A program made the translations under genes and the position numbers. Of a stretch of 64,000 bases of DNA, positions 1 through 64,000 are shown in pieces (position 1 is the first letter of the stretch; each line of letters starts with the position of its first letter). The stretch spans positions 124,001-188,000 of the IMG/VR virus record IMGVR_UViG_3300021964_009390; one strand, written 5' to 3'. A model generated the notes under the pieces. It saw nothing but the letters and a program-made list of their open reading frames with translations. It did no database searches and had not been told where the DNA came from.

Positions 1-120
1 AAACGAAATACCTTGTTCAAATGAAATTGGTTCATGTATAACCTCAATAGTAGGGTCTAATCGATAGTCCAGCTGCAACGGAGGCATGACCTGTATACCA
101 TCTATTGTGTTTGATTGCAT
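1..120 (-). CDS. 5' part of a late gene (MQSNTIDGIQVMPPLQLDYRLDP...), runs off the left window edge
   Basis: Open frame from ATG at 120 to the window edge; TAAATA at 127-132 lies 6 nt upstream. Confidence 0.6.
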   Translation of the reverse strand, partial: MQSNTIDGIQVMPPLQLDYRLDPTIEVIHEPISFEQGISF

Positions 121-162
121 TACTATTATTTATCGACACATACACTATTCACTACATGTATA

Positions 163-705
163 TCAGTCTATAACTTGTAATGACATGTTTTGTATAGTCG
201 AGTCCGTAAAAGGGTATTGTCTAGATGTAGAGATTGTATATCCAGCCGGGCCTTGTATTATCAAGTCCACTGACCCCACTTTAGTTGGTACTGGTAATTC
301 AAATGTGATTGTGTTATCATTAAACTCATCCCATTGAGGAACAACCACACCAGTGAATTTAGGGTATTCTGTTTTCAACCGATTGGTGTAGTTTTTTTCA
401 AAATAACCGTATTGTTGTTCATTTATGAACATGTCAGGTACACTAGCACTTAAAAATATATTGTTAGTGTCGTACATTCTGTAACCCCTTACATACACTG
501 TTGGTGTTTCTCCAATCCCGACCACCATTTGCTTGGTTGTGTTACTCAAAGAAAACCATGTTATATCTGGTGCGCCCCGAAAGACATCCCCCCGGTTTCC
601 TGAGCGGCTGCCTAAATTATCTTGTTTCACATTGTCAGCGTATTCGTCTAGGGCTTGTTTATCAATAATTTTTGTACGTAGCGTGTTGTTCGGGTCTTTG
701 TTCAT
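163..705 (-). CDS. hypothetical protein, possible IPT/TIG-like beta-sandwich virion protein
   Basis: 180 aa directly after gp15; C-terminal NDNTITFELP..GSVDLIIQGPAG resembles IPT/TIG strands. Confidence 0.45.
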   Translation of the reverse strand: MNKDPNNTLRTKIIDKQALDEYADNVKQDNLGSRSGNRGDVFRGAPDITWFSLSNTTKQMVVGIGETPTVYVRGYRMYDTNNIFLSASVPDMFINEQQYGYFEKNYTNRLKTEYPKFTGVVVPQWDEFNDNTITFELPVPTKVGSVDLIIQGPAGYTISTSRQYPFTDSTIQNMSLQVID

Positions 706-706
706 G

Positions 707-1471
707 TCATTGCGGATTGTCTGGATTATTATTCAGGTTTTTCCAATCAGTCAAACTACCTCCAGTGATATCATCTAGTGACGAAACATTGACGTAGTTT
801 GTTTGGATGTCAAAAATCGTACCGGTGCCTGTCGATCTAGGTTTAGTAAACAACCAGCCTTTTATCGTGAATCCTGTGTTAGCCGATACTCGGTATGCGG
901 AGCTGGCTTGCAAATCTTTCGGGTAATCCATGTTAATGGTACCATTCCACAGCACTTCCGACCGGATTTCTTGTATTGGTGCATCTGGGTCTAGAAATGG
1001 GTCAACACTTTTACTACCTTGCGGTATTTTCCATGATAATATTATGTACGGGTTCGCATAAGGTGCAAAATTAGTAATTATCTGGTCTAAATCAGACTGA
1101 TATTTTGTCATAATGTCCATCGTAACCTCTATATTCACTGGGTTCACCGGAGGTAATTTATCGAATGCATTACTAGCTTCTCGGTGACTGTATCTTTGGG
1201 GGTATGAGAAACCTTCAATTTTGTTAAAAACTCTACCCGGGTCACGCGCGATACTATTCATGGACACGGCGATCACCGGTAATTGAATATGCTGACTCTT
1301 GTTTATAAGGTCGTGTACAACGCGTTGCTTATGCGCGTAAACATATCTCGGTTCAAAAGATTTTGTAGGTTTTCTATCTTTATTGTATCTCTTTACAATT
1401 GTCTCATCAAAAGCTGATAAAAATTGTGTTATTAAATCTTTTACCTCAAAGTTAAATGTATGATATCTCAC
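707..1471 (-). CDS. gp15: tail sheath stabilizer / tail terminator (T4 gp15-like)
   Basis: YHTFNFEVKDLITQFLSAF...YAHKQR...LPVIAVSMNSIARDPGRVFNK...QIITNFAPY...FTIKGWLF pattern; likely start GTG 1471, 5 nt below TAAATA. Confidence 0.8.
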   Translation of the reverse strand: MRYHTFNFEVKDLITQFLSAFDETIVKRYNKDRKPTKSFEPRYVYAHKQRVVHDLINKSQHIQLPVIAVSMNSIARDPGRVFNKIEGFSYPQRYSHREASNAFDKLPPVNPVNIEVTMDIMTKYQSDLDQIITNFAPYANPYIILSWKIPQGSKSVDPFLDPDAPIQEIRSEVLWNGTINMDYPKDLQASSAYRVSANTGFTIKGWLFTKPRSTGTGTIFDIQTNYVNVSSLDDITGGSLTDWKNLNNNPDNPQ

Positions 1472-1482
1472 ATAATTATTTA

Positions 1483-3087
1483 TCAAACAAACCGTTGTAA
1501 GAACCAACCCGGTAGTTTCTCTTTACATTTAGGTAGTACCCTGGATATCATACCGTCTAGTATGTATGTAGTTGAATAATCATCCTTAGATCTTGTACAT
1601 CTACCACAAGACTGTACTAATATATTTAACATTTTATTCTCATACCAGTCTGGGTCGGCTTCTAAAATGGTCTTAACCCGTTTGTCGTTAAACGGTAGAT
1701 AGGGTAGTTTCACTACAATTTGAAATCTGGCTAGATCGTCTTTTAAATCTACACCATGAGTTAGTGATGGTGACATCAATATTGTTGGTTCGTCAGACTG
1801 TTTATGTATGTTGATTATATCTTCATTTGTAACCCCGGGCTCTCTGTATACGAGCCGGTCACATTGAAGCGTTTCATATATAAATTGTGTTATATGATGT
1901 GAATGTGTATGTATCACACCCTTCTCGTCGCCATGATGAGATACTATCTCATTGATATTATCTACTATTTTAGGTAAAAATTTATCTATTGTATTTCTAC
2001 TCAAAGGGTATTTGCTAGAAACATATATTGGGGATTTCGCCGGAGGGAACTCAGACGGTATTTCTATATATTTATAATCTGTGATACCTAATGACTTTGC
2101 GAAGTTTTTGTGGTCCACGATAGTGGCACTCATCAGTAAAATTTTCTCACCGTTATCAAACAGCTGATTAGTTAAAGTGTCTATATGTAAAGGTGTCAGT
2201 CGTACCGTGGTATTGTTTTTTTCTACTATATATTCACAATTGTAAAAGTTGTCTGTACATAGTCGTACCTTGGCTAATAGTCTGTTGATATATGTATATT
2301 TGGATTGAGTTTTACTAGTCCATTTTGATTTTTTTCTCAATTGCTGTTGCAAATACATACGATGGTCATGTAATAAATTGTTCACATCATCTAACCACGA
2401 GTATACCGCCAATGGTTCACTTGACTTGAGTATAGGTAAAGACACCCCGCACCTTTTCGACACGTCATAATCTATAACACATGTGTTATGAGATACAATA
2501 TCGTCTTCTAGTTCGCTAGCTTCATCACATATTAAATATTGCCTTTGCTTGACATGTCCCGGTAGTTGCATATACATTTTATAATTCGTAACACCGTACT
2601 GACTAGTCAACAGTTTGTTTCTATCGTTATGATATGGACATTTACCAGACTCTCGATGCTGTGACAATATATGTCTTGGTATCACAGCAGATTCTATCTC
2701 AACATCCATGCTCGGGTCAATAGTACTCGTGTAGTTGCTTTTACCTTTAAGTGTGTCACATTCGAACAGCGCCACATACTGGTCTTGTAAAGCTTTGGTT
2801 ATTGTCAATGAAATAGCACCATGTGCTTGATCATGCTCGGTATGTATATATTGACCTGTCTGGTCAACCATAAAAGCTCGGTAAGAATTGATGTCCTCGT
2901 ACTTATATTCATCAATCTCTCGTGAGCTCTTCGCGAGGGTACTAGCGAAAAAACTCTTTCCGGAACCGGTCGGAGCATTCAGTATCACCGTATCATTATT
3001 TTTAAATGCAGCCTCTATCTTGTTTAATGTCTTAGACTGCAATGGGGTAGGCTGGTACCCTACCGGAAAGAAATTTAATATAGACAC
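1483..3087 (-). CDS. DinG/Rad3-like SF2 helicase
   Basis: NAPTGSGKS Walker A, DEASELE, SAT, GVDLKDDLARFQIVVKLPY, QSCGRCTRSKDDYSTTYILDG. Confidence 0.85.
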   Translation of the reverse strand: MSILNFFPVGYQPTPLQSKTLNKIEAAFKNNDTVILNAPTGSGKSFFASTLAKSSREIDEYKYEDINSYRAFMVDQTGQYIHTEHDQAHGAISLTITKALQDQYVALFECDTLKGKSNYTSTIDPSMDVEIESAVIPRHILSQHRESGKCPYHNDRNKLLTSQYGVTNYKMYMQLPGHVKQRQYLICDEASELEDDIVSHNTCVIDYDVSKRCGVSLPILKSSEPLAVYSWLDDVNNLLHDHRMYLQQQLRKKSKWTSKTQSKYTYINRLLAKVRLCTDNFYNCEYIVEKNNTTVRLTPLHIDTLTNQLFDNGEKILLMSATIVDHKNFAKSLGITDYKYIEIPSEFPPAKSPIYVSSKYPLSRNTIDKFLPKIVDNINEIVSHHGDEKGVIHTHSHHITQFIYETLQCDRLVYREPGVTNEDIINIHKQSDEPTILMSPSLTHGVDLKDDLARFQIVVKLPYLPFNDKRVKTILEADPDWYENKMLNILVQSCGRCTRSKDDYSTTYILDGMISRVLPKCKEKLPGWFLQRFV

Positions 3088-3093
3088 ATTGGT

Positions 3094-3122
3094 ATTATAT
3101 TAATATTATACTATACTGTCAA
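3094..3122 (-). promoter_or_regulatory. consensus sigma70 promoter TTGACA-17-TATAAT, 6 nt upstream of GTG 3087
   Basis: Exact consensus hexamers with a 17-bp spacer on the minus strand. Confidence 0.85.
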
Positions 3123-3456
3123 CTTGTAATACAGAATTATATAGTCGATGAGGTTTTTTCACAGGTAAATCATCTATTAATAGCTGTGTATGTATATTTT
3201 CATTACATAATGTTTTTAGTCTATAATCAAATACAATTTGCCGATGATCTGTATCAAAATAGTAATCGTATGGGTATGGAACTTCATATAATTTAGGTAT
3301 GTCATGTTGGTTAGTCACTGTGAATCCTATATAATGGCCTCGCTGCGCAACTAATAACAATTTTCCTTGACGTAGCGTTTTACCATTACATACAAACCTC
3401 ACATCATGTTGTATAAGTTCCATGCATACTTGTTCTATTTTTTCACTCAATAGCAT
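3106..3456 (-). CDS. hypothetical protein
   Basis: 116-aa ORF tightly packed in the operon. Confidence 0.7.
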   Translation of the reverse strand: MLLSEKIEQVCMELIQHDVRFVCNGKTLRQGKLLLVAQRGHYIGFTVTNQHDIPKLYEVPYPYDYYFDTDHRQIVFDYRLKTLCNENIHTQLLIDDLPVKKPHRLYNSVLQVDSIV

Positions 3457-3457
3457 G

Positions 3458-3829
3458 TCAAGAGTTCATGAACTGAATTTTTTGAGATGTATCCATAGGT
3501 AATACATTTTCGTTAAAATATGTCCAAAACGTATCATCTCCCGGATACTGATTGAGTATAGTTGTGCTATCAGCTGGAATCATACGAAATGATTGCATCA
3601 TTATATCCCAGGCTAAACATAAATTTTTCGATCTAGGGTCGTACGGTAATTTGCTACCCCCAGGTAAATAATTTAGCACAGTTCGCCCATTCACACTATT
3701 CAGTACACTCTCGTCCAACGTACACAACATACGTCTAGTGATAGGGGCACCGGGTCTAGATCGGCGACGATTGAATCTAATGTCTACAACATTGTTGTTC
3801 AATATTGAATTTAATGTACCTTGGTTCAC
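3458..3829 (-). CDS. DUF2693/WYL-like SH3-fold protein
   Basis: VVDIRF.RR...TRRMLCTLD...AWDIMMQSFRMIP pattern typical of this T4-like phage family. Confidence 0.6.
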   Translation of the reverse strand: MNQGTLNSILNNNVVDIRFNRRRSRPGAPITRRMLCTLDESVLNSVNGRTVLNYLPGGSKLPYDPRSKNLCLAWDIMMQSFRMIPADSTTILNQYPGDDTFWTYFNENVLPMDTSQKIQFMNS

Positions 3830-4263
3830 TAGCCTTCATCTTCTTTTAATCTATGTAGCTTACCAAATATACGTTGAGCATTGATAAATTGACCTCGACC
3901 AATAGTTTCAAATTTGTTATCGTTTTTTATAACCAGATTACTCACCGGAATTCCCATGTTGTTGGGAAATGTTACATAATCACCTGGTTGAGTGGTTAAT
4001 GCACTTTTACCTTGCATCACCACCCGGCCGACTCTCCAGGCCTTAGGGTTCGCGTTCGCTGGGACTACAATTCCATTCCGGATGATTTCCTCTCCAGTTT
4101 CAAACCTATCTACAAACTCTATCAACACAATATCATCTTCTAAAGATTCTACCGCGTATCCAATTAATGTAGAATCTAGCGAATCTTCATGGGCTTTAGA
4201 TAAATCGATTAAACTCTCAGTAGGTTCAATCGCGTCAATGTTTGCTTTTTGTTGTGTACTCAT
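3829..4263 (-). CDS. GroES-like co-chaperonin (T4 gp31 analogue)
   Basis: DDIVLIE...NGIVVP...GRVVMQG......PGDYVTFP Cpn10 pattern. Confidence 0.7.
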   Translation of the reverse strand: MSTQQKANIDAIEPTESLIDLSKAHEDSLDSTLIGYAVESLEDDIVLIEFVDRFETGEEIIRNGIVVPANANPKAWRVGRVVMQGKSALTTQPGDYVTFPNNMGIPVSNLVIKNDNKFETIGRGQFINAQRIFGKLHRLKEDEG

Positions 4264-4636
4264 ATTTTGATAAATCTATGTTTGCTTGTTTTATATAAAC
4301 ATTTATCTCCCTTGTTGAAATTTCAAGTTTTTTTGCTAACTTGATAATAATGTCCATGTACTCGTCACGTGGTTTATGTTTTTTAATGTAATTAATGCGC
4401 TTGAACCGCTCACGTGGTATAATGTAATGCAATAATTTGTAATGGTCCTGTTTATTTTCAAAAACCTGAAACATTATATTCGCGGTGTTGTTTATTAAAT
4501 TGCATGTCTGTTTGTTCAACATGCTACACCATCTATTTACTAAAAACGGTTGGTAGTCGCTCTGCTGGTCCAGAGTCTTGAGTGATGGTTCTTTTTTAGT
4601 AAATAATATATTTGATAGGTAGTTAAATATGTTCAC
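4235..4636 (-). CDS. gp62: clamp loader small subunit (T4 gp62-like)
   Basis: IFNYLSNILFTKK...YQPFLVNRWCSM...HYKLLHYIIPR...YIKK. Confidence 0.65.
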   Translation of the reverse strand: MNIFNYLSNILFTKKEPSLKTLDQQSDYQPFLVNRWCSMLNKQTCNLINNTANIMFQVFENKQDHYKLLHYIIPRERFKRINYIKKHKPRDEYMDIIIKLAKKLEISTREINVYIKQANIDLSKYEYTTKSKH

Positions 4637-5229
4637 TTAACTATCGTCTTGGTCGTCGCAAGAAACATATCATCATTAATATGGTAAAACATGTCTATTA
4701 TCTCGCGCATGAATTGACCAACCTGCATGTTGTTCAAATTAGTAGAAAATGCATGGTCTGGAGCACGATCACCCGCGGTTATGTTTATTCCGGTATGACC
4801 TAGTGTCACCCCGGATTTTACATATGTTATACTCACACTACATTTACCTTTAGGCTGACTTACACCGTTCTGCTCATGATCTTGATGTACGATCAGATCA
4901 TCACCATCCACCTCAATAGGGGCATTGTTTAAAAAACGTGAGCTCAACACATTAGCAATTTGTGTATTTAACAACCGTTGATACGCTACAGCCCCAAACG
5001 GGTCAGACAAGCACGGTATCTCCCACAAAAAATTTATCGCATCATCACTATATATGAACTCATTTTTCAATATATCTTCTGTATCAATCATACCATCTGC
5101 CTCTACAATCATTGGAGACCGGAAGGCAATAATGTTACCTATAGGTAATGTTTTTTCTCTAAAAAATTTATACGCGAATCTATCATGCAGCAGCGCACCA
5201 TCATAACACTCAATATCATTAATTATCAT
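4633..5229 (-). CDS. DUF366 family protein (lipoate/biotin ligase-like fold)
   Basis: YDG..L...FAY...IIAFRSPM...D.ED...I.SDD..NF..E...AVAYQRL...DGDDL...K.SVSI...HTGINI. Confidence 0.7.
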   Translation of the reverse strand: MIINDIECYDGALLHDRFAYKFFREKTLPIGNIIAFRSPMIVEADGMIDTEDILKNEFIYSDDAINFLWEIPCLSDPFGAVAYQRLLNTQIANVLSSRFLNNAPIEVDGDDLIVHQDHEQNGVSQPKGKCSVSITYVKSGVTLGHTGINITAGDRAPDHAFSTNLNNMQVGQFMREIIDMFYHINDDMFLATTKTIVK

Positions 5230-5236
5230 ACGATAT

Positions 5237-5265
5237 ATTATAGTATATTAAATCGTAGTTTTCAA
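5237..5265 (-). promoter_or_regulatory. sigma70-type promoter TTGAAA-17-TATAAT, 7 nt upstream of ATG 5229
   Basis: Read directly from the sequence. Confidence 0.75.
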
Positions 5266-5271
5266 TTTATT

Positions 5272-6117
5272 TTATTGTGTATCAGTTATATACTTTATTA
5301 CCGGTTGTAAAGAAATCCCTACATGTTCATCGTGTACACCTATATCAAATTTATTAGATAATATATCTATCAATCTCTTCATATGGTGGTTACCAGGGAG
5401 GTTTGGGTTCTTTGATAGGAGTTGCTCGAGAGTGTCTATATCATCAACAGGATAACCGAACCCTGCGCAATTATTTTTTGTTTTACACACTATTTGATCA
5501 TAACTTCTCTCATGGTAATGAACGAGGCATATACTAGTCGTATCGTACGCTACTTCTGATTCATGTACACCGTGTACATGGTGGTTCCCATGGTCAGTTG
5601 TTTTAAATTTATTATATTTATAAAACGTTTTTGCAAATTGATTGTAGCTATTGTGATAACCTCTCGTGGCTTGTCTAGCCGCCCGGTCATAACCACCTGG
5701 TGTTGTTATGTATGACCCTATATAATCTGTTTTGTATATACCTGTATCATTTTTAACATTCAATTGATTTAAATACTCAACAGTCCTATCCGGATGTAGC
5801 GTCTGTGTATTGTAATCATAATAAGTTATAAACTCATCAATGTCTACTGGCCACGCGAATTGGTAATCTTTCCTACCCACATCTCTCAGTATATGATGCA
5901 TGTGAGCTCCCTTGGCTCTATAATCATCACGTGATGTTAAATATATACCATGACTATTTTTGTATTGCTCACACATTTCATATGTACCATCGTCGCTACG
6001 ATTATCTACAATATATATGTTGTTATAACCAAACATGTTACCATGATATATTATCCAGTCCTCAACAATATCAATTTCATTTTTGACCATGGTGGCCAAC
6101 TTTACCAAACTACTCAT
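5272..6117 (-). CDS. glycosyltransferase, GT-A/GT2-like
   Basis: MVKNE..IVEDWI.YH, VDN.SDDGT, DIDEF, HGNH, HYH.RS. Confidence 0.8.
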   Translation of the reverse strand: MSSLVKLATMVKNEIDIVEDWIIYHGNMFGYNNIYIVDNRSDDGTYEMCEQYKNSHGIYLTSRDDYRAKGAHMHHILRDVGRKDYQFAWPVDIDEFITYYDYNTQTLHPDRTVEYLNQLNVKNDTGIYKTDYIGSYITTPGGYDRAARQATRGYHNSYNQFAKTFYKYNKFKTTDHGNHHVHGVHESEVAYDTTSICLVHYHERSYDQIVCKTKNNCAGFGYPVDDIDTLEQLLSKNPNLPGNHHMKRLIDILSNKFDIGVHDEHVGISLQPVIKYITDTQ

Positions 6118-6925
6118 TTAACCATGGGGTGTTAATTTTTACGTCACAACTATCAACCGGTTTATACTCCCATTGATTAATGTTTATTAGTTCGTTGGCA
6201 CGACCTACTCCATCGAATTGCCCACCAGTTATCAAATCATTATTTTGGATCCGCTGTTCAATTAAATTCATGGGTATACCGTGGCCATTAATTATATCCT
6301 CACATCGCGCTCTTTTCCGGTCATACCCGGTGTCGTGATAATGCAGGTACACAATGTCGGTTTGATGCTGTTTATTGTTTGTACTGGTACCGTGATGGTA
6401 TCCTAGATCTACTGTTTTAAAAGTACCGTTCCGGAAAAACTTTTTACACATGCCCGAGTCTGTTAAGTCCCAGTTAAATTTGTTTATTTCATGCACCGGG
6501 TGATCGTAATTTTTTTTCTCCGGTACACTATTCAACCAACCTCTTGTCATGTATATTTCTCCGTCGTCTGGTAGTGTTGCTATATATTTTTTAATTGTAT
6601 CTGAACATGTTACAACTCGGTTGCCCATACCATCCCACATACATATAAATTCATCAGCATCTAACGGTATCGAAATACCTGGTTGTTTGTTGTATTGTGC
6701 TATTTTGTTAGTGATCACATCACCTTTTTCTATAAACACGTCATGGCTGTACACGTTTATACCATAATTTTCTTTATATTCTTGCAATATTTCAAGGGTA
6801 CCGTCTGTAGAATTGTTATCATACACATGTATAGCCCACCATGGTACTATAGACCCGTGATGGTTGAGCCAGTCACGTATTATATGACTTTCATTTTTAA
6901 TATATGCGAATATTCTATTATACAT
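6110..6925 (-). CDS. glycosyltransferase, GT-A/GT2-like (tandem paralogue)
   Basis: IKNE..IIRDWLNHH, YDNNSTDGT, DADEF, GYH, LHYH. Confidence 0.8.
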   Translation of the reverse strand: MYNRIFAYIKNESHIIRDWLNHHGSIVPWWAIHVYDNNSTDGTLEILQEYKENYGINVYSHDVFIEKGDVITNKIAQYNKQPGISIPLDADEFICMWDGMGNRVVTCSDTIKKYIATLPDDGEIYMTRGWLNSVPEKKNYDHPVHEINKFNWDLTDSGMCKKFFRNGTFKTVDLGYHHGTSTNNKQHQTDIVYLHYHDTGYDRKRARCEDIINGHGIPMNLIEQRIQNNDLITGGQFDGVGRANELININQWEYKPVDSCDVKINTPWLNE

Positions 6926-6931
6926 GTTATT

Positions 6932-7603
6932 TTAGTCGATTATTTTTATATGTTCACATGATTTTATATAGAGTTGATCCTTCGGTGGTAGTGAAGATAT
7001 ATCCACCCATGCAAGAGCAATAAACTTACTATCCGGGTATGTAACTTGCTTCAAATACTCAATGTACGCTAATACACCGGATGGGTATGTACCGTACATT
7101 GTATCTACAAGGCTGCTGTAGTATTGTTCATCTATTAAGTTGTATCTTCGAATATCATCTTGTGTCCATATTTTATGAATTATTTTTCTCTTAGTGTATA
7201 GATCATTTGGATATATAACTGTGTTATATGGTCCAATACCGTCGTGCAGCACTCCATCCGGATTTCTCACGTCTACACAATACTGAGCGCATTTGTTGTA
7301 TAGTTTTTGCTTTTTGTCACTCGTGATTACTTGATGTACATTTTCCATACGCTCTAGATGTGGTATGTTTTCAGCTGTTGGATTCACCATTACAATAGGT
7401 GTTTCAAATTGTAACTGACGTATATTAATATTGTTACCGATTTCCCGCTCATTCCACCTAGAAGTCAAAACGCTAGGTACCGGCTTGGTGTTAACTGTAG
7501 CGACTAAATCATCAAAACTAGTGACTGTTTTGGATTTGTTTACAAATTGGTATTCAACTCCATACACACCTGGCAATATCTCTATAGATTTACTCGCAGT
7601 CAT
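6932..7603 (-). CDS. hypothetical protein in glycosylation island
   Basis: ORF coupled to gmd; likely start MTASK at 7603. Confidence 0.6.
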
Positions 7604-8594
7604 TATTGACCATATCAGTAACAAGCTGATCGAAGGACGTTCTAGGTGACCAGTTTAATTGTTCTCTAGCTTTTGTTGAATCACCTAGTAATTCATCAAC
7701 TTCCGCCGGACGAAAATATTTTTCATCGATGTATATCATCCTTCTACCTGTAATGCTGTCATACCCTACCTCATCAACCCCGGAACCTTCCCACATTATA
7801 TTGAACCCCTTGATGGTAAATGCCTTTTCAATAAATTCTCGTACTGTATGATATTCATTAGTTGATAGGACATAGTCATCTGGTGATGGTTGCTGCAGCA
7901 TCAACCACATGCCTTCGACATAATCCTTAGCATGGCCCCAGTCACGCTTACTGTCAATGTTACCCATTACCAGTCTATCAGTTTCGCCTTTCAATATTTT
8001 ATTCAAACCTAAAGTTATTTTCCGTGTCACGAAAGTCTCACCTCTTCTAGGACTCTCATGATTGAACAGTATACCAGTACATGCGTACATACCGTACGAC
8101 TCTCTATAATTTTTCGTAATCCAGTAACCATATAGTTTAGCGCATCCATATGGGGAACGTGGGTAAAATGGTGTAGTTTCACGTTGTGGTACCTCCTGTA
8201 CTAGACCATACAGCTCACTTGTACTAGCTTGGTATATTTTCGTTTTATCAATCATGTTTAGTAACCGGACTGCTTCTAATATTCTTAACGTGCCCAGACC
8301 ATCAACGTCTCCTGTATATTCAGGTACATCAAAACTAACTTTTACATGACTCATAGCGCCTAAGTTGTATATTTCATCCGGTTGAGTTTGTTGCAAGATA
8401 TTTATAATGTTTGTTGAGTCAGTGAGATCACCGTAATGTAAATTTATTTTATCATATATATGATCTACTCTGTGTGTATTTATCAAAGAAGATCTCCGGA
8501 CTAAACCATGTACTTCATAACCTTTGTCTATCAACAACTCTGCTAAATATGAACCGTCTTGACCGGTGATTCCAGTTATTAACGCTTTTTTCAT
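7590..8594 (-). CDS. gmd: GDP-mannose 4,6-dehydratase
   Basis: [63 protein letters not shown]. Confidence 0.97.
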
Positions 8595-8599
8595 TACAC

Positions 8600-9523
8600 T
8601 TATAATCTTAGTTTTGGGTGATTATTGACAAAATATTCGACTGTTTTTTCTATACCAGTCTGTAGACTTGTAAATTTTGTTTCCGGTAACAAGTCCATTA
8701 ACTTGGTATTATTAGCAGTTTTTTTATACTGACCATCACTATAATTTTTGTTAAACACTAACGCATGTTCGTAATCAAATGAACGTGCTATATATGTTGC
8801 TGCCTGTGCAATAGTATGCTCTTCACATGGACTTATTATGATATTCTCTTGATGAATTACGGGAACCAGTTTCATGATTATATCCGCTAAATCGTCTGCA
8901 TGTATAAACTGCCGGAGAGGCTTTCCGGAGCCTCTCACCTCAAACGGTGAATTTGACTGTTTAGCGACGTAACACTTATGAATTAGTGCTGGTAACACAT
9001 GAGCATCTTCTAGATTATAATTGTCATTATCACCATATATATTCGTAGGTATTACACAGTTATAATTGGTACCATATTGTTCGTTATATGCGCGACATTG
9101 TACATCTAACATGCGTTTCGCATATGCATATGCATCATTAGACATATGAGGTTTACCATCATGTAGCATGTTTTCATCAATAGGGTATGTAGTATCGTCC
9201 GGGAATATACAAGTAGATAGTATACCGATAAATTTACCTACCCGGTGGTCATGACATGCTTTGACTATATTAAAATTTATTAGCATGTTGTCTTCGAACA
9301 TATCTACCTTGTAGTTCATGTTTTTGTACAAACCACCTACGTTTGCTGCTAAGTGTATAACGCAATCTGGTTGGGATGTTTTCACATGCTCAGTCAACTG
9401 GTTGAAATCTCTGAGATCACAATCTGTAGACGACATATACTCTATTTGATAATCATACGATATAGCGGTTTTTTTAATCGCATGACCTACGAGCCCAGTA
9501 CCGCCAGTTACTAATATTTTCAC
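8600..9523 (-). CDS. fcl: GDP-L-fucose synthase
   Basis: [54 protein letters not shown]; adjacent to gmd. Confidence 0.93.
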
Positions 9524-9524
9524 G

Positions 9525-10394
9525 TTAATATATATCTAACAAGCTACAACATTCAACGTGTCCGGGATGCGATGTATTATATGTTTGCGTCCTAGCGTTT
9601 TGCATGTGCATGTGCAACGTTTTAATATCAATACATGGATTAAAAATCGGGTGTTGGTAGTGTTTATAAATTTCGCTCAATTTACTATCACATAACAATT
9701 CACCAACATGTATCAATTGCAGCTCACTCGGTATAAGTACCGGGGTTTCAAACCACCATGTGTCTTGTGAATATTTATTTGGTCGTTCATGTTCATGAAA
9801 TATTGATATATCATCTTCCGACACAAACTCCCATCTTGTCAAAGCTAATAACTTGTTTGACAAGTTTATAGCTTTTAACTTATCAATATCATTTGTTAAC
9901 ACAATATCACCATTACTTACACACCACAAACTTTTATCTTTGCAATTGTTGCAATACTCAAATAACGATTGGAAACTAGGTCGCCCTATACATGGTAGTA
10001 CAGTTAGTTTATCATGGGACTCGATCAAATGTTCCGACGGCCCGGTCTGTACATCCCACATTACATGGATATGTTCAACATTAGGGTTTTGTAAGTTTAA
10101 CTGTAATGCTAGTTGATATTCATACATTCTACTAGAGTTAGTATCATGATACATACAGGTTAAGACGTTAACTTTAGAGCTGGTATTTAGTGAATGGTGA
10201 TTATTTAGTATATAATTATTTATTTTTTTATAATCTACATCTGTTAACATAACATGACGGCCTTCAAATCTACCGGTAGTTTGCCAATGACGTTTAGCTG
10301 CGGCTATATTGCTACCAAACGCATGTTGTAAGTCAGGGTATGAATTCAAATAATCTGTATAGTTTACTCTTGAAGGGTGTGGGTATTTTATCAT
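9525..10394 (-). CDS. putative glycosyltransferase with N-terminal YPDL...HW...G..EGR repeat
   Basis: YLNSYPDL..AF......KRHW..TGRFEGR followed by NGDIV, ALTRWE, SQDTW, NPC. Confidence 0.55.
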   Translation of the reverse strand: MIKYPHPSRVNYTDYLNSYPDLQHAFGSNIAAAKRHWQTTGRFEGRHVMLTDVDYKKINNYILNNHHSLNTSSKVNVLTCMYHDTNSSRMYEYQLALQLNLQNPNVEHIHVMWDVQTGPSEHLIESHDKLTVLPCIGRPSFQSLFEYCNNCKDKSLWCVSNGDIVLTNDIDKLKAINLSNKLLALTRWEFVSEDDISIFHEHERPNKYSQDTWWFETPVLIPSELQLIHVGELLCDSKLSEIYKHYQHPIFNPCIDIKTLHMHMQNARTQTYNTSHPGHVECCSLLDIY

Positions 10395-11305
10395 TTAACA
10401 ATTTTTTTTCCATAGTATCGAACTATGTCTCCACGTATATCTTTAGGTATCTTATATACACCTTCCGGAGGTGTTTGTGATTCGGGTGTGACATTAAATA
10501 TACTATATAAACCACTACCTATAGATATCTTATCAACATCTCCAACCACTCTATCGGCTAGTACTGGTGCATTACCACCACAAGCAAATATAACAACATC
10601 ATAATTTTTAACAACACTATTTATTTCCTCCGCTATACGAGATACAGTTTCCATGTGGTTTTTATCTGGTCCAGTGTTACCAAAACATGAGGGGTATTCT
10701 ATATACCCTAGATCCGATATATTATATAGGTTGTTATCTACATAGCTATCGTAACAGGCTTTACCCATGTTGCTTACAATTAATACTCGATTATTACTGA
10801 GAGCGCGTTTACATATTTTCTGTGATTCATCAAACCATGTGTTTATATCGTTTATTATAGGTTCAAAAATCTTAAAGTCTTGTTTTACCATTGGAATAAT
10901 ACCTTTTGACCAATTCCAATTACCTAGATGTGTTGATATATAGCATTTACTATATTCATCGCTGAATTTATCCATATGTTCCTGTAAACCTATACCTTGA
11001 TGTAGTAATAATAAAGAAAAGGTTGAGTTTGCTAGTGCAGTCTTGTAGCTATCCACCCATTGATCTAACACCGGTGAATCAATAATTTTTTCTAGACCAA
11101 TTTCACTCTCTCGGTGGATATCTATTGTACTGTCGTAGAGACCAGCAGTATTGTACAACCACCGGCAAGACCATTTCATATCCTTCCACGGTGAATACAT
11201 ATGCTTTATACTATCAATTTCACCTATAGTCTTTAAATGATGTACATACAATAAGCAGCCTTCGCTACACCCTGCTCTGTAATAACTGTAGTTACTATTG
11301 CGCAT
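10391..11305 (-). CDS. hypothetical glycan-related protein
   Basis: 304 aa; YDVVIFACGG.A..L...ISIGSGL resembles GT-associated domains; TAAATA 6 nt upstream. Confidence 0.5.
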   Translation of the reverse strand: MRNSNYSYYRAGCSEGCLLYVHHLKTIGEIDSIKHMYSPWKDMKWSCRWLYNTAGLYDSTIDIHRESEIGLEKIIDSPVLDQWVDSYKTALANSTFSLLLLHQGIGLQEHMDKFSDEYSKCYISTHLGNWNWSKGIIPMVKQDFKIFEPIINDINTWFDESQKICKRALSNNRVLIVSNMGKACYDSYVDNNLYNISDLGYIEYPSCFGNTGPDKNHMETVSRIAEEINSVVKNYDVVIFACGGNAPVLADRVVGDVDKISIGSGLYSIFNVTPESQTPPEGVYKIPKDIRGDIVRYYGKKIVK

Positions 11306-11335
11306 TATTTCTATTTACTCTAATAGTTAATTTAA

Positions 11336-12256
11336 TCAATCATAACCGATATTATTTCTATATGTAAACTTATCTAGGCTATATTTTAGCGGTTCGAACT
11401 CTGTACCGTGTTCATTATAACTAGTATAATACTCATTAATGATTTTATAGTTATCGGTTATACCGTTCATACATGGTTTGTAACAATTAATGTCAAATTT
11501 AAGTTGATCACGTACTGACTTATACATTATACCTCTCTGTTCTCCGGGGATGTGAGTGTATATATTTTCCGGATAAGAAGTTTTTTCCATACCACAATTA
11601 GATATTTTTACCAATTCACGGTCAACAATATTATTCAATATATAATTGTATATATAATTTGTAGGGTGGTTCACCGAGTAAAATAGTAGCTTATCCACCC
11701 AGTTGTCCCGGATATAATTTGATACATCAATAAAATTTGCATCCGGGTATGTTTCTTTTGCAACCTGTTCTTTATTACTAATTAACTGTATTGTAGTGCT
11801 GATATGGTTTGATAATTCAGCGTTGTCTATATAATCACTATTATCAAACACTTCGTCATAAAACATGTTTACCGGTTTTTTGGACAGATAATATTTTATT
11901 AAATTTAAGTAATGGTAATCGCATGGATTCGTCACTAGGCCACCTAGGTTATTTTTTACATACACTAAATCCGGGAAATATACACCACCAAAAATAGATG
12001 GTATCATTAGTAAAACTGAATCTTTTTTCCGATGTTTACATATATAATCTGTACCTAAATAATTTTTACCTCTGTAATCACTTTTTATTGGTTGAGTTAT
12101 TATTATGTCTGCATCTTTAATAGTGTTCAAAAAGCTTTTTTGAGATATATTAGTTGCATAACATAAAATATTTTCAACTTTGCATTGTGTAAACAACCCG
12201 GAGTGTATTAATTTACTAACTTGGCAATTACCGTATAATAAAACTTTCATGCTCAT
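11336..12256 (-). CDS. WcbI-family polysaccharide biosynthesis protein (putative acetyltransferase)
   Basis: YGNCQ, ADIIITQP, YFPD, LFYSVNHPTN motifs. Confidence 0.75.
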   Translation of the reverse strand: MSMKVLLYGNCQVSKLIHSGLFTQCKVENILCYATNISQKSFLNTIKDADIIITQPIKSDYRGKNYLGTDYICKHRKKDSVLLMIPSIFGGVYFPDLVYVKNNLGGLVTNPCDYHYLNLIKYYLSKKPVNMFYDEVFDNSDYIDNAELSNHISTTIQLISNKEQVAKETYPDANFIDVSNYIRDNWVDKLLFYSVNHPTNYIYNYILNNIVDRELVKISNCGMEKTSYPENIYTHIPGEQRGIMYKSVRDQLKFDINCYKPCMNGITDNYKIINEYYTSYNEHGTEFEPLKYSLDKFTYRNNIGYD

Positions 12257-14868
12257 CTGTTAAATTTATATTGCTTTATTAGAGCTTGTTTCTTACCATT
12301 GTCTGTTTTAGTTCTACCATACGAGTTATCAACTATTCTATAGTATGATAACGGACCTTCCCAAGACTTCGCGATGTTTAAATTTGAATCTATACATCTT
12401 AACCACAAAGCCCAGTCTGCAATACTACCATATTTTTTCTCATCGAAGTAACCGACAATTTCATGTATCTCTCGGCGCCACACCGGGGCAGAGTGGCATG
12501 GGTTACACGTATTATTACTATTGCAGTTCCAGAAGTTTTCAATATGCAAAGGTTGACCTACACTATACTCATTAAACCACATATCGTTGTGTTTTTTCAC
12601 GTGTTCATTATATTTTTTTACGTAACTTTTACCAGCTACAACTGGAGCAAAAGCTATATCTGTTGCCGGTGAATTGGACAGGAAATCTATCATATACCGG
12701 GAAAAATCCGGGTCATGACGATCATCTAGATTGGCATTTGTTATATATAATCCGGTAGATTTTTTAATTCCTAATTCCCAACACTTATAAATACCTGGGT
12801 CTTCCTTTTTAGTGATGTTTATTATCCTTATATTATGGTGATTTTTTTCCAGGTCTGCGATCTTTTTTTGTGTTTTTTTACTATGTGAATCTTTTACACT
12901 CACAATTACCCATTCTAGCTCATCTGGATATTTTGAATTTTGGTTTTTAAAATCCTCACACAGATCATCAAAGTATTCATCTGCTTTATACAACGATGTC
13001 ACCCATGACAACATCACTGATTCAGATTTTTTTTCTAGTTTTTTTAAATCATATAATATTTTCTGGTTGAATGTCTGTTGAGATACGTGGGACTTATCTA
13101 AATTATGTAAATATTTATTAGTCCTTTCAACAAGACTAGTGAACTGATCGCTAGTCAGACTTTCAATATCTTTTACATTATCATAAAACATAGGGTAATC
13201 AATACCTATATACTGTTCGAAGCTCGGATGTCTATTCAACAGTACAGGTGTCTCGCATCTAATGCACTCTAACAACAGATTGCTAGCCGTAACATCGAAT
13301 GCATCCATATACAATATATTCTTTTCAAAAATTTTTATATACTCATCATTTGCTAGGTGTTTGATAAGCTCAACATTATACATGGATGATTTGATGATAT
13401 CTGTAAGGTTGCTGAAGTCTTTTTTGACTAGTAATCGTTTATGTATATTACCCGGTATTTTAATATCGTTAAAAGATTTTAAATTTCGCATCCACCAACC
13501 TATATGATATATTTGTTTATTTTTAGACTGTTTATACTGCTTGATGTCGAATCTAGTTTTTATGTCATCAGTTATAGGGTGATTAACTGAGACGATTTTA
13601 TTTTTAAGGAAAGGAAATTTTTTCAATATATCCGGTCGTGTCAAGTACTTTTTATGATTTCTAGAGACAGTATATATGTACTCAGCTTTTTGCATAAGCC
13701 GGAAATCACAATTTTTATAATATGTATCGTTACTGATTAACTCTGGTAGTGCATGCTGGACTAACAAACCATTAAAATTCCCCGGGGTTGTTTTAACCTG
13801 GTTGCTTAGTTCATCTATACTTTTGGGGGTTGAGCGCTTATATATAGTTTCCCATTGCTCGAAAGGTGGGTTGTGTACAAATGTTATTAATTTTATATCA
13901 TTATCTATAATAGAGTCCATCACCCATCTATTAGTTACCATGTCTCTACCCCATGTAGTAAGTTCTTCTAACCAAGGGTTAAAATATAGTGTATTTTTGT
14001 ACGTAAGTTTATCATATCCTCGATCGATTAACTCCTCATGCAAATGATGCATAGTTCCTTTCCAGCCAAAATAATGGGTACCATACCAAGAGCCTCCATG
14101 TGGTGATAGAATGATATTTTCACCAGTTATTTCCCAATTTTTTTGTATACTTTTTCCTGTATTTATACACACTCTACCCTCATGACGACCATATTTTATA
14201 TAATGTGCATACGCTAGCTGTGGTGTATCAAACCCAGCTGCTGTTACATCTGGATTGTTATACATGTAATATTCTGCATCAAAGCTATTTTTTAGTGTAT
14301 ATTTAATTAAATTCTCACCGGATTCATGTGCATGTACAAGTAGTCGATCATCCGATATATGATGAGATATACCGTTTAATAACCGATATGTTTTACTATC
14401 AAACTCCGGGTTAAGGTTGTAAAAATGCTCTCTAGACATTAATCGGTTTTCCTTCTCACCATACTTATAGTAATGTTGTGCAGCTTTACTAGGTGTATTG
14501 AAACCACCAGATACTATGTCTGGATAAGCGCGTATATAAAAATCTCGATCCAAATTGCCACCCACTAAATCTAAAGCGGATTTTTCTTCATGTGATTTAA
14601 TTAGAAATTGGTCACAAATGATACATTTTTTATACTCACAGTTCAGTAGTGTGTTGATTTGTTGTATTATCGTGTCGTCAATATTACCTGTAACTAGATT
14701 GGTACTATTGTATATTTTATAACTCGGAACTCCGGTAGATGATCTATCGTCATCGCTTGTAAATATTATACAGTCATTGTTGTTCTTTACATACTCAGTA
14801 ACATTAGTTGGAAGATTCTCTATAGAACTGACTCTAAATATTGTTACACCGTTACCATTCTTGGACAT
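12253..14868 (-). CDS. multidomain glycosyltransferase (repeats + GT-B-like + GT2)
   Basis: Two YPD/HY..YG..E.R repeats, middle HNPP..GWWMRN..LECI...P domain, C-terminal ANLDDR/PVWR/ADWALW GT2. Confidence 0.75.
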   Translation of the reverse strand: MSKNGNGVTIFRVSSIENLPTNVTEYVKNNNDCIIFTSDDDRSSTGVPSYKIYNSTNLVTGNIDDTIIQQINTLLNCEYKKCIICDQFLIKSHEEKSALDLVGGNLDRDFYIRAYPDIVSGGFNTPSKAAQHYYKYGEKENRLMSREHFYNLNPEFDSKTYRLLNGISHHISDDRLLVHAHESGENLIKYTLKNSFDAEYYMYNNPDVTAAGFDTPQLAYAHYIKYGRHEGRVCINTGKSIQKNWEITGENIILSPHGGSWYGTHYFGWKGTMHHLHEELIDRGYDKLTYKNTLYFNPWLEELTTWGRDMVTNRWVMDSIIDNDIKLITFVHNPPFEQWETIYKRSTPKSIDELSNQVKTTPGNFNGLLVQHALPELISNDTYYKNCDFRLMQKAEYIYTVSRNHKKYLTRPDILKKFPFLKNKIVSVNHPITDDIKTRFDIKQYKQSKNKQIYHIGWWMRNLKSFNDIKIPGNIHKRLLVKKDFSNLTDIIKSSMYNVELIKHLANDEYIKIFEKNILYMDAFDVTASNLLLECIRCETPVLLNRHPSFEQYIGIDYPMFYDNVKDIESLTSDQFTSLVERTNKYLHNLDKSHVSQQTFNQKILYDLKKLEKKSESVMLSWVTSLYKADEYFDDLCEDFKNQNSKYPDELEWVIVSVKDSHSKKTQKKIADLEKNHHNIRIINITKKEDPGIYKCWELGIKKSTGLYITNANLDDRHDPDFSRYMIDFLSNSPATDIAFAPVVAGKSYVKKYNEHVKKHNDMWFNEYSVGQPLHIENFWNCNSNNTCNPCHSAPVWRREIHEIVGYFDEKKYGSIADWALWLRCIDSNLNIAKSWEGPLSYYRIVDNSYGRTKTDNGKKQALIKQYKFNR

Positions 14869-14896
14869 CTGAATTATTTATTTATGTAGTTGAATA

Positions 14897-15832
14897 TTAC
14901 AACACCCAAAACACACGTTCCCAAGCATGAGACATAGTACCATCAAGCGCAATAGGTTCTGGTTCAAACAATGTTTCAATATCTATATTTTTTAGAAAAT
15001 TAAACAGTCTGTCGCAATACCTATTTGTACACCAGAACATAGTACCGGCATTATACTTAATTCTCATGTTACTAGGTATAGTTAAACCCATCATTTTTGA
15101 TAAATTGTTCATTGAGATATAATTGACACTCCGAGGATTATATTTCTCTATGATACTAAATTTATCTACGGGAAATATGTCATTTTTAGTGTTATTCAGT
15201 ATGTTAGCGTTAAAGCTGTAACTATCTAACAAACTTTTACAGTATTCCTCACGCCACTTTTCATGTAGATATGTTGTTTTTTTACCATGTATCTTACATA
15301 CATGTTTATATTTTATAAATTTTTTGTCTTTCACAAATTGCAAAAAGCTTCTGATATCACGACCATTATTCGGTACAAATTCATGATGCACACCTGTAGA
15401 TGATTCCATATGTTCTTGAATCTGACTCTCGATATCATCACTAGCGGATTTGTCACAAATGTAAAAATATACATCCGCATTCACTTGTTGTCGGTATCGA
15501 TTGATATACGAGCAAATTTCTCTGAGGTACATTGTGTAGTATATATATACAACAATCGCGACATCTGCCTGCACTACAGGAGCATCGCTACGGATTTCAT
15601 CTGTTTTGATATTGATAGGGTATGCACATTGTTGATGCAACGCCAAGAATCTATCTGGTGTTATAAACTCTGGATTACAAAATTGTGATATAAATTTCTT
15701 TTGTGACGTGGTAAGTTTATTATGTTCGACAATATGTACATTTTGTATATTGTGTTTAGATAAACTGTTATATAAATCTACGCAAAATTGTTCATAACTA
15801 TCAACGTAACGTATATAGTTTAACTGTATCAT
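14897..15832 (-). CDS. rhamnan synthesis protein F (RgpF)-like
   Basis: YIYY, NNGRDI, KIHGKK, AGTMFW, DGTMSHAWER. Confidence 0.8.
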   Translation of the reverse strand: MIQLNYIRYVDSYEQFCVDLYNSLSKHNIQNVHIVEHNKLTTSQKKFISQFCNPEFITPDRFLALHQQCAYPINIKTDEIRSDAPVVQADVAIVVYIYYTMYLREICSYINRYRQQVNADVYFYICDKSASDDIESQIQEHMESSTGVHHEFVPNNGRDIRSFLQFVKDKKFIKYKHVCKIHGKKTTYLHEKWREEYCKSLLDSYSFNANILNNTKNDIFPVDKFSIIEKYNPRSVNYISMNNLSKMMGLTIPSNMRIKYNAGTMFWCTNRYCDRLFNFLKNIDIETLFEPEPIALDGTMSHAWERVFWVL

Positions 15833-16617
15833 GCGTTGAGTATGAGTTGTTGTGTGATCCCGGGTAGTGAATCAAACCATGGTTTAAGTTTATAGGTATA
15901 ATCGTATCTCAGGCGGTATTTGGCTTGCTTTGTTTTGGTACGTGTTTGACTTTCCAGATGTATGGCAACTGCCGTATCTAGATACCAATTTTTATACCCG
16001 GTGATAACATATCGCATGTTTAATTGAATATCTTCCCAGCATTCAGTATATGATTCATCAAAACCACCACATTTTGTAAATTTATCACGATCTATCAACA
16101 AACATGCAGCGGTACAACCTACCACGATATCGTTAGAGAGTTGGTTTGTGTTCCCATAACCACGGTGTGTGCATTGTAGCAACCCGGTGGTGTCCACATA
16201 CACATGCTGCCCACCATGCTGTATTTTACCGTCCGGGAAAATTAGTCTACAACCAACAGTAGATATATTGTTGTCTGACACAATTTTTTTGTACATTTGA
16301 TCTACACAATTATTCTGTAAAATTATATCATCGTTACACAACAACACATACGGTTCGTCAATACAGTTGTTGATAACGTAGTTGTTATTACCAGCGAAGT
16401 GGTATTGTTCGAATTCTAAAAATTTGCAGTTTTTAGGTGTTAGCATGTGCTTTAGTGTAGCAATTAGTTGCAGTTTGTGGTCTTGATCGCTTCCGGTGTC
16501 ACATATATAAAATTTAATCTGTACGTCATGAGTGTGTTCCAATACACTAGACACACACTGAGAGACCAGGTCAGGATTGTTCTTGGTTAGAATAACTATT
16601 GCAACTTCTGCTGTCAT
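15829..16617 (-). CDS. GT2 family glycosyltransferase
   Basis: DTGS, FAGNNN, LCNDD, IQHGG, TAACLLI, GGFDE...EDI. Confidence 0.88.
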   Translation of the reverse strand: MTAEVAIVILTKNNPDLVSQCVSSVLEHTHDVQIKFYICDTGSDQDHKLQLIATLKHMLTPKNCKFLEFEQYHFAGNNNYVINNCIDEPYVLLCNDDIILQNNCVDQMYKKIVSDNNISTVGCRLIFPDGKIQHGGQHVYVDTTGLLQCTHRGYGNTNQLSNDIVVGCTAACLLIDRDKFTKCGGFDESYTECWEDIQLNMRYVITGYKNWYLDTAVAIHLESQTRTKTKQAKYRLRYDYTYKLKPWFDSLPGITQQLILNA

Positions 16618-16634
16618 ACATAATTACTTATGTA
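16617..16634. promoter_or_regulatory. near-palindromic bidirectional late-type promoter between divergent GT2 and phoH
   Basis: TACATAA-TTAC-TTATGTA; gives TAATTA (+) 8 nt before ATG 16635 and TAAGTA (-) 7 nt before ATG 16617. Confidence 0.55.
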
Positions 16635-17354
16635 ATGGCAAATAGAAAATCACGACCTCGACCTAACGATATTGGTTCGCTCACATGGGACCTAGATTTT
16701 AAAATTAATTATAATTTCACACCCAACGTTACACACAAAAGTTTTGTGGGTATGATGTTGAAGTCTGATACAAAAATGCTGCTAGTAGACGGACCAGCGG
16801 GTACAGCCAAAACATATCTGGCTACATATGGTGCGTTGTGTTTGTTAAAAAAACATGCGATTGACGAGATCGTGTATATACGCAGCGTGGTAGAAAGTGC
16901 CAGTCAAAAAATGGGTAGCCTTCCAGGAGAAGTCGATGACAAGTTTTTACCATACAGTATGCCTTTGGTAGAAAAATTAGATGAACTGGCCGGGGTCACG
17001 GTACGTAAAGAGTTGATAGGTAGAAATTTTGCACATTGTGTTCCTGTCAACTACGTTCGAGGTCTCACGTTCAACAACAGCTTTGTGATTGTTGACGAGG
17101 CACAAAATCTGACAACCGGGGAACTCACCACCATCTTGACTAGATTTGGTGAAGGTAGTAGATTTGTGATTGTAGGAGATACTAAACAGAGTGACATCAA
17201 CTCCCGGTCTGGTTTTGCTCCTGTCAAAAATTGTTTCGATAATCAAGAGAGTGAGGACCGAGGTATATACACATTCAATTTCAGTGAAGAGGATATCGTG
17301 CGAAGCGACATTTTGAAATTTATAGTCAAACAATTGGACAACATACAAAAATGA
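16635..17354 (+). CDS. phoH: PhoH-like ATPase
   Basis: GPAGTAKT, GSLPG, RGLTF, DEAQN, TRFGE, GD..QSD, DIVRS. Confidence 0.93.
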   Translation: MANRKSRPRPNDIGSLTWDLDFKINYNFTPNVTHKSFVGMMLKSDTKMLLVDGPAGTAKTYLATYGALCLLKKHAIDEIVYIRSVVESASQKMGSLPGEVDDKFLPYSMPLVEKLDELAGVTVRKELIGRNFAHCVPVNYVRGLTFNNSFVIVDEAQNLTTGELTTILTRFGEGSRFVIVGDTKQSDINSRSGFAPVKNCFDNQESEDRGIYTFNFSEEDIVRSDILKFIVKQLDNIQK

Positions 17355-18265
17355 AAATTGTACATATACTAGCCACTCCGTGCGCCGGAGCTCCTAGTAC
17401 ATTGTCAAAATATTTAAACAAACTTCCTGGAGTGACTAGTGAGGTACTCACAACCGAGACGACTGATTTGAATGAATGTCGGAGAAAATTACATACAGAT
17501 CAGAATATACAATACAGATTGAATCGAGCGGATGTGTTACATTGGCATAACATGTATATTGAAAACGATTTACATGCCAAGCAATTGGTCACATTCCACA
17601 GTCCACCAGAAAACAGGATGGTACATGACAGTATCAACATGTTAACTAACAACAACAAAGTCAAGAAAACTGTAGTCAGTCACTACCATACATTGTTAGA
17701 TGCGTATTCTGGTTACACTGGTGTGAGAAACATTGTTGATGTTGATGATAGTTATGTTACACCATGCAATCCCAAGCAGCATGTCTTGTTCGGTATGACA
17801 CCCACACCTGAACAGCCTGGTACAATATGGCAAACAAAAGGTTTCGATAAAACTTTGCTCATGATGAAGCGATTGAAAATGAGAAACAGTCGAGTACACT
17901 TTCGTACATTGACCGATGCAACACGTAGTGATTGTTTAGAGTTCAAATCTAATTGTGATTTGGTGATAGATGAATGCGTCACACCAGGGTTTCATTTGTC
18001 CGGACTAGAGGGATTGGCATTAGGTAAACCTACTGTGTGCTGGATTGACGATCGAGTTTGTGACATGTTAAAACGTTTGACTGGTGCTGAGGATGTACCC
18101 TTTATCAGTGACAGCGTATATTGGTTAGAAGACACGCTATACAGGTTACTGGAGCGTGGAGATGATCATTTGCGTGAGGTAGGGTCAAAGAGCCGGGAAT
18201 GGTTTTGCAAATACTGGAAGACATCAGACATATTGAATCAATATGTGCAGTTATATAATGAATGA
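17351..18265 (+). CDS. GT-B/GT4-like glycosyltransferase
   Basis: DVLHWH, TKG, CDLVIDEC..GFHLSGLEGLALGKP. Confidence 0.7.
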   Translation: MKIVHILATPCAGAPSTLSKYLNKLPGVTSEVLTTETTDLNECRRKLHTDQNIQYRLNRADVLHWHNMYIENDLHAKQLVTFHSPPENRMVHDSINMLTNNNKVKKTVVSHYHTLLDAYSGYTGVRNIVDVDDSYVTPCNPKQHVLFGMTPTPEQPGTIWQTKGFDKTLLMMKRLKMRNSRVHFRTLTDATRSDCLEFKSNCDLVIDECVTPGFHLSGLEGLALGKPTVCWIDDRVCDMLKRLTGAEDVPFISDSVYWLEDTLYRLLERGDDHLREVGSKSREWFCKYWKTSDILNQYVQLYNE

Positions 18266-19982
18266 TACATACAAAATAGCTTGGTTATGTCCGACGCGAT
18301 GTCGAGTACATAGTGTGAAAAAACTTATAAAGTCATTAGAAAGTACATGCTCTGCGACGGAAAATTTTGTTTTATATCTAGGTGTAGATCATGATGATCA
18401 TGAAACATTAGAATATTACAAGCAGTACCATCTGTTGAAAAGTTATGTTCAGCTGATCATCATACCTGATCAAAAATGCTTTCCCGGGCTCCCATGGATA
18501 TGGAATTATATGGTATCCCAAACAACAGAATCGCTCATAGGCATGTGCGGTGATGATTTTGTGTTTGAAACAAACAGATGGGACGAGATGATTGTGAATT
18601 ATTGGAGAACTAATTACGTTGATAATGTAGAATTGGTGCACTTCGATGACTGCCTGCAGCTACGTCATTTATCAGACGAAGATAAAACAAAAAAAGAGAA
18701 TCTTCGGTATGTAGTTGCAACTAATTCAATAGTTCATAGAGACACAGTCAATTTGTTAGATGGTTATTTACCACGATATTTCAAACATCTGTTTTGTGAC
18801 ACATGGTTGACAGATGTGTATAATCTTGCCCAGCGATGCACTTTCATGCACAACTTGAAAATTAAACATGAGCATCATAGTATCACCGGAGATGTGGATG
18901 ACACCACACGGAAATTGAAGCAGCATTGCGAGTGGGGCTCCGCATACTCATTGTTCAATTACAAGCAATCAGAAAGAAATGCGCAGGCTAATATACTAAA
19001 AAAACATATCAAATCGTCTGGTCCTGATATTGTAGATAGTAACAGACATGTGTCTACATCTAAAACTAAAGTGTTTGCTAATGTTATGATACGTGATGAA
19101 GAGGTACTCCTGTCGCATGTAGGTAAGGTATGGAAACATTACCCGATTGACAAGTGGGTATTTTATGATGATCAAAGTAGTGATGATACAGTGAATACAA
19201 TTCATCAAATATTCGGTGATCGGGCCGTGGTGTTGCATGACAAGGACCGGAAGACAGAAGCACATATACGTTACGAGATGATACAGTATAGTCATGACAA
19301 TGGATGCTCTGACGGTGTGGTCGTGTCTATAGATACAGATGAGCTGTTGAGTAAATCCATATTGGATGATTTTGACAATATTATTGACTTATCAACAAAA
19401 TATAATTTACAATTATACCAATACAATTGCGCGGGTGATTTATACTATCAGAGAACAGATACAAACTACAAAACGAATCGGCGAGGTTTCCTGGTGTCAT
19501 TGAAACATGCAAATGTTTATGAGATGTGTAAAAATGCACAGTCAAAAGAGGGTTATCATCTGGCAAGAGTACCTAGCGTGAACTTGAAAAGGTTGCAAGA
19601 TGATAGATACGGTTTCATACATTTACAGTCACTCAACACGACATTTTATTACATCAAGCAGATGTGGTACAAACATTATGATTATGTTGAATCTGAAATG
19701 TCCATTGACCAGGTGAATGAGCGTTATGATCCGGTTGTGAACTGGGGAGAGTTTCTCCCGGAACCAATGCCGGAGAACATAATAGATGAGCATATGATGA
19801 AACATATAACACCAGGTATTTTTGATGATGTGTTGAAGAACAAACCACATTACTTGAAATATATATTATACCACCTAGACTCTCGATTGGTTACATTTGG
19901 TCATGACTTGTTTTTGTCAGATGTGTTGAACCCATCTAATGTAAAACAACTAAAGAGTTCAAAATTACAACACTCTGTATAA
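18258..19982 (+). CDS. two-domain GT2-like glycosyltransferase
   Basis: PTR.R..GDD..WD..FCDTW domain followed by RDEE..YDDQSSDDT..IDTDE domain. Confidence 0.75.
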   Translation: MNDTYKIAWLCPTRCRVHSVKKLIKSLESTCSATENFVLYLGVDHDDHETLEYYKQYHLLKSYVQLIIIPDQKCFPGLPWIWNYMVSQTTESLIGMCGDDFVFETNRWDEMIVNYWRTNYVDNVELVHFDDCLQLRHLSDEDKTKKENLRYVVATNSIVHRDTVNLLDGYLPRYFKHLFCDTWLTDVYNLAQRCTFMHNLKIKHEHHSITGDVDDTTRKLKQHCEWGSAYSLFNYKQSERNAQANILKKHIKSSGPDIVDSNRHVSTSKTKVFANVMIRDEEVLLSHVGKVWKHYPIDKWVFYDDQSSDDTVNTIHQIFGDRAVVLHDKDRKTEAHIRYEMIQYSHDNGCSDGVVVSIDTDELLSKSILDDFDNIIDLSTKYNLQLYQYNCAGDLYYQRTDTNYKTNRRGFLVSLKHANVYEMCKNAQSKEGYHLARVPSVNLKRLQDDRYGFIHLQSLNTTFYYIKQMWYKHYDYVESEMSIDQVNERYDPVVNWGEFLPEPMPENIIDEHMMKHITPGIFDDVLKNKPHYLKYILYHLDSRLVTFGHDLFLSDVLNPSNVKQLKSSKLQHSV

Positions 19983-19990
19983 ATAATAAC

Positions 19991-21049
19991 ATGGCCGAAT
20001 CACGTAACATTAAAGATTTACCACAGAGCGATTCCATCGCCGGTGGAGATTATTTTCTAATTGAGACTACTGGTGGAACACAATTGTTAGATTTTGACAA
20101 TTTTGTTATTGATCAGGACAACACCACATTCGCGGTTGATCTACAAACTAATGTCACGTCTCTATCCACACAAGTGGAAACTTTAACAGCAGCAGTCGAC
20201 TTGACCAACCCGGACAGTCCGATATATCTCGTGAACACATCTTTGAATGACTCGTTGAACTTGTTACAATCAAACTTGTATGGTGCCACGTTTGAAGCCA
20301 CACTGCAAGAGACACGCGCAAATTTAGTCAACGACCCGGTTTCAGACGAGAGTCGAGTACTAGACAACAATATGGAGACGTTGAGTGCCATGATTTTCGA
20401 CAGTGTGTATAGTCAGATAACCGCGGCGATCATACCTTTACGTGGTACTGCAGACATTACCAACCGCGCCAATCTCGTGTACAATGGTGGTACAACTTCC
20501 GCTCCGGAAGCGAATGATGGGGGTTTGTTAGGCGCGGTGCTGGACACTGCTTTGGCTAGTGTGGATGTATTCACGAGACAGCCTCAAGGCACCATAACTG
20601 TAGGTTCACCTAGCGTCACGTTCGCGCTAGAAATCCCGGCTAAATACACGGTGAATGCTGGTAGTTTACAGTTTGCAGTACAGTACAGTGGTGGTACAGA
20701 TGCCAAGACCAGGACTGACAATACACCTTACACAAACCCAGGCTTTTTTGCGGTTACAGATTTTGCCAAAGGGGAATTGAAAGATAATGGAGTCGAGTAC
20801 ACATGGACGATCGCTAGATTTGGTGGTAAGAGCTTTGATGATATGGTGGAATACACGTTAATAACTGACGCATCCGGTAATGCACCAACAATACCTATCG
20901 ATACAAACGGTGATGGTATAGATGATTCCACCGGACCGAATCCGGCGCATGATCCAAACAATGGTGGCCGGCAAATCTCTGTTGACGATAGAGAGTCCTT
21001 CCCATTCACTATAAATGCGCGAGTGGTCGCCGGGATTAGTTCAACTTAG
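19991..21049 (+). CDS. putative virion structural (fibre/baseplate) protein
   Basis: N-terminal IKDLP..SI.GGD.FLIET motif common in fibres; acidic and Thr-rich; DTNGDGIDD Ca-binding-like motif; TATAAATA 5 nt upstream. Confidence 0.55.
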   Translation: MAESRNIKDLPQSDSIAGGDYFLIETTGGTQLLDFDNFVIDQDNTTFAVDLQTNVTSLSTQVETLTAAVDLTNPDSPIYLVNTSLNDSLNLLQSNLYGATFEATLQETRANLVNDPVSDESRVLDNNMETLSAMIFDSVYSQITAAIIPLRGTADITNRANLVYNGGTTSAPEANDGGLLGAVLDTALASVDVFTRQPQGTITVGSPSVTFALEIPAKYTVNAGSLQFAVQYSGGTDAKTRTDNTPYTNPGFFAVTDFAKGELKDNGVEYTWTIARFGGKSFDDMVEYTLITDASGNAPTIPIDTNGDGIDDSTGPNPAHDPNNGGRQISVDDRESFPFTINARVVAGISST

Positions 21050-21261
21050 TTGATATGAAACTTTAAAGCTTTGTTGATTTTCTCTAGCAAGCTTTTCGGT
21101 CGTTGGCCAGATTCCATCAATCTTTTATATTCACTTTTGAACGCGTCAACAAATTCTTGGCTCAGCTCGAAATTCCGGGGGTAGAACTGTCTTCTGGTCA
21201 CTTTTATACTGTTGACATTCTCTTGGTACAGGTCTTGTATATTGTCGTCAAATTGTTTCAT
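21046..21261 (-). CDS. small late protein, CTS-like N-terminus
   Basis: MKQFDDNIQDLYQE; TATAAATA 6 nt upstream. Confidence 0.65.
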   Translation of the reverse strand: MKQFDDNIQDLYQENVNSIKVTRRQFYPRNFELSQEFVDAFKSEYKRLMESGQRPKSLLEKINKALKFHIN

Positions 21262-21280
21262 CTATAGTATTTATATAAAA

Positions 21281-21967
21281 CTACAACTTTCCTCCAGGGA
21301 ACACATCATCTGGCTTGATATTAAATTTAGCTAGTTCTTCCCAGTCTATATCACTATCCCCTTCATCATATGTATCACCATCGTCTGTTACGTACAAGCT
21401 AGCCTGTCGAATCCTCTCTCTAGGTGACCCTGACAGCTGTATCACTGCCGGGCGGTCGTCTGTATGAAAGAACACACTCGAGGGTTGCAGGGATTGGTAC
21501 TCGATCTGCCTCAAAATTCCGTCAACTTCTTGTATGTATCCCGGGTCGGTGTCTCTGGTTCCGTTGCTCTCGATACTAATCGTGTTATCATACGGTATAT
21601 AAAATACTATATCTATAAATTTCATACTCTCTTTCACCAGCGGTATACAACTCTCTATAAACTCTTCATCGATGTCACTCAACTGCTTGTCATATGAATA
21701 CAATGAATATGCTATGTTGTCTATGGGGCACCGGTCAAATATAACATGATCATCTCGTGTGTATTTCATTTGCTGATCCACCATGAAATCTAGAATGGTT
21801 TGTTGTGTCTCTTTGTTAGTCTCTTTGCTGTGATCTAAACCTTTTTCAGTTAAGATGTCTCTATATGATTCTGAGGGTTTATGATACACGCCTTCCCAAT
21901 TTTTTAAAAAATCATTCACAAATGTGCTTTTACCCACACACGCAGTTCCAGTTACAGCTACTCTCAT
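21281..21967 (-). CDS. P-loop nucleotide kinase (AAA_28/NadR-like)
   Basis: VTGTACVGKST, FDRCPIDN.AY, NGTRD. Confidence 0.75.
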   Translation of the reverse strand: MRVAVTGTACVGKSTFVNDFLKNWEGVYHKPSESYRDILTEKGLDHSKETNKETQQTILDFMVDQQMKYTRDDHVIFDRCPIDNIAYSLYSYDKQLSDIDEEFIESCIPLVKESMKFIDIVFYIPYDNTISIESNGTRDTDPGYIQEVDGILRQIEYQSLQPSSVFFHTDDRPAVIQLSGSPRERIRQASLYVTDDGDTYDEGDSDIDWEELAKFNIKPDDVFPGGKL

Positions 21968-21992
21968 AATATATATAATTAACTACAATTGA

Positions 21993-22136
21993 TTATTTTT
22001 CAACTTTAGACTTCAATGTGTATAGTATTTTAACCCCTTTAGGTATCTGTTTTTGAAACCATTTACGTACAGATTCTGATGGTGGTAGGCTCGACACTTT
22101 GATCAACACACTTTTAGGTTGCTCGTTACTTTTCAT
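21993..22136 (-). CDS. small hypothetical protein
   Basis: 47 aa from ATG 22136, overlapping the upstream stop. Confidence 0.45.
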   Translation of the reverse strand: MKSNEQPKSVLIKVSSLPPSESVRKWFQKQIPKGVKILYTLKSKVEK

Positions 22137-22503
22137 ATATGTCTCGATGCGCACGTTGAAATTTGCGCATGATGACCCCGGCCAGTGAGTTGGCTTCATT
22201 TTCTATTGGACTACCATCATCACCACACCCTGGTTTCAGACGACCTTGTTCATGTTGTTTAGCATGTACTAGTTCATGTGCTAAGCTTCTCAATATATCA
22301 ACTAGAGCCCGACCACCGCTCATCACTTTTATTTCCCTAGTCATAGGATTGAAACTCCCGGTCGTCATGTCCTGTTCAGGTCTGTCTACAAAACCTATTT
22401 CGCACGGGGTCTGCAGGTTTAAACTATGTTTACAGTACTTGATGAACCTGTCAAGTGTGTCCTTACCTTCATGTAGAAAAACATAGTTTTTAAAACTGTT
22501 CAT
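22126..22503 (-). CDS. HExxH zinc metallopeptidase-like protein
   Basis: LRSLAHELVHAKQ...IENEAN; start MNSFKNY 8 nt below TAAATA. Confidence 0.7.
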   Translation of the reverse strand: MNSFKNYVFLHEGKDTLDRFIKYCKHSLNLQTPCEIGFVDRPEQDMTTGSFNPMTREIKVMSGGRALVDILRSLAHELVHAKQHEQGRLKPGCGDDGSPIENEANSLAGVIMRKFQRAHRDIYEK

Positions 22504-22510
22504 TGTGTGT

Positions 22511-22816
22511 TTATTTATTCTTGTTAGAGTAGAATACTTCAATAGATTGTGTAGAACCTACAAGACTATCATACAACCAGCTGGTCGCGGAGCATGCTAG
22601 ACCCATGAATACATGGGTAATGTAGTCGTTGTTAACAAAATGGCTCATACCAAAACCGGTCCAAAAGCCTACACACATACTACATGACAACAGCTCATTC
22701 AATAATGTATGGCGCGCCTTCAACCAGTCACGCGGTATTTTTAAAATGCTACCATACACAATGACTGCTGTTGCACCAGTCATCGAGACTAGTTGCAACC
22801 AAAATGGTAAATTCAC
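22511..22816 (-). CDS. DUF1360-like membrane protein
   Basis: Hydrophobic helices, ELLSCSMCVGFW. Confidence 0.6.
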   Translation of the reverse strand: MNLPFWLQLVSMTGATAVIVYGSILKIPRDWLKARHTLLNELLSCSMCVGFWTGFGMSHFVNNDYITHVFMGLACSATSWLYDSLVGSTQSIEVFYSNKNK

Positions 22817-23001
22817 TTGTCTTTCTGGAGATGTTTTAATGCATCTCCAAGCAGTTCCGCTTGTTCAATTTCTAGCTGGACAGTGTTACCATGATCATCT
22901 GTAATACTCACATGTATATCATCATCCAATACAACTTCCGGACACTTGTCTTTACCGCAACATAGCAGCACTCCACGTTCTGTAATTTTTAGCATACTCA
23001 T
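22813..23001 (-). CDS. small Cys-containing protein
   Basis: LLCCGKDKCP; ATG 23001 lies 5 nt below TATAAATA. Confidence 0.55.
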   Translation of the reverse strand: MSMLKITERGVLLCCGKDKCPEVVLDDDIHVSITDDHGNTVQLEIEQAELLGDALKHLQKDK

Positions 23002-23009
23002 GTAATTAT

Positions 23010-23813
23010 TTATACTCCTGTTGTTTGATCCCACGCACTAACATGCAATCTAGTCAATGCCGTATAACCGTATTTTTTACCCATCTCCATACAAAACTGT
23101 GTACGTTCATGATAATCTTCACGTTTGTCTAACCCGGGCATCATCAGCACTCGCTTGGGTTGTATACCGAAAGGTTTGATAAAATCTCTCTCTATTTCTT
23201 CTAAACATGATTCTTCACTTATTACAAACTTGAACCAGTGATTATAGTGCTCCATGATTCTTTCCAATGCGCGTGGTACTATCCGGCGCTTGCTATCCAT
23301 ACCACTGTTAGCTAGTTTTACAGAACAGTTTATTTGATCTAGATGTTCAAATAAATCATCTTCTATATACATGGTACCGTTGGTTTCTATCTCGTTAAAC
23401 AAATATCTACCCTGTGGGCTGTCCTTGATGTCCTGTTCATCATCACCCCATGTAGAATGTTTGTCATAAAACCATTTCAAGAAACCTACGATGGCGCGTT
23501 GGTTTTTGGGTATAGTTGGTTCACCACCAGTCCATATCAAGTTGACTCGACCTTCTTTGATCCAGTCATACACGTTTTGTTCTTTCCACCTATCTACTAG
23601 ATAACTGAAAGGTTTTTCTAGGCCTTTCTTCCACACATACTCTGTGTCACACCACCATGTTGCTTGGCCTGACTTCATCAGGCTACCGTCGACACCTCCG
23701 CACATCAAGTTACATGCTTTGAGTCGTATGAAGTACGCTGGTACACCACTGGTTTGACCTTCACCTTGAACGCTGTAAAAATCTTCTGAAATGTTTAATG
23801 TATCTATTTCCAT
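23010..23813 (-). CDS. queE: 7-carboxy-7-deazaguanine synthase QueE (radical SAM)
   Basis: FYSVQGEG..SG.PA.FIRL..CNL.C...(insert)...WCDT, TGGEP, ETNG, RLHV. Confidence 0.9.
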   Translation of the reverse strand: MEIDTLNISEDFYSVQGEGQTSGVPAYFIRLKACNLMCGGVDGSLMKSGQATWWCDTEYVWKKGLEKPFSYLVDRWKEQNVYDWIKEGRVNLIWTGGEPTIPKNQRAIVGFLKWFYDKHSTWGDDEQDIKDSPQGRYLFNEIETNGTMYIEDDLFEHLDQINCSVKLANSGMDSKRRIVPRALERIMEHYNHWFKFVISEESCLEEIERDFIKPFGIQPKRVLMMPGLDKREDYHERTQFCMEMGKKYGYTALTRLHVSAWDQTTGV

Positions 23814-23817
23814 ATAT

Positions 23818-24525
23818 TTAAAATAACCACGTGTTTTTAGTTTTACCACTATATTTTGGATCCACCCATTTACCCACTGTCTTGTTTTGAGCATCTTTCA
23901 ATTTAGGTGGAGGTGTTTTGAATGGTGGCTTGGTAATTTTTTTAGCATTATCATCCTGTTGTTTGATTTCTTGCGCGACCGATTCTTCAGAAGTCTCAAC
24001 AGACTCGCGAGTCTCTTCATGATGTTCTTGTTCTAGTGTCGATAGGTAACTGTCACTAGAGATATATGTATCTGATGTCTTTTCGCTCCCCGGAAATTCT
24101 TGATATACAGCTGAGTTGTCCTGGTGTTCAAACACCTCTACTTTGACACATCTGCACCTGAGCTTGGTTATCACACCTACATAATTGTCTGCTGCTGAAT
24201 GGCACCATTCAGCGAATTTCTCTATACCCACACCATCCATCACGCGCAAGTCACACACACCGGCTTGGTCTAGTTGCTTGAACACGCTTAATTTAGGATC
24301 ATCACTAGATATACAAGTGGTATGATCAAATTGTTGTTTGAGCAGTGCTTTAAATTCTTTAAAATTACCGAAGTCTACAACCCAGTTGTTTTCGTCTAAA
24401 GTTTCTGCCGCAAACCAGAATTTAGCTTTGAGTTGGTAGCCATGTATGAATCTACAATGGCTAGTGGCTCTTGGTTGTCTAAACGCGCAGCTACCTAGTT
24501 CAATAGTTTTTGTACTGTAATGCAT
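23818..24525 (-). CDS. queD: 6-carboxytetrahydropterin synthase QueD with C-terminal extension
   Basis: SHCRFIHGY, WVVDFG, FDHT, EVFEH..NSA. Confidence 0.88.
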   Translation of the reverse strand: MHYSTKTIELGSCAFRQPRATSHCRFIHGYQLKAKFWFAAETLDENNWVVDFGNFKEFKALLKQQFDHTTCISSDDPKLSVFKQLDQAGVCDLRVMDGVGIEKFAEWCHSAADNYVGVITKLRCRCVKVEVFEHQDNSAVYQEFPGSEKTSDTYISSDSYLSTLEQEHHEETRESVETSEESVAQEIKQQDDNAKKITKPPFKTPPPKLKDAQNKTVGKWVDPKYSGKTKNTWLF

Positions 24526-24531
24526 CTAATA

Positions 24532-24560
24532 ATTATAGATGCCTTTACATGGATATTCAA
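24532..24560 (-). promoter_or_regulatory. sigma70-type promoter TTGAAT-17-TATAAT, 6 nt upstream of queD ATG
   Basis: Read directly from the sequence. Confidence 0.8.
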
Positions 24561-24563
24561 GTG

Positions 24564-25622
24564 TTAATTCCCAGTGAAATGTTTCGGATCAAATTTATAT
24601 CCTCTGTTATTGATGTTCTTACCAACATGACCGACATCATGCGCGATCTTGTCCCACATGTCATCTAGAGAGTCAAAACCATAAAAATCTTTAATTTTGT
24701 TTCGCTCAGCAATAGATTTTTCTACCCCGGTGGTGATTAAACGATTGATAAGCTCTTTAGCTTGATGAACATTTTTGAATGAGTCAAATTCGTACCATCT
24801 CCTATTCAAAGCTTGAGATATGTATGATAACCAGATGTATTTTGGGTCGACCATGGTCATGGTTTCTGCTGGTACCAGCTTGTCTCGCTCCGGTGGTATT
24901 CCGGCTTGACCAGGTTGACGAGTTTTATCATTAGGACCACGTTCTAACATATTTAAAAAATATCTATAATCACCACTACCGCTTGATGCTGACGATTGTG
25001 CAGAACTTACATCAATGTCACCGAAGGGTGTGGGTAGTCTTGTTGTATCAGGGTCTGCCAGAATTTCTAGTATATTTTTTGTTTTCTGTTCCGGACGAGC
25101 AGCAATCTCATTTCTCAATTTAGGAAATATTTTATGCGCGTCAATCATAGACTTTAACGCGGACAAACCTTGCTTTTCCGAATCATCAACATCAGACATG
25201 TAGTCTTTAAATGTACCAGGTTCAGACGATTCAGGCTCCTCAGCTGTTTCCGGTTTCTTAGGTGGTTCTGGTTTCTTGACCGGTTCAGGTTTCTTGACCG
25301 GTTTCTCATCTTTTCCACCTAGTATGTCTCGAATCGGGTGATCGTTAGATACATTCACATTAGTACTACTGATTGGTTTTTTAGGTTTGTAGTTGTCTAC
25401 AGTACCGTCTAGAGGTGCCAATTGTACCGGGAGGTTGGGTATAGTTGAATCCGGTCGTCGGCGAGGTTTTTTAGGTTCATCATCTTGCTCATCCTTGAAA
25501 CCACTTGTAAAATCTTTCCCAGCGGTTTTGATACGATCATAAGCTTTACCTAGCAATTTACCAGCATCTTTAGCAAACCCTTCAGTGTAGTTCTCGTATA
25601 TTGCCTGTTGATCACGGTCCAT
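24564..25622 (-). CDS. hypothetical late protein with Pro/Lys-rich linker
   Basis: 352 aa; MDRDQQAIYENYTE N-terminus; KPEPVK repeats. Confidence 0.7.
   Translation of the reverse strand: MDRDQQAIYENYTEGFAKDAGKLLGKAYDRIKTAGKDFTSGFKDEQDDEPKKPRRRPDSTIPNLPVQLAPLDGTVDNYKPKKPISSTNVNVSNDHPIRDILGGKDEKPVKKPEPVKKPEPPKKPETAEEPESSEPGTFKDYMSDVDDSEKQGLSALKSMIDAHKIFPKLRNEIAARPEQKTKNILEILADPDTTRLPTPFGDIDVSSAQSSASSGSGDYRYFLNMLERGPNDKTRQPGQAGIPPERDKLVPAETMTMVDPKYIWLSYISQALNRRWYEFDSFKNVHQAKELINRLITTGVEKSIAERNKIKDFYGFDSLDDMWDKIAHDVGHVGKNINNRGYKFDPKHFTGN
25264..25305. repeat. imperfect 18-bp coding tandem repeat (KPEPVK)
   Basis: GGTTCTGGTTTCTTGACC GGTTCAGGTTTCTTGACC GGTTTC. Confidence 0.7.
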
Positions 25623-25624
25623 GC

Positions 25625-26143
25625 TTACAGGTCCAGTGGACTTTTAATATTTCTAGGTGGTGGTGTATCATCATCATCGTCATCATCTAGATCTAGTATA
25701 CTTTTTTTACGTTTCGGTTTACTCTCGGATGGTTCATATTTAAACCTATCATCTTTAGATGGACCATCACCCTGTACATCGTATCCAGGGAATGCACTTT
25801 TGTATGAATTCAATATACCAGGATTGACTCTATCACAAAAATCAGAATTCCGAGTTATATATACTCCTTTTTTCATTTGTCTGAACATCCAAAGCAACTC
25901 CTGTGTGGCACATGGACAGCCATCAAGAGCTCTGTGGATAACCTCTCTCTTGACCACATCATCTTCTGTAACTAGCAGTGGACTGGCTAGAATCTCAGAA
26001 CCCATACGCTCCAGTCTCTCTTGAGAGATGTTCATGTCTGGGTCTTCCGGATTGTTCGTCTCCCCGGGTTGTGAGAAGCGGACTTCATTGACATGTTCAG
26101 CACCTTTTACTAGCTGTTTTATTTTACTAAGTTTATCATTCAT
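25625..26143 (-). CDS. hypothetical late protein
   Basis: Likely start MNDKLSK at 26143, below TAAATA at 26155-26160. Confidence 0.65.
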   Translation of the reverse strand: MNDKLSKIKQLVKGAEHVNEVRFSQPGETNNPEDPDMNISQERLERMGSEILASPLLVTEDDVVKREVIHRALDGCPCATQELLWMFRQMKKGVYITRNSDFCDRVNPGILNSYKSAFPGYDVQGDGPSKDDRFKYEPSESKPKRKKSILDLDDDDDDDTPPPRNIKSPLDL

Positions 26144-26153
26144 GGTGTGTATA

Positions 26154-27809
26154 TTATTTAGTTGAACTGGCTGTAGAACCACTGGTACTACCTGCACCTA
26201 AACTAGGAGCTTGCTTTGCCGGTGATACACTACCTGCACCTAAACTCGGTGCTTGCGGCGACGGGGTGGGAACACCTGGTCCTAGATTTGGAGCTTGTTT
26301 GGCCGGTTTGCCCGGTTTTTTCGAACCACCACCTCCTCCACCTCCAGTCACGGGTGAGGGTTGAGTTGTTACAGGGGGTTTCGGAAGCGGTACTCTGCTA
26401 CCTCCATCACTTCCAACTCTGCTACCACCGGGTTTGCGTCCTGGTATTTCAACTGGTGTTTTTGGAAATTGTTCAGTGTCCGGTTCACCTTCAGGGGTAT
26501 TGGTCGGTGGTGGTGCCGGGTCTGCATCTGGTTCGGATTCTACTTCCGGGTCTGCTTCAGCATATTTTATGACAGCCATGGCCACTTCTTTGACTGATCG
26601 TGTATCCATCAAACCACTCTCTCTAGCTGCCAATCCAATGGCACCTAGACCTAGCATGGATACAGCTGATTTGTCTGGTTCAAGATTTAAAATTTTAGCC
26701 ATTACATTGTCGAATTCATCAGGAAACTCTGGTTCAAAAATTATAGGAGGAAAATAGTCTTTTTGAATTTTTCTGTAGATCTTCCAGCGACTAGTGTTGT
26801 CTCCTGGATCCTTTTTGTTCATTATACCATAAACACCTCCTATTTTGACACGACGTTCAATTTGATCTAACAATCTGTATCGTTCTAATAACGCCTTGAT
26901 CGCTGGATGGTTCATCAGTTTGCCTATAGTCAGTCTAAATCCAGGGTCACGCTTCTCATCATCTGTTTGAGCGCCAAACCCGTGTTCACCTTCATGTGAT
27001 TCTGGACTACCTTCTTCTGGTGGTTGCTCTCGCTTCATGCTACCGGGCTTGTATTTCGCTCGTTTTTCACGTTTTTTGTCACGTGACTGTCTCATTTTAC
27101 TCTTCCGGTTTTTTCTGGCTTCCTCTAGATTCTCTTCCGGTTTCAATTTGAAATCGTCTGGGTTGTTAGGGTCTTTATCACCTATGTTGGGTATGATAGT
27201 TTTGACTCGTAATGTTATTGGTCTGGAGTATGCATTGGAGCTGTTGGCTGAGTTTGCAGTACCATACAATACCAACAGTTGATTGTTGGGTATGTCTAGA
27301 TGGTCAAATTCAAAGTAATACGGATCCGCGTTGGCCATGCCAGTGTTAATTTTACCAAACTCACGTATTTTACCTGTCTCGTCCTCGTACTGACCTTGCC
27401 TGACGGGTAACACAGGTGCACCTTGTTTGTATATTTTCTTGAGTGATTTAAAGGTGTTCATACCACGTTGAACGCTTTTCCAGAAACCTTTTTGTTTTGC
27501 AGCGCCATGCACTCCAGTTCCTAGTTGGTCATGATGAGCATCCGGGTCTTTCAATCGGTCAGCAGTACCTGGGTTTTGTCTGTCCATCACCTCATCACTG
27601 GTGGTAGTCAATATGTTACCTTCCGCATCCTGAGGTGCGCGGATTTTTTGATCTCCAGTCTCACCACTAGGTTCTAATTGACCCTTCAGTTTGCTATCTT
27701 CTCTGTCGCTAGATATTTTTTGTTTTGCGTCATTAACTTCATCCTCGTCATAGCCGTATTTGTCTATACCCTCGACAAGATTTTTAATTTTCTTGAAATG
27801 TTTGTTCAT
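26154..27809 (-). CDS. large low-complexity late protein
   Basis: 551 aa; MNKHFKKIKNLVE N-terminus; Pro/Gly-rich tail with QAPSLGAG repeats. Confidence 0.7.
   Translation of the reverse strand: MNKHFKKIKNLVEGIDKYGYDEDEVNDAKQKISSDREDSKLKGQLEPSGETGDQKIRAPQDAEGNILTTTSDEVMDRQNPGTADRLKDPDAHHDQLGTGVHGAAKQKGFWKSVQRGMNTFKSLKKIYKQGAPVLPVRQGQYEDETGKIREFGKINTGMANADPYYFEFDHLDIPNNQLLVLYGTANSANSSNAYSRPITLRVKTIIPNIGDKDPNNPDDFKLKPEENLEEARKNRKSKMRQSRDKKREKRAKYKPGSMKREQPPEEGSPESHEGEHGFGAQTDDEKRDPGFRLTIGKLMNHPAIKALLERYRLLDQIERRVKIGGVYGIMNKKDPGDNTSRWKIYRKIQKDYFPPIIFEPEFPDEFDNVMAKILNLEPDKSAVSMLGLGAIGLAARESGLMDTRSVKEVAMAVIKYAEADPEVESEPDADPAPPPTNTPEGEPDTEQFPKTPVEIPGRKPGGSRVGSDGGSRVPLPKPPVTTQPSPVTGGGGGGGSKKPGKPAKQAPNLGPGVPTPSPQAPSLGAGSVSPAKQAPSLGAGSTSGSTASSTK
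26187..26305. repeat. imperfect coding repeat, about 42-bp unit (PAKQAP.LG.G)
   Basis: CTACCTGCACCTAAACT at 26187 and 26229, with a third degenerate copy. Confidence 0.6.
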
Positions 27810-28219
27810 GACATTAAAAACAGTTTACTGATTTTCTCAAATTCTTCTCGCTCCACACCCCGTTCCTTGAGAAACGCTTCCAAGTGTTGAATGTCTCCAG
27901 CGTTGATTATGTTGTAGTGTGACGCTTCATCACAATCGTCTCTTTTTACATCACTCAAATAGTTCATCACGAATTGCTTGAACATCTCGAATGTACCTCC
28001 GTGAGGTTCCACTTGATCCGGAGACAGTTCGATAGTGTTTTGGTCCATGTCTGGTGCCATCACCATCACACGTAACATTCCTTCGTTCTCTTCTATAATA
28101 TAACCTTCATACGGTAGAGAGTCAGACGGAGATTGATGATCACGTGGATCAGTTTTCATACGAACACGCTTGAGTTGTGTGTTGTTCAACGCGTTCTCTA
28201 CAACATGGTGAAATTTCAT
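27806..28219 (-). CDS. hypothetical late protein
   Basis: MKFHHVVE..; TAAATA 6 nt upstream. Confidence 0.7.
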   Translation of the reverse strand: MKFHHVVENALNNTQLKRVRMKTDPRDHQSPSDSLPYEGYIIEENEGMLRVMVMAPDMDQNTIELSPDQVEPHGGTFEMFKQFVMNYLSDVKRDDCDEASHYNIINAGDIQHLEAFLKERGVEREEFEKISKLFLMS

Positions 28220-28241
28220 TACAATTATTTATGTTTAATAC

Positions 28242-28270
28242 TTGAATATAACTAGGCTTGTGTATATAAT
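28242..28270 (+). promoter_or_regulatory. sigma70-type promoter TTGAAT-17-TATAAT, 6 nt upstream of folE ATG
   Basis: Read directly from the sequence. Confidence 0.8.
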
Positions 28271-28276
28271 CATTGT

Positions 28277-28921
28277 ATGGATTACGTAAAATTACAATAC
28301 GCTAACGGTAATCATCCTAGAACACCAGAAGAGCGAGAGAAAATTATAGATAATGCAGCAAAAGCATATGAAGCATACATGGATGCATTATGTTTTGATT
28401 GGAGATCAGACCCTAACAGCGCTGACACACCCAGACGTGTGGCAAAAGCTTTTGTAAATGATCTTGCGGCTGGTTGTTATACTGAACCCCCTAACATCAC
28501 TACATTTGATAATGTAGATCAATACGATGGTTTAGTATTTCAGGGTAATATAAAGACTAACTCGTTTTGTTCACATCATCATTTACCTTTTATAGGACAG
28601 ACGCATGTAGCTTACATACCAGGTAAAGATGGTAAGGTGATCGGGTTGAGTAAATTGAACAGAATAGTCGAGTGGTTCTCTCGTAGACCACAAGTTCAAG
28701 AAAATTTAACCATGCAGGTACATAAGTATATCAATCAAGTATGCGAAGGTAATAACGGTGTTGCGGTGTTAGTTGAAGCTAACCATACATGTGCTGGACT
28801 GAGAGGTATCAAGCATGATAGTACTATGAAAACAGCTCGTATGAGTGGGGCATTTTTAGATAAAAAGGATATTAATACACGACAAGAATTTTACGACTTT
28901 GTAAGAGATTTAAAACGATGA
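28277..28921 (+). CDS. folE: GTP cyclohydrolase I
   Basis: DTPRRVAKA, SFCSHHHLPF, VIGLSKLNR, RRPQVQE, H.C...RG. Confidence 0.95.
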   Translation: MDYVKLQYANGNHPRTPEEREKIIDNAAKAYEAYMDALCFDWRSDPNSADTPRRVAKAFVNDLAAGCYTEPPNITTFDNVDQYDGLVFQGNIKTNSFCSHHHLPFIGQTHVAYIPGKDGKVIGLSKLNRIVEWFSRRPQVQENLTMQVHKYINQVCEGNNGVAVLVEANHTCAGLRGIKHDSTMKTARMSGAFLDKKDINTRQEFYDFVRDLKR

Positions 28922-29073
28922 AAACTATATTTGATAAAGTTGATACAAAATATTTAGATTGTACATCAGGTACATGTGAGCATGTAGCTCATAATTTTAA
29001 CGGTATACTGTTAGTCACTATTGCATTAGCAATCGTGACTGTAAAAGTATATCAATATTTAAACACCAGATAA
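28918..29073 (+). CDS. 51-aa putative membrane peptide (not in ORF track)
   Basis: ATGA overlap with folE stop; MKTIFDKVDTKYLDCTSGTCEHVAHNFNGILLVTIALAIVTVKVYQYLNTR. Confidence 0.55.
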   Translation: MKTIFDKVDTKYLDCTSGTCEHVAHNFNGILLVTIALAIVTVKVYQYLNTR

Positions 29074-29640
29074 TATACGTTTCACTTGTTCCGGATCTAC
29101 ATGTTCTGGTATATCTGAGACAAACACACTTGGATCGTCAATATTGTTACGTATATTAGATGCGCTGTAAGGTGTTCCGTCAGGCTTGTTTAATATATCA
29201 ACAGCTGTAAGTTGTGGGTCTAATACCTCCACGTTCAATTGTTTAGAATCTGCCCATTTCTTAGCACCAGACCATCTCTTCCAGTCATTGTCTTTCTTAC
29301 TCGCACCAAGTATCACACGTTTACCGTTCAAAGTTTCGAGTGCTAGATACGCAGCTCCTACCGGACTAGGTTGAGGGCTGATCTCTACAGTCACGTTGGG
29401 TAAGTTTGAAACATATAATTCAAATATTTTTTTAGACATTTCTGGAGTTATCACCTGGCCAGTCTTGGTCTTTCTCACACTCTTCTCACTAGGAGCAGAT
29501 ATCAACACCACAACATCATCAGCCATGCCAGAGTAGATGCTCACCATTTGATAATGACCTTTATGCGGTGGTTTGAAGCTTCCAGGTACTAAAGCAATGT
29601 CAGCGCCGGTAGTAACATAATCTTTAAAGCTAGGTATCAT
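29059..29640 (-). CDS. HxGH nucleotidyltransferase (cytidylyltransferase-like)
   Basis: PGSFKPPHKGH and YSASNIR signature. Confidence 0.85.
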   Translation of the reverse strand: MIPSFKDYVTTGADIALVPGSFKPPHKGHYQMVSIYSGMADDVVVLISAPSEKSVRKTKTGQVITPEMSKKIFELYVSNLPNVTVEISPQPSPVGAAYLALETLNGKRVILGASKKDNDWKRWSGAKKWADSKQLNVEVLDPQLTAVDILNKPDGTPYSASNIRNNIDDPSVFVSDIPEHVDPEQVKRILSGV

Positions 29641-30011
29641 TACATGTCTTTATGTAGTGACCAATCAACTGATCCTAGACCTTCGTTACGTATCAAATCA
29701 ATACCGGTCGCACGTACTCCTGGTTTACCTGGGTCCATATCATTTATCAAGAATCTAGGACCTCTCTCGATCTCCATGATCAGTCTATCATACACAATAT
29801 TATTCTCCGCTAGCTCTTTGACTGTATGATCTCTTAAATATTCCGGTCTGGCTGTAGTTAATATTATCATATGACCTAGATCTTTCCAATAATTCATTTT
29901 ATCGACAACTCCAGACAGGACTTTTGGTTTAGATGTCATGTACGTTTCAAACTTACGATACTCAAATAGAGTACCATCAATATCACAAAATATAGTGTTT
30001 TTCTTTTCCAT
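29640..30011 (-). CDS. HAD-family phosphatase (Pnkp-phosphatase-like)
   Basis: FCDIDGTL, LTTARP, IND. Confidence 0.8.
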   Translation of the reverse strand: MEKKNTIFCDIDGTLFEYRKFETYMTSKPKVLSGVVDKMNYWKDLGHMIILTTARPEYLRDHTVKELAENNIVYDRLIMEIERGPRFLINDMDPGKPGVRATGIDLIRNEGLGSVDWSLHKDM

Positions 30012-30014
30012 AAA

Positions 30015-31283
30015 TTACCCAAATTTTTTATTAGGATCAAAATTGGCTTTACTAAACTCTAGTCTATCGACTAATTTCACTGCGTTACCTATATGATCAA
30101 CTGCGACAAAACCTTCCGGTTTAGTGACTTTGAAACTACCGTCTTCTTGCTCTATGAAGCTGTCCATTGCTCTTAAATTTGACAATTTGTTTACAAAGAT
30201 ATTTTTAATCTGCATCAATTTTAAATATAAATCGTACATCATCTGTATATTGGATGTGTTTTGCTCTAGAAAATGAACACCACGTTCCATAGCCTCACGC
30301 TTGCGTGTTTGTCCAGCTTCTGTTTTGAGTTTGTCTATTGCTGCAGTGGTTTTGTTGATATATCGCTCCATGAAACTGTTTGCAAATTTAACAGAATCTG
30401 CTTCGAATTCACCTTGAGTTTTTATCGCGCTGTTTATATGAGCTTTGAGTTCAACTTTTAAATCTGATATATGTTCTGTGTCATTTAAAAATTCAAACAC
30501 ATGTTTTATTTGCCAGAAATGATTCCTACATTCACGTATCTTTTCTGTTATGCTGGCTGACTCTTCTGGTGTCAAGTGTATCTGCCCACTCACATCTTTG
30601 AATGTTGCATCATCAAACCAAACGCTGCTATGCTCTGTGAGTCTGTTGGCTTTGAAACCAAATGTAGCTCCCATGTCATGTATTGTAGGACCACCGGTGT
30701 ACATGGTGTGAAACACAATACCCATGTCTGATTTCAATATTCGTTGGGCGAGCTCCGTGTCAGTTGGTACCGCATAAGAGATTGTGTTAGGTTTGAACAC
30801 TAGATGTTCCTTACCATCGATGGTGGCGCGCCTGATAGAATCTTTTGTATACAGCATGTCTCCTTGTAACACATAACCATCTATGTCGAGATGTTTCAAA
30901 CATTTAAACGCTGTTTTGAGTTTTTTTCTCAACATGCTTTTGTCTTGTTTCGAGTCACCACGCTTCACATCACCATGATTACGATTTATATCCGTGACAC
31001 GTTTGTTCATTTTGGGTATTTTTCCGAATACCGCTTTTGTACCTACGAAAAATCGTCCATCTGCTGGGTCAGTACCACAAAAAATTGCTGGTGCTCCATC
31101 CCATTTTGTTGTTATATCCACCGGATTGGTAGCATGACCTTTGAGTGTATCTAGTAGACCGGTGAACATAGAGAACGCTTGTTCTACACCGTTTTCACCT
31201 AGATTTATCAGTTCATCCTCGATGTGCTCTAGATGAGTGTTTTTACTCTCTACATGTAATACATACTCTTTGAATGTGAACAT
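30015..31283 (-). CDS. DUF6267-like protein with ATP-dependent ligase/capping nucleotidyltransferase motifs
   Basis: NTHLEHIED, KWDG (motif I), GDMLY (III), EGFV (IV), VKLVDR (V). Confidence 0.75.
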   Translation of the reverse strand: MFTFKEYVLHVESKNTHLEHIEDELINLGENGVEQAFSMFTGLLDTLKGHATNPVDITTKWDGAPAIFCGTDPADGRFFVGTKAVFGKIPKMNKRVTDINRNHGDVKRGDSKQDKSMLRKKLKTAFKCLKHLDIDGYVLQGDMLYTKDSIRRATIDGKEHLVFKPNTISYAVPTDTELAQRILKSDMGIVFHTMYTGGPTIHDMGATFGFKANRLTEHSSVWFDDATFKDVSGQIHLTPEESASITEKIRECRNHFWQIKHVFEFLNDTEHISDLKVELKAHINSAIKTQGEFEADSVKFANSFMERYINKTTAAIDKLKTEAGQTRKREAMERGVHFLEQNTSNIQMMYDLYLKLMQIKNIFVNKLSNLRAMDSFIEQEDGSFKVTKPEGFVAVDHIGNAVKLVDRLEFSKANFDPNKKFG

Positions 31284-31291
31284 AACATTAT

Positions 31292-32809
31292 TTATGCTCT
31301 CACACCAATACCAATACCTTTGTTACGTGAATCAACACCGGCATTCTGCACCACAATGTCTGGATTGTTCACAAGTTGCCTGTATACAGACAGCAATTGT
31401 TGACCGGCATCGTTGCTAGGGTCAAATTTGATGTTACTCGCGTTCATTGTAGTTGGGTTCAATACTAGTATTCTATCAAATTTATCAACTGATTGATAGG
31501 AAGTCGCTTGCAAAGCAGCTTGCAAGGTTTGTAATGTGTGTTGACCTAGTGATTTCCCGCGACTCACTTGCTTGCTTATGTTGGTGAGTTGATCTTTAAA
31601 CTCGACTTTGCGAAATATTTTCTCGAGCGCGGAAATTAATGAAGCTACAGAACCCGGGTCCATTTCCTCTGTTCTCATCTCTACAAATATCTCGGCTAGC
31701 TCCCGAGGTGTCATGCCCCAGTCATGATTGAACATGTACTGCGCGCTGTCTTGCCAGTTGTAATCCATACTGTCTGTGCTCAATCCGCTCAGCCTGTCTA
31801 GTCGATTGAATATATAGCTCATGTTTTTTACAAACGTCATTTTAGGTTGTAATGGGACCCCTTCTCCAAGTTTGTCATACCCTATCTGTAAATTGTTTTT
31901 TATTATGTCAATATTGATAGTACGTTTTGCATCTTGTAAGGATTCTAGATTTTTCAACAGCTGCTCGATTGGTCCGTTGAGTTCTAGAGTGTCTTCAGTC
32001 GGATTTTTTAGAAATTTGTTCTTGAACGTGTTTACATTTTTCAATGTCTCTTTCGCTTTAATTGACAGTTCTTTACGTATGATTGGTGTTTCTGCTTGTG
32101 AGAAGTGCTGACCGGTACCTCGGTTCACCAGCGTGTTGATATACTTGCTACCACCATCTCTACCGATGCCTTTGGTGTAATCGCTCTTACCTAGGCGACC
32201 ACCGGCTCCTTTTATCTCCAGTTCCATATCACCAATTCTTAGATCACCTACAGCACCTTTGACTGCGTTAGTGAACATGGTTAGACTAACTTCACCCGGA
32301 CCTACACTCACGGTGTTTATTTTGGGTTGTACTTTGAAGGTGAGTTCCTTGAACAATTGTTTGAAATTTTTAGTCAACTTGTGTGCCAGCGGGTCCACAG
32401 CATCATACAGGCTCCACACACCGGGTTTGTTCACATGTGACTCTAGTTTACCTAAAGAGCTTCCAGGGTTCTTTTTCTTCTCCACAAGCTTGTTCAACAC
32501 TTGTACATCAATGTCATATCCTAGAAATATCTCCAGTACCAACGTGTCGATCTCTGGTATCTCTTCCCATTGACCAAGTCGGAGCAACTGTTTCACTAGA
32601 TTTTCAACCCCACCATCAGCTTTGCTCAACACCAAACGTTTCAATTGCTGATAATAATCATCAGGTATGGCTCCTAGTTGCTCTTGAGTACCACCTTGAG
32701 GTACTCCGATTATTTCCACACTCTCGTTGACAGGTGTACGTGATTCTGCATACACATCTTTCAACGACTTGTATTTAAAAGGTTTCTTCGATGGTGGTAG
32801 ATAGTTCAT
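31292..32809 (-). CDS. PD-(D/E)xK nuclease-like late protein
   Basis: VGPGEVSL...GDLRIGDMELEIKG..GRL restriction-endonuclease-like motif. Confidence 0.55.
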   Translation of the reverse strand: MNYLPPSKKPFKYKSLKDVYAESRTPVNESVEIIGVPQGGTQEQLGAIPDDYYQQLKRLVLSKADGGVENLVKQLLRLGQWEEIPEIDTLVLEIFLGYDIDVQVLNKLVEKKKNPGSSLGKLESHVNKPGVWSLYDAVDPLAHKLTKNFKQLFKELTFKVQPKINTVSVGPGEVSLTMFTNAVKGAVGDLRIGDMELEIKGAGGRLGKSDYTKGIGRDGGSKYINTLVNRGTGQHFSQAETPIIRKELSIKAKETLKNVNTFKNKFLKNPTEDTLELNGPIEQLLKNLESLQDAKRTINIDIIKNNLQIGYDKLGEGVPLQPKMTFVKNMSYIFNRLDRLSGLSTDSMDYNWQDSAQYMFNHDWGMTPRELAEIFVEMRTEEMDPGSVASLISALEKIFRKVEFKDQLTNISKQVSRGKSLGQHTLQTLQAALQATSYQSVDKFDRILVLNPTTMNASNIKFDPSNDAGQQLLSVYRQLVNNPDIVVQNAGVDSRNKGIGIGVRA

Positions 32810-33282
32810 GTGTTTATATTAACATCACTATATTTTTTCATCAACTGTATAAATTTATTCAACATGCCTTTGCGGTTGTTCTCGTTGATTGAATTCATGG
32901 CATCATGCACACTCTCGATACGATCCTCGTTATCACCACGGGTCTGTTGATTGTTGATGATGCTCAAGATGTCCTGTTTGACTTGCTCTGCATTTTCTTG
33001 ATTTATCTCCGGTTGGTCTATCTTGCTCAAGGTGCTCAAGTCAGAATCTTCGATATTTATGACCAGAGCTTTGAGCAACAAGCGTACCAGTGTAACTTCT
33101 GCTGCTGGTGACAGATTGGCTGGTGGGCTAGCGTCTGGTTGTTCCCCAGCGCCTGGCGCTGGACTAGGAGGTGGTGCTCCCGGGGCTGGTGCTGGTGCAG
33201 CAGCTTCCGGTGGTGGTGCGCCTGCTTCTGGTTGCTCACTAATTCCAACTAGTTCGTTGATCAACGAGTTGAAATTTTTCAT
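32806..33282 (-). CDS. hypothetical late protein, Pro/Ala-rich
   Basis: MKNFNSLINE N-terminus. Confidence 0.7.
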   Translation of the reverse strand: MKNFNSLINELVGISEQPEAGAPPPEAAAPAPAPGAPPPSPAPGAGEQPDASPPANLSPAAEVTLVRLLLKALVINIEDSDLSTLSKIDQPEINQENAEQVKQDILSIINNQQTRGDNEDRIESVHDAMNSINENNRKGMLNKFIQLMKKYSDVNINT

Positions 33283-33551
33283 CAAGCTCCCATTTGTTTG
33301 GCTTTGTCTCTGCTGCTTTGAGCAGTAGATTGTGCTTTTTGAGTACGAGCACCGGCAAGTTCTTGACGTGCAGACTGAGCGTCAGTTTCCGCGTCATGAG
33401 CGGTGTCCTCAGCTTTGTCAGTTTGTTGTTTAGCTGCTTGGATCTCTTTCTCTTGATCAGCATTATCTTTCTCAGTCTCGTCTTCTTCCGCCTCGAGGGC
33501 GATGCCAAGTCGGTTGTATTGATCTTCTATGATTTGTTCGAAACGTTTCAT
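33282..33551 (-). CDS. small acidic coiled-coil late protein
   Basis: MKRFEQIIE; TAAATA 5 nt upstream. Confidence 0.7.
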   Translation of the reverse strand: MKRFEQIIEDQYNRLGIALEAEEDETEKDNADQEKEIQAAKQQTDKAEDTAHDAETDAQSARQELAGARTQKAQSTAQSSRDKAKQMGA

Positions 33552-33582
33552 GATATTATTTATGTTATGATGTTGTATTTAT

Positions 33583-34137
33583 CTAGATTAACACTTGTTT
33601 GAGTCGTTGATTGTCGAAGAAATCTCTTGACAACCCGGTCAACCCATGTTTTTCAACATGCTTCTTCATTTTATATAAATTGTATGTTTGATCGTTATGT
33701 ATCTCGCTCAACAACTCGATTGTTTCACCGTCTCTACTGTTCACAAGATTTTTAAACTGGTCAAAATCTACACACGACACGTGATATTTGATACCGATTG
33801 CTGATTTCATGAACTTGAACAGACTGATCATAAATTCACTCAACGGTTGTTTAGTGTAATATTGACTCAATTCAATTTGATTTAATTTAGATCTATCGAT
33901 GTACATGACTGGTCGTTCATGAGATGCTTTAAAAGATAGAATAAAATCACACACACTACTGAATATATGATGCGATGTAGCTACATGAACATCGTTTTGA
34001 AATTTATCCGCGTCGATCGGACTAATACCGTGATCGTACAGCTCATCGACGATGTCAATCGAACGATCCGTACAGAAGTAACTAGTATAATCGATTATAT
34101 TTATATTAAACCGGTCAACGACGGTATTTCTCAGCAT
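33583..34137 (-). CDS. hypothetical protein
   Basis: Likely start MLRNTVV at 34137, below TTGCAA-16-TATAAT (34147-34174). Confidence 0.6.
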   Translation of the reverse strand: MLRNTVVDRFNINIIDYTSYFCTDRSIDIVDELYDHGISPIDADKFQNDVHVATSHHIFSSVCDFILSFKASHERPVMYIDRSKLNQIELSQYYTKQPLSEFMISLFKFMKSAIGIKYHVSCVDFDQFKNLVNSRDGETIELLSEIHNDQTYNLYKMKKHVEKHGLTGLSRDFFDNQRLKQVLI

Positions 34138-34147
34138 GGCTTTTATA

Positions 34148-34648
34148 TTATAACGGATCTTTGCACAGTTGCAATAGTTTTTTTGTATTATTTTTAAAAA
34201 AACTGTGGAACTCACATATAATGTACTTCTCTTTGTATATAAAAAACGAGTCTGGTATGGTGTATTCCTCGAAAAACTCTTGTGAAAACACGACACACGT
34301 ACCACAGTAACTGATTTTGAAAGTCAAAAACCATATTTTGTTTGTGTCTTGTGCTTGTTCAATCCACGAATTGAGTTGCTTGTTGTCCGTGAACAGTTGA
34401 AACCATGAGAATTTCTTGTATGATTTACATTCTATCTTCATACCGAACAGCTCCTCTGGAACTATCAAATCACCCTCGGTGAGTAACTGTTGGGTTTTAG
34501 ATAAACGGTTTAGACGTGACGAATTCTTACCCCCAACAAAAGCACCACTATTAGGTACTCTTTCAAAATTTAATTTAAAATAATCGGAAAGATACTTAGC
34601 AACTTCACGTTCACCTCGATTACCTTTTCCTTTACTTTTACTGGGCAT
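34148..34648 (-). CDS. Holliday junction resolvase, Hjc-like PD-(D/E)xK
   Basis: KGNRGERE, RVPNSGA, GDL, IECK. Confidence 0.8.
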   Translation of the reverse strand: MPSKSKGKGNRGEREVAKYLSDYFKLNFERVPNSGAFVGGKNSSRLNRLSKTQQLLTEGDLIVPEELFGMKIECKSYKKFSWFQLFTDNKQLNSWIEQAQDTNKIWFLTFKISYCGTCVVFSQEFFEEYTIPDSFFIYKEKYIICEFHSFFKNNTKKLLQLCKDPL

Positions 34649-34656
34649 TCATTTAT

Positions 34657-34881
34657 TTACAGTACATTTTTAAGATTTCTACGCAATATGGTCAATTGCT
34701 CCCTTTTAACCTTACGTTTACTACGTTTTTTACGCTTAGTTACAGGTTTAAAACCAATAAAAGTAGGTATTCTCGCATCACCATCAGCATAACCACCACC
34801 AACATCACCAAATACACCCCCTGCACCGGCTACATTATCTTCATTGATAGTTTTAACGAAATAACTTTTAAATAGATTCAT
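34657..34881 (-). CDS. small basic late protein, CTS-like N-terminus
   Basis: MNLFKSYFVKTINE, YADGDARIP, basic tail. Confidence 0.65.
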   Translation of the reverse strand: MNLFKSYFVKTINEDNVAGAGGVFGDVGGGYADGDARIPTFIGFKPVTKRKKRSKRKVKREQLTILRRNLKNVL

Positions 34882-34917
34882 GGATTATGTGTGTAAAGTA
34901 TACTATAATAAGTATTT

Positions 34918-35313
34918 ATGGATGTAATAGAGCAATATATACTAGAACTTGAAAAAGATGTTAAGTTGGACCAGTTCAACATACGGGATTGCCAAATGAA
35001 ACTACCGGCATACAAGCATAAATGGGTAGGTCGTCTGATGAGACACAAGCACGAAGTAGTAAAACTAAACCAAAAGAAACAATCTCTTAAAAAAACAGTC
35101 GTGAACAAGATACAAAGCGCTAGTACATACAAGGTATCAAAACCAGCTGCAGAAAAAGCGGCTAGTACACATGATAGTATAGTGGATATAACCAATAAGA
35201 TAGATGAACTCAACGTAATCATTGAATTTTTAGAAAAATCCGAGCGGATACTGAGCAGCATGACGTTTGATATAAAAAACCTTGTAGAAATCATGAAACT
35301 AGAAACAACATGA
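34918..35313 (+). CDS. uvsY: recombination mediator UvsY
   Basis: LEKD.K.D...HKW...FDIKN.VE..K; precedes uvsW. Confidence 0.75.
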   Translation: MDVIEQYILELEKDVKLDQFNIRDCQMKLPAYKHKWVGRLMRHKHEVVKLNQKKQSLKKTVVNKIQSASTYKVSKPAAEKAASTHDSIVDITNKIDELNVIIEFLEKSERILSSMTFDIKNLVEIMKLETT

Positions 35314-36770
35314 ACAAGTTGGTACAGCTGAGTTGGGATAATACTAAAAATGTTGCTATTATCAAGTGTGATCCAGATCTATTTGGTCACATCAGAGAAC
35401 AATTCAGTATACCGAACAAGCAATACAGATTTCAGCGTCGTTTCTCCCGATACACCCCTAAGAGGTTGTATGCTATCACACCAACTGGTCGCTTTTTACC
35501 TGGAATATTTTATGAAATAAAGAAATTTATAAATGATACATACAACAACATATCATTTGGTTATAGTAATGTGTTTTTAAACAACATAAAACCCCGATAT
35601 TTTATAGATGATCTAGCCAGTTTACGATTAGATTTAAGAGACTATCAACAAAATATAGTAAAAAAATGCCTGCAAATAGGTAGAGGTGTAGTAGTACTAG
35701 CCACTGCCGGTGGTAAAACCCTCACAACAGCATGCTTGGTAGAGTCTATATATAAAAAATGTGAAAAAACTAACGATTTTAAATGTTTAGTGATAGTACC
35801 CACTCTAAATCTAGTACATCAAACACATTCAGATTTTGAAGACTACAATGTATCATTCACAACATGTAAATGGACCGGTGATGAACCGTTAGACCCGACA
35901 TCCAATGTGATTGTAGCCAATGTAGGTATCTTACAAAGCTCAAAAACAGATATTGACTGGATAAAATACATAGATCTATTAGTCGTTGATGAAGTACACA
36001 TGCTAAGAAAAGGTAATAAAATAAACAAACTTGTGTCAAGTATCATAACCCCTAACAAATACGGTCTGACTGGTACTTTACCAGAATGTAAGTTAGATCA
36101 ATGGAATATATACGGCTTGATAGGACCTAAATTATACGAGAAATCGAGCAAAGATTTGAGAGATCAAGAATTTATAGGTAATGTACAGGCACAAGTACTC
36201 AAATTATCTTACAACCAATCACCGGAGCATTGCACCAACCCTAATGATAGATACAGAAAAGAAGTAGAATTTTTAACAAAAAATACATACAGAAATAAAC
36301 TAATTGCACGACTATGTAAGAATTTTAAAAACAATTGTTTAATAATGGTAGATTATATAGAACATGGTCAGTTAATCCATGACAACATAATAGAACAAAA
36401 CCCAGACAAACAAGTATATTATATAAAAGGAGATGTAGAGATTGAAGAGCGAGAGAAGATAAGACAGTTGATGGAACAACATGATGATATAGCTATTGTA
36501 GCAATATCAAAAATATTCTCCACTGGAATCAATATTAAAAATTTACACTATATTGTTTTTGCTGGTGGTGGTAAAGCTAAAATAAAAATAATACAAAGTA
36601 TAGGAAGAGGTTTAAGATTGCATAATGGTAAGAAAGATCTTATAATAGTAGATATTATGGACCAACTAACATATGGGATCAAACATGGGCAAAAAAGACT
36701 CACTTTATATGACGATGAAAAAATCAAATACAACATCAAAACCGTTGAAGAAACGAAAACGAGCGAGTAG
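35310..36770 (+). CDS. uvsW: UvsW DNA/RNA helicase
   Basis: LRDYQ, ATAGGKT, DEVH, GLTGT, FSTGINIKNLH, QSIGRGLR. Confidence 0.92.
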   Translation: MNKLVQLSWDNTKNVAIIKCDPDLFGHIREQFSIPNKQYRFQRRFSRYTPKRLYAITPTGRFLPGIFYEIKKFINDTYNNISFGYSNVFLNNIKPRYFIDDLASLRLDLRDYQQNIVKKCLQIGRGVVVLATAGGKTLTTACLVESIYKKCEKTNDFKCLVIVPTLNLVHQTHSDFEDYNVSFTTCKWTGDEPLDPTSNVIVANVGILQSSKTDIDWIKYIDLLVVDEVHMLRKGNKINKLVSSIITPNKYGLTGTLPECKLDQWNIYGLIGPKLYEKSSKDLRDQEFIGNVQAQVLKLSYNQSPEHCTNPNDRYRKEVEFLTKNTYRNKLIARLCKNFKNNCLIMVDYIEHGQLIHDNIIEQNPDKQVYYIKGDVEIEEREKIRQLMEQHDDIAIVAISKIFSTGINIKNLHYIVFAGGGKAKIKIIQSIGRGLRLHNGKKDLIIVDIMDQLTYGIKHGQKRLTLYDDEKIKYNIKTVEETKTSE

Positions 36771-37188
36771 AAAAGACACAAACACTTACGTAAACCAGAA
36801 AGAGTTTATGGAAGCCCTCCGTGTGTATTACGATACTGATGAAATTAGCACCGAACTCGCTACATACGTTAAGAAAATTGCTGAAGGGCTATCATATGCA
36901 CCAAATTTTATAAATTATACTTATAAAGACGAGATGGTTGGTGACGCTATACTCAAAATGATGCAGGCACTAGAGTATAAAAAATTTGACTTAGAGAACA
37001 GAGACAATCCTTTTGGTTATTTTACAACAATCGCGTTTCATGCTTTTATTAATCGAATTAAAAAAGAAAAAAAGCAACGCGAAACAATTAATGATTACCA
37101 GGAACAAGTGTATCAAGAGTTGATGAATGACGGTTCATCAGCGACAGGTGCGCATGTATACATAGCTGATAGTACAGACGACGAATAA
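36709..37188 (+). CDS. gp55: late transcription sigma factor gp55
   Basis: YVN.KEF, IAEGLS..PNFINYTYKDEMVGDA, NPFGYFTTIAFHAF..RIKKEKK; exact start uncertain (36709 or 36715). Confidence 0.92.
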   Translation: MTMKKSNTTSKPLKKRKRASRKDTNTYVNQKEFMEALRVYYDTDEISTELATYVKKIAEGLSYAPNFINYTYKDEMVGDAILKMMQALEYKKFDLENRDNPFGYFTTIAFHAFINRIKKEKKQRETINDYQEQVYQELMNDGSSATGAHVYIADSTDDE

Positions 37189-37204
37189 TCTTGATTGTAT
37201 ATTG

Positions 37205-38266
37205 ATGAATTTAAACAACTTTCAGTTTAAACATCATGAAGTATGTTGTATATCTGATATCCATATTGGAGTGCATCAGAATAGTCAGATGTGGTTGGAT
37301 ATATGTGATGAATGGGGAGATTGGTTACTAGATGAACTGAAATCTAAAAATATAAAAGATATAATCATATGTGGTGATTTATTTCACTATAGAGATGAGA
37401 TTGCTGTAAACACCATACACCACGTGACGGACTTTTTACATAAGTTTAATGAATTTAATATAATAATGTTGGTGGGTAACCATGATGCATACTACAAGGA
37501 TCGTTCAGATGTTAACAGTATGAGTATATTGTCCGGGTGGAACAATATATGTGTGGTTGATAAGGATATATATGTACATGAGCATGGTTCTAACCGTCTG
37601 GCTTTTGCCCCATGGGGCGTTACCGCGGATCAAATTCCGAACTGTGATATATTGTTCGGTCATTTTGAAATTGAGAACTTTAACTTGTCTCAACACTTTG
37701 TATGTAAGCATGGTATAAAATCGAAAAGTCTTCTGGATAAAACAGATCTAGTGATAACCGGACATTTTCATACCAGAGAACAACGAGAGTATAGGAATGG
37801 GCAAATTGTATATCTAGGTAATCCGTATCAAATGGATTTTGGTGATTCTGGACAGACTAAAGGTTACTATATACTAGATATTAATAATAAAAAGTACAAT
37901 TTCTGTGAAAATAAAATATCCCCTACACATGAAAAAATAACATTAAGCGGTCTAGTAGAGCATGGAGATATTGACAATCATATTATAAATAAAATATCAA
38001 ACAACATAGTACGTTTTGTTGTAGATAAGAACATATCACCTGATGAGATAGAACAGCTGTTAAGAATTTTAAGTTCATACAAGCCATTGATTCTCACTAC
38101 AGATTACAACATAAATTTTGATAGATTTGGTTTATCTGACGAAGATACCGATTTAAGCGGAGTTAGCATAGAATCTGCAATAGATGAATTTGTAAATTTA
38201 TTAGATATAAACAATAAAGAAAAAATAATACAATATACAACAAATTTATACAATCGTTGTAAATGA
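37205..38266 (+). CDS. gp47: recombination endonuclease gp47 (Mre11/SbcD)
   Basis: SDIHIG, GDLF, GNHD, GHFH. Confidence 0.92.
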   Translation: MNLNNFQFKHHEVCCISDIHIGVHQNSQMWLDICDEWGDWLLDELKSKNIKDIIICGDLFHYRDEIAVNTIHHVTDFLHKFNEFNIIMLVGNHDAYYKDRSDVNSMSILSGWNNICVVDKDIYVHEHGSNRLAFAPWGVTADQIPNCDILFGHFEIENFNLSQHFVCKHGIKSKSLLDKTDLVITGHFHTREQREYRNGQIVYLGNPYQMDFGDSGQTKGYYILDINNKKYNFCENKISPTHEKITLSGLVEHGDIDNHIINKISNNIVRFVVDKNISPDEIEQLLRILSSYKPLILTTDYNINFDRFGLSDEDTDLSGVSIESAIDEFVNLLDINNKEKIIQYTTNLYNRCK

Positions 38267-38283
38267 ACTAGATAATATTTGAT

Positions 38284-40122
38284 ATGAAACATATACAGTT
38301 TAGAAAATTATCAATCAAAAATTTTTTATCGGTCGGAGATACACCAGTAGAAATAGACTTCCGGCCAGGTCTGCATATCATAACAGGTATAAATAAAGAC
38401 AAGGTTGACCGCCGCAATGGTGTGGGTAAAAGTACTATCGCCGATGCTTTATATTTTGCACTGTATGGTAGTACATTGAGGGAGTTAAAAAAAGAGTTTA
38501 TATGTAATAATATATCCCCTGGTAGATGTGAAGTATCGTTGTCAATAGAGATACAAGACAAGCAAAAAAGTACAGAATATAGAATAACTAGACTATTAAA
38601 TCCAACCAAGTGTTATATCTACAAGGATGGCGAAGACTGTACTCGAGACACAATATTACATACAACAGACTTTATCAACAACCTCATAAACACTTCTGAG
38701 GATGTGTTTCAAAACTGTATATTAATGACAGTAAACAACACAATACCTTTCATGGCAAAGAAACGCATAGATAAGCGAAAATTTATAGAAGGTATATTAA
38801 ATTTAGAAGTTTTTAGCGGTATGATAACCATGTTGAGAAATGAATATAACGAAAAGCGCCGTGAATTAGAAACTGAATGTACCGTGTTTGATGAAGTTCA
38901 AAACTCTCTTAAAAATTATAATGAACAAAAAAACTTACATGACAATAGCAAGTATGAAAAACTTAAAAAGTATAAGACAAGACAACAGGACAACATAGCA
39001 GAGTTACGAGATATAGAAAGTAAAATTAAAAATACAAAACTGCTAGACTCGACAGAATATATAACTAAATCAGACATTCTAGAAAAAAGGCTAGCGGCAT
39101 GCAAGAGTAAGACATCTAAAATAAACACTGAAATTATAGAGAAAAAAACAAACATCAATATATCATTAAAACAGCTAGAAACTCTGTCTGGTGTGAAATC
39201 AGAACCAATATGTCCTACATGCTTGAGAAAAATAGATCATGACGACATAACACATATTGAACAAGAAAAAATAAATATAAAACAAAACATAAAAACATAT
39301 AAACAAGCGGTAGATGATAGTACATGTGAGTATAATGATTTAATAAACGTAAAAACTGAACTTGAAGACCGGATAGACAAAAATAACGATTCCATATCAC
39401 AAGCTAAACTAGTCGAACAACAACTAGAGAGTTACAACACTCGTAAAGAACAACTGAACAACTGGCAGACTGAGTTGAAACAAGACATACAAGAATTGAA
39501 CAACCAATCCAATCAATTCGATACTTTAATAAAAGATACCGAGTCTAGAATAACTTCAATTAAAGATAACATTAATAATATAAAAGAAAATATAAAAGAT
39601 TTAGATGTTGTGAAGTTTGTTGTATCGGAGGAAGGGGTAAAATCATACATTGTAAAAAAGATATTGCAGTTGTTGAACAATAAACTATCATATTACTTGA
39701 AAAAAATGGATAGTAATTGTGTTTTATTTTTCAATGAGTATTTTGAAGAACAAATCGTAGATGACAAAGGCAAAATATGTAGCTACTTCAATTTTAGTGG
39801 AGCTGAACGAAAAAATATAGATCTCGCATGCTTATTCACATTTATGGATATACGGAGACTGCAAGGAGATGTAGCATTCAACGTGAGTGTATATGACGAA
39901 CTGTTTGATAGTAGCTTGGACGAGAAGGGTGTTGACCTTGTCATACAAATATTAAAAGAGAGACTAGAAAAATATAATGAATGTATGTATGTAATATCTC
40001 ATCGAAAGGAAAGTGTTAATTTCACCACACAAGCCGAAATAAGAGATGGTGATATAATTTTCCTCAAAAAAGAGAACGGTATAACCACGAGGGTACCATT
40101 CACAAGAGACAAGTCTAACTAA
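38284..40122 (+). CDS. gp46: recombination ATPase gp46 (Rad50/SbcC)
   Basis: KNFLSVG, NGVGKST, CPTC hook, FSGAE, DELFDSSLD, ISH. Confidence 0.93.
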   Translation: MKHIQFRKLSIKNFLSVGDTPVEIDFRPGLHIITGINKDKVDRRNGVGKSTIADALYFALYGSTLRELKKEFICNNISPGRCEVSLSIEIQDKQKSTEYRITRLLNPTKCYIYKDGEDCTRDTILHTTDFINNLINTSEDVFQNCILMTVNNTIPFMAKKRIDKRKFIEGILNLEVFSGMITMLRNEYNEKRRELETECTVFDEVQNSLKNYNEQKNLHDNSKYEKLKKYKTRQQDNIAELRDIESKIKNTKLLDSTEYITKSDILEKRLAACKSKTSKINTEIIEKKTNINISLKQLETLSGVKSEPICPTCLRKIDHDDITHIEQEKINIKQNIKTYKQAVDDSTCEYNDLINVKTELEDRIDKNNDSISQAKLVEQQLESYNTRKEQLNNWQTELKQDIQELNNQSNQFDTLIKDTESRITSIKDNINNIKENIKDLDVVKFVVSEEGVKSYIVKKILQLLNNKLSYYLKKMDSNCVLFFNEYFEEQIVDDKGKICSYFNFSGAERKNIDLACLFTFMDIRRLQGDVAFNVSVYDELFDSSLDEKGVDLVIQILKERLEKYNECMYVISHRKESVNFTTQAEIRDGDIIFLKKENGITTRVPFTRDKSN

Positions 40123-40123
40123 A

Positions 40124-41269
40124 ATGTTTGTAAATCCATTAAACCCTACCGGAAACACTTCATTTCAGTTCAACAAACCGGCACCTACCACACCACCAAC
40201 TTCAAAATTACCGGAAAATACACTGCCTAGATTTTTAAATTTCGTTGCTGATTACACCGGATGTGGCCATTGGAGAATGTTGTGGCCGGAACAAATACTG
40301 AACAGTTACAGAATGTGTGTGATGCAAAGCTCTACCATGATGGTGACAGATCCCAAGCATTTTTCTGGTGTGAGAACTGTTAGAGTACAGAGACAAGCGA
40401 GCCCTACACAGGAAAAATACTTAAATTATTTGAAAAATAATCTCGGTATCCGATTGGTATATGATATTGATGATGTATGTTTTGGAGAGGATATTCCACA
40501 TTATAATCCGTTCCGGACTGCTTTTACAGACCCGGTCATAATTGACGGTATCAAACGTATGATGGAACTTTGCGATGAGATGACAGTTACAACTCCAGCT
40601 CTTAAAAAATATTATCAAGACAATACAAATCAAAAAAACATAACAGTTATACCAAATTACCCACCAAGATTCTGGATAGGTAACATGTATAATACCAAGC
40701 AAAGAAGTAAAATTTATGACAAGCATGCGAAAAAACCTAGGATACTTTACGCCGGGAGTAGTTCACATTTTGATATAAAAAATAATAATCAACACATCGA
40801 TGATTTGTCACATGTGAATAGTTATATAATAAAAACACTCAACAAATATCAATGGGTGTTTGTAGGAGGGATCCCATACCAATTGAAATCATACGTGAAC
40901 AGTGGTAAGATTGAGTATCATAAATGGAACCATTTGTATGATTACCCATATGAAATATCTAAATTAGAAATAACTGCATCGATTGTACCTCTACAAGACA
41001 ACCAATTCAATCGCGGTAAAAGTGATATAAAATTTTTAGAATGTGCAGCTTTGGGTATCCCGACTGTGTGTCAAGACATAGGAGTTTACAATAAATGTAA
41101 ACATTTATTCAAGACAGTAGACTGTTTAGATGAACAGCTCAACACATTACTATCTACAAAGAAACATTACATGTCAACATGTGATAGAAATCACGCGCAT
41201 GTGTGTAGTATGTGGTTAGAAAACGAAAACAATAGAAACAAATATTTAAAAATATATCAGGTTGATTAA
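40124..41269 (+). CDS. GT-B glycosyltransferase within the replication module
   Basis: GCGHWR..WP, YDIDD, VIPN, YAGS.SH, PL.DN.FN..KS.IK.LE.AALGIP. Confidence 0.8.
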   Translation: MFVNPLNPTGNTSFQFNKPAPTTPPTSKLPENTLPRFLNFVADYTGCGHWRMLWPEQILNSYRMCVMQSSTMMVTDPKHFSGVRTVRVQRQASPTQEKYLNYLKNNLGIRLVYDIDDVCFGEDIPHYNPFRTAFTDPVIIDGIKRMMELCDEMTVTTPALKKYYQDNTNQKNITVIPNYPPRFWIGNMYNTKQRSKIYDKHAKKPRILYAGSSSHFDIKNNNQHIDDLSHVNSYIIKTLNKYQWVFVGGIPYQLKSYVNSGKIEYHKWNHLYDYPYEISKLEITASIVPLQDNQFNRGKSDIKFLECAALGIPTVCQDIGVYNKCKHLFKTVDCLDEQLNTLLSTKKHYMSTCDRNHAHVCSMWLENENNRNKYLKIYQVD

Positions 41270-41294
41270 CAGATGTGGTAATATAAATAGTAAC

Positions 41295-41513
41295 ATGCCA
41301 ACAACTAAAAAAGCAAAAACTACAAAAACTTCAGCCCCAGACTACAAAATCGTACTTGAAGAAGTGTTAGATCTGAGCTCAGCTCTAGTTAGAGAGATTG
41401 ACAACATTATGGAGTCACAATTACCACCGGCTCAAGTTGGTAAAGTTTTAGGTGATGTGGTTTCCGGATTTCAACAGAGACTAGAAGAATATAAAGTATC
41501 CGCGAAACTATAA
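41295..41513 (+). CDS. small hypothetical late protein
   Basis: ATG 41295 lies 5 nt below TATAAATA. Confidence 0.65.
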   Translation: MPTTKKAKTTKTSAPDYKIVLEEVLDLSSALVREIDNIMESQLPPAQVGKVLGDVVSGFQQRLEEYKVSAKL

Positions 41514-41520
41514 ATTTATA

Positions 41521-41549
41521 TTGATATATTCACATATATACTCTATAAT
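41521..41549 (+). promoter_or_regulatory. sigma70-type promoter TTGATA-17-TATAAT, 6 nt upstream of the polymerase GTG
   Basis: Read directly from the sequence. Confidence 0.8.
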
Positions 41550-41555
41550 TAGAGT

Positions 41556-44162
41556 GTGTATAGGAATATAATTTACGACGCTAAAAACGAAACGTGTAAA
41601 CTCTTCACGTGGGACAACTCTGGAAACCGGGTGTGTTATGACACGAGTTTCAACCCGTATGTGTACTATGAAACTAATGGTAAATCTAACGGTAAGAGCA
41701 TATTCAATACCGCGGTAAAAAAACGATCATTCCGGACACAATACGATCGATACAAATTTGTAAAAGACTGCGGTGTAAAAAGGGTATTTGAAAATATACC
41801 TAGTGAACAACAATTTTTAATAGATCAGTACTGGGAAAAAAACGAATCTCCGGAATTCACAGAAAATCCTTTGAAGGTATTATTTATAGACATTGAAACA
41901 TACAGCCCAGATTCATTTCCAGATGTAGATAACCCCTCTCACCCAATCAATGTAGTAACCATATACGATACATTACAAAATAAATTTTATTCTTGGGGTA
42001 CCAAACAATACGATACTACAGATATTGAAACACCCGGTGGTAGCATTGTTAAAAAAGACATATTATACTATCATTGCAAAACAGAAGTTGAGATGCTACG
42101 TCGCTTCTTGGATTATATAAAAAATGATTACCCGGATATCATAACTGGTTGGAATAGTGAATTATTTGACATACCATACATAATTTCACGAATGGGTCGT
42201 ATCTTGGATGAGAATGAATATAAACAACTGAGCCCTGTAGGTGAAGTGTTCTGCCGTGAGATCGCCGGTCAGTTTGGCAAGAGCCGTTTCCGGTGGTATA
42301 TAAAAGGTGTTTCTAGTTTAGATTACCTAGATATATACAAGAAATTCAGCATGGGTCTCCGGGAGAATTACAAACTCGACACCATTGCACAGTTCGAACT
42401 AGGTGATAAAAAAATAGACTATGGCGGTATGAATCTAGCTCAATTAGCAGATGAAAATTGGAAAACATTCGTAGACTACAACATACAAGACGTAAACCTA
42501 CTTGTCCGGATGGAAGAGAAGTTGCAGTACCTTAAACTGCTGAGAATGTTGGCGTATGTGGGACTATCACCACTAGAAAGCGCCATGGGGACATTAACTG
42601 TAATCACAGGTGCATCCGTCATACAAGCACGTAAAGACGGCTATGTAATACCAACATTTATAAAAGAAAACACAAAAGATGGTAAATACGAAGGAGCGTA
42701 TGTAGGAGAACCAGAGCGTGGTTTTCAACAAGACATTGTAAGTTTTGATGCTAACAGTCTATATCCTAGTACCATGATAACACTGAATTTGTCACCGGAA
42801 ACTAAAATAGGTTCTGTTGTAGAGAAAACCCCGGATCATATAACAGTGAAGCATGTGAACGGTAAGTTATTCAATTTATCACACGATAAATTCTTAAAAT
42901 TCATCAAAAAAGAAAAAATAGCTATAACAAAAGCTAAAGCACTGTTTAGCCAAAAAACAAAAGGCATCATACCTAAAATTGTAGACAAGCTGTATGCGCA
43001 ACGTGTTGAGTTCAAAAAGGAATTGGATAGAACACGCCGTGAGTTATCAAAACTTGATCCCGAAACATCAGAATATCAAAACAAAAAAAATGAATCTGAA
43101 ACTTGGTGGGTAAAACAATATACAGTAAAAATATTGATCAACAGTATATACGGTTACTTCGGTAACAAATATGCACCTATGGGAGACAGTGACATCGCGC
43201 GAAGCATAACATTAACTGGCCAAGCTGTTATCAAGCAATCAAATAAAATACTGTATGATTATATAAAACAAATGACAGGTAATGACAACTTACGTGTTGA
43301 AGATGTAGTCAAATATAATGATACGGACTCAAGCTACATTAGTATAAAATGTATAAATGACAGCAAATCTCTTGAGCTGTGTGAATCCGGTAAAGTTGCT
43401 GATCATACATATAAAATAGTACAAGACATTGAGGATCATTTGAACGTGGAGATTACTAAATGGGCTCAACGTAATTTAAATAGTCACGATCCCCGGTTCG
43501 TTTTCAAACGAGAGTGTATAGCAGATGTAGGTATGTTTCTAGAAAAAAAGAGATATGTTCTACATGTGTTAGATGATGAAGGTATACCTGTTGATAAGTT
43601 CAAGTACACCGGTGTAGAGGTAGTGAGAACCACCATACCCGAACCTGTGAAGCCGTATATTAAGAAAATAATCGAAACAATGCTCACCACTCGAAACCTA
43701 GGTGAAACCAACAAGCTGTTGCATGAAACATACGATATATTCAAGAGTTTGGAAGTAGAAGACATCGCTTTCGCGATGGGTTGTAAGGAATATGATAAAT
43801 ATGCCAGTAGATGTGATGAGTTTAACACGTGCAAAGGTATGCCGATCCATGTGAAAGCTAGTTATATACACAACAAAATCTTAGAAAAATTAAATATTGA
43901 GAACAAATATGAATCTATCGGTAATGGTGACAAGGTGAGATACTTGTATGTACAACAACCGAACAGATACGGGGTGAATGCCATAGGTTACAAGTACTAT
44001 TATCCGGATGAATTCAAAGAAATATTCAAAGTGGATCGAGAATTAATGTTTGACAAGATTGTATATAGTATCATCGAAAGATTTTACGATTGTGTGAAAT
44101 GGAAAGCAAAAAAACCTGGCATGGCAGTACAGACTGATTTATTTGAACTGTTCTCTACATGA
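41556..44162 (+). CDS. gp43: family B DNA polymerase (gp43)
   Basis: DIET exonuclease, GWN..FD, SFDANSLYPS, KILINSIYG, YNDTDS, KKRY. Confidence 0.97.
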   Translation: MYRNIIYDAKNETCKLFTWDNSGNRVCYDTSFNPYVYYETNGKSNGKSIFNTAVKKRSFRTQYDRYKFVKDCGVKRVFENIPSEQQFLIDQYWEKNESPEFTENPLKVLFIDIETYSPDSFPDVDNPSHPINVVTIYDTLQNKFYSWGTKQYDTTDIETPGGSIVKKDILYYHCKTEVEMLRRFLDYIKNDYPDIITGWNSELFDIPYIISRMGRILDENEYKQLSPVGEVFCREIAGQFGKSRFRWYIKGVSSLDYLDIYKKFSMGLRENYKLDTIAQFELGDKKIDYGGMNLAQLADENWKTFVDYNIQDVNLLVRMEEKLQYLKLLRMLAYVGLSPLESAMGTLTVITGASVIQARKDGYVIPTFIKENTKDGKYEGAYVGEPERGFQQDIVSFDANSLYPSTMITLNLSPETKIGSVVEKTPDHITVKHVNGKLFNLSHDKFLKFIKKEKIAITKAKALFSQKTKGIIPKIVDKLYAQRVEFKKELDRTRRELSKLDPETSEYQNKKNESETWWVKQYTVKILINSIYGYFGNKYAPMGDSDIARSITLTGQAVIKQSNKILYDYIKQMTGNDNLRVEDVVKYNDTDSSYISIKCINDSKSLELCESGKVADHTYKIVQDIEDHLNVEITKWAQRNLNSHDPRFVFKRECIADVGMFLEKKRYVLHVLDDEGIPVDKFKYTGVEVVRTTIPEPVKPYIKKIIETMLTTRNLGETNKLLHETYDIFKSLEVEDIAFAMGCKEYDKYASRCDEFNTCKGMPIHVKASYIHNKILEKLNIENKYESIGNGDKVRYLYVQQPNRYGVNAIGYKYYYPDEFKEIFKVDRELMFDKIVYSIIERFYDCVKWKAKKPGMAVQTDLFELFST

Positions 44163-44224
44163 ACAAATTGTAAAAATATTGAATATATGTGGATTTTTGT
44201 CATATAATATTATATCATATATAC

Positions 44225-44656
44225 ATGAGCTTAAATTTAAGAGTAATCGTTGACGCCGCCGGCAGAACCATCATTGGAGAACATGATAATGAAACAGATC
44301 AGTCTATTTCATTGAAAAATCCCGCGACTTTGTTTATACAACCTAATCAACAAACTGGACAACTAGCAGTACAGTTGATACCTTTCTTTTTTAGAGAGTT
44401 TGTTGAAGAAGAGAAACGACCAGAAGGAGTCAGCTGGACATTCGACAAATCCTCGCTCGCAACTTCAGAGCAGTTCGGTTTAGACAACAGATTGTTGGAC
44501 CAATACGAAAAAATGATGACCAAAGAAGCCAATACAAACCCACCACCTATTGAAGATACTGAAGCTTTCGGCCCAGCTGCCGGAAAAGCAAAAGAAGTGA
44601 AATTGTTTGATGAAACTGCCGAAAAAGCAGAAACAGTTGAGCCAGTAGATGGGTAA
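44225..44656 (+). CDS. hypothetical protein (possible Sm-like beta fold)
   Basis: Start MSLNL at 44225, 6 nt below TGGATT-17-TATCAT. Confidence 0.65.
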   Translation: MSLNLRVIVDAAGRTIIGEHDNETDQSISLKNPATLFIQPNQQTGQLAVQLIPFFFREFVEEEKRPEGVSWTFDKSSLATSEQFGLDNRLLDQYEKMMTKEANTNPPPIEDTEAFGPAAGKAKEVKLFDETAEKAETVEPVDG

Positions 44657-45713
44657 AAAATCAGACATTAGCGCTGATGCTCTCAAAGCATTAGATAGTA
44701 TAGATAAAATGAACCCGTTAGCCGGGTTTTTAACTGAGAGTACGTTGAGTAATGTCAATGACTGGCACGATACCGGCTGTCTTGTGCTAAACAGCATAAT
44801 TAGTGGTAGTTTGTACAAAGGTGTACCAAAAGGTAGAGTTACTGGTTTCGCCGGTCCGAGTATGGCAGGTAAGACATACATAATCAATAAGATATTAGCT
44901 GGAGCTCAACGCGAAGGTATGATTCCAGTGATTTTTGACACAGAAGCTGCAGTAGATGAAAATAGTGTACGTGGAGTTGGTTTAGACCCGGAAAAAGTTA
45001 AATATGTCCCAGTGCAAACTGTAGAAGAGACCCGTAACCAAATTGTAAAATTTTTAGATCATATCATTGAAAATAAACAACAAGGTAAATTTATCATAAG
45101 TATTGATAGTTTAGGTAACCTCGCTAGTCAAAAAGAGATGGAAGACATCACCAAGGACAAAACCGCGGTAGATATGGGCACACGAGCCAAAGGGCTCAAG
45201 AGCATGATGAGGACTCTCACATTCAAAGCAGCAGAAGCTGACACTACCATATTGTTCAGTAATCATACTTATGATGATCCGGCTGCTATGTTTCCATCTC
45301 TAGTAAAAAACCAAGCCGGTGGTAAAGGACCAGTGTATCTCGCCAGTGTGTTGGTGCAATTGGCCAAGAAAGATGAGCGTCATGACAAAAATAACGAGTC
45401 TGATCAAATGATCGCAGAGGCTAAAACATATAGTGGTACCACGTTACGTGCTCTGACTGTCAAAAACCGGTTTGTACCACCGTTTCTTGAGGCGGAAATG
45501 TATTTAAACTTTAAAACTGGGTTAGATAAATACTCCGGACTGTTAAACATTGCAGTAAATCATGGTGCAATTGTACAAACCGGTAGTACATACCAATTAC
45601 CTGATGGTACCAAGCTAGGTTATTACAAGCAGTGGAGAGATAATGACGAAATATGGGACAAGGTTCTTCCCGTCATTGAAGAAAAACTAAAAGAAGATTA
45701 TCAGTACAATTAG
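44649..45713 (+). CDS. uvsX: RecA-like recombinase UvsX
   Basis: GPSMAGKT, FDTE, IDSLG, DMG.RAK, NH.Y, KNRF. Confidence 0.93.
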   Translation: MGKKSDISADALKALDSIDKMNPLAGFLTESTLSNVNDWHDTGCLVLNSIISGSLYKGVPKGRVTGFAGPSMAGKTYIINKILAGAQREGMIPVIFDTEAAVDENSVRGVGLDPEKVKYVPVQTVEETRNQIVKFLDHIIENKQQGKFIISIDSLGNLASQKEMEDITKDKTAVDMGTRAKGLKSMMRTLTFKAAEADTTILFSNHTYDDPAAMFPSLVKNQAGGKGPVYLASVLVQLAKKDERHDKNNESDQMIAEAKTYSGTTLRALTVKNRFVPPFLEAEMYLNFKTGLDKYSGLLNIAVNHGAIVQTGSTYQLPDGTKLGYYKQWRDNDEIWDKVLPVIEEKLKEDYQYN

Positions 45714-47101
45714 TTGATAGGTCTGTTAGCCCATCCGGGTCTCCATAGTATATCTTCTTTGATAGTAGGAGCACCGGCCATTTTCCATGACGGTGTAGCG
45801 TCTGGTATCCCATCCCCATTAACATCCCAGTTCATTTGAGGCTGTGCTGGTTGAGCAGGTGCTGTAGCACCGGGTTGAGCAGGTTGTGTAGCAGCATCTC
45901 CGCCACCACCAGCTCCACTCATCATTGAAGATACTTTGCTGATACCATCACCTAGAGCACCTAAACCAACACCTACAGCCCCACCGGTATGTCCTCGAGA
46001 TAAAACATCCTTGTCTGTAGCCGTTTGTTTCAAAGCTTCCATTGGCTCTAGACCTTGAGCTCTAAGCTCTTTATATTTTTGAAAACCAGCTAAACCACCA
46101 GCAGCAGCAAAACCTGCCCCGTACCGGGCAATAATCATAGGTAAAGCAGCTCCCATCGCCAAGCTAGCTGCCCCTAATATACCGACAGCAGCTGTTTTAG
46201 TTAAGTTGGGATTTTCCTTAACCCATCCCATAATTTTCTTCATCATGCCTTGCTTTTCACCACCGGCCGCGGCTGGTTGCTCTTCTTTGTTACCAAAAAT
46301 TCTATCATGCCCCATCCGGTATTTTTCACTACTATCACCAGCTTGCTGCGAACCGTCTATTTTTTGGTTCTCATTATCATCATACTGTTGAAGCTCTGCA
46401 TCAGTAGGATTATTCGGGTCTAATTGCCCCGCAGGCATCGGTTTGTTTGCCACATCCGGTGCTTGCGTCTGTTGTGCTTGTGCCTGTTGATCATTATAAC
46501 CTTGTTTGAAACCACCTGCAGCATCTTTCGCGCCAGTGGCAATAGCTTGTCCAGCTTTTTTAGCTCCTTTACCAATTGCTGTACCAACTTTTCCGAGACC
46601 TTTGGCAATGTTACCGAGTAACCCTTCATTATGTAAATATAAAATATGCTCGCGAATCATCTCCTTGTATTCATCTACTCCCTCGTTGACTGTTTGCGGT
46701 TCCGGTGAATTAGCTATTTGATTCTCTACCTGACCAGCCCCCTCTTCATCTAGCGCTTGATCTAACGCTTGGGGCCCTTCTTGAGCTGCTGTTGTGACTT
46801 TGACCAAAGTATCTGGATCATTTGCCTTCAACCATTCTATAGCCTTCTGTATAACTGGTTGTAACATCTTATCGTTAACTGTTTGAGCGATGTTTTGCAC
46901 TCCGGTTTTAGCTGCTCCTACAGCTTTACCGGCCAGATTACCCAAGGTTCCCATGAGACCCTCTTCTATTAAAATTTGTTCCACCAGTTGTGCTGTCAAT
47001 TCAGTATCATACTGGTAACCCTCAGCAAAAATGCGTCTGACACGCTGTGTCCTGGCACGTCTCTCAAAACTTTCGAAAATTAAATGATTGTCTCTGTTCA
47101 T
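45710..47101 (-). CDS. Gly/Ala-rich late protein with amphipathic and hydrophobic helices (candidate ejected internal protein)
   Basis: 463 aa against the flow of the replication genes; TAAATA 9 nt upstream; repeated (I/V/L)xEG sites. Confidence 0.7.
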   Translation of the reverse strand: MNRDNHLIFESFERRARTQRVRRIFAEGYQYDTELTAQLVEQILIEEGLMGTLGNLAGKAVGAAKTGVQNIAQTVNDKMLQPVIQKAIEWLKANDPDTLVKVTTAAQEGPQALDQALDEEGAGQVENQIANSPEPQTVNEGVDEYKEMIREHILYLHNEGLLGNIAKGLGKVGTAIGKGAKKAGQAIATGAKDAAGGFKQGYNDQQAQAQQTQAPDVANKPMPAGQLDPNNPTDAELQQYDDNENQKIDGSQQAGDSSEKYRMGHDRIFGNKEEQPAAAGGEKQGMMKKIMGWVKENPNLTKTAAVGILGAASLAMGAALPMIIARYGAGFAAAGGLAGFQKYKELRAQGLEPMEALKQTATDKDVLSRGHTGGAVGVGLGALGDGISKVSSMMSGAGGGGDAATQPAQPGATAPAQPAQPQMNWDVNGDGIPDATPSWKMAGAPTIKEDILWRPGWANRPIN

Positions 47102-47104
47102 AGC

Positions 47105-47133
47105 TTGAATTATTTATGTTAGTATACTATAAT
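47105..47133 (+). promoter_or_regulatory. sigma70-type promoter TTGAAT-17-TATAAT, 5 nt upstream of queC; spacer contains the minus-strand TAAATA
   Basis: Read directly from the sequence. Confidence 0.8.
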
Positions 47134-47138
47134 TATGT

Positions 47139-47849
47139 ATGAAAAAATGCATAATCCCGGTCAGCGGTGGTATAGACTCATCAACCATACTGTATTATAC
47201 ACACAAATCACGCAAGGATTTTGATGAAATACATACAGTCACTTTTGATTATGGTCAGAGGCATAGCAAAGAGATTGAACATGCCGAATTGATAACCAAA
47301 AATGTCAGCACCAGTCACAAAGTTTTAGATGTAACATTTTTAAAAAACATTATAACGTCTAGCTCATTGACCAATGATAGTATAGATGTAGCAAAAACTG
47401 CAGATGTACTAGGTGACCCACAAACCGTCAATTATGTACCTAACAGAAACATGATCTTACTATCCATTTGTACTGGTTATGCGGAGAGTATCGGAGCCAG
47501 CGTTGTGTACCATGGCGCCGCACAAGTTGATAGTGAGGCTGGTTATTGGGATGGTACTCAAGAGTTTATTAGTTGCATGAACCTAGTGAACAGTTTGAAC
47601 AGACGAGATCGGGTGACTATTGAAGCACCTCTGTTACAAATGTCAAAACAACAAATAATTAAACTAGGTGTAGATAGTGATTTGGATTTCAGTAAAACGT
47701 GGACCTGTTATGAAGGTGGTACTAAAGCATGTGGTAGATGCACCGCATGCAGTAGCAGAATCAAAGGATTCGTAGATAATAAATTAATTGACCCAGTGGA
47801 GTATGAAATAGATATACCATGGGACAAATACAACTGCGAGAGACTGTAA
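47139..47849 (+). CDS. queC: 7-cyano-7-deazaguanine synthase QueC
   Basis: SGGIDS, FDYGQRH, YVPNRN, TWTCY...CGRCTAC..R. Confidence 0.95.
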   Translation: MKKCIIPVSGGIDSSTILYYTHKSRKDFDEIHTVTFDYGQRHSKEIEHAELITKNVSTSHKVLDVTFLKNIITSSSLTNDSIDVAKTADVLGDPQTVNYVPNRNMILLSICTGYAESIGASVVYHGAAQVDSEAGYWDGTQEFISCMNLVNSLNRRDRVTIEAPLLQMSKQQIIKLGVDSDLDFSKTWTCYEGGTKACGRCTACSSRIKGFVDNKLIDPVEYEIDIPWDKYNCERL

Positions 47850-47850
47850 T

Positions 47851-48522
47851 ATGTGTGGTGTATACGGTTCTACTTGTTACAATAGATTTAAAGATCTATA
47901 CAAATTAAACACAACAAGGGGCAATTTCGCAAACGGTCATGTTTTTGTGAGTGATTCTCAAGATGGTCGATCTCTACATATATCAAAATCTCCCGGGACT
48001 AAAAAATATACTGATGTAATAGATGAGAATATTAAAATACACTTAGGTCATACACAATCCCCGACCGGTAGTGTAAGAGACTATCATCCATCTACAACAC
48101 ACCCATTCGAGAGCAGAAATTGGATCGTTGGTCATAATGGTGTCATTAATAATTTTGAAAAACTAAAACAACAGTATGCACCACATAGCAAATGCAATGT
48201 TGACACGAGTATAATACCCTATTTACTAGAGATGTATATAGCTACCCGACATACTGAGCAAGAAATAACAAATATCGTGAAAAGAGTGTTAGACATGATA
48301 AATGGTACGTACGGGTTGTTTATTTTTAATAAAAAATACAACCTCTTGTATGTAGCTAGATCTGGAAGCACTCTGTTTTATGACCCTAAGGATGGTAGTT
48401 TCAGCTCTACACAGCATGGTAACATGGTGGATCTACCAGAACATACACTGTTTAAAGTCAACGGTAACATATATGAACGAGTAGCTAGTCTATCTAATAA
48501 CTCATCATTTTTAATATTATAA
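47851..48522 (+). CDS. class II (Ntn) glutamine amidotransferase
   Basis: N-terminal MCGVYG nucleophile Cys, RG, HPF, HNGVINN, DT. Confidence 0.85.
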   Translation: MCGVYGSTCYNRFKDLYKLNTTRGNFANGHVFVSDSQDGRSLHISKSPGTKKYTDVIDENIKIHLGHTQSPTGSVRDYHPSTTHPFESRNWIVGHNGVINNFEKLKQQYAPHSKCNVDTSIIPYLLEMYIATRHTEQEITNIVKRVLDMINGTYGLFIFNKKYNLLYVARSGSTLFYDPKDGSFSSTQHGNMVDLPEHTLFKVNGNIYERVASLSNNSSFLIL

Positions 48523-49226
48523 TGAAAAATAAAAAAATTGAACTTAAACCTATACTCATTGTGAGCTGTACTCAAAATGAATCATGGAAAGATACAAGAT
48601 TAGGATCATGTAAAGCCAGCTTGGAAAACCAAGCTAAATTCAAGTTTGTAACAAACAATAAACAAGGACTACCTAAATGTTATAATAAATTTTTAACAAA
48701 AAAAATAGCAGAAAAACATGATATAATTGTATTTTGTCATGATGATTTATATATAGATGATTTAAAATTGCGAGGAAAATTATACAAATCGCTATACGCC
48801 GACAAATATGATATTGTCGGCCTCGCCGGTGCTAGTACATGCAAAATAGAACATGGTAAACCTACCCTGTGGCATTTGATGAGCGAGCGAGATACATGGA
48901 GCGGTACTGTTTTCCACCCGCGTGGTGTTGATACAAATCAAGTGATGTCTACAACGTTCGGACCAACTCCATCTAGATGTCTCGTGTTAGATGGTGTGTT
49001 TCTTGCAGTGAACATACACCGTGCCCGGGAGAAAAAATGGAAATTTAATGATACATTTGACTTTCATCATTATGACATAGCTAGCTGTATTGATGCAAAT
49101 ACCAAGCAATTGAAACTCGGTACATGTATGATACACGCTATTCACGACTCTCCCGGCTTACACTCTATAGAAGACCCAGACTGGCTGTCTAGCCAGGACA
49201 AATTTTTAAAGTTGTATGGTGAGTAA
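48522..49226 (+). CDS. GT-A glycosyltransferase-like protein
   Basis: YN, FCHDD, GLAGA, LDGVF.A, FHHYD...C. Confidence 0.75.
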   Translation: MKNKKIELKPILIVSCTQNESWKDTRLGSCKASLENQAKFKFVTNNKQGLPKCYNKFLTKKIAEKHDIIVFCHDDLYIDDLKLRGKLYKSLYADKYDIVGLAGASTCKIEHGKPTLWHLMSERDTWSGTVFHPRGVDTNQVMSTTFGPTPSRCLVLDGVFLAVNIHRAREKKWKFNDTFDFHHYDIASCIDANTKQLKLGTCMIHAIHDSPGLHSIEDPDWLSSQDKFLKLYGE

Positions 49227-49240
49227 CAATACCTTATAAT
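49212..49240 (+). promoter_or_regulatory. sigma70-type promoter TTGTAT-17-TATAAT, 6 nt upstream of the helicase ATG
   Basis: Read directly from the sequence. Confidence 0.75.
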
Positions 49241-49246
49241 ACTCAC

Positions 49247-50569
49247 ATGATAGGTATAGACGAGCAGTTATTTGAGCACGTGCTCATATACAACTGTATG
49301 ACAGATGAAAGGTATCTAGCTAGTGTGATAGATTATCTCAAACCGGAGCATATCAAAGACTCTAACATTAAGCAGACATACAATTTGTTAGTAGACTTTT
49401 ACAATGATCACAGTGAGTTACCAAGCTCTACAGAAATTAAAACACGTTGTGATAATGACGATTTAAAAGCCGCAGTCCGGATCACTGTGAGTTACATCAA
49501 GAATATCGATAAAAACTATAATAAAGATGAATTGTATAAAAACACAGAACAGTTCATTAAGGAACGTGCAGTGTATAGTACCTTGATGGAGGTTGTAGAT
49601 CAAGGCTCTTCCGGGAGTTTAGAGCCGGCAGATCTATTAACTAAATTTGAATCTGCATGTAACATTAATTTGAATGTTGATGTAGGTGTAAATTATTTTG
49701 AAGATATCGACCGGCATGTAGACGATATAAATAGAGAAGAGAAGTACGTGAGTACCGGTTGGCAATGGCTTGATAAAAAACTCAATGGGGGTTTTGTAGA
49801 AACTGGCCGGGCATTGTATGTTTTCGCTGGAGAGACTAATGTAGGTAAAAGTATATTGCTAGGTAATATAGCTACTAACTTATGTAAGCAGGGTAAAAAT
49901 GTGTTGTTAGTTTCATTAGAAATGTCAGAGATGCTATACTCTAAGAGGTTGAGCTCAAACATAGCACAGGTACCTATAAATGAGACTCATTTAAGTGTAG
50001 AATATTTGAAAGAATCTATTAAAAATTTTAAGAACACTCACAAAGATTGTTCTTTGATCGTCAAAGAGTTTCCTCCTAGTACCGTGACACCTCAACAACT
50101 AACAGCATATATTAATAAGTTATGCCAAACAGTGATGCGCCCAGACGCAATAGTACTAGATTATATCAACCTGTTGAAAGGTCCACCTGGTACAAACAGT
50201 TATGAACAAATTAAAAAGGTAACTGAGAATGTAAGAGCCATGTCATATAAATTTGAATGCCCGGTCATCACCGCAACTCAGTTAAACCGTTCTGGTTACA
50301 ACGAGACTGACCCGGGATTGGATACAGTCGGAGAAAGTTATGGTATGGGAGCAACAGCAGATTGTGTGGTGAGTATATGGCAGCGAGATGAAGATGCTGA
50401 ATTGAATGTAATCAATTTAGGTATGATGAAAAACCGGTTCGGTCCTAACTTCGGTACATGTGCGATGGATATAGACTATGGTACTTTGACAGTCACAGAA
50501 CAAGAAAACGTGAACGAAACAGAACAGATGAATGAAACTATCGGTACCCTATCTATATTGAGCAATTAA
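49247..50569 (+). CDS. gp41: replicative DnaB-like helicase gp41
   Basis: GETNVGKS, SLEM, VKEFP, DYINL, TATQLNR, ESYG..ATAD, KNRFG. Confidence 0.95.
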   Translation: MIGIDEQLFEHVLIYNCMTDERYLASVIDYLKPEHIKDSNIKQTYNLLVDFYNDHSELPSSTEIKTRCDNDDLKAAVRITVSYIKNIDKNYNKDELYKNTEQFIKERAVYSTLMEVVDQGSSGSLEPADLLTKFESACNINLNVDVGVNYFEDIDRHVDDINREEKYVSTGWQWLDKKLNGGFVETGRALYVFAGETNVGKSILLGNIATNLCKQGKNVLLVSLEMSEMLYSKRLSSNIAQVPINETHLSVEYLKESIKNFKNTHKDCSLIVKEFPPSTVTPQQLTAYINKLCQTVMRPDAIVLDYINLLKGPPGTNSYEQIKKVTENVRAMSYKFECPVITATQLNRSGYNETDPGLDTVGESYGMGATADCVVSIWQRDEDAELNVINLGMMKNRFGPNFGTCAMDIDYGTLTVTEQENVNETEQMNETIGTLSILSN

Positions 50570-50654
50570 TTTAAAACTAACAACCATTAAACAGACATCT
50601 GAAACAAAAGCAAAAGATTTAATAAATACACTAAAGAATGATTACAAATAACAA

Positions 50655-51311
50655 ATGAACCTGTATAGATTAGCAGATTTTATTAGATATAACATGCAAG
50701 AGGGTCTAGGTTTTAAAGGTAGTATTGCAGAAGAATACTTAAAACGTAATACAAAATACAAAAATGAAGGTGATGTAAACTTTGAACTGTTGAGAAGTAT
50801 TGTGAATAGTAGAAAAAAACCTCCGGAACAAGACACTGTATCAATACATGCTAGATTAGGCGATATACTAAGTCCTCGGAATGCCAATTATATCTCAATG
50901 AACAATCTACCATCGTTCCCAGACATTATATTAAAACATAATTTACATAAAAAATATAAAAACTGTTCTATATATTATGGTAATCATAAAATAGGAACAC
51001 CAGGTGTAGCAAACGTTGATAAATCAAAGACCATTTTAAATAACATTGTGACTAATCTAAGCAATATGGGTCTAGATACAAAAATTATATCAAATTCTGC
51101 TGATGAAGATTTTATATCTTTATCAACATGTCTCTGCTACATTTCCGGTATCAGAGGTTTCGGATGGTTGTCTGCTTCAATAAACCCAAACACAGTTTAT
51201 TGGGATAATCACAACATACCAAATTTTTCGTGGGAAAGATACCCTGAACAACAAATAAAAAAATCTCTAATGAAGGGATATAATTACCACCTATCAATTA
51301 AAACAACATAG
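50655..51311 (+). CDS. putative fucosyltransferase-like (GT11-type motif) protein
   Basis: SIHARLGD (HxRxGD) and ADEDF..LS.....GFGW. Confidence 0.5.
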   Translation: MNLYRLADFIRYNMQEGLGFKGSIAEEYLKRNTKYKNEGDVNFELLRSIVNSRKKPPEQDTVSIHARLGDILSPRNANYISMNNLPSFPDIILKHNLHKKYKNCSIYYGNHKIGTPGVANVDKSKTILNNIVTNLSNMGLDTKIISNSADEDFISLSTCLCYISGIRGFGWLSASINPNTVYWDNHNIPNFSWERYPEQQIKKSLMKGYNYHLSIKTT

Positions 51312-52201
51312 TGAAGAACATTGTATTTACAGATGCAGATTTAGACGGTAGCATGAGCTACATGTTACTAAACTGGTGCGCGAACAATAAGCTACCGTAC
51401 AAAGTAACCACTGTTACTAAATTTCATGATGATTATACTGCATGGTCTAGAAAAAATGACCCAACTACATATAACAAGATTATAATTCTGGACCTAGACG
51501 TGAGTCAGCACTCTTTGGTTTTAGTAGATCAACCAAACGTGACCATTGTAGATCATCACCTGACCCATGTTGCAAACAAAGACAAATATAAACAGGCCCG
51601 AACATACATCCAAGAGTACCCTAGCTGCGCTAAATTGATATACAAATTGTACAAGCACACTCTAGATGATAAAATGAGCAATCATATGAAAAAATTGTTG
51701 TTACTTGTTGACGACTATGACAGCTGGACACATCAATACCCGCATAGTAAAAAATTAAATTATGTATTCTGGAATTACCAAGGAGATCGGTTAGAGAAAT
51801 TCATGAAAGATTTTGGAACCGGGTTCAAGGGATTTACTCCCGCACATGGAAAGACCATAGAGTTTTACGAAAAAAAATTGCAAAAAGTGACCAGTAACCT
51901 GGTATATCACCATGCGGATGTGAGTATACAAAAACAAAAATGTAAATGTATATGCACCTTCGCTAACAGTCTTATAAGTGATATTGGTAATCATTTAATT
52001 GATGATAAAGGCGCTGACATAGGATTTGTTGTAAATCCTGATTCAAACAGAGTAAGTATACGTAAGAATAAAAATTGCAGTGTCGATGTAGGTAAATTGG
52101 CTAAACTATTAATAGATGGAGGTGGTCATGACGCAGCAGCAGGGGGTGTATGTACAGAGACTTTTTTACAATTCAGCAAAAAGTTTCAACCAGTAGAATA
52201 A
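51311..52201 (+). CDS. DHH/DHHA1 phosphoesterase
   Basis: DADLDG, LD, DHH, GGGHDAAAG. Confidence 0.88.
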   Translation: MKNIVFTDADLDGSMSYMLLNWCANNKLPYKVTTVTKFHDDYTAWSRKNDPTTYNKIIILDLDVSQHSLVLVDQPNVTIVDHHLTHVANKDKYKQARTYIQEYPSCAKLIYKLYKHTLDDKMSNHMKKLLLLVDDYDSWTHQYPHSKKLNYVFWNYQGDRLEKFMKDFGTGFKGFTPAHGKTIEFYEKKLQKVTSNLVYHHADVSIQKQKCKCICTFANSLISDIGNHLIDDKGADIGFVVNPDSNRVSIRKNKNCSVDVGKLAKLLIDGGGHDAAAGGVCTETFLQFSKKFQPVE

Positions 52202-52497
52202 TGAACATGTATAGAGACAGTACAGTCGATCCGGTGCAGTCTCTGTATGATAAGGATTTAGAACATACATTTTATAGTTTTTGCAGTTTTGTATGTATGT
52301 CAACAAACAAAAAACAAAACATAGCTAATATATTTTTATATGTATTGGAGAATCAAGAAATTTTAAACCTATACATGGAACTAGGAGACCACTCAACAAA
52401 GTATGACGCCATCCGGAGTTTTTTAACTATTGAACCATCTTTACAAAAAAGCAAATATATAAAAAGATATATAAACAAAAACGTTGAAACAAATTAA
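52201..52497 (+). CDS. hypothetical protein
   Basis: ORF coupled to the DHH stop. Confidence 0.6.
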   Translation: MNMYRDSTVDPVQSLYDKDLEHTFYSFCSFVCMSTNKKQNIANIFLYVLENQEILNLYMELGDHSTKYDAIRSFLTIEPSLQKSKYIKRYINKNVETN

Positions 52498-52512
52498 ACA
52501 ATATACTATAAT
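52484..52512 (+). promoter_or_regulatory. sigma70-type promoter TTGAAA-17-TATAAT, 14 nt upstream of the gp32 ATG
   Basis: Read directly from the sequence. Confidence 0.75.
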
Positions 52513-52526
52513 AAGAAAATAAAATT

Positions 52527-53414
52527 ATGAGCACATTCACAACAAGCATGTTCGATTCTATCAAAGAATCACTTTCGAAAGCACCATCATCCGGATTCAA
52601 GGATGTTTTAAGATTCAAACCAGGTACCTCGTGTGAGTTGAGGCTGTTACCTAATGTAAAAAAACCTCAAAATACATTTTACCATTACTACACATATGGC
52701 TGGGAAAGCTTCGCAACTGGTCAATATATAAATGTGGTGTCACCGCAAACTGTAGGAGAACGATGCCCAGTATCAGAGGCACGTTATCAACTCCGGCAAC
52801 GAGGCGGTGCTGAAGAGCAAGAAAAATCCAGCAAGGTTTTGAGGAGAGAGCAATGGCTAGTCAACACATATGTTATAAGTCACAATGAAGAACCAGAAAA
52901 CAATGACAGTGTAAAAATCTTAAGATACGGTAAACAATTACACAAGATTATAACTGATGCAATTGAAGGAGAAGATGCAGACCAATTTGGTGCTAAAGTA
53001 TTTGATCTGTCTGATGAAGGGTGTACTTTTCGAGTAAAATGCGACAAACAAGGTGATTTTCCAACATATGTCGCTAGTAAATTTTTGATTCCTGGATCAA
53101 TCGCCGGACTGGCCCCAGCAGATCATGAAAAAATATATGAACAGGTACATGAACTTGACGATGTGTTTCCTATAAAATCGTATGATGAAATACAAGAAAT
53201 TGTAGATGAACATTTGTACTGCCGGAGTACAACTTCAGTCACTGTAGCGACAGAGTCAGTGTCAAAAACAACAAGTGATACAGACACTGACCTTGATGAA
53301 GATGTCCCTATGGACTTTCCGGAAAAAGAGACACCGAAACAGTCTAAAAAGAAAGAACCGGAAGTTGATATAGACATACCAGATGATTTGTTAGAAGGTT
53401 TGGATGATCTGTAA
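52527..53414 (+). CDS. gp32: single-stranded DNA-binding protein gp32
   Basis: RLLP, CPV, N.YV, KILRYGKQL..II, FD...G.TF, Y.S.F; acidic tail DDLLEGLDDL. Confidence 0.85.
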   Translation: MSTFTTSMFDSIKESLSKAPSSGFKDVLRFKPGTSCELRLLPNVKKPQNTFYHYYTYGWESFATGQYINVVSPQTVGERCPVSEARYQLRQRGGAEEQEKSSKVLRREQWLVNTYVISHNEEPENNDSVKILRYGKQLHKIITDAIEGEDADQFGAKVFDLSDEGCTFRVKCDKQGDFPTYVASKFLIPGSIAGLAPADHEKIYEQVHELDDVFPIKSYDEIQEIVDEHLYCRSTTSVTVATESVSKTTSDTDTDLDEDVPMDFPEKETPKQSKKKEPEVDIDIPDDLLEGLDDL

Positions 53415-54073
53415 TGGCTGAAAAAACTGATAAAAAACCACCGGTAGAATCTACACCACCGGAACCTAAGCTCCATCCAGAACCACCACCAGTAGGAGCT
53501 GCAGAGCAAAACGGGTACCGGAAAGCGAGGGAAAATATATCTACTCCAGAAGATGTACAGTTAATTGAAAATTTTATCGGTACAATTTATGGAGATGCAA
53601 AACGTATTGACAAAGCTAACATAGGTAGTAATCAGTTTACACAAGGTTTAAAGTTTGATGCTAAAAAACAAATTTTAGATGTACGTAACACAGTAAGTAC
53701 TTCACCAAATCAAGCAAACCCACCCACCATGCCAAGCAATTCTACACCACCACCTGTACAACCACAGCAAGCAATGCCCTTACCACTAGTCCCGGGTCAA
53801 CAAATAGATTTCCCACCACAGCAATCTGTAGCATCTCCTGGTGACTCTTTGATACTCAAACACGAAATCGATCAGATCAAAGAACAAGTGAAAGAGATAA
53901 AAAAATTGTACGACGAATTTTTCAAATTGAAAGTGGTCAAAGGTAAATGGGTTATAAAAACTAAAGAAAAAGAACAAACCGCGCCCAGTGTAGCCAAAGC
54001 GTGGAACATTATAAATAAACTGTTGCGTAACAAAACAACCGATATTAATATAGTTTATACAGAAAATGAATAA
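53414..54073 (+). CDS. hypothetical Pro/Gln-rich protein
   Basis: 219-aa coupled ORF. Confidence 0.65.
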   Translation: MAEKTDKKPPVESTPPEPKLHPEPPPVGAAEQNGYRKARENISTPEDVQLIENFIGTIYGDAKRIDKANIGSNQFTQGLKFDAKKQILDVRNTVSTSPNQANPPTMPSNSTPPPVQPQQAMPLPLVPGQQIDFPPQQSVASPGDSLILKHEIDQIKEQVKEIKKLYDEFFKLKVVKGKWVIKTKEKEQTAPSVAKAWNIINKLLRNKTTDINIVYTENE

Positions 54074-54797
54074 ACTATTAATTGACGATACATCGTGTTT
54101 TGTAAACACGTTTTTGTCATCTATAACTAAAGTAACTGAAGATTGTATTTTAGATATAACAGATGACAAATTCACATGCTTGAGCGCCACATCTGACGGT
54201 ACGCTAGTACAACTAGTTGAGATGCATAATGACAATAAATTCATACAGACATGCAACATTCCAGATATAAAGAGATTACATAAAATATTGGGGTGTGTAC
54301 CACAGGAATTACCAACTGAACTCAAAGTCACACAAAACAGTATATCGTACAGTTCATCCGCCACTAGATTTAAATTTTATCTACTAGAGGATGGAATATT
54401 ATCCACCCCTGCTGTAAGTGTAGAAAAAATAAAAAAACTAGAATATGATATAGAATTTACTGTACCATATGACAAATTGACAGAGCTAGTCAAAGGTAGT
54501 ACATTTTCAAACGAAACTGAAAAGATGTACATATACACTGACGAGAACAATTCTGTGTATGGGGAGTTGACCGATCGAGAAAAGCCTAATGTAGACAGCT
54601 TTGCAGTACAATTACATCAAGGAATAGACAACTCCATATCCCCATTACCATTTAATTTTGAAAACATTCGAATATTGAGCAGCTCTAGATGTAATGAATA
54701 TAAATTTTCAATAAACTCTCAATTAGGTGTAGTGAAAGTGGATATATCACGTAACAAGTGCTATATATCTTATATAATTTCAACACTATTAAAGTAA
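54066..54797 (+). CDS. gp45: sliding clamp gp45-like
   Basis: 243 aa, two-domain beta-rich pattern, replication-module position. Confidence 0.6.
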   Translation: MNKLLIDDTSCFVNTFLSSITKVTEDCILDITDDKFTCLSATSDGTLVQLVEMHNDNKFIQTCNIPDIKRLHKILGCVPQELPTELKVTQNSISYSSSATRFKFYLLEDGILSTPAVSVEKIKKLEYDIEFTVPYDKLTELVKGSTFSNETEKMYIYTDENNSVYGELTDREKPNVDSFAVQLHQGIDNSISPLPFNFENIRILSSSRCNEYKFSINSQLGVVKVDISRNKCYISYIISTLLK

Positions 54798-54800
54798 GCG

Positions 54801-55160
54801 ATGAAAGTAAGAAACAATTTGTACACCCCTAGTTATTTCATGAAACGTATGAAAGACAATGGTTATGGTATATGGAAAGTGTTTGACAAATACGGTCCAC
54901 ACGACAGCAGATACTGGACCATGTTGATCGACCCTGGAGGGTTCTCGGTATGGGTCACATGTTATTTTAATAAAGAGGAGTTGAATGATGTGTATTTTGA
55001 ACTGGACGATGGTGGTAACCGAATACCTAAAAAATTGCTGATAAAAACCGCTAGTATTGAAACAATAATATCCAATTTAATGAAATTTGGTATAGATAAT
55101 GAGACAAAGTTTGATTCTTCTATTATGGATATAAATAATCTCAATGACGCGAGAAAATAA
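54801..55160 (+). CDS. hypothetical protein
   Basis: 119-aa ORF. Confidence 0.65.
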   Translation: MKVRNNLYTPSYFMKRMKDNGYGIWKVFDKYGPHDSRYWTMLIDPGGFSVWVTCYFNKEELNDVYFELDDGGNRIPKKLLIKTASIETIISNLMKFGIDNETKFDSSIMDINNLNDARK

Positions 55161-55482
55161 CAGAGGAGATGACAAAAAAAAGAGTACCCAACCGGACAAA
55201 TCTGAAGAGTTATCTAAACAGTTTGACGACGCGTTGACCAATTTTTTAAAAAACCAAGCTAAAACCAAAAACAAATCTCTAAAAAATTACAAATCATTAG
55301 AAAATTTATTAAACCAATATTTAAACAGTTTCATATTGATAGGGTACACACAAGACACTAGACAGTTTATAAGTTTAGTGAACGCTAAAAATGAGCAACA
55401 TGCTGATTCGTTAAGTACCGCATTGAATAAATTTATTGTAAAAAACGCGCAAATTAAAAATATACCACCCGATATATACTGA
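55144..55482 (+). CDS. hypothetical late protein
   Basis: TATAAATA 6 nt upstream. Confidence 0.65.
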   Translation: MTRENNRGDDKKKSTQPDKSEELSKQFDDALTNFLKNQAKTKNKSLKNYKSLENLLNQYLNSFILIGYTQDTRQFISLVNAKNEQHADSLSTALNKFIVKNAQIKNIPPDIY

Positions 55483-56456
55483 TGAAAAAAATTGCAATCT
55501 TCGGTCAAGGCTATGTAGGTACACAGCTAGAAGAATCCGCTCCACAACATGGTGCTCGAGCTTCTCATAATGATCTTGAAAATGTGTATGAAATAAAAAC
55601 ATATACTAAAAAAGAACACAAATACCACAAAGCTGAAAAATTTATAAAAATTTTAAACCAATTCAAACCGGATTATGTAATCAATGCATGTGGATACACG
55701 GGTCGACCTAATGTAGATGCATGCGAAACCGACAAGCAAAATTGCTGGAACCTTAATGTGAATTTACCGGTAACTATGTCTACTATATGCAGAACATATG
55801 ATATACCCTTCATACACATAAGTAGCGGTTGTGTATATACAGGATACGATAAACATTATACAGAAGAAGATCCCCCTAATTTTGGCATGGGCTCTACAGT
55901 AAGTAGTTGGTATAGTAAAACAAAGCATGCTGCAGAAATGCAGTTACAAGACGCTTATGTGTTTCGTATCCGCATGCCATTCTGTAACAATAACCATGAG
56001 AGGAATTTCCTCAACAAAGTATTGAAATATGACCGGTTGATTGAATATAAGAATTCCATGACCTCTATTCCAGACTTCATGCGTTTTGTATGGAGATTTA
56101 TTCACAGAATGGAGCTACAAAACACAGTAGACCTGCAACAATTACCCGGTGAAATGACTCCAGGTATTTACAACGTCTGCAACCCGGGAGCTATATCCAT
56201 AAGCGATGTAGTTGAACTATTTAAACAGAACGGGATATCTAACTGCAACTGGTCATTTGTTGATATGGAATCTCTATCGTTAAAAGCGAATCGTTCCAAC
56301 TGCTTATTAGATTGTTCTAAAATAGACAGACTGGGACTAGGATTACCTCCCGCGATTGATAGCTTAACGACATGTGTACAAGAGCTTTGCAAAAAATTAT
56401 TATGGAAAACCGGATTGCAAGGACCTAAAACTGGTTTGGAGTGGCAAATAAGGTAA
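55482..56456 (+). CDS. NDP-4-keto-6-deoxyglucose epimerase/reductase (RmlD / NRS-ER-like)
   Basis: G.GYVG, GYTGRPNVDACE, SSGCVY, YSKTK, RIRMP, NSMT, RSNC.LD. Confidence 0.8.
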   Translation: MKKIAIFGQGYVGTQLEESAPQHGARASHNDLENVYEIKTYTKKEHKYHKAEKFIKILNQFKPDYVINACGYTGRPNVDACETDKQNCWNLNVNLPVTMSTICRTYDIPFIHISSGCVYTGYDKHYTEEDPPNFGMGSTVSSWYSKTKHAAEMQLQDAYVFRIRMPFCNNNHERNFLNKVLKYDRLIEYKNSMTSIPDFMRFVWRFIHRMELQNTVDLQQLPGEMTPGIYNVCNPGAISISDVVELFKQNGISNCNWSFVDMESLSLKANRSNCLLDCSKIDRLGLGLPPAIDSLTTCVQELCKKLLWKTGLQGPKTGLEWQIR

Positions 56457-56701
56457 AAATTCACCCCGGTCAGCTGTATGCCGTAACCGCAGGTGACTAT
56501 TTTGGTTGTAATATAGTGTGTATCAACGTACACAATAATAGTGTCATGTTTTTGGAGTTAAACGAGATGAAAAACATGGATATAGACAAGTCAGATGTAA
56601 CATCTGGAGTGGCTCACGGTGTTTTAGAGTTGCTAGATACACTACCAGACGATATAATGGATACATGTATAAAGCAATATGAAAAAAACACTAATAATTG
56701 A
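56441..56701 (+). CDS. hypothetical protein
   Basis: 86-aa coupled ORF. Confidence 0.55.
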   Translation: MANKVKIHPGQLYAVTAGDYFGCNIVCINVHNNSVMFLELNEMKNMDIDKSDVTSGVAHGVLELLDTLPDDIMDTCIKQYEKNTNN

Positions 56702-57590
56702 CAGTAATAATTTACTTTACAGAATATTTTACATGAACCGGGCCCGAGGTACCGATGTAAACACCTTGCTTGTGTTTCTACGATGCTTGAAATCATATGT
56801 TGATTTAATTGATGGTGCAGACAATATCATCGCAGTGTGGGACAGCCGGTTATGTCGAGGTGAACCAAACTTTCGCCGCGTTTCCAAGCAAGCTGATTAC
56901 AAAGGGAACCGAAACCATGACGGTCTAGAAGAAGCTCATGCATATGATGAGCAGATACAGCAATGTGTAGAGGCGTTGGGTGGAATCAACATGTTTCCTA
57001 GACGTATGGAAGCCGACGATGTTATAGCGTGGATAGCTCATAACAATCCGGACGAAAAAATTACTATTGTGTCCGTAGACCAGGACATGTACCAACTCAT
57101 AACAGACAATGTGTCAGTGTATACACCAATTAAAAAAGTTATTGTGAACAATAACAATTTTGAACAAATCACCGGTGTTACGAAAGATAATTTTATAAAA
57201 TATAAGGCACTCATAGGAGACAAATCTGACAACATCCCTGGTGTCCCTAGAGTGGGTAAAAAAACCGCGCAAAAATTGATAACAGAAGGTATTGAAAACA
57301 AGCTATCTGAAGAGAATTTAAAGATATATCATAAAAATATAGAGTTGATGGATCTCGCGCATGGTTACACAGTACATGATCACGAAATTGAAAGCTATCA
57401 AGAACAATTTTCACATATAAATGACAACCACCCGGATAAAACTAAATTCAAACAATTATGCATACATAACGCGGTGTATGCGATATCTAACGACATTGAC
57501 AATTGGTTTTCAACATTCTCTACACCACAAAACAATGTACCAAACGTCGTGAGCATGATCAATAGCTTGAATCTACATAAAAATACATAA
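56679..57590 (+). CDS. rnh: RNase H / 5'-3' exonuclease (T4 rnh-like)
   Basis: IDSNN, YKGNR, EADD, S.DQD..QL, GDKSDNIPGV..VG.KTA. Confidence 0.9.
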   Translation: MKKTLIIDSNNLLYRIFYMNRARGTDVNTLLVFLRCLKSYVDLIDGADNIIAVWDSRLCRGEPNFRRVSKQADYKGNRNHDGLEEAHAYDEQIQQCVEALGGINMFPRRMEADDVIAWIAHNNPDEKITIVSVDQDMYQLITDNVSVYTPIKKVIVNNNNFEQITGVTKDNFIKYKALIGDKSDNIPGVPRVGKKTAQKLITEGIENKLSEENLKIYHKNIELMDLAHGYTVHDHEIESYQEQFSHINDNHPDKTKFKQLCIHNAVYAISNDIDNWFSTFSTPQNNVPNVVSMINSLNLHKNT

Positions 57591-57600
57591 ATAACTTTAC

Positions 57601-57798
57601 ATGAGCGACGAAATAAAATATACTGACAGGGTAGAACCTCGAATGATCGCGTCACCGTATGATGGTAACACTGTGAAACCAAAATTGATCACTAAAGTGA
57701 TGAATGGTTATCAAATTACAGAAGCCCATTGGCATTGCCCGACTACTGGTAGATTCATTCAAAAAGGCACTGTTGAGATTAAAAAAATAAAAAAATAA
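57601..57798 (+). CDS. small late protein
   Basis: 65 aa; TAAATA 7 nt upstream. Confidence 0.65.
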   Translation: MSDEIKYTDRVEPRMIASPYDGNTVKPKLITKVMNGYQITEAHWHCPTTGRFIQKGTVEIKKIKK

Positions 57799-57806
57799 TT
57801 GTAGTG

Positions 57807-57835
57807 TTGCCAGGTAATATGTTGTAAGCTATAAT
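57807..57835 (+). promoter_or_regulatory. sigma70-type promoter TTGCCA-17-TATAAT, 6 nt upstream of the primase ATG
   Basis: Read directly from the sequence. Confidence 0.8.
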
Positions 57836-57841
57836 TCAACT

Positions 57842-58891
57842 ATGTTGAGTTTGTCTGATCAGTATGTTGTAGAGAAGTTTTGCCAATATGGTGGCTATCC
57901 ATCATTCAACAAACGATCAAACGCATGGATGGCTGGGTGCCCTATGTGTAGGGAAGGGAAGAGCTGGGGTAAGAAGCGGAGGTTGTACTACAAAATTGAC
58001 AAAAACTATTTATTTTGTTTCAATTGCGGGTGGAAAGGAGGGACAATCGAGTTTATAAAACATGTGACTGGTATGTCATTCAATGAGATAATGAATGAAA
58101 ACAACAACTATGATACGTCTGATGTTGTAGAAGTAGATTCAAAGAAACCATCTATCACCACCCCTAGCGAGACACTACCAGCTGATTCAATAAATTTATT
58201 CGACGATTCACAAACCAGCTGGTGGCTATCACAGCGGTCTGAAGATAGTAAAGTCATCCACGATTGTATAGATTATATAAAGACGCGAAAACTAAATGTG
58301 GCCATAAACAAACCAATGTCAATATGGGTCAGCTTGAGCGATTATACACATAAAAACAGACTGACATTGCCGTTCTATTCAACAGATGGAAAAATTATAT
58401 TCTATCAAACCAGAGCCATGTATAAAGATGAATCCAAGCCCAAGTATTTGAGTAAATCCGGAAGCGAAAAGAGTATTTTTAATATAAACAATATCGTGTC
58501 AGATGTTGACAACATATATTTATTTGAAGGACCAATAGATAGCTGTTTTGTCAAAAATGGTGTAGCAGTTGCCGGTGTTACAAATGGCCCGAGCCAAGAT
58601 TTGAACAGCTTGCAGCAGCAACAATTGAACGATTATAGATTGTATGGTAAAACTTGGGTGCTAGATTCACAATGGTTGGATGACACCAGTTTGCATAAGA
58701 CAAAAATGTTAGCAGATCAAGGTGAGCATGTGTTCATATGGCCTGAATCTATTGGTAGATCGTATAAGGATTTAAATGATTTGTGTACGAACAAAAATTT
58801 ACCAGGTATAGGTCACAAATTTGTAGACAGACACACCTACACGGGTATGAAAGCCAAGCTGATGCTCAAGACGATCAGCTCTAGTCGTTAG
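57842..58891 (+). CDS. gp61: DNA primase gp61
   Basis: CPMC...CFNCG Zn finger, KY, EGPIDS, KDLND. Confidence 0.92.
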   Translation: MLSLSDQYVVEKFCQYGGYPSFNKRSNAWMAGCPMCREGKSWGKKRRLYYKIDKNYLFCFNCGWKGGTIEFIKHVTGMSFNEIMNENNNYDTSDVVEVDSKKPSITTPSETLPADSINLFDDSQTSWWLSQRSEDSKVIHDCIDYIKTRKLNVAINKPMSIWVSLSDYTHKNRLTLPFYSTDGKIIFYQTRAMYKDESKPKYLSKSGSEKSIFNINNIVSDVDNIYLFEGPIDSCFVKNGVAVAGVTNGPSQDLNSLQQQQLNDYRLYGKTWVLDSQWLDDTSLHKTKMLADQGEHVFIWPESIGRSYKDLNDLCTNKNLPGIGHKFVDRHTYTGMKAKLMLKTISSSR

Positions 58892-59303
58892 AAATTAAAT
58901 AGCTTTTGAGACTCTCTGATAAGCTTCTCAAATCTTGAGCGATTCTACCAATTTTCTTAGTTTCACTCCGGGCAATATCGTCAAATATGGTGTCACATGG
59001 AGCATTGTTTATTTGAGAGTTGAGAGAACTCTCACCTAATCCGTTCAAATAATCTATAAATTCTTCAATCTTAACAACCCATCCTTCGATTTGACCAGCG
59101 TATTCAGCGTTTTGTTGTTTTTGCAACTCCTCCGCAGGGTTACCTCCAGGACTTGCCATCGGCGCGCCTTCAGGTGCCGGCTCTACATCTAACATCGATG
59201 GGTCCGTACCAGGGTCCATTTGATTTTGTGCTGCATCTGCATCAGTCAATTCTTCCTGTTCTGTAACTAATGTTGTAAAAAATCGGTCAGTAAATGTTTT
59301 CAT
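58881..59303 (-). CDS. acidic late protein, CTS-like N-terminus
   Basis: MKTFTDRFFTTLVTE; TATAAATA 9 nt upstream. Confidence 0.7.
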   Translation of the reverse strand: MKTFTDRFFTTLVTEQEELTDADAAQNQMDPGTDPSMLDVEPAPEGAPMASPGGNPAEELQKQQNAEYAGQIEGWVVKIEEFIDYLNGLGESSLNSQINNAPCDTIFDDIARSETKKIGRIAQDLRSLSESLKSYLISND

Positions 59304-59312
59304 ATTGATAAT

Positions 59313-59334
59313 TATTTATACTCCGATATAAATA
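59313..59334. promoter_or_regulatory. back-to-back late-type TATAAATA promoters
   Basis: TAAATA at 59313-18 (-) and 59329-34 (+), 9 and 7 nt before the divergent ATGs. Confidence 0.7.
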
Positions 59335-59341
59335 TAAACAG

Positions 59342-59737
59342 ATGAAACATTCAAAAAATAACGATCAACAAGAAAAACAAACACTTTTCGAAGATTTAGT
59401 ACAACAAGCAAACCAATATCAGGCCGGTGCTCATCCGATGGGGCGAGTACCAGGTAGTAAAAAATTGACCGTTCTTGATTTGTTGAGAGTGAACGACGAA
59501 GATGATGACAAAGCACCGCAAATATTACCATTCCAAATGAACACATTTGTAGAGGCTCTTGGTGATGTGTATGTACAACTAGTGGAAGTACAGAAAATGG
59601 TGGCTAGTGCATATAAATCGAGTGTTGTTAAGGACACAAACAAAATAAAAAATACACTCGTCACAATTAATAAAAACATACAGAAACAAAAACAAATGGT
59701 CAAAGAATGTGGTAAATTAATAGATAAAATAAATTAA
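59342..59737 (+). CDS. hypothetical late protein
   Basis: 131 aa, coiled-coil C-terminus. Confidence 0.65.
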   Translation: MKHSKNNDQQEKQTLFEDLVQQANQYQAGAHPMGRVPGSKKLTVLDLLRVNDEDDDKAPQILPFQMNTFVEALGDVYVQLVEVQKMVASAYKSSVVKDTNKIKNTLVTINKNIQKQKQMVKECGKLIDKIN

Positions 59738-59772
59738 GTTGCCACATTCGAGTATATATTTAAATATATTAT

Positions 59773-60222
59773 ATGCTTGATATATTAAAATCTTTGATGA
59801 TAGTGTGTATTGTGTCATCTGCAATTGCATCTGTGTGCAATATGGTGTACGGTATATCACCGTACGGTGTGTTTGTCATAGCTACAATAATACAATTTGC
59901 TTCTAGCTGGTTCATGTCTACATACTTTACATACAAGGATAAACTGGCGAACACTCAGAGACAAACCGCATTGATTTCTCAAATTGAGTCTGAAGCTACA
60001 GAAGCTCCTTGCGCTTACTGTGGTACAGTCAACTTAATACCCATCGCGCCAGACGGGGACAATGATTTCAAATGCATCGGATGCGGGGAGACTAACGGTG
60101 TTTATGTAAATGTAACCGTGGCTCAAAAGTCAGTACCTCTGGATTCCCCCAGTTATTCTGTATCCAATTTCGACTCACATTTGGAAACCGCCAAAAGATC
60201 GATACAAAACAGTGACTCATGA
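59773..60222 (+). CDS. membrane protein with Zn ribbon
   Basis: Two N-terminal TM helices, CAYC...CIGC; TAAATA 6 nt upstream. Confidence 0.65.
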   Translation: MLDILKSLMIVCIVSSAIASVCNMVYGISPYGVFVIATIIQFASSWFMSTYFTYKDKLANTQRQTALISQIESEATEAPCAYCGTVNLIPIAPDGDNDFKCIGCGETNGVYVNVTVAQKSVPLDSPSYSVSNFDSHLETAKRSIQNSDS

Positions 60223-60611
60223 AAAATATTGAAGCTGATGGAAAATCTAGTAGCAAGTTTCCACCCGTCGGTGAGAAACATAAAGTAACTACCACCCGAG
60301 ATATACAAAATATAAACAATAATTTCTGGAATGAACAAAGTGTAGATTTACATTTGTGTTACAAAAAAGGTACAGCATATGCCAACAACAGTAACAAAAA
60401 ATCATCCATCAATTTAATTACAGAGTTGCTAGAATTGTTGAAACATCAATATAAGGAATCTACAACACAACCGGATATAATAGACATTATTTTTAATAAC
60501 ATAAAAAACGACATGACTATATTGGAAAAAATCACCGACGATGTTGACAAAAATTGTATATTGGCTACAATACAAGGATACACTTTGGGGTGTTTAAAAA
60601 AATATGAATAA
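60219..60611 (+). CDS. hypothetical protein
   Basis: Coupled ORF. Confidence 0.6.
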   Translation: MKNIEADGKSSSKFPPVGEKHKVTTTRDIQNINNNFWNEQSVDLHLCYKKGTAYANNSNKKSSINLITELLELLKHQYKESTTQPDIIDIIFNNIKNDMTILEKITDDVDKNCILATIQGYTLGCLKKYE

Positions 60612-60867
60612 AGAAAATTACGGAGACACGTTTGAATTAAAAAATGGTGAAGAAGTTGAAATGAACCAAGATGAAGTGGCGAGATGGTGTTGTTTGATAG
60701 AGGCTATAGATGTGGTGAGCAAGAAAGGAACGCAAGTAGGGATGGACATGACTAAATCCTCATGGATAAAGCCAATAGCTTTTCAGAAATACATAGACGA
60801 GAGAATGGATACTATGGTAGAAGAGATACAACGAGATAAAGATAATCACCAAATAAATATTTACTGA
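60604..60867 (+). CDS. hypothetical protein
   Basis: Coupled ORF. Confidence 0.6.
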   Translation: MNKENYGDTFELKNGEEVEMNQDEVARWCCLIEAIDVVSKKGTQVGMDMTKSSWIKPIAFQKYIDERMDTMVEEIQRDKDNHQINIY

Positions 60868-61226
60868 TGTTATACATAGTAGGTACACAAGTAGACACTA
60901 GAAATACACAACAACCAACTGGTCAGCTAGTGAACCGGAATGCGCGTCGAAAGGTGACGTGGCTTCCACCAGACGATATCTGGGAACTAGCCTCAATCCG
61001 CCGGTCTAGAGAAACAAACGATGTAGAGTATAGCTTCATGTCATGGAAAACAAAAGAATTCAAAACAGTACCATTCCCGGACTGTGGAGCTGCTGATCAG
61101 GCAATTGCATCCGCACGTAACGAGCAAATTGTTGATGACGATGATAGGTCCAAGGTGGATATGGAAGAGAAGACTAGTCACTTAAATGATATTCTCAACC
61201 CAAAACCAAAACAAAGAGGTCAATAG
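60867..61226 (+). CDS. hypothetical protein
   Basis: Coupled ORF; TAAATA 7 nt upstream. Confidence 0.6.
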   Translation: MLYIVGTQVDTRNTQQPTGQLVNRNARRKVTWLPPDDIWELASIRRSRETNDVEYSFMSWKTKEFKTVPFPDCGAADQAIASARNEQIVDDDDRSKVDMEEKTSHLNDILNPKPKQRGQ

Positions 61227-62008
61227 TAATCACCATATACTGCATCCCCTCCCCCGTAATCACCGTAGTCAAATATATCATTAGATGTAATTGTAGACCA
61301 AGTGTCTGTGTTTTGTAGATACGGATCATATATACTATCTTCAGTCACTTGTGTACTACCACCCTCCGGAGTGATATTATTCTCGAAACTAAAATCGAAA
61401 CGTTTGGCTTTCAATAACCATATGTAATGCCCCATCAACGGGTTAATCTTTTGAATGTCTTGATCTAACCGTTCTGTTATTTCATATACACTACCATCTC
61501 GAGGAAACACTCGATCATTACCATATTCCGACAATCGAAAAATATCTCCGGATTTAGGCTCAATAACACCTTGCTTCGCGTCACCAGTACCACCCATATT
61601 AGAATAAAACGTGTCTATGTGTATATATGCAGTTACTTCATCATCACTATTGATACCAAACTGACTCAACGTTAGAGCATTTTCATTCAACTCTATATAC
61701 ATAATCATTTTAATCGGGTCACCAAATGTTTGGTCTGAATCCTCACCGTACAATGGATCGTAATTGCCTAGATCATCACTAGCGGATTGATATAAAATTT
61801 CAGTACCATACATGCAAATCTGCTCTTTAAACCATTTGCTATAATTACCACGTTCATTGGCTGTGTTATTTTTATCTAGAAACCTGGCGCAACCGTTGTT
61901 AAATTTAAACACATTGTCTAAGGGAACCACTCCGGAACCTATGTCTATACAGTCCGGTTTTTTGGTTACAAACGGTTTGGGACAAAATTCATCTGGGTAG
62001 TTGCTCAT
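61220..62008 (-). CDS. gp14: neck protein (T4 gp14-like)
   Basis: EQI.MYG...Y...DPLYGED...F......MYI...LSQFGI...DE......P..GD...YEI. Confidence 0.7.
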   Translation of the reverse strand: MSNYPDEFCPKPFVTKKPDCIDIGSGVVPLDNVFKFNNGCARFLDKNNTANERGNYSKWFKEQICMYGTEILYQSASDDLGNYDPLYGEDSDQTFGDPIKMIMYIELNENALTLSQFGINSDDEVTAYIHIDTFYSNMGGTGDAKQGVIEPKSGDIFRLSEYGNDRVFPRDGSVYEITERLDQDIQKINPLMGHYIWLLKAKRFDFSFENNITPEGGSTQVTEDSIYDPYLQNTDTWSTITSNDIFDYGDYGGGDAVYGDYY

Positions 62009-62358
62009 GCTCGCTGCAATACAAAATTATTAATGGTATCGTCCCAGTACATACGTATACCAGTTTTACCTAACATGCGTGGAGATTTTGTAGTGATGTT
62101 TCTGATATTATACTTGTTCTGGATGTATTTTAGGTCTTGTTCACCTACCGGTATTTTTTCAAAAGAATCTGAGTTTCTGAGCCGCTCGATTTTAGGGTTC
62201 AATGTAGGATCCACGCGATCTCTATCCGGCACTAGATTTTGACTACCTTGCCGCCATGGAGTGGCACCCATCCGCGCCGACTGTTGTCGGGTGGTGGTTT
62301 TACCAACAACCTGCTTCGCAGTGTTGAAATACGTTTCGAATAATGTGTCAAACTTCAC
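62005..62358 (-). CDS. small late protein, CTS-like N-terminus
   Basis: MKFDTLFE; TAAATA 7 nt upstream of GTG. Confidence 0.65.
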   Translation of the reverse strand: MKFDTLFETYFNTAKQVVGKTTTRQQSARMGATPWRQGSQNLVPDRDRVDPTLNPKIERLRNSDSFEKIPVGEQDLKYIQNKYNIRNITTKSPRMLGKTGIRMYWDDTINNFVLQRA

Positions 62359-62372
62359 TTACTATTATTTAA

Positions 62373-64000
62373 TTACAATTGTTTCCATCCCTGAGATTCT
62401 AAATCAAATAGTTCAGAATCCATGCCAGTGGCTTGTCCAAACACCATAGGACTAGCGTCTACATGCTCACCAGTACGTTGATTGGAGTATAGTCCGATCG
62501 GATTTACAAACTCCTTCACCCCATAGTCTAACTCTCGCAAAACTAAGGGACGTTCATTATCATCATATTGTTCAATTTCAAAATATTTCTCAACAACTGT
62601 GTTCTCCAGAACAATCAATGCCCATAAAAAACTCATCACTCGGTCATCATAATAATTACCTTCTCGCGCTTTCCATGTACCGTTAGGATATCTCACAAAA
62701 TTTTTCAATTCATGGACCAAAGCTTTGTCATACACACTGATACATTTCAACTGGGTGAGCCAGTATCTCATGTTCACAACACCCTTGTACTTGGTGTTGG
62801 TATGCGCGACAACACCTAGTCTCTCAACAGTACGTCCTTTGATTGTTGGTGCAAAACTAACTATGTTCCTGTACCCCATCTCATTTGTTAGGTTGTCTAC
62901 CACTTGAGCCCCGCAATTGTTTCTCTCTATAGCAACCAACGGGCTGCCCCAGTGTTGCAATATTTCATACAATTTTTTAGTGAAAAGGTAAGGACTGATT
63001 TCATTACTATGATATGTAGCCACTTGTTTGATGTTGCTCAAATGTGTGATGTCTAATATTTGTACACAGCTCGCATCTAGATTGACCCCTTCACTAACAT
63101 CCACACCGACAGCATATATTTTGTCTTGTGATGGTTCTTCCCATAGAAGATACTTACCATCATCAAAAATATACTCTGGATCATGACACGTGTTTTTCAT
63201 CAACTCATGCAACTCGTCATCGATAGTGCTCTCCCCGGTCTGTAGAAATTGACATCCGAATTCTTGGTCAAATGCCTCTTGACTACCCATGTTCCGGATT
63301 TGTTCTAGTTTCCATGCATCGTCTCTCCCCGGTACTTCCCACCAATCCACCCGTCCATGCGCCCATCCGTTAGTATTGTTGATCGCACCAGTGTAGAGTT
63401 TATGAAACAAATTTTCAGTACCGTTAGGTGTACTACTTATAAAAATTTTACTCTTCTTGAAACTACTAATGATCGGATACACACTCTTCCAAAACTCATC
63501 AACTAGATGGTTATCAATAAAAGCTAGCTCGTCCAATATCAACACATTACAGCTCTGACCTCTTGCAGCGGTACCTGTGGTGGTACTGATACCAATAGTG
63601 GTACCATTACCCAGCGCCATGCTGGTTTTCCCATATTCTGTCACCCCTGGTTTCAACCAGTTGGGTAACTCTTCATAAGCCATCCGAACCCGCTTGAATA
63701 TTTCAATAGCGGTACCTTCTTTGTTCGCAACTATGAGTATGCGTTGATCATCATTAAAACATGCGTTCCAAAGTGCATACACTGTCATGAGTGTAGTTTT
63801 ACCAACTTGTCGACTAGCTAACAATATAAAAAACCTATCGTCTCTCATTTTCCGGAGTATACCTCGCTGATATTTGTGCAAAGTTATTGGATGCCGGCCT
63901 TTCTCGCTTATTATGTAGAAAAAATTCTCTGCAAAGTGCAATATATTCTTCTTACATTTCTTCATATGATACATCATCTCTGATGTCCATTCAAACTCCG
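62373..64000 (-). CDS. gp17: terminase large subunit gp17 (5' end beyond the window)
   Basis: SRQVGKTT, ANK, LDELAF, SSTPNG, QEFGC.F, GVDVSEG, DDRVM; frame open to the window edge. Confidence 0.95.
   Translation of the reverse strand, partial: EFEWTSEMMYHMKKCKKNILHFAENFFYIISEKGRHPITLHKYQRGILRKMRDDRFFILLASRQVGKTTLMTVYALWNACFNDDQRILIVANKEGTAIEIFKRVRMAYEELPNWLKPGVTEYGKTSMALGNGTTIGISTTTGTAARGQSCNVLILDELAFIDNHLVDEFWKSVYPIISSFKKSKIFISSTPNGTENLFHKLYTGAINNTNGWAHGRVDWWEVPGRDDAWKLEQIRNMGSQEAFDQEFGCQFLQTGESTIDDELHELMKNTCHDPEYIFDDGKYLLWEEPSQDKIYAVGVDVSEGVNLDASCVQILDITHLSNIKQVATYHSNEISPYLFTKKLYEILQHWGSPLVAIERNNCGAQVVDNLTNEMGYRNIVSFAPTIKGRTVERLGVVAHTNTKYKGVVNMRYWLTQLKCISVYDKALVHELKNFVRYPNGTWKAREGNYYDDRVMSFLWALIVLENTVVEKYFEIEQYDDNERPLVLRELDYGVKEFVNPIGLYSNQRTGEHVDASPMVFGQATGMDSELFDLESQGWKQL

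What the first reader, a model, noticed from the sequence alone, without database searches (positions are those of the whole stretch)
47105..49226. queC - amidotransferase - glycosyltransferase operon: possible new hypermodified 7-deazaguanine
Seen: one early promoter drives three abutting genes directly before the replicative helicase, while folE, queD and queE lie elsewhere in the window under matching promoters. Known: FolE-QueD-QueE-QueC make preQ0, GAT-QueC-type enzymes are linked to archaeosine (G+), and phages insert such bases into DNA via DpdA to block restriction. I know of no described glycosylated deazaguanine in DNA. Inference: the stand-alone Ntn amidotransferase makes an amidine or amine handle (or feeds ammonia to QueC), and the coupled GT-A protein may add a sugar. 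dpdA was not recognised in this window.
Basis: partly seen in the sequence, partly recalled or inferred. Interest (0 to 1): 0.75.

Follow-up and report, generated by a model that had tools for sequence, protein, structure and literature searches.

The report
QueC arm of deazaguanine DNA system
The three genes are real and belong to a complete phage system that most likely replaces guanine in its DNA with an already described 7-deazaguanine base (formyl-preQ1 type), whereas the neighbouring glycosyltransferase also persists in a related phage whose 114-kb fragment lacks every pathway gene searched, so a sugar-bearing deazaguanine is possible but unlikely.

Summary
Observation confirmed. queC (47139-47849), a stand-alone Ntn glutamine amidotransferase (47851-48522) and a GT-A glycosyltransferase (48522-49226) abut behind one sigma70-like promoter, just upstream of the DnaB-like helicase. 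folE, queD and queE lie elsewhere in the window behind the same promoter pattern.

Interpretation partly supported. The window is part of a 222-kb uncultured marine T4-like phage. The "missing" dpdA lies outside the window (G000:8.9-12.5 kb). It is a DpdA3-type transglycosylase with a TGT fold, 44% identical to DpdA3 of Flavobacterium phage immuto_2-6A. It is followed by a DpdN-like formyltransferase, a dGTP diphosphohydrolase, a kinase and QueF, in the gene order of that phage, whose DNA carries fdPreQ1 in place of G. The most likely product is therefore a known base.

The amidotransferase travels with QueC, also in KVP40-like vibriophages. It is best read as QueC's glutaminase partner, a split Gat-QueC.

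The GT neighbours QueC and Gat in two differently arranged phage clades. But there are QueC+Gat loci without it and GT phages without the pathway, 44-49% identical cellular homologues sit in unrelated contexts, and immuto lacks it.

I put a glycosylated deazaguanine at about 0.12.

The parts
47104..47133 (+). Sigma70-like early promoter (CTTGAA-N18-TATAAT); the -10 box ends 5 nt before the queC ATG
   Evidence: One of 3 sites in the window (0.17 expected) and 5 in the genome.
47139..47849 (+). QueC, 7-cyano-7-deazaguanine synthase (PP-loop ATPase)
   Evidence: PF06508 2.4e-59. TIGR00364 185.5 bits, over its cut-off. The SGGxDS motif and C190 are invariant in 39 homologues.
47851..48522 (+). 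Stand-alone class-II (Ntn) glutamine amidotransferase; inferred glutaminase partner of QueC
   Evidence: GATase_6/7. GlmS and PurF N-terminal domains at 1e-13 with the family profile. Cys2, R23-G24, H95-N96-G97 and D118 are invariant or nearly so. Homologous to nt-1 ORF392, phrog_12378.
48522..49226 (+). GT-A fold glycosyltransferase (PF13712-like, majastridin-like); acceptor unknown
   Evidence: Model pLDDT 97. Best PDB match 2QGI/2NXV, TM 0.70. H73-D74-D75, D157, D185 and H208 are conserved. Homologues carry PF13712.
49247..50569 (+). DnaB-like replicative helicase (context; the GT lies directly upstream of it throughout clade 1)
   Evidence: PF03796 3.4e-26 and phrog_19 2e-78. GT-DnaB are adjacent in 32 of 32 loci.
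28241..28270 (+). Matching early promoter of folE
28277..28921 (+). FolE, GTP cyclohydrolase I
   Evidence: PF01227 2.8e-46. 53% identical to immuto FolE.
24532..24561 (-). Matching early promoter of queD-queE
23818..24525 (-). QueD (6-carboxy-tetrahydropterin synthase, PTPS family)
   Evidence: PF01242 4.1e-16.
23010..23894 (-). QueE (radical-SAM 7-carboxy-7-deazaguanine synthase); the true start is probably internal
   Evidence: phrog_2076 1.3e-42 at G000:147013-147807, which is window 23013-23807.
21281..21967 (-). AAA_28 / thymidylate-kinase-like nucleotide kinase, linked to queE in relatives
   Evidence: PF13521 8.8e-13. phrog_2107. Found next to QueE in G006, G007 and G009.

Best explanation
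The operon is the QueC arm of a complete, dispersed 7-deazaguanine DNA-modification system in an uncultured marine T4-like phage. Shown by homology: FolE, QueD and QueE, which lie in the window, make CDG. QueC converts CDG to preQ0. Inferred: the stand-alone Ntn amidotransferase supplies QueC with ammonia from glutamine. Together the two proteins would work like a split Gat-QueC, or like asparagine synthetase B. Outside the window (G000:8.9-12.5 kb) lie QueF, which makes preQ1 from preQ0, a DpdN-like formyltransferase, a DpdA3-type transglycosylase, a dGTP diphosphohydrolase and a nucleotide kinase. The gene order matches Flavobacterium phage immuto_2-6A. The predicted outcome is therefore guanine replaced by 7-formamidomethyl-7-deazaguanine (fdPreQ1), or by preQ1, which protects the DNA against restriction. 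The GT-A glycosyltransferase is co-transcribed and translationally coupled with the amidotransferase. It is nevertheless an evolutionarily separable accessory gene whose acceptor is unknown. It most likely acts on something other than the deazaguanine, such as a protein, a glycan or another substrate.
For: The DpdA3-like ORF matches phiST DpdA3 at 3e-7 among 2,528 ORFs and at 2e-9 pairwise over its full length. It is 44% identical to immuto DpdA3 and 44-45% to the CP220-group proteins. Its model has pLDDT 93.8, and all 50 best PDB matches are tRNA-guanine transglycosylases. The neighbouring genes are Formyl_trans_N (44% identical to immuto DpdN), PF18909, AAA_28 and a bimodular QueF (49% identical to immuto QueF). 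Their order matches immuto, whose DNA carries fdPreQ1 at 345,000 per 10^6 nucleotides (PMC10516641). The complete relative G006 has the same three modules. For the amidotransferase, the catalytic Cys, the Asn-Gly pair and the Asp are conserved in about 60 homologues. Gat and QueC are present or absent together: 32 of 34 complete clade-1 loci have both and 2 have neither, and in clade 2 15 loci have both and 18 neither, with the one Gat-only locus cut too short upstream to show QueC. A Gat homologue follows QueC in nt-1 and F86. For the separability of the GT: 2 of 34 complete clade-1 loci have the GT only and 2 have QueC+Gat only. In clade 2, 18 of 34 loci have the GT only. Five GT-only records of 41-114 kb lack both QueC and DpdA3. 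G011 contains PolB, UvsX, DnaB, gp32 and primase, yet lacks QueC and Gat at the conserved GT locus and lacks the QueD, QueE and DpdA3 genes that G017 carries interleaved with PolB and UvsX. P0122 (49% identical) lies in a cellular MAG and P0125 (44%) in a flagellin, TPR and DegT island. No GT homologue exists in 50,697 phage records, immuto included.
Against: No chemistry was measured, so fdPreQ1 is inferred from 40-50% identical enzymes and shared gene order. QueC, Gat and GT stay neighbours in two clades whose surroundings differ: between UvsX and DnaB in one, between primase and structural genes in the other. They occur in the orders QueC-Gat-GT and QueC-GT-Gat. That is hard to explain without some functional tie. 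The genome has no ThyA or dCMP-hydroxymethylase homologue and no TET/JBP homologue. If the GT acts on DNA, no other handle is visible. The phage also carries nucleotide-sugar genes: RmlD-like, CTP_transf_like and HAD. All GT-only records are incomplete (at most 54%). The complex prediction for QueC and Gat gave no answer.
Confidence: 0.6

Rival explanations
1. One reading: the GT adds a sugar to a deazaguanine side chain, such as the preQ1 amine, the ADG amide or the G+ amidine. This would happen before or after insertion by DpdA3 and would give a glycosylated 7-deazaguanine in DNA.
For: The three genes are neighbours in 30 of 34 complete clade-1 loci and in 15 of 34 clade-2 loci, in three arrangements and two genomic contexts. 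gat and GT overlap in TAATG. GT-A enzymes that glycosylate phage DNA are known (bioRxiv 10.1101/2023.12.21.572611). The genome has no hydroxymethyl- or hydroxy-pyrimidine route. Sugar-nucleotide genes are scattered through the same region in relatives: Glf, GMD-like and RmlD-like.
Against: GT-only relatives lack QueC and DpdA3, and G011 lacks QueD and QueE as well. QueC+Gat loci exist without the GT. Cellular homologues 44-49% identical lie in non-deazaguanine contexts. fdPreQ1 and preQ1 offer no hydroxyl. immuto and the KVP40-like phages run their pathways without this GT.
Confidence: 0.12
2. QueC plus the amidotransferase work like Gat-QueC of phage 9g, so archaeosine (dG+) or the amide dADG is a major final base. 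QueF and DpdN would be minor or serve another purpose.
For: The N-terminus of the amidotransferase aligns with the Gat domain of 9g Gat-QueC (E 9e-4). phrog_1550 and phrog_10428 contain such fusions. CP220-group phages, which carry dADG and whose DpdA3 is 44-45% identical, also give a Gat-like hit.
Against: QueF is present with both domains, and a DpdN-like formyltransferase lies beside DpdA3 in the immuto order. QueF needs preQ0. KVP40-like phages that have the same QueC-Gat pair carry mainly dPreQ0, dPreQ1 or mdPreQ1, and the dG+ of nt-1 was assigned to ArcS2 (PMC6884629, PMC10516641).
Confidence: 0.15
3. The base enters DNA at the nucleotide level rather than only by base exchange. A Gpt-like phosphoribosyltransferase would make the deazaguanine nucleotide and the AAA_28 kinases would phosphorylate it. 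The PF18909 enzyme would remove dGTP, and the polymerase would incorporate the analogue. DpdA3 would have a supporting or different role. This concerns the route and is compatible with the best explanation of the product.
For: The Gpt-like PRTase lies at G000:75716-76261. Its only homologues among phage records are 27. They include both tested phage groups with 100% G replacement that encode a full or partial pathway (the phiST and immuto groups) and Brevundimonas phages in which it abuts FolE. In G006 it lies 4 kb from DpdA3. Kinase genes sit next to queE and next to queF. A dGTP diphosphohydrolase lies in the DpdA3 module, and next to the GT in L014 and G008. GMP-reductase-like genes lie between queC and gat in nine relatives.
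Against: The published view is post-replicative insertion by DpdA (PMC10516641). A PRTase, kinases and a dNTPase are also ordinary nucleotide-salvage genes of large phages. CP220-group phages gave no PRTase hit. No enzyme assay exists.
Confidence: 0.2
4. The pathway only raises the host's preQ0 or queuosine supply for tRNA, and the DNA is not modified.
For: PF01702, the DpdA1, DpdA2 and DpdA4 models and the nt-1 DpdA2 protein find nothing in the genome.
Against: A DpdA3-type TGT-fold protein is present. It sits with QueF and DpdN as in a phage with fully modified DNA. The only tRNAs are Met and Thr. PF01702 does not detect even the DpdA1 proteins, so those negatives carry little weight.
Confidence: 0.03

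Closest known systems
[quoted passage not shown] 2023, PMC10516641)
   Same: All seven components are present. Identities are DpdA3 44%, DpdN 44%, QueF 49%, FolE 53%, QueD 40%. The order DpdA3-DpdN-kinase-QueF is the same, and a Gpt-like PRTase is shared.
   Different: The host phage here is a T4-like marine lineage whose polymerase is about 31% identical to those of cyanophages. QueC is of a different type (26% identical) and comes with a separate glutaminase. An extra PF18909 dGTP diphosphohydrolase is present. The GT is absent from immuto. The genes are split into three modules tens of kb apart.
Gat-QueC fusion of Enterobacteria phage 9g and Crenarchaeota (dG+/G+ synthase; Hutinet et al. 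2019, PMC6884629)
   Same: A class-II glutaminase module is combined with a QueC PP-loop module, and the N-terminal Cys and the HNG motif align.
   Different: Here there are two genes in the order QueC then Gat, not one Gat-QueC polypeptide. Similarity to the 9g Gat domain is weak (22% identity, E 9e-4). QueF and DpdN downstream argue for preQ0 as the product rather than G+.
ORF following QueC in KVP40-like vibriophages (nt-1 VPFG_00173, F86 VPHF86_0153; phrog_12378, annotated 'unknown function')
   Same: It is homologous to the window's amidotransferase (E 3e-8; phrog_12378 1e-11). It occupies the same position immediately after QueC.
   Different: Those phages use DpdA2 and ArcS2 or DpdM and have no GT after it. 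The protein is unannotated there.
Majastridin (Rhodobacter blasticus ATPase-operon ORF6, PDB 2QGI/2NXV) and Pfam PF13712 Glyco_tranf_2_5
   Same: GT-A fold with TM 0.70. An HDD (DxD-type) motif is present. Homologues score over the PF13712 cut-off.
   Different: Sequence identity is only 16-17%. The acceptor of majastridin is itself unknown, so it gives no clue to the substrate.
Phage DNA glycosyltransferases acting on 5hmC or 5hoC (T4 alpha/beta-GT; GT-A and GT-B enzymes of 5mYOX or ThyA-homologue clusters, PMC13326640)
   Same: It is an early-region phage GT next to replication genes. GT-A enzymes can act on DNA. The phage encodes nucleotide-sugar enzymes.
   Different: The genome has no ThyA-family and no TET/JBP-family gene to create the hydroxyl handle. 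No sequence relationship to those GTs was tested.

Membership tests
QueC (7-cyano-7-deazaguanine synthase) | Family profile score over the curated cut-off | tested here: met
   TIGR00364 185.5 bits against a cut-off of 150.3. PF06508 200.8 bits against 22.
QueC (7-cyano-7-deazaguanine synthase) | PP-loop SGGxDS motif and C-terminal Cys cluster | tested here: met
   S9 G10 G11 D13 S14 and C190 are invariant in 39 homologues, and the window sequence reads ...ACGRCTACSSR.
Class-II (Ntn) glutamine amidotransferase | N-terminal catalytic Cys, Asn-Gly oxyanion pair and glutamine-binding Asp | tested here: met
   C2 96-100%, H95-N96-G97 98-100% and D118 100% conserved. The profile hits the GlmS and PurF glutaminase domains at 1e-13 to 1e-10.
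Class-II (Ntn) glutamine amidotransferase | Glutaminase activity coupled to a synthase partner | not testable with these tools
   The complex prediction for QueC and Gat returned 'no answer'.
Gat-QueC (dG+ synthase, phage 9g type) | Single polypeptide with an N-terminal Gat domain fused to QueC | tested here: not met
   Two ORFs in the order QueC then Gat, separated by a stop codon and 1 nt.
Gat-QueC (dG+ synthase, phage 9g type) | Produces archaeosine base or dG+ | not testable with these tools
   There is no chemistry. QueF and DpdN in the genome argue for preQ0 as the product of this step.
GT-A glycosyltransferase (PF13712-like) | GT-A Rossmann-like fold | tested here: met
   Model pLDDT 97. 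227 PDB matches at E<=0.001. Those listed are almost all GT-A glycosyltransferases, and the best is 2QGI with TM 0.70.
GT-A glycosyltransferase (PF13712-like) | DxD-type metal and nucleotide-sugar motif | tested here: met
   H73 and D75 are invariant and D74 is at least 90% conserved in 84 sequences.
GT-A glycosyltransferase (PF13712-like) | Pfam profile match of the protein itself | tested here: not met
   No family at E<=0.01 for the window protein. Homologues at 49-69% identity pass at 27.8-38.2 bits against a cut-off of 27.
DpdA3 (DNA 7-deazaguanine transglycosylase) | Homology to DpdA3 proteins of phages with proven modification | tested here: met
   44% identical to immuto, 44-45% to the CP220 group and 23-25% to phiST CGPG_00065.
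DpdA3 (DNA 7-deazaguanine transglycosylase) | TGT-superfamily fold | tested here: met
   All 50 best PDB matches are tRNA-guanine transglycosylases, probability 1.00, TMq 0.56-0.67.
DpdA3 (DNA 7-deazaguanine transglycosylase) | Inserts a deazaguanine into DNA | not testable with these tools
   DpdA3 activity has not been reconstituted even for the reference phages (PMC10516641).
fdPreQ1 pathway (QueF + DpdN) | QueF and a PurN-family formyltransferase of the DpdN group, clustered with DpdA | tested here: met
   QueF_N 8.4e-32 and QueF 1.2e-22. Formyl_trans_N 6.8e-10, 44% identical to immuto DpdN. Same gene order.
fdPreQ1 pathway (QueF + DpdN) | fdPreQ1 present in virion DNA | not testable with these tools
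   The phage is uncultured and no nucleoside data exist.
Hydroxy(methyl)pyrimidine glycosylation (T4, RB69 and 5mYOX types) | ThyA-family hydroxymethylase or hydroxylase, or a TET/JBP dioxygenase, to make the acceptor | tested here: not met
   PF00303 gave 0 matches, and PF12851 gave 0 matches, in G000 and in the complete relative G006.

The most novel reading that the evidence does not exclude
In the phages that carry QueC and Gat next to it, the GT-A enzyme puts a sugar on a 7-deazaguanine side chain. That would give the first glycosylated 7-deazapurine in DNA. The variable sugar-nucleotide genes found around the locus in relatives (Glf, GMD-like, RmlD-like) would then diversify the glycan. 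A second unexcluded novelty concerns DpdA3-type systems that replace all G. They may work through a Gpt-like phosphoribosyltransferase, kinases and a dGTP diphosphohydrolase, that is at the nucleotide level.
Probability: 0.12. Interest if true: 0.85.

Novelty: new variant of a known kind. Interest (0 to 1): 0.42.

Why it matters
The work places a DpdA3/DpdN-type guanine-replacement system in a large, abundant, uncultured clade of marine T4-like phages. More than 100 metagenomic loci were recovered here. This bears on restriction evasion in the ocean and on sequencing bias against such DNA.

It gives a testable function to a protein family annotated as unknown (phrog_12378): the glutaminase subunit of QueC. 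A glutamine-dependent QueC would make sense in ammonium-poor seawater.

It also flags a Gpt-like phosphoribosyltransferase that accompanies the phiST and immuto phage groups, whose guanine is fully replaced. No paper found in the library searched links it to DpdA3. This reopens the question of whether insertion is purely post-replicative.

The headline idea, a sugar on a deazaguanine, is made less likely but remains directly testable.

Tried and rejected
(1) HMMER-level dpdA searches of the genome all found nothing: PF01702, PF20314, phrog_887, phrog_7068, phrog_10773 and the nt-1 DpdA2 protein. These negatives proved uninformative, because even 9g-type DpdA1 proteins carry no precomputed PF01702 hit.

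(2) A local hhalign scan compared 144 G000 ORF alignments with DpdA1 and DpdA2 profiles. Its positive control, DpdA2 against DpdA1, scored 1% probability, so the scan was discarded.

(3) The unknown ORFs between queD and folE (352 aa and 551 aa) were tried as dpdA candidates in the ESM Atlas. Their models are poor (pLDDT 0.36-0.38) and not TIM barrels, and the ORFs are not conserved in relatives.

(4) The recurrent 340-aa ORF between queC and gat in relatives was suspected to be a DpdA. It is a GMP-reductase-like protein.

(5) Complex prediction for QueC and Gat gave no answer, which is evidence neither for nor against.

I re-ran it without those rows.

(7) DNA and protein searches with the operon and the GT against cultured phages gave no match.

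(8) T4-like hmC glucosylation as the GT's role was rejected: the genome has no ThyA-family or TET/JBP gene.

(9) FolE and QueF searches in clade-2 records found nothing even in the QueC+ records, so their absence from GT-only records is uninformative.
Full report
**What is there.** The window is G000:C1:124001-188000 of a 222,461-bp IMG/VR virus record that CheckV rates complete. It is a T4-like genome: it encodes UvsX, UvsY, a UvsW-like helicase, gp46/47-like nucleases, gp32 (PF08804 on the orthologues in relatives), a family-B polymerase, a DnaB-like helicase, a primase and PhoH. The polymerase is only about 31% identical to its best matches among 50,697 phage records, which are marine cyanomyoviruses. 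This is therefore a deeply divergent uncultured lineage.

At the stated coordinates three ORFs abut.
- QueC, 47139-47849: PF06508 at 2.4e-59, and TIGR00364 over its cut-off.
- A 223-aa class-II (Ntn) glutamine amidotransferase, 47851-48522: GATase_6 at 2.3e-8. A profile of its family hits the GlmS and PurF glutaminase domains at 1e-13 to 1e-10.
- A 234-aa protein, 48522-49226, with no Pfam or PHROG hit of its own.

One nucleotide separates queC from gat. gat and the third gene overlap in TAATG. Twenty nucleotides separate the third gene from the helicase.

**Promoters.** CTTGAA-N18-TATAAT lies at 47104-47133. The pattern occurs three times in the window, in front of queC, folE and queD-queE. 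Chance expectation is 0.17, and no shuffle out of 100 reached three matches. Genome-wide there are five such sites and twelve of the looser form. This is therefore the phage's general strong early-promoter class, of which the pathway uses three. The -10 box ends 5-6 nt before the ATG, so these mRNAs are nearly leaderless.

FolE (28277-28921), QueD (23818-24525, minus) and QueE (23010-23894, minus) are confirmed.

**The third gene is a glycosyltransferase.** It has 622 homologues in the 90%-identity-clustered protein collection, most of them carrying PF13712. It has 984 representatives in the 50%-clustered library. An alignment of 84 sequences shows an invariant H73 and D75 (an HDD motif), D157, D185 and H208. 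The AlphaFold model has pLDDT 97. Its best PDB match is majastridin in complex with UDP (2QGI, TM 0.70), and the other listed matches are almost all GT-A enzymes. The fold and a nucleotide-sugar donor are thus well supported. The acceptor is not.

**Where dpdA is.** PF01702, the PHROG models for DpdA1 and DpdA2, the nt-1 DpdA2 protein and DUF6610 (DpdA4) find nothing in the genome. PF01702 also finds nothing in five relatives. These negatives weigh little, because DpdA1 proteins themselves have no precomputed PF01702 hit. My local hhalign scan failed its positive control.

The lead came from a Gpt-like phosphoribosyltransferase at G000:75716-76261. Its few phage homologues include the Cellulophaga phiST and Flavobacterium immuto groups. 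I took DpdA3 of phiST (CGPG_00065) from the record. phmmer then found an ORF at G000:8810-9730, and its orthologues in relatives G006 and G010, at 1e-6 to 2e-7. The pairwise alignment is full-length at 2e-9. This ORF is 44% identical to the annotated DpdA3 of immuto_2-6A and 44-45% to the CP220-group proteins. Its model has pLDDT 93.8, and all 50 best PDB matches are tRNA-guanine transglycosylases.

Next to it lie four more genes:
- a PurN-family formyltransferase, 44% identical to immuto DpdN;
- a PF18909 dGTP diphosphohydrolase;
- an AAA_28 kinase;
- a bimodular QueF, 49% identical to immuto QueF.

The order DpdA3-DpdN-kinase-QueF is that of immuto_2-6A. In that phage's DNA, G is replaced by 7-formamidomethyl-7-deazaguanine, fdPreQ1 (PMC10516641). 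The complete 230-kb relative G006 carries the same three modules.

The genome encodes only tRNA-Met and tRNA-Thr. A tRNA-only role is therefore very unlikely. The predicted product is a base that is already known.

**The amidotransferase.** About 60 non-identical homologues keep Cys2, R23-G24, H95-N96-G97 and D118. By established knowledge of GlmS and PurF, these are the catalytic set of Ntn glutaminases.

The gene follows QueC in the KVP40-like vibriophages nt-1 and F86. There it is annotated as hypothetical (phrog_12378). It aligns weakly with the Gat domain of 9g Gat-QueC. In both phage clades studied here QueC and Gat are present or absent together.

The simplest mechanism is inferred, not shown. 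QueC is a PP-loop enzyme related to the synthetase domain of asparagine synthetase B. It would receive ammonia from this glutaminase for the conversion of CDG to ADG and then to preQ0. The complex prediction gave no answer.

**Is the GT part of the pathway? Evidence for.** In clade 1, anchored on DnaB (80 loci), 34 loci cover the whole UvsX-DnaB interval. Thirty of these have QueC, Gat and GT, and the GT is always directly upstream of DnaB.

A second clade has about 40% identical core genes in a different arrangement. There the GT lies between the primase and structural genes. Fifteen of its 34 loci again have all three genes, in the orders QueC-GT-Gat or QueC-Gat-GT.

Relatives carry sugar-nucleotide genes in the same region: UDP-galactopyranose mutase, a GDP-mannose-dehydratase-like gene and an RmlD-like gene. 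The genome has no ThyA-family or TET/JBP gene that could make a hydroxylated pyrimidine acceptor.

**Evidence against.**
- Two of the 34 complete clade-1 loci have the GT only and two have QueC+Gat only. In L075 and L076 a GMD-like dehydratase lies between Gat and DnaB, where the GT normally sits. The 27- and 51-kb records behind two QueC+Gat-only loci contain no GT.
- In clade 2, 18 loci have the GT only.
- Five such records of 41-114 kb lack both QueC and DpdA3.
- G011 (114 kb) contains primase, PolB, UvsX, DnaB, gp32 and PhoH. It contains none of QueC, Gat, QueD, QueE or DpdA3. In the QueC+ clade-2 genome G017, QueC and Gat flank the GT, and QueE, DpdA3 and QueD are interleaved with PolB and UvsX.
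- The nearest non-phage homologues are 49% and 44% identical. One lies in a cellular, archaeal-looking MAG. The other lies in a bacterial island with flagellin, TPR and DegT genes. Neither has a queC nearby. Other family members are fused to TPR repeats.
- immuto_2-6A makes fdPreQ1 without any homologue of this GT.
- fdPreQ1 and preQ1 have no hydroxyl group.

I conclude that the GT is a neighbour with a possibly related but separable role. I put a glycosylated deazaguanine at about 0.12.

**Other leads.** The Gpt-like PRTase, two nucleotide-kinase-like genes and the dGTP diphosphohydrolase accompany the pathway. GMP-reductase-like genes are inserted between queC and gat in nine relatives. By my own recollection, GMP reductase is the enzyme class of ToyE in the toyocamycin pathway. 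Together these suggest that part of the pathway may run on nucleotides. The reference paper does not mention a PRTase or kinases, and I found no paper that links DpdA3 to a PRTase. This is a hypothesis only.

**Verdict.** The core is a new instance of the known DpdA3/DpdN deazaguanine system in an uncultured marine T4-like clade. It has a split glutaminase-QueC pair and an associated GT of unknown target. Interest is moderate.

Noticed in passing
outside the window: G000:8810-12535 (locus L136:3810-7535): A second deazaguanine module lies here: a DpdA3-like transglycosylase, a DpdN-like formyltransferase, a PF18909 dGTP diphosphohydrolase, an AAA_28 kinase and a bimodular QueF. It is flanked by an HNH endonuclease and an 820-aa ClpB-like AAA+ protein.
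   Followed up: yes
outside the window: G000:75716-76261 (L133:1438-1983): A Gpt-like xanthine/guanine phosphoribosyltransferase. Its only homologues in 50,697 phage records are 27. They include the phiST and immuto groups (100% G replacement) and Brevundimonas phages in which it abuts FolE. No paper found in the library searched links it to DpdA3.
   Followed up: partly
relatives L064:5730-6785, L037:5940-6965, L057, L067, L041, L059, L061, L032, L087: A GMP-reductase-like gene (PF00478, without CBS domains) is inserted between queC and gat. This is the same enzyme class as ToyE of the toyocamycin pathway. L064 also has a 2OG-Fe dioxygenase (PF10014) there, and L045 a UDP-galactopyranose mutase.
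   Followed up: partly
window 24532-24561(-), 28241-28270(+), 47104-47133(+); also 5237-5265(-), 44179-44208(+), 52484-52512(+): Strong sigma70-like early promoters. At the three pathway sites the TATAAT box ends 5-6 nt before the start codon and no Shine-Dalgarno sequence is present, which implies leaderless or nearly leaderless early mRNAs.
   Followed up: partly
window 29059-29640(-), 29640-30011(-), 55482-56456(+): A cytidylyltransferase-like gene and a small HAD phosphatase lie next to folE, and an RmlD/epimerase-like gene lies downstream of gp32. The phage thus encodes nucleotide-sugar enzymes that could feed the GT.
   Followed up: no
window 4633-5229(-): A 198-aa protein whose clade-2 counterpart carries PF04017 (DUF366). 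In clade 2 it is present next to Gat in QueC+ loci (L139, L166) and absent from the GT-only locus L150 and from genome G011.
   Followed up: partly
window 21281-21967(-) and L136:6080-6637: Two AAA_28 / thymidylate-kinase-like genes, one linked to queE and one to queF. Both linkages are conserved in relatives, and the second is conserved in phage immuto_2-6A.
   Followed up: partly
relatives L014:4679-5011 and G008:89287-89562: In some relatives the PF18909 dGTP diphosphohydrolase sits immediately upstream of the GT instead of in the DpdA3 module. A SegE-like GIY-YIG homing endonuclease separates queC from gat in L014.
   Followed up: no
outside the window: G000:32277-32660, 78905-78980, 80307-80382: ARAGORN calls a tmRNA-like gene and only two tRNAs (Met-CAT, Thr-TGT) in the whole genome. 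The tmRNA call was not verified.
   Followed up: no
window 45710-47101(-): A 463-aa Ala/Gly/Gln-rich low-complexity protein, divergent from queC. It has no family hit and is not conserved at this position in relatives, where other genes fill the UvsX-queC gap.
   Followed up: no
Campylobacter phage A11a, L132:20001-20387: CP220-group phages (dADG in place of G; DpdA3 44-45% identical to the one here) give a weak hit to the amidotransferase (27% identity, 4e-8 against the locus). No QueC hit lies within 20 kb on either side.
   Followed up: partly
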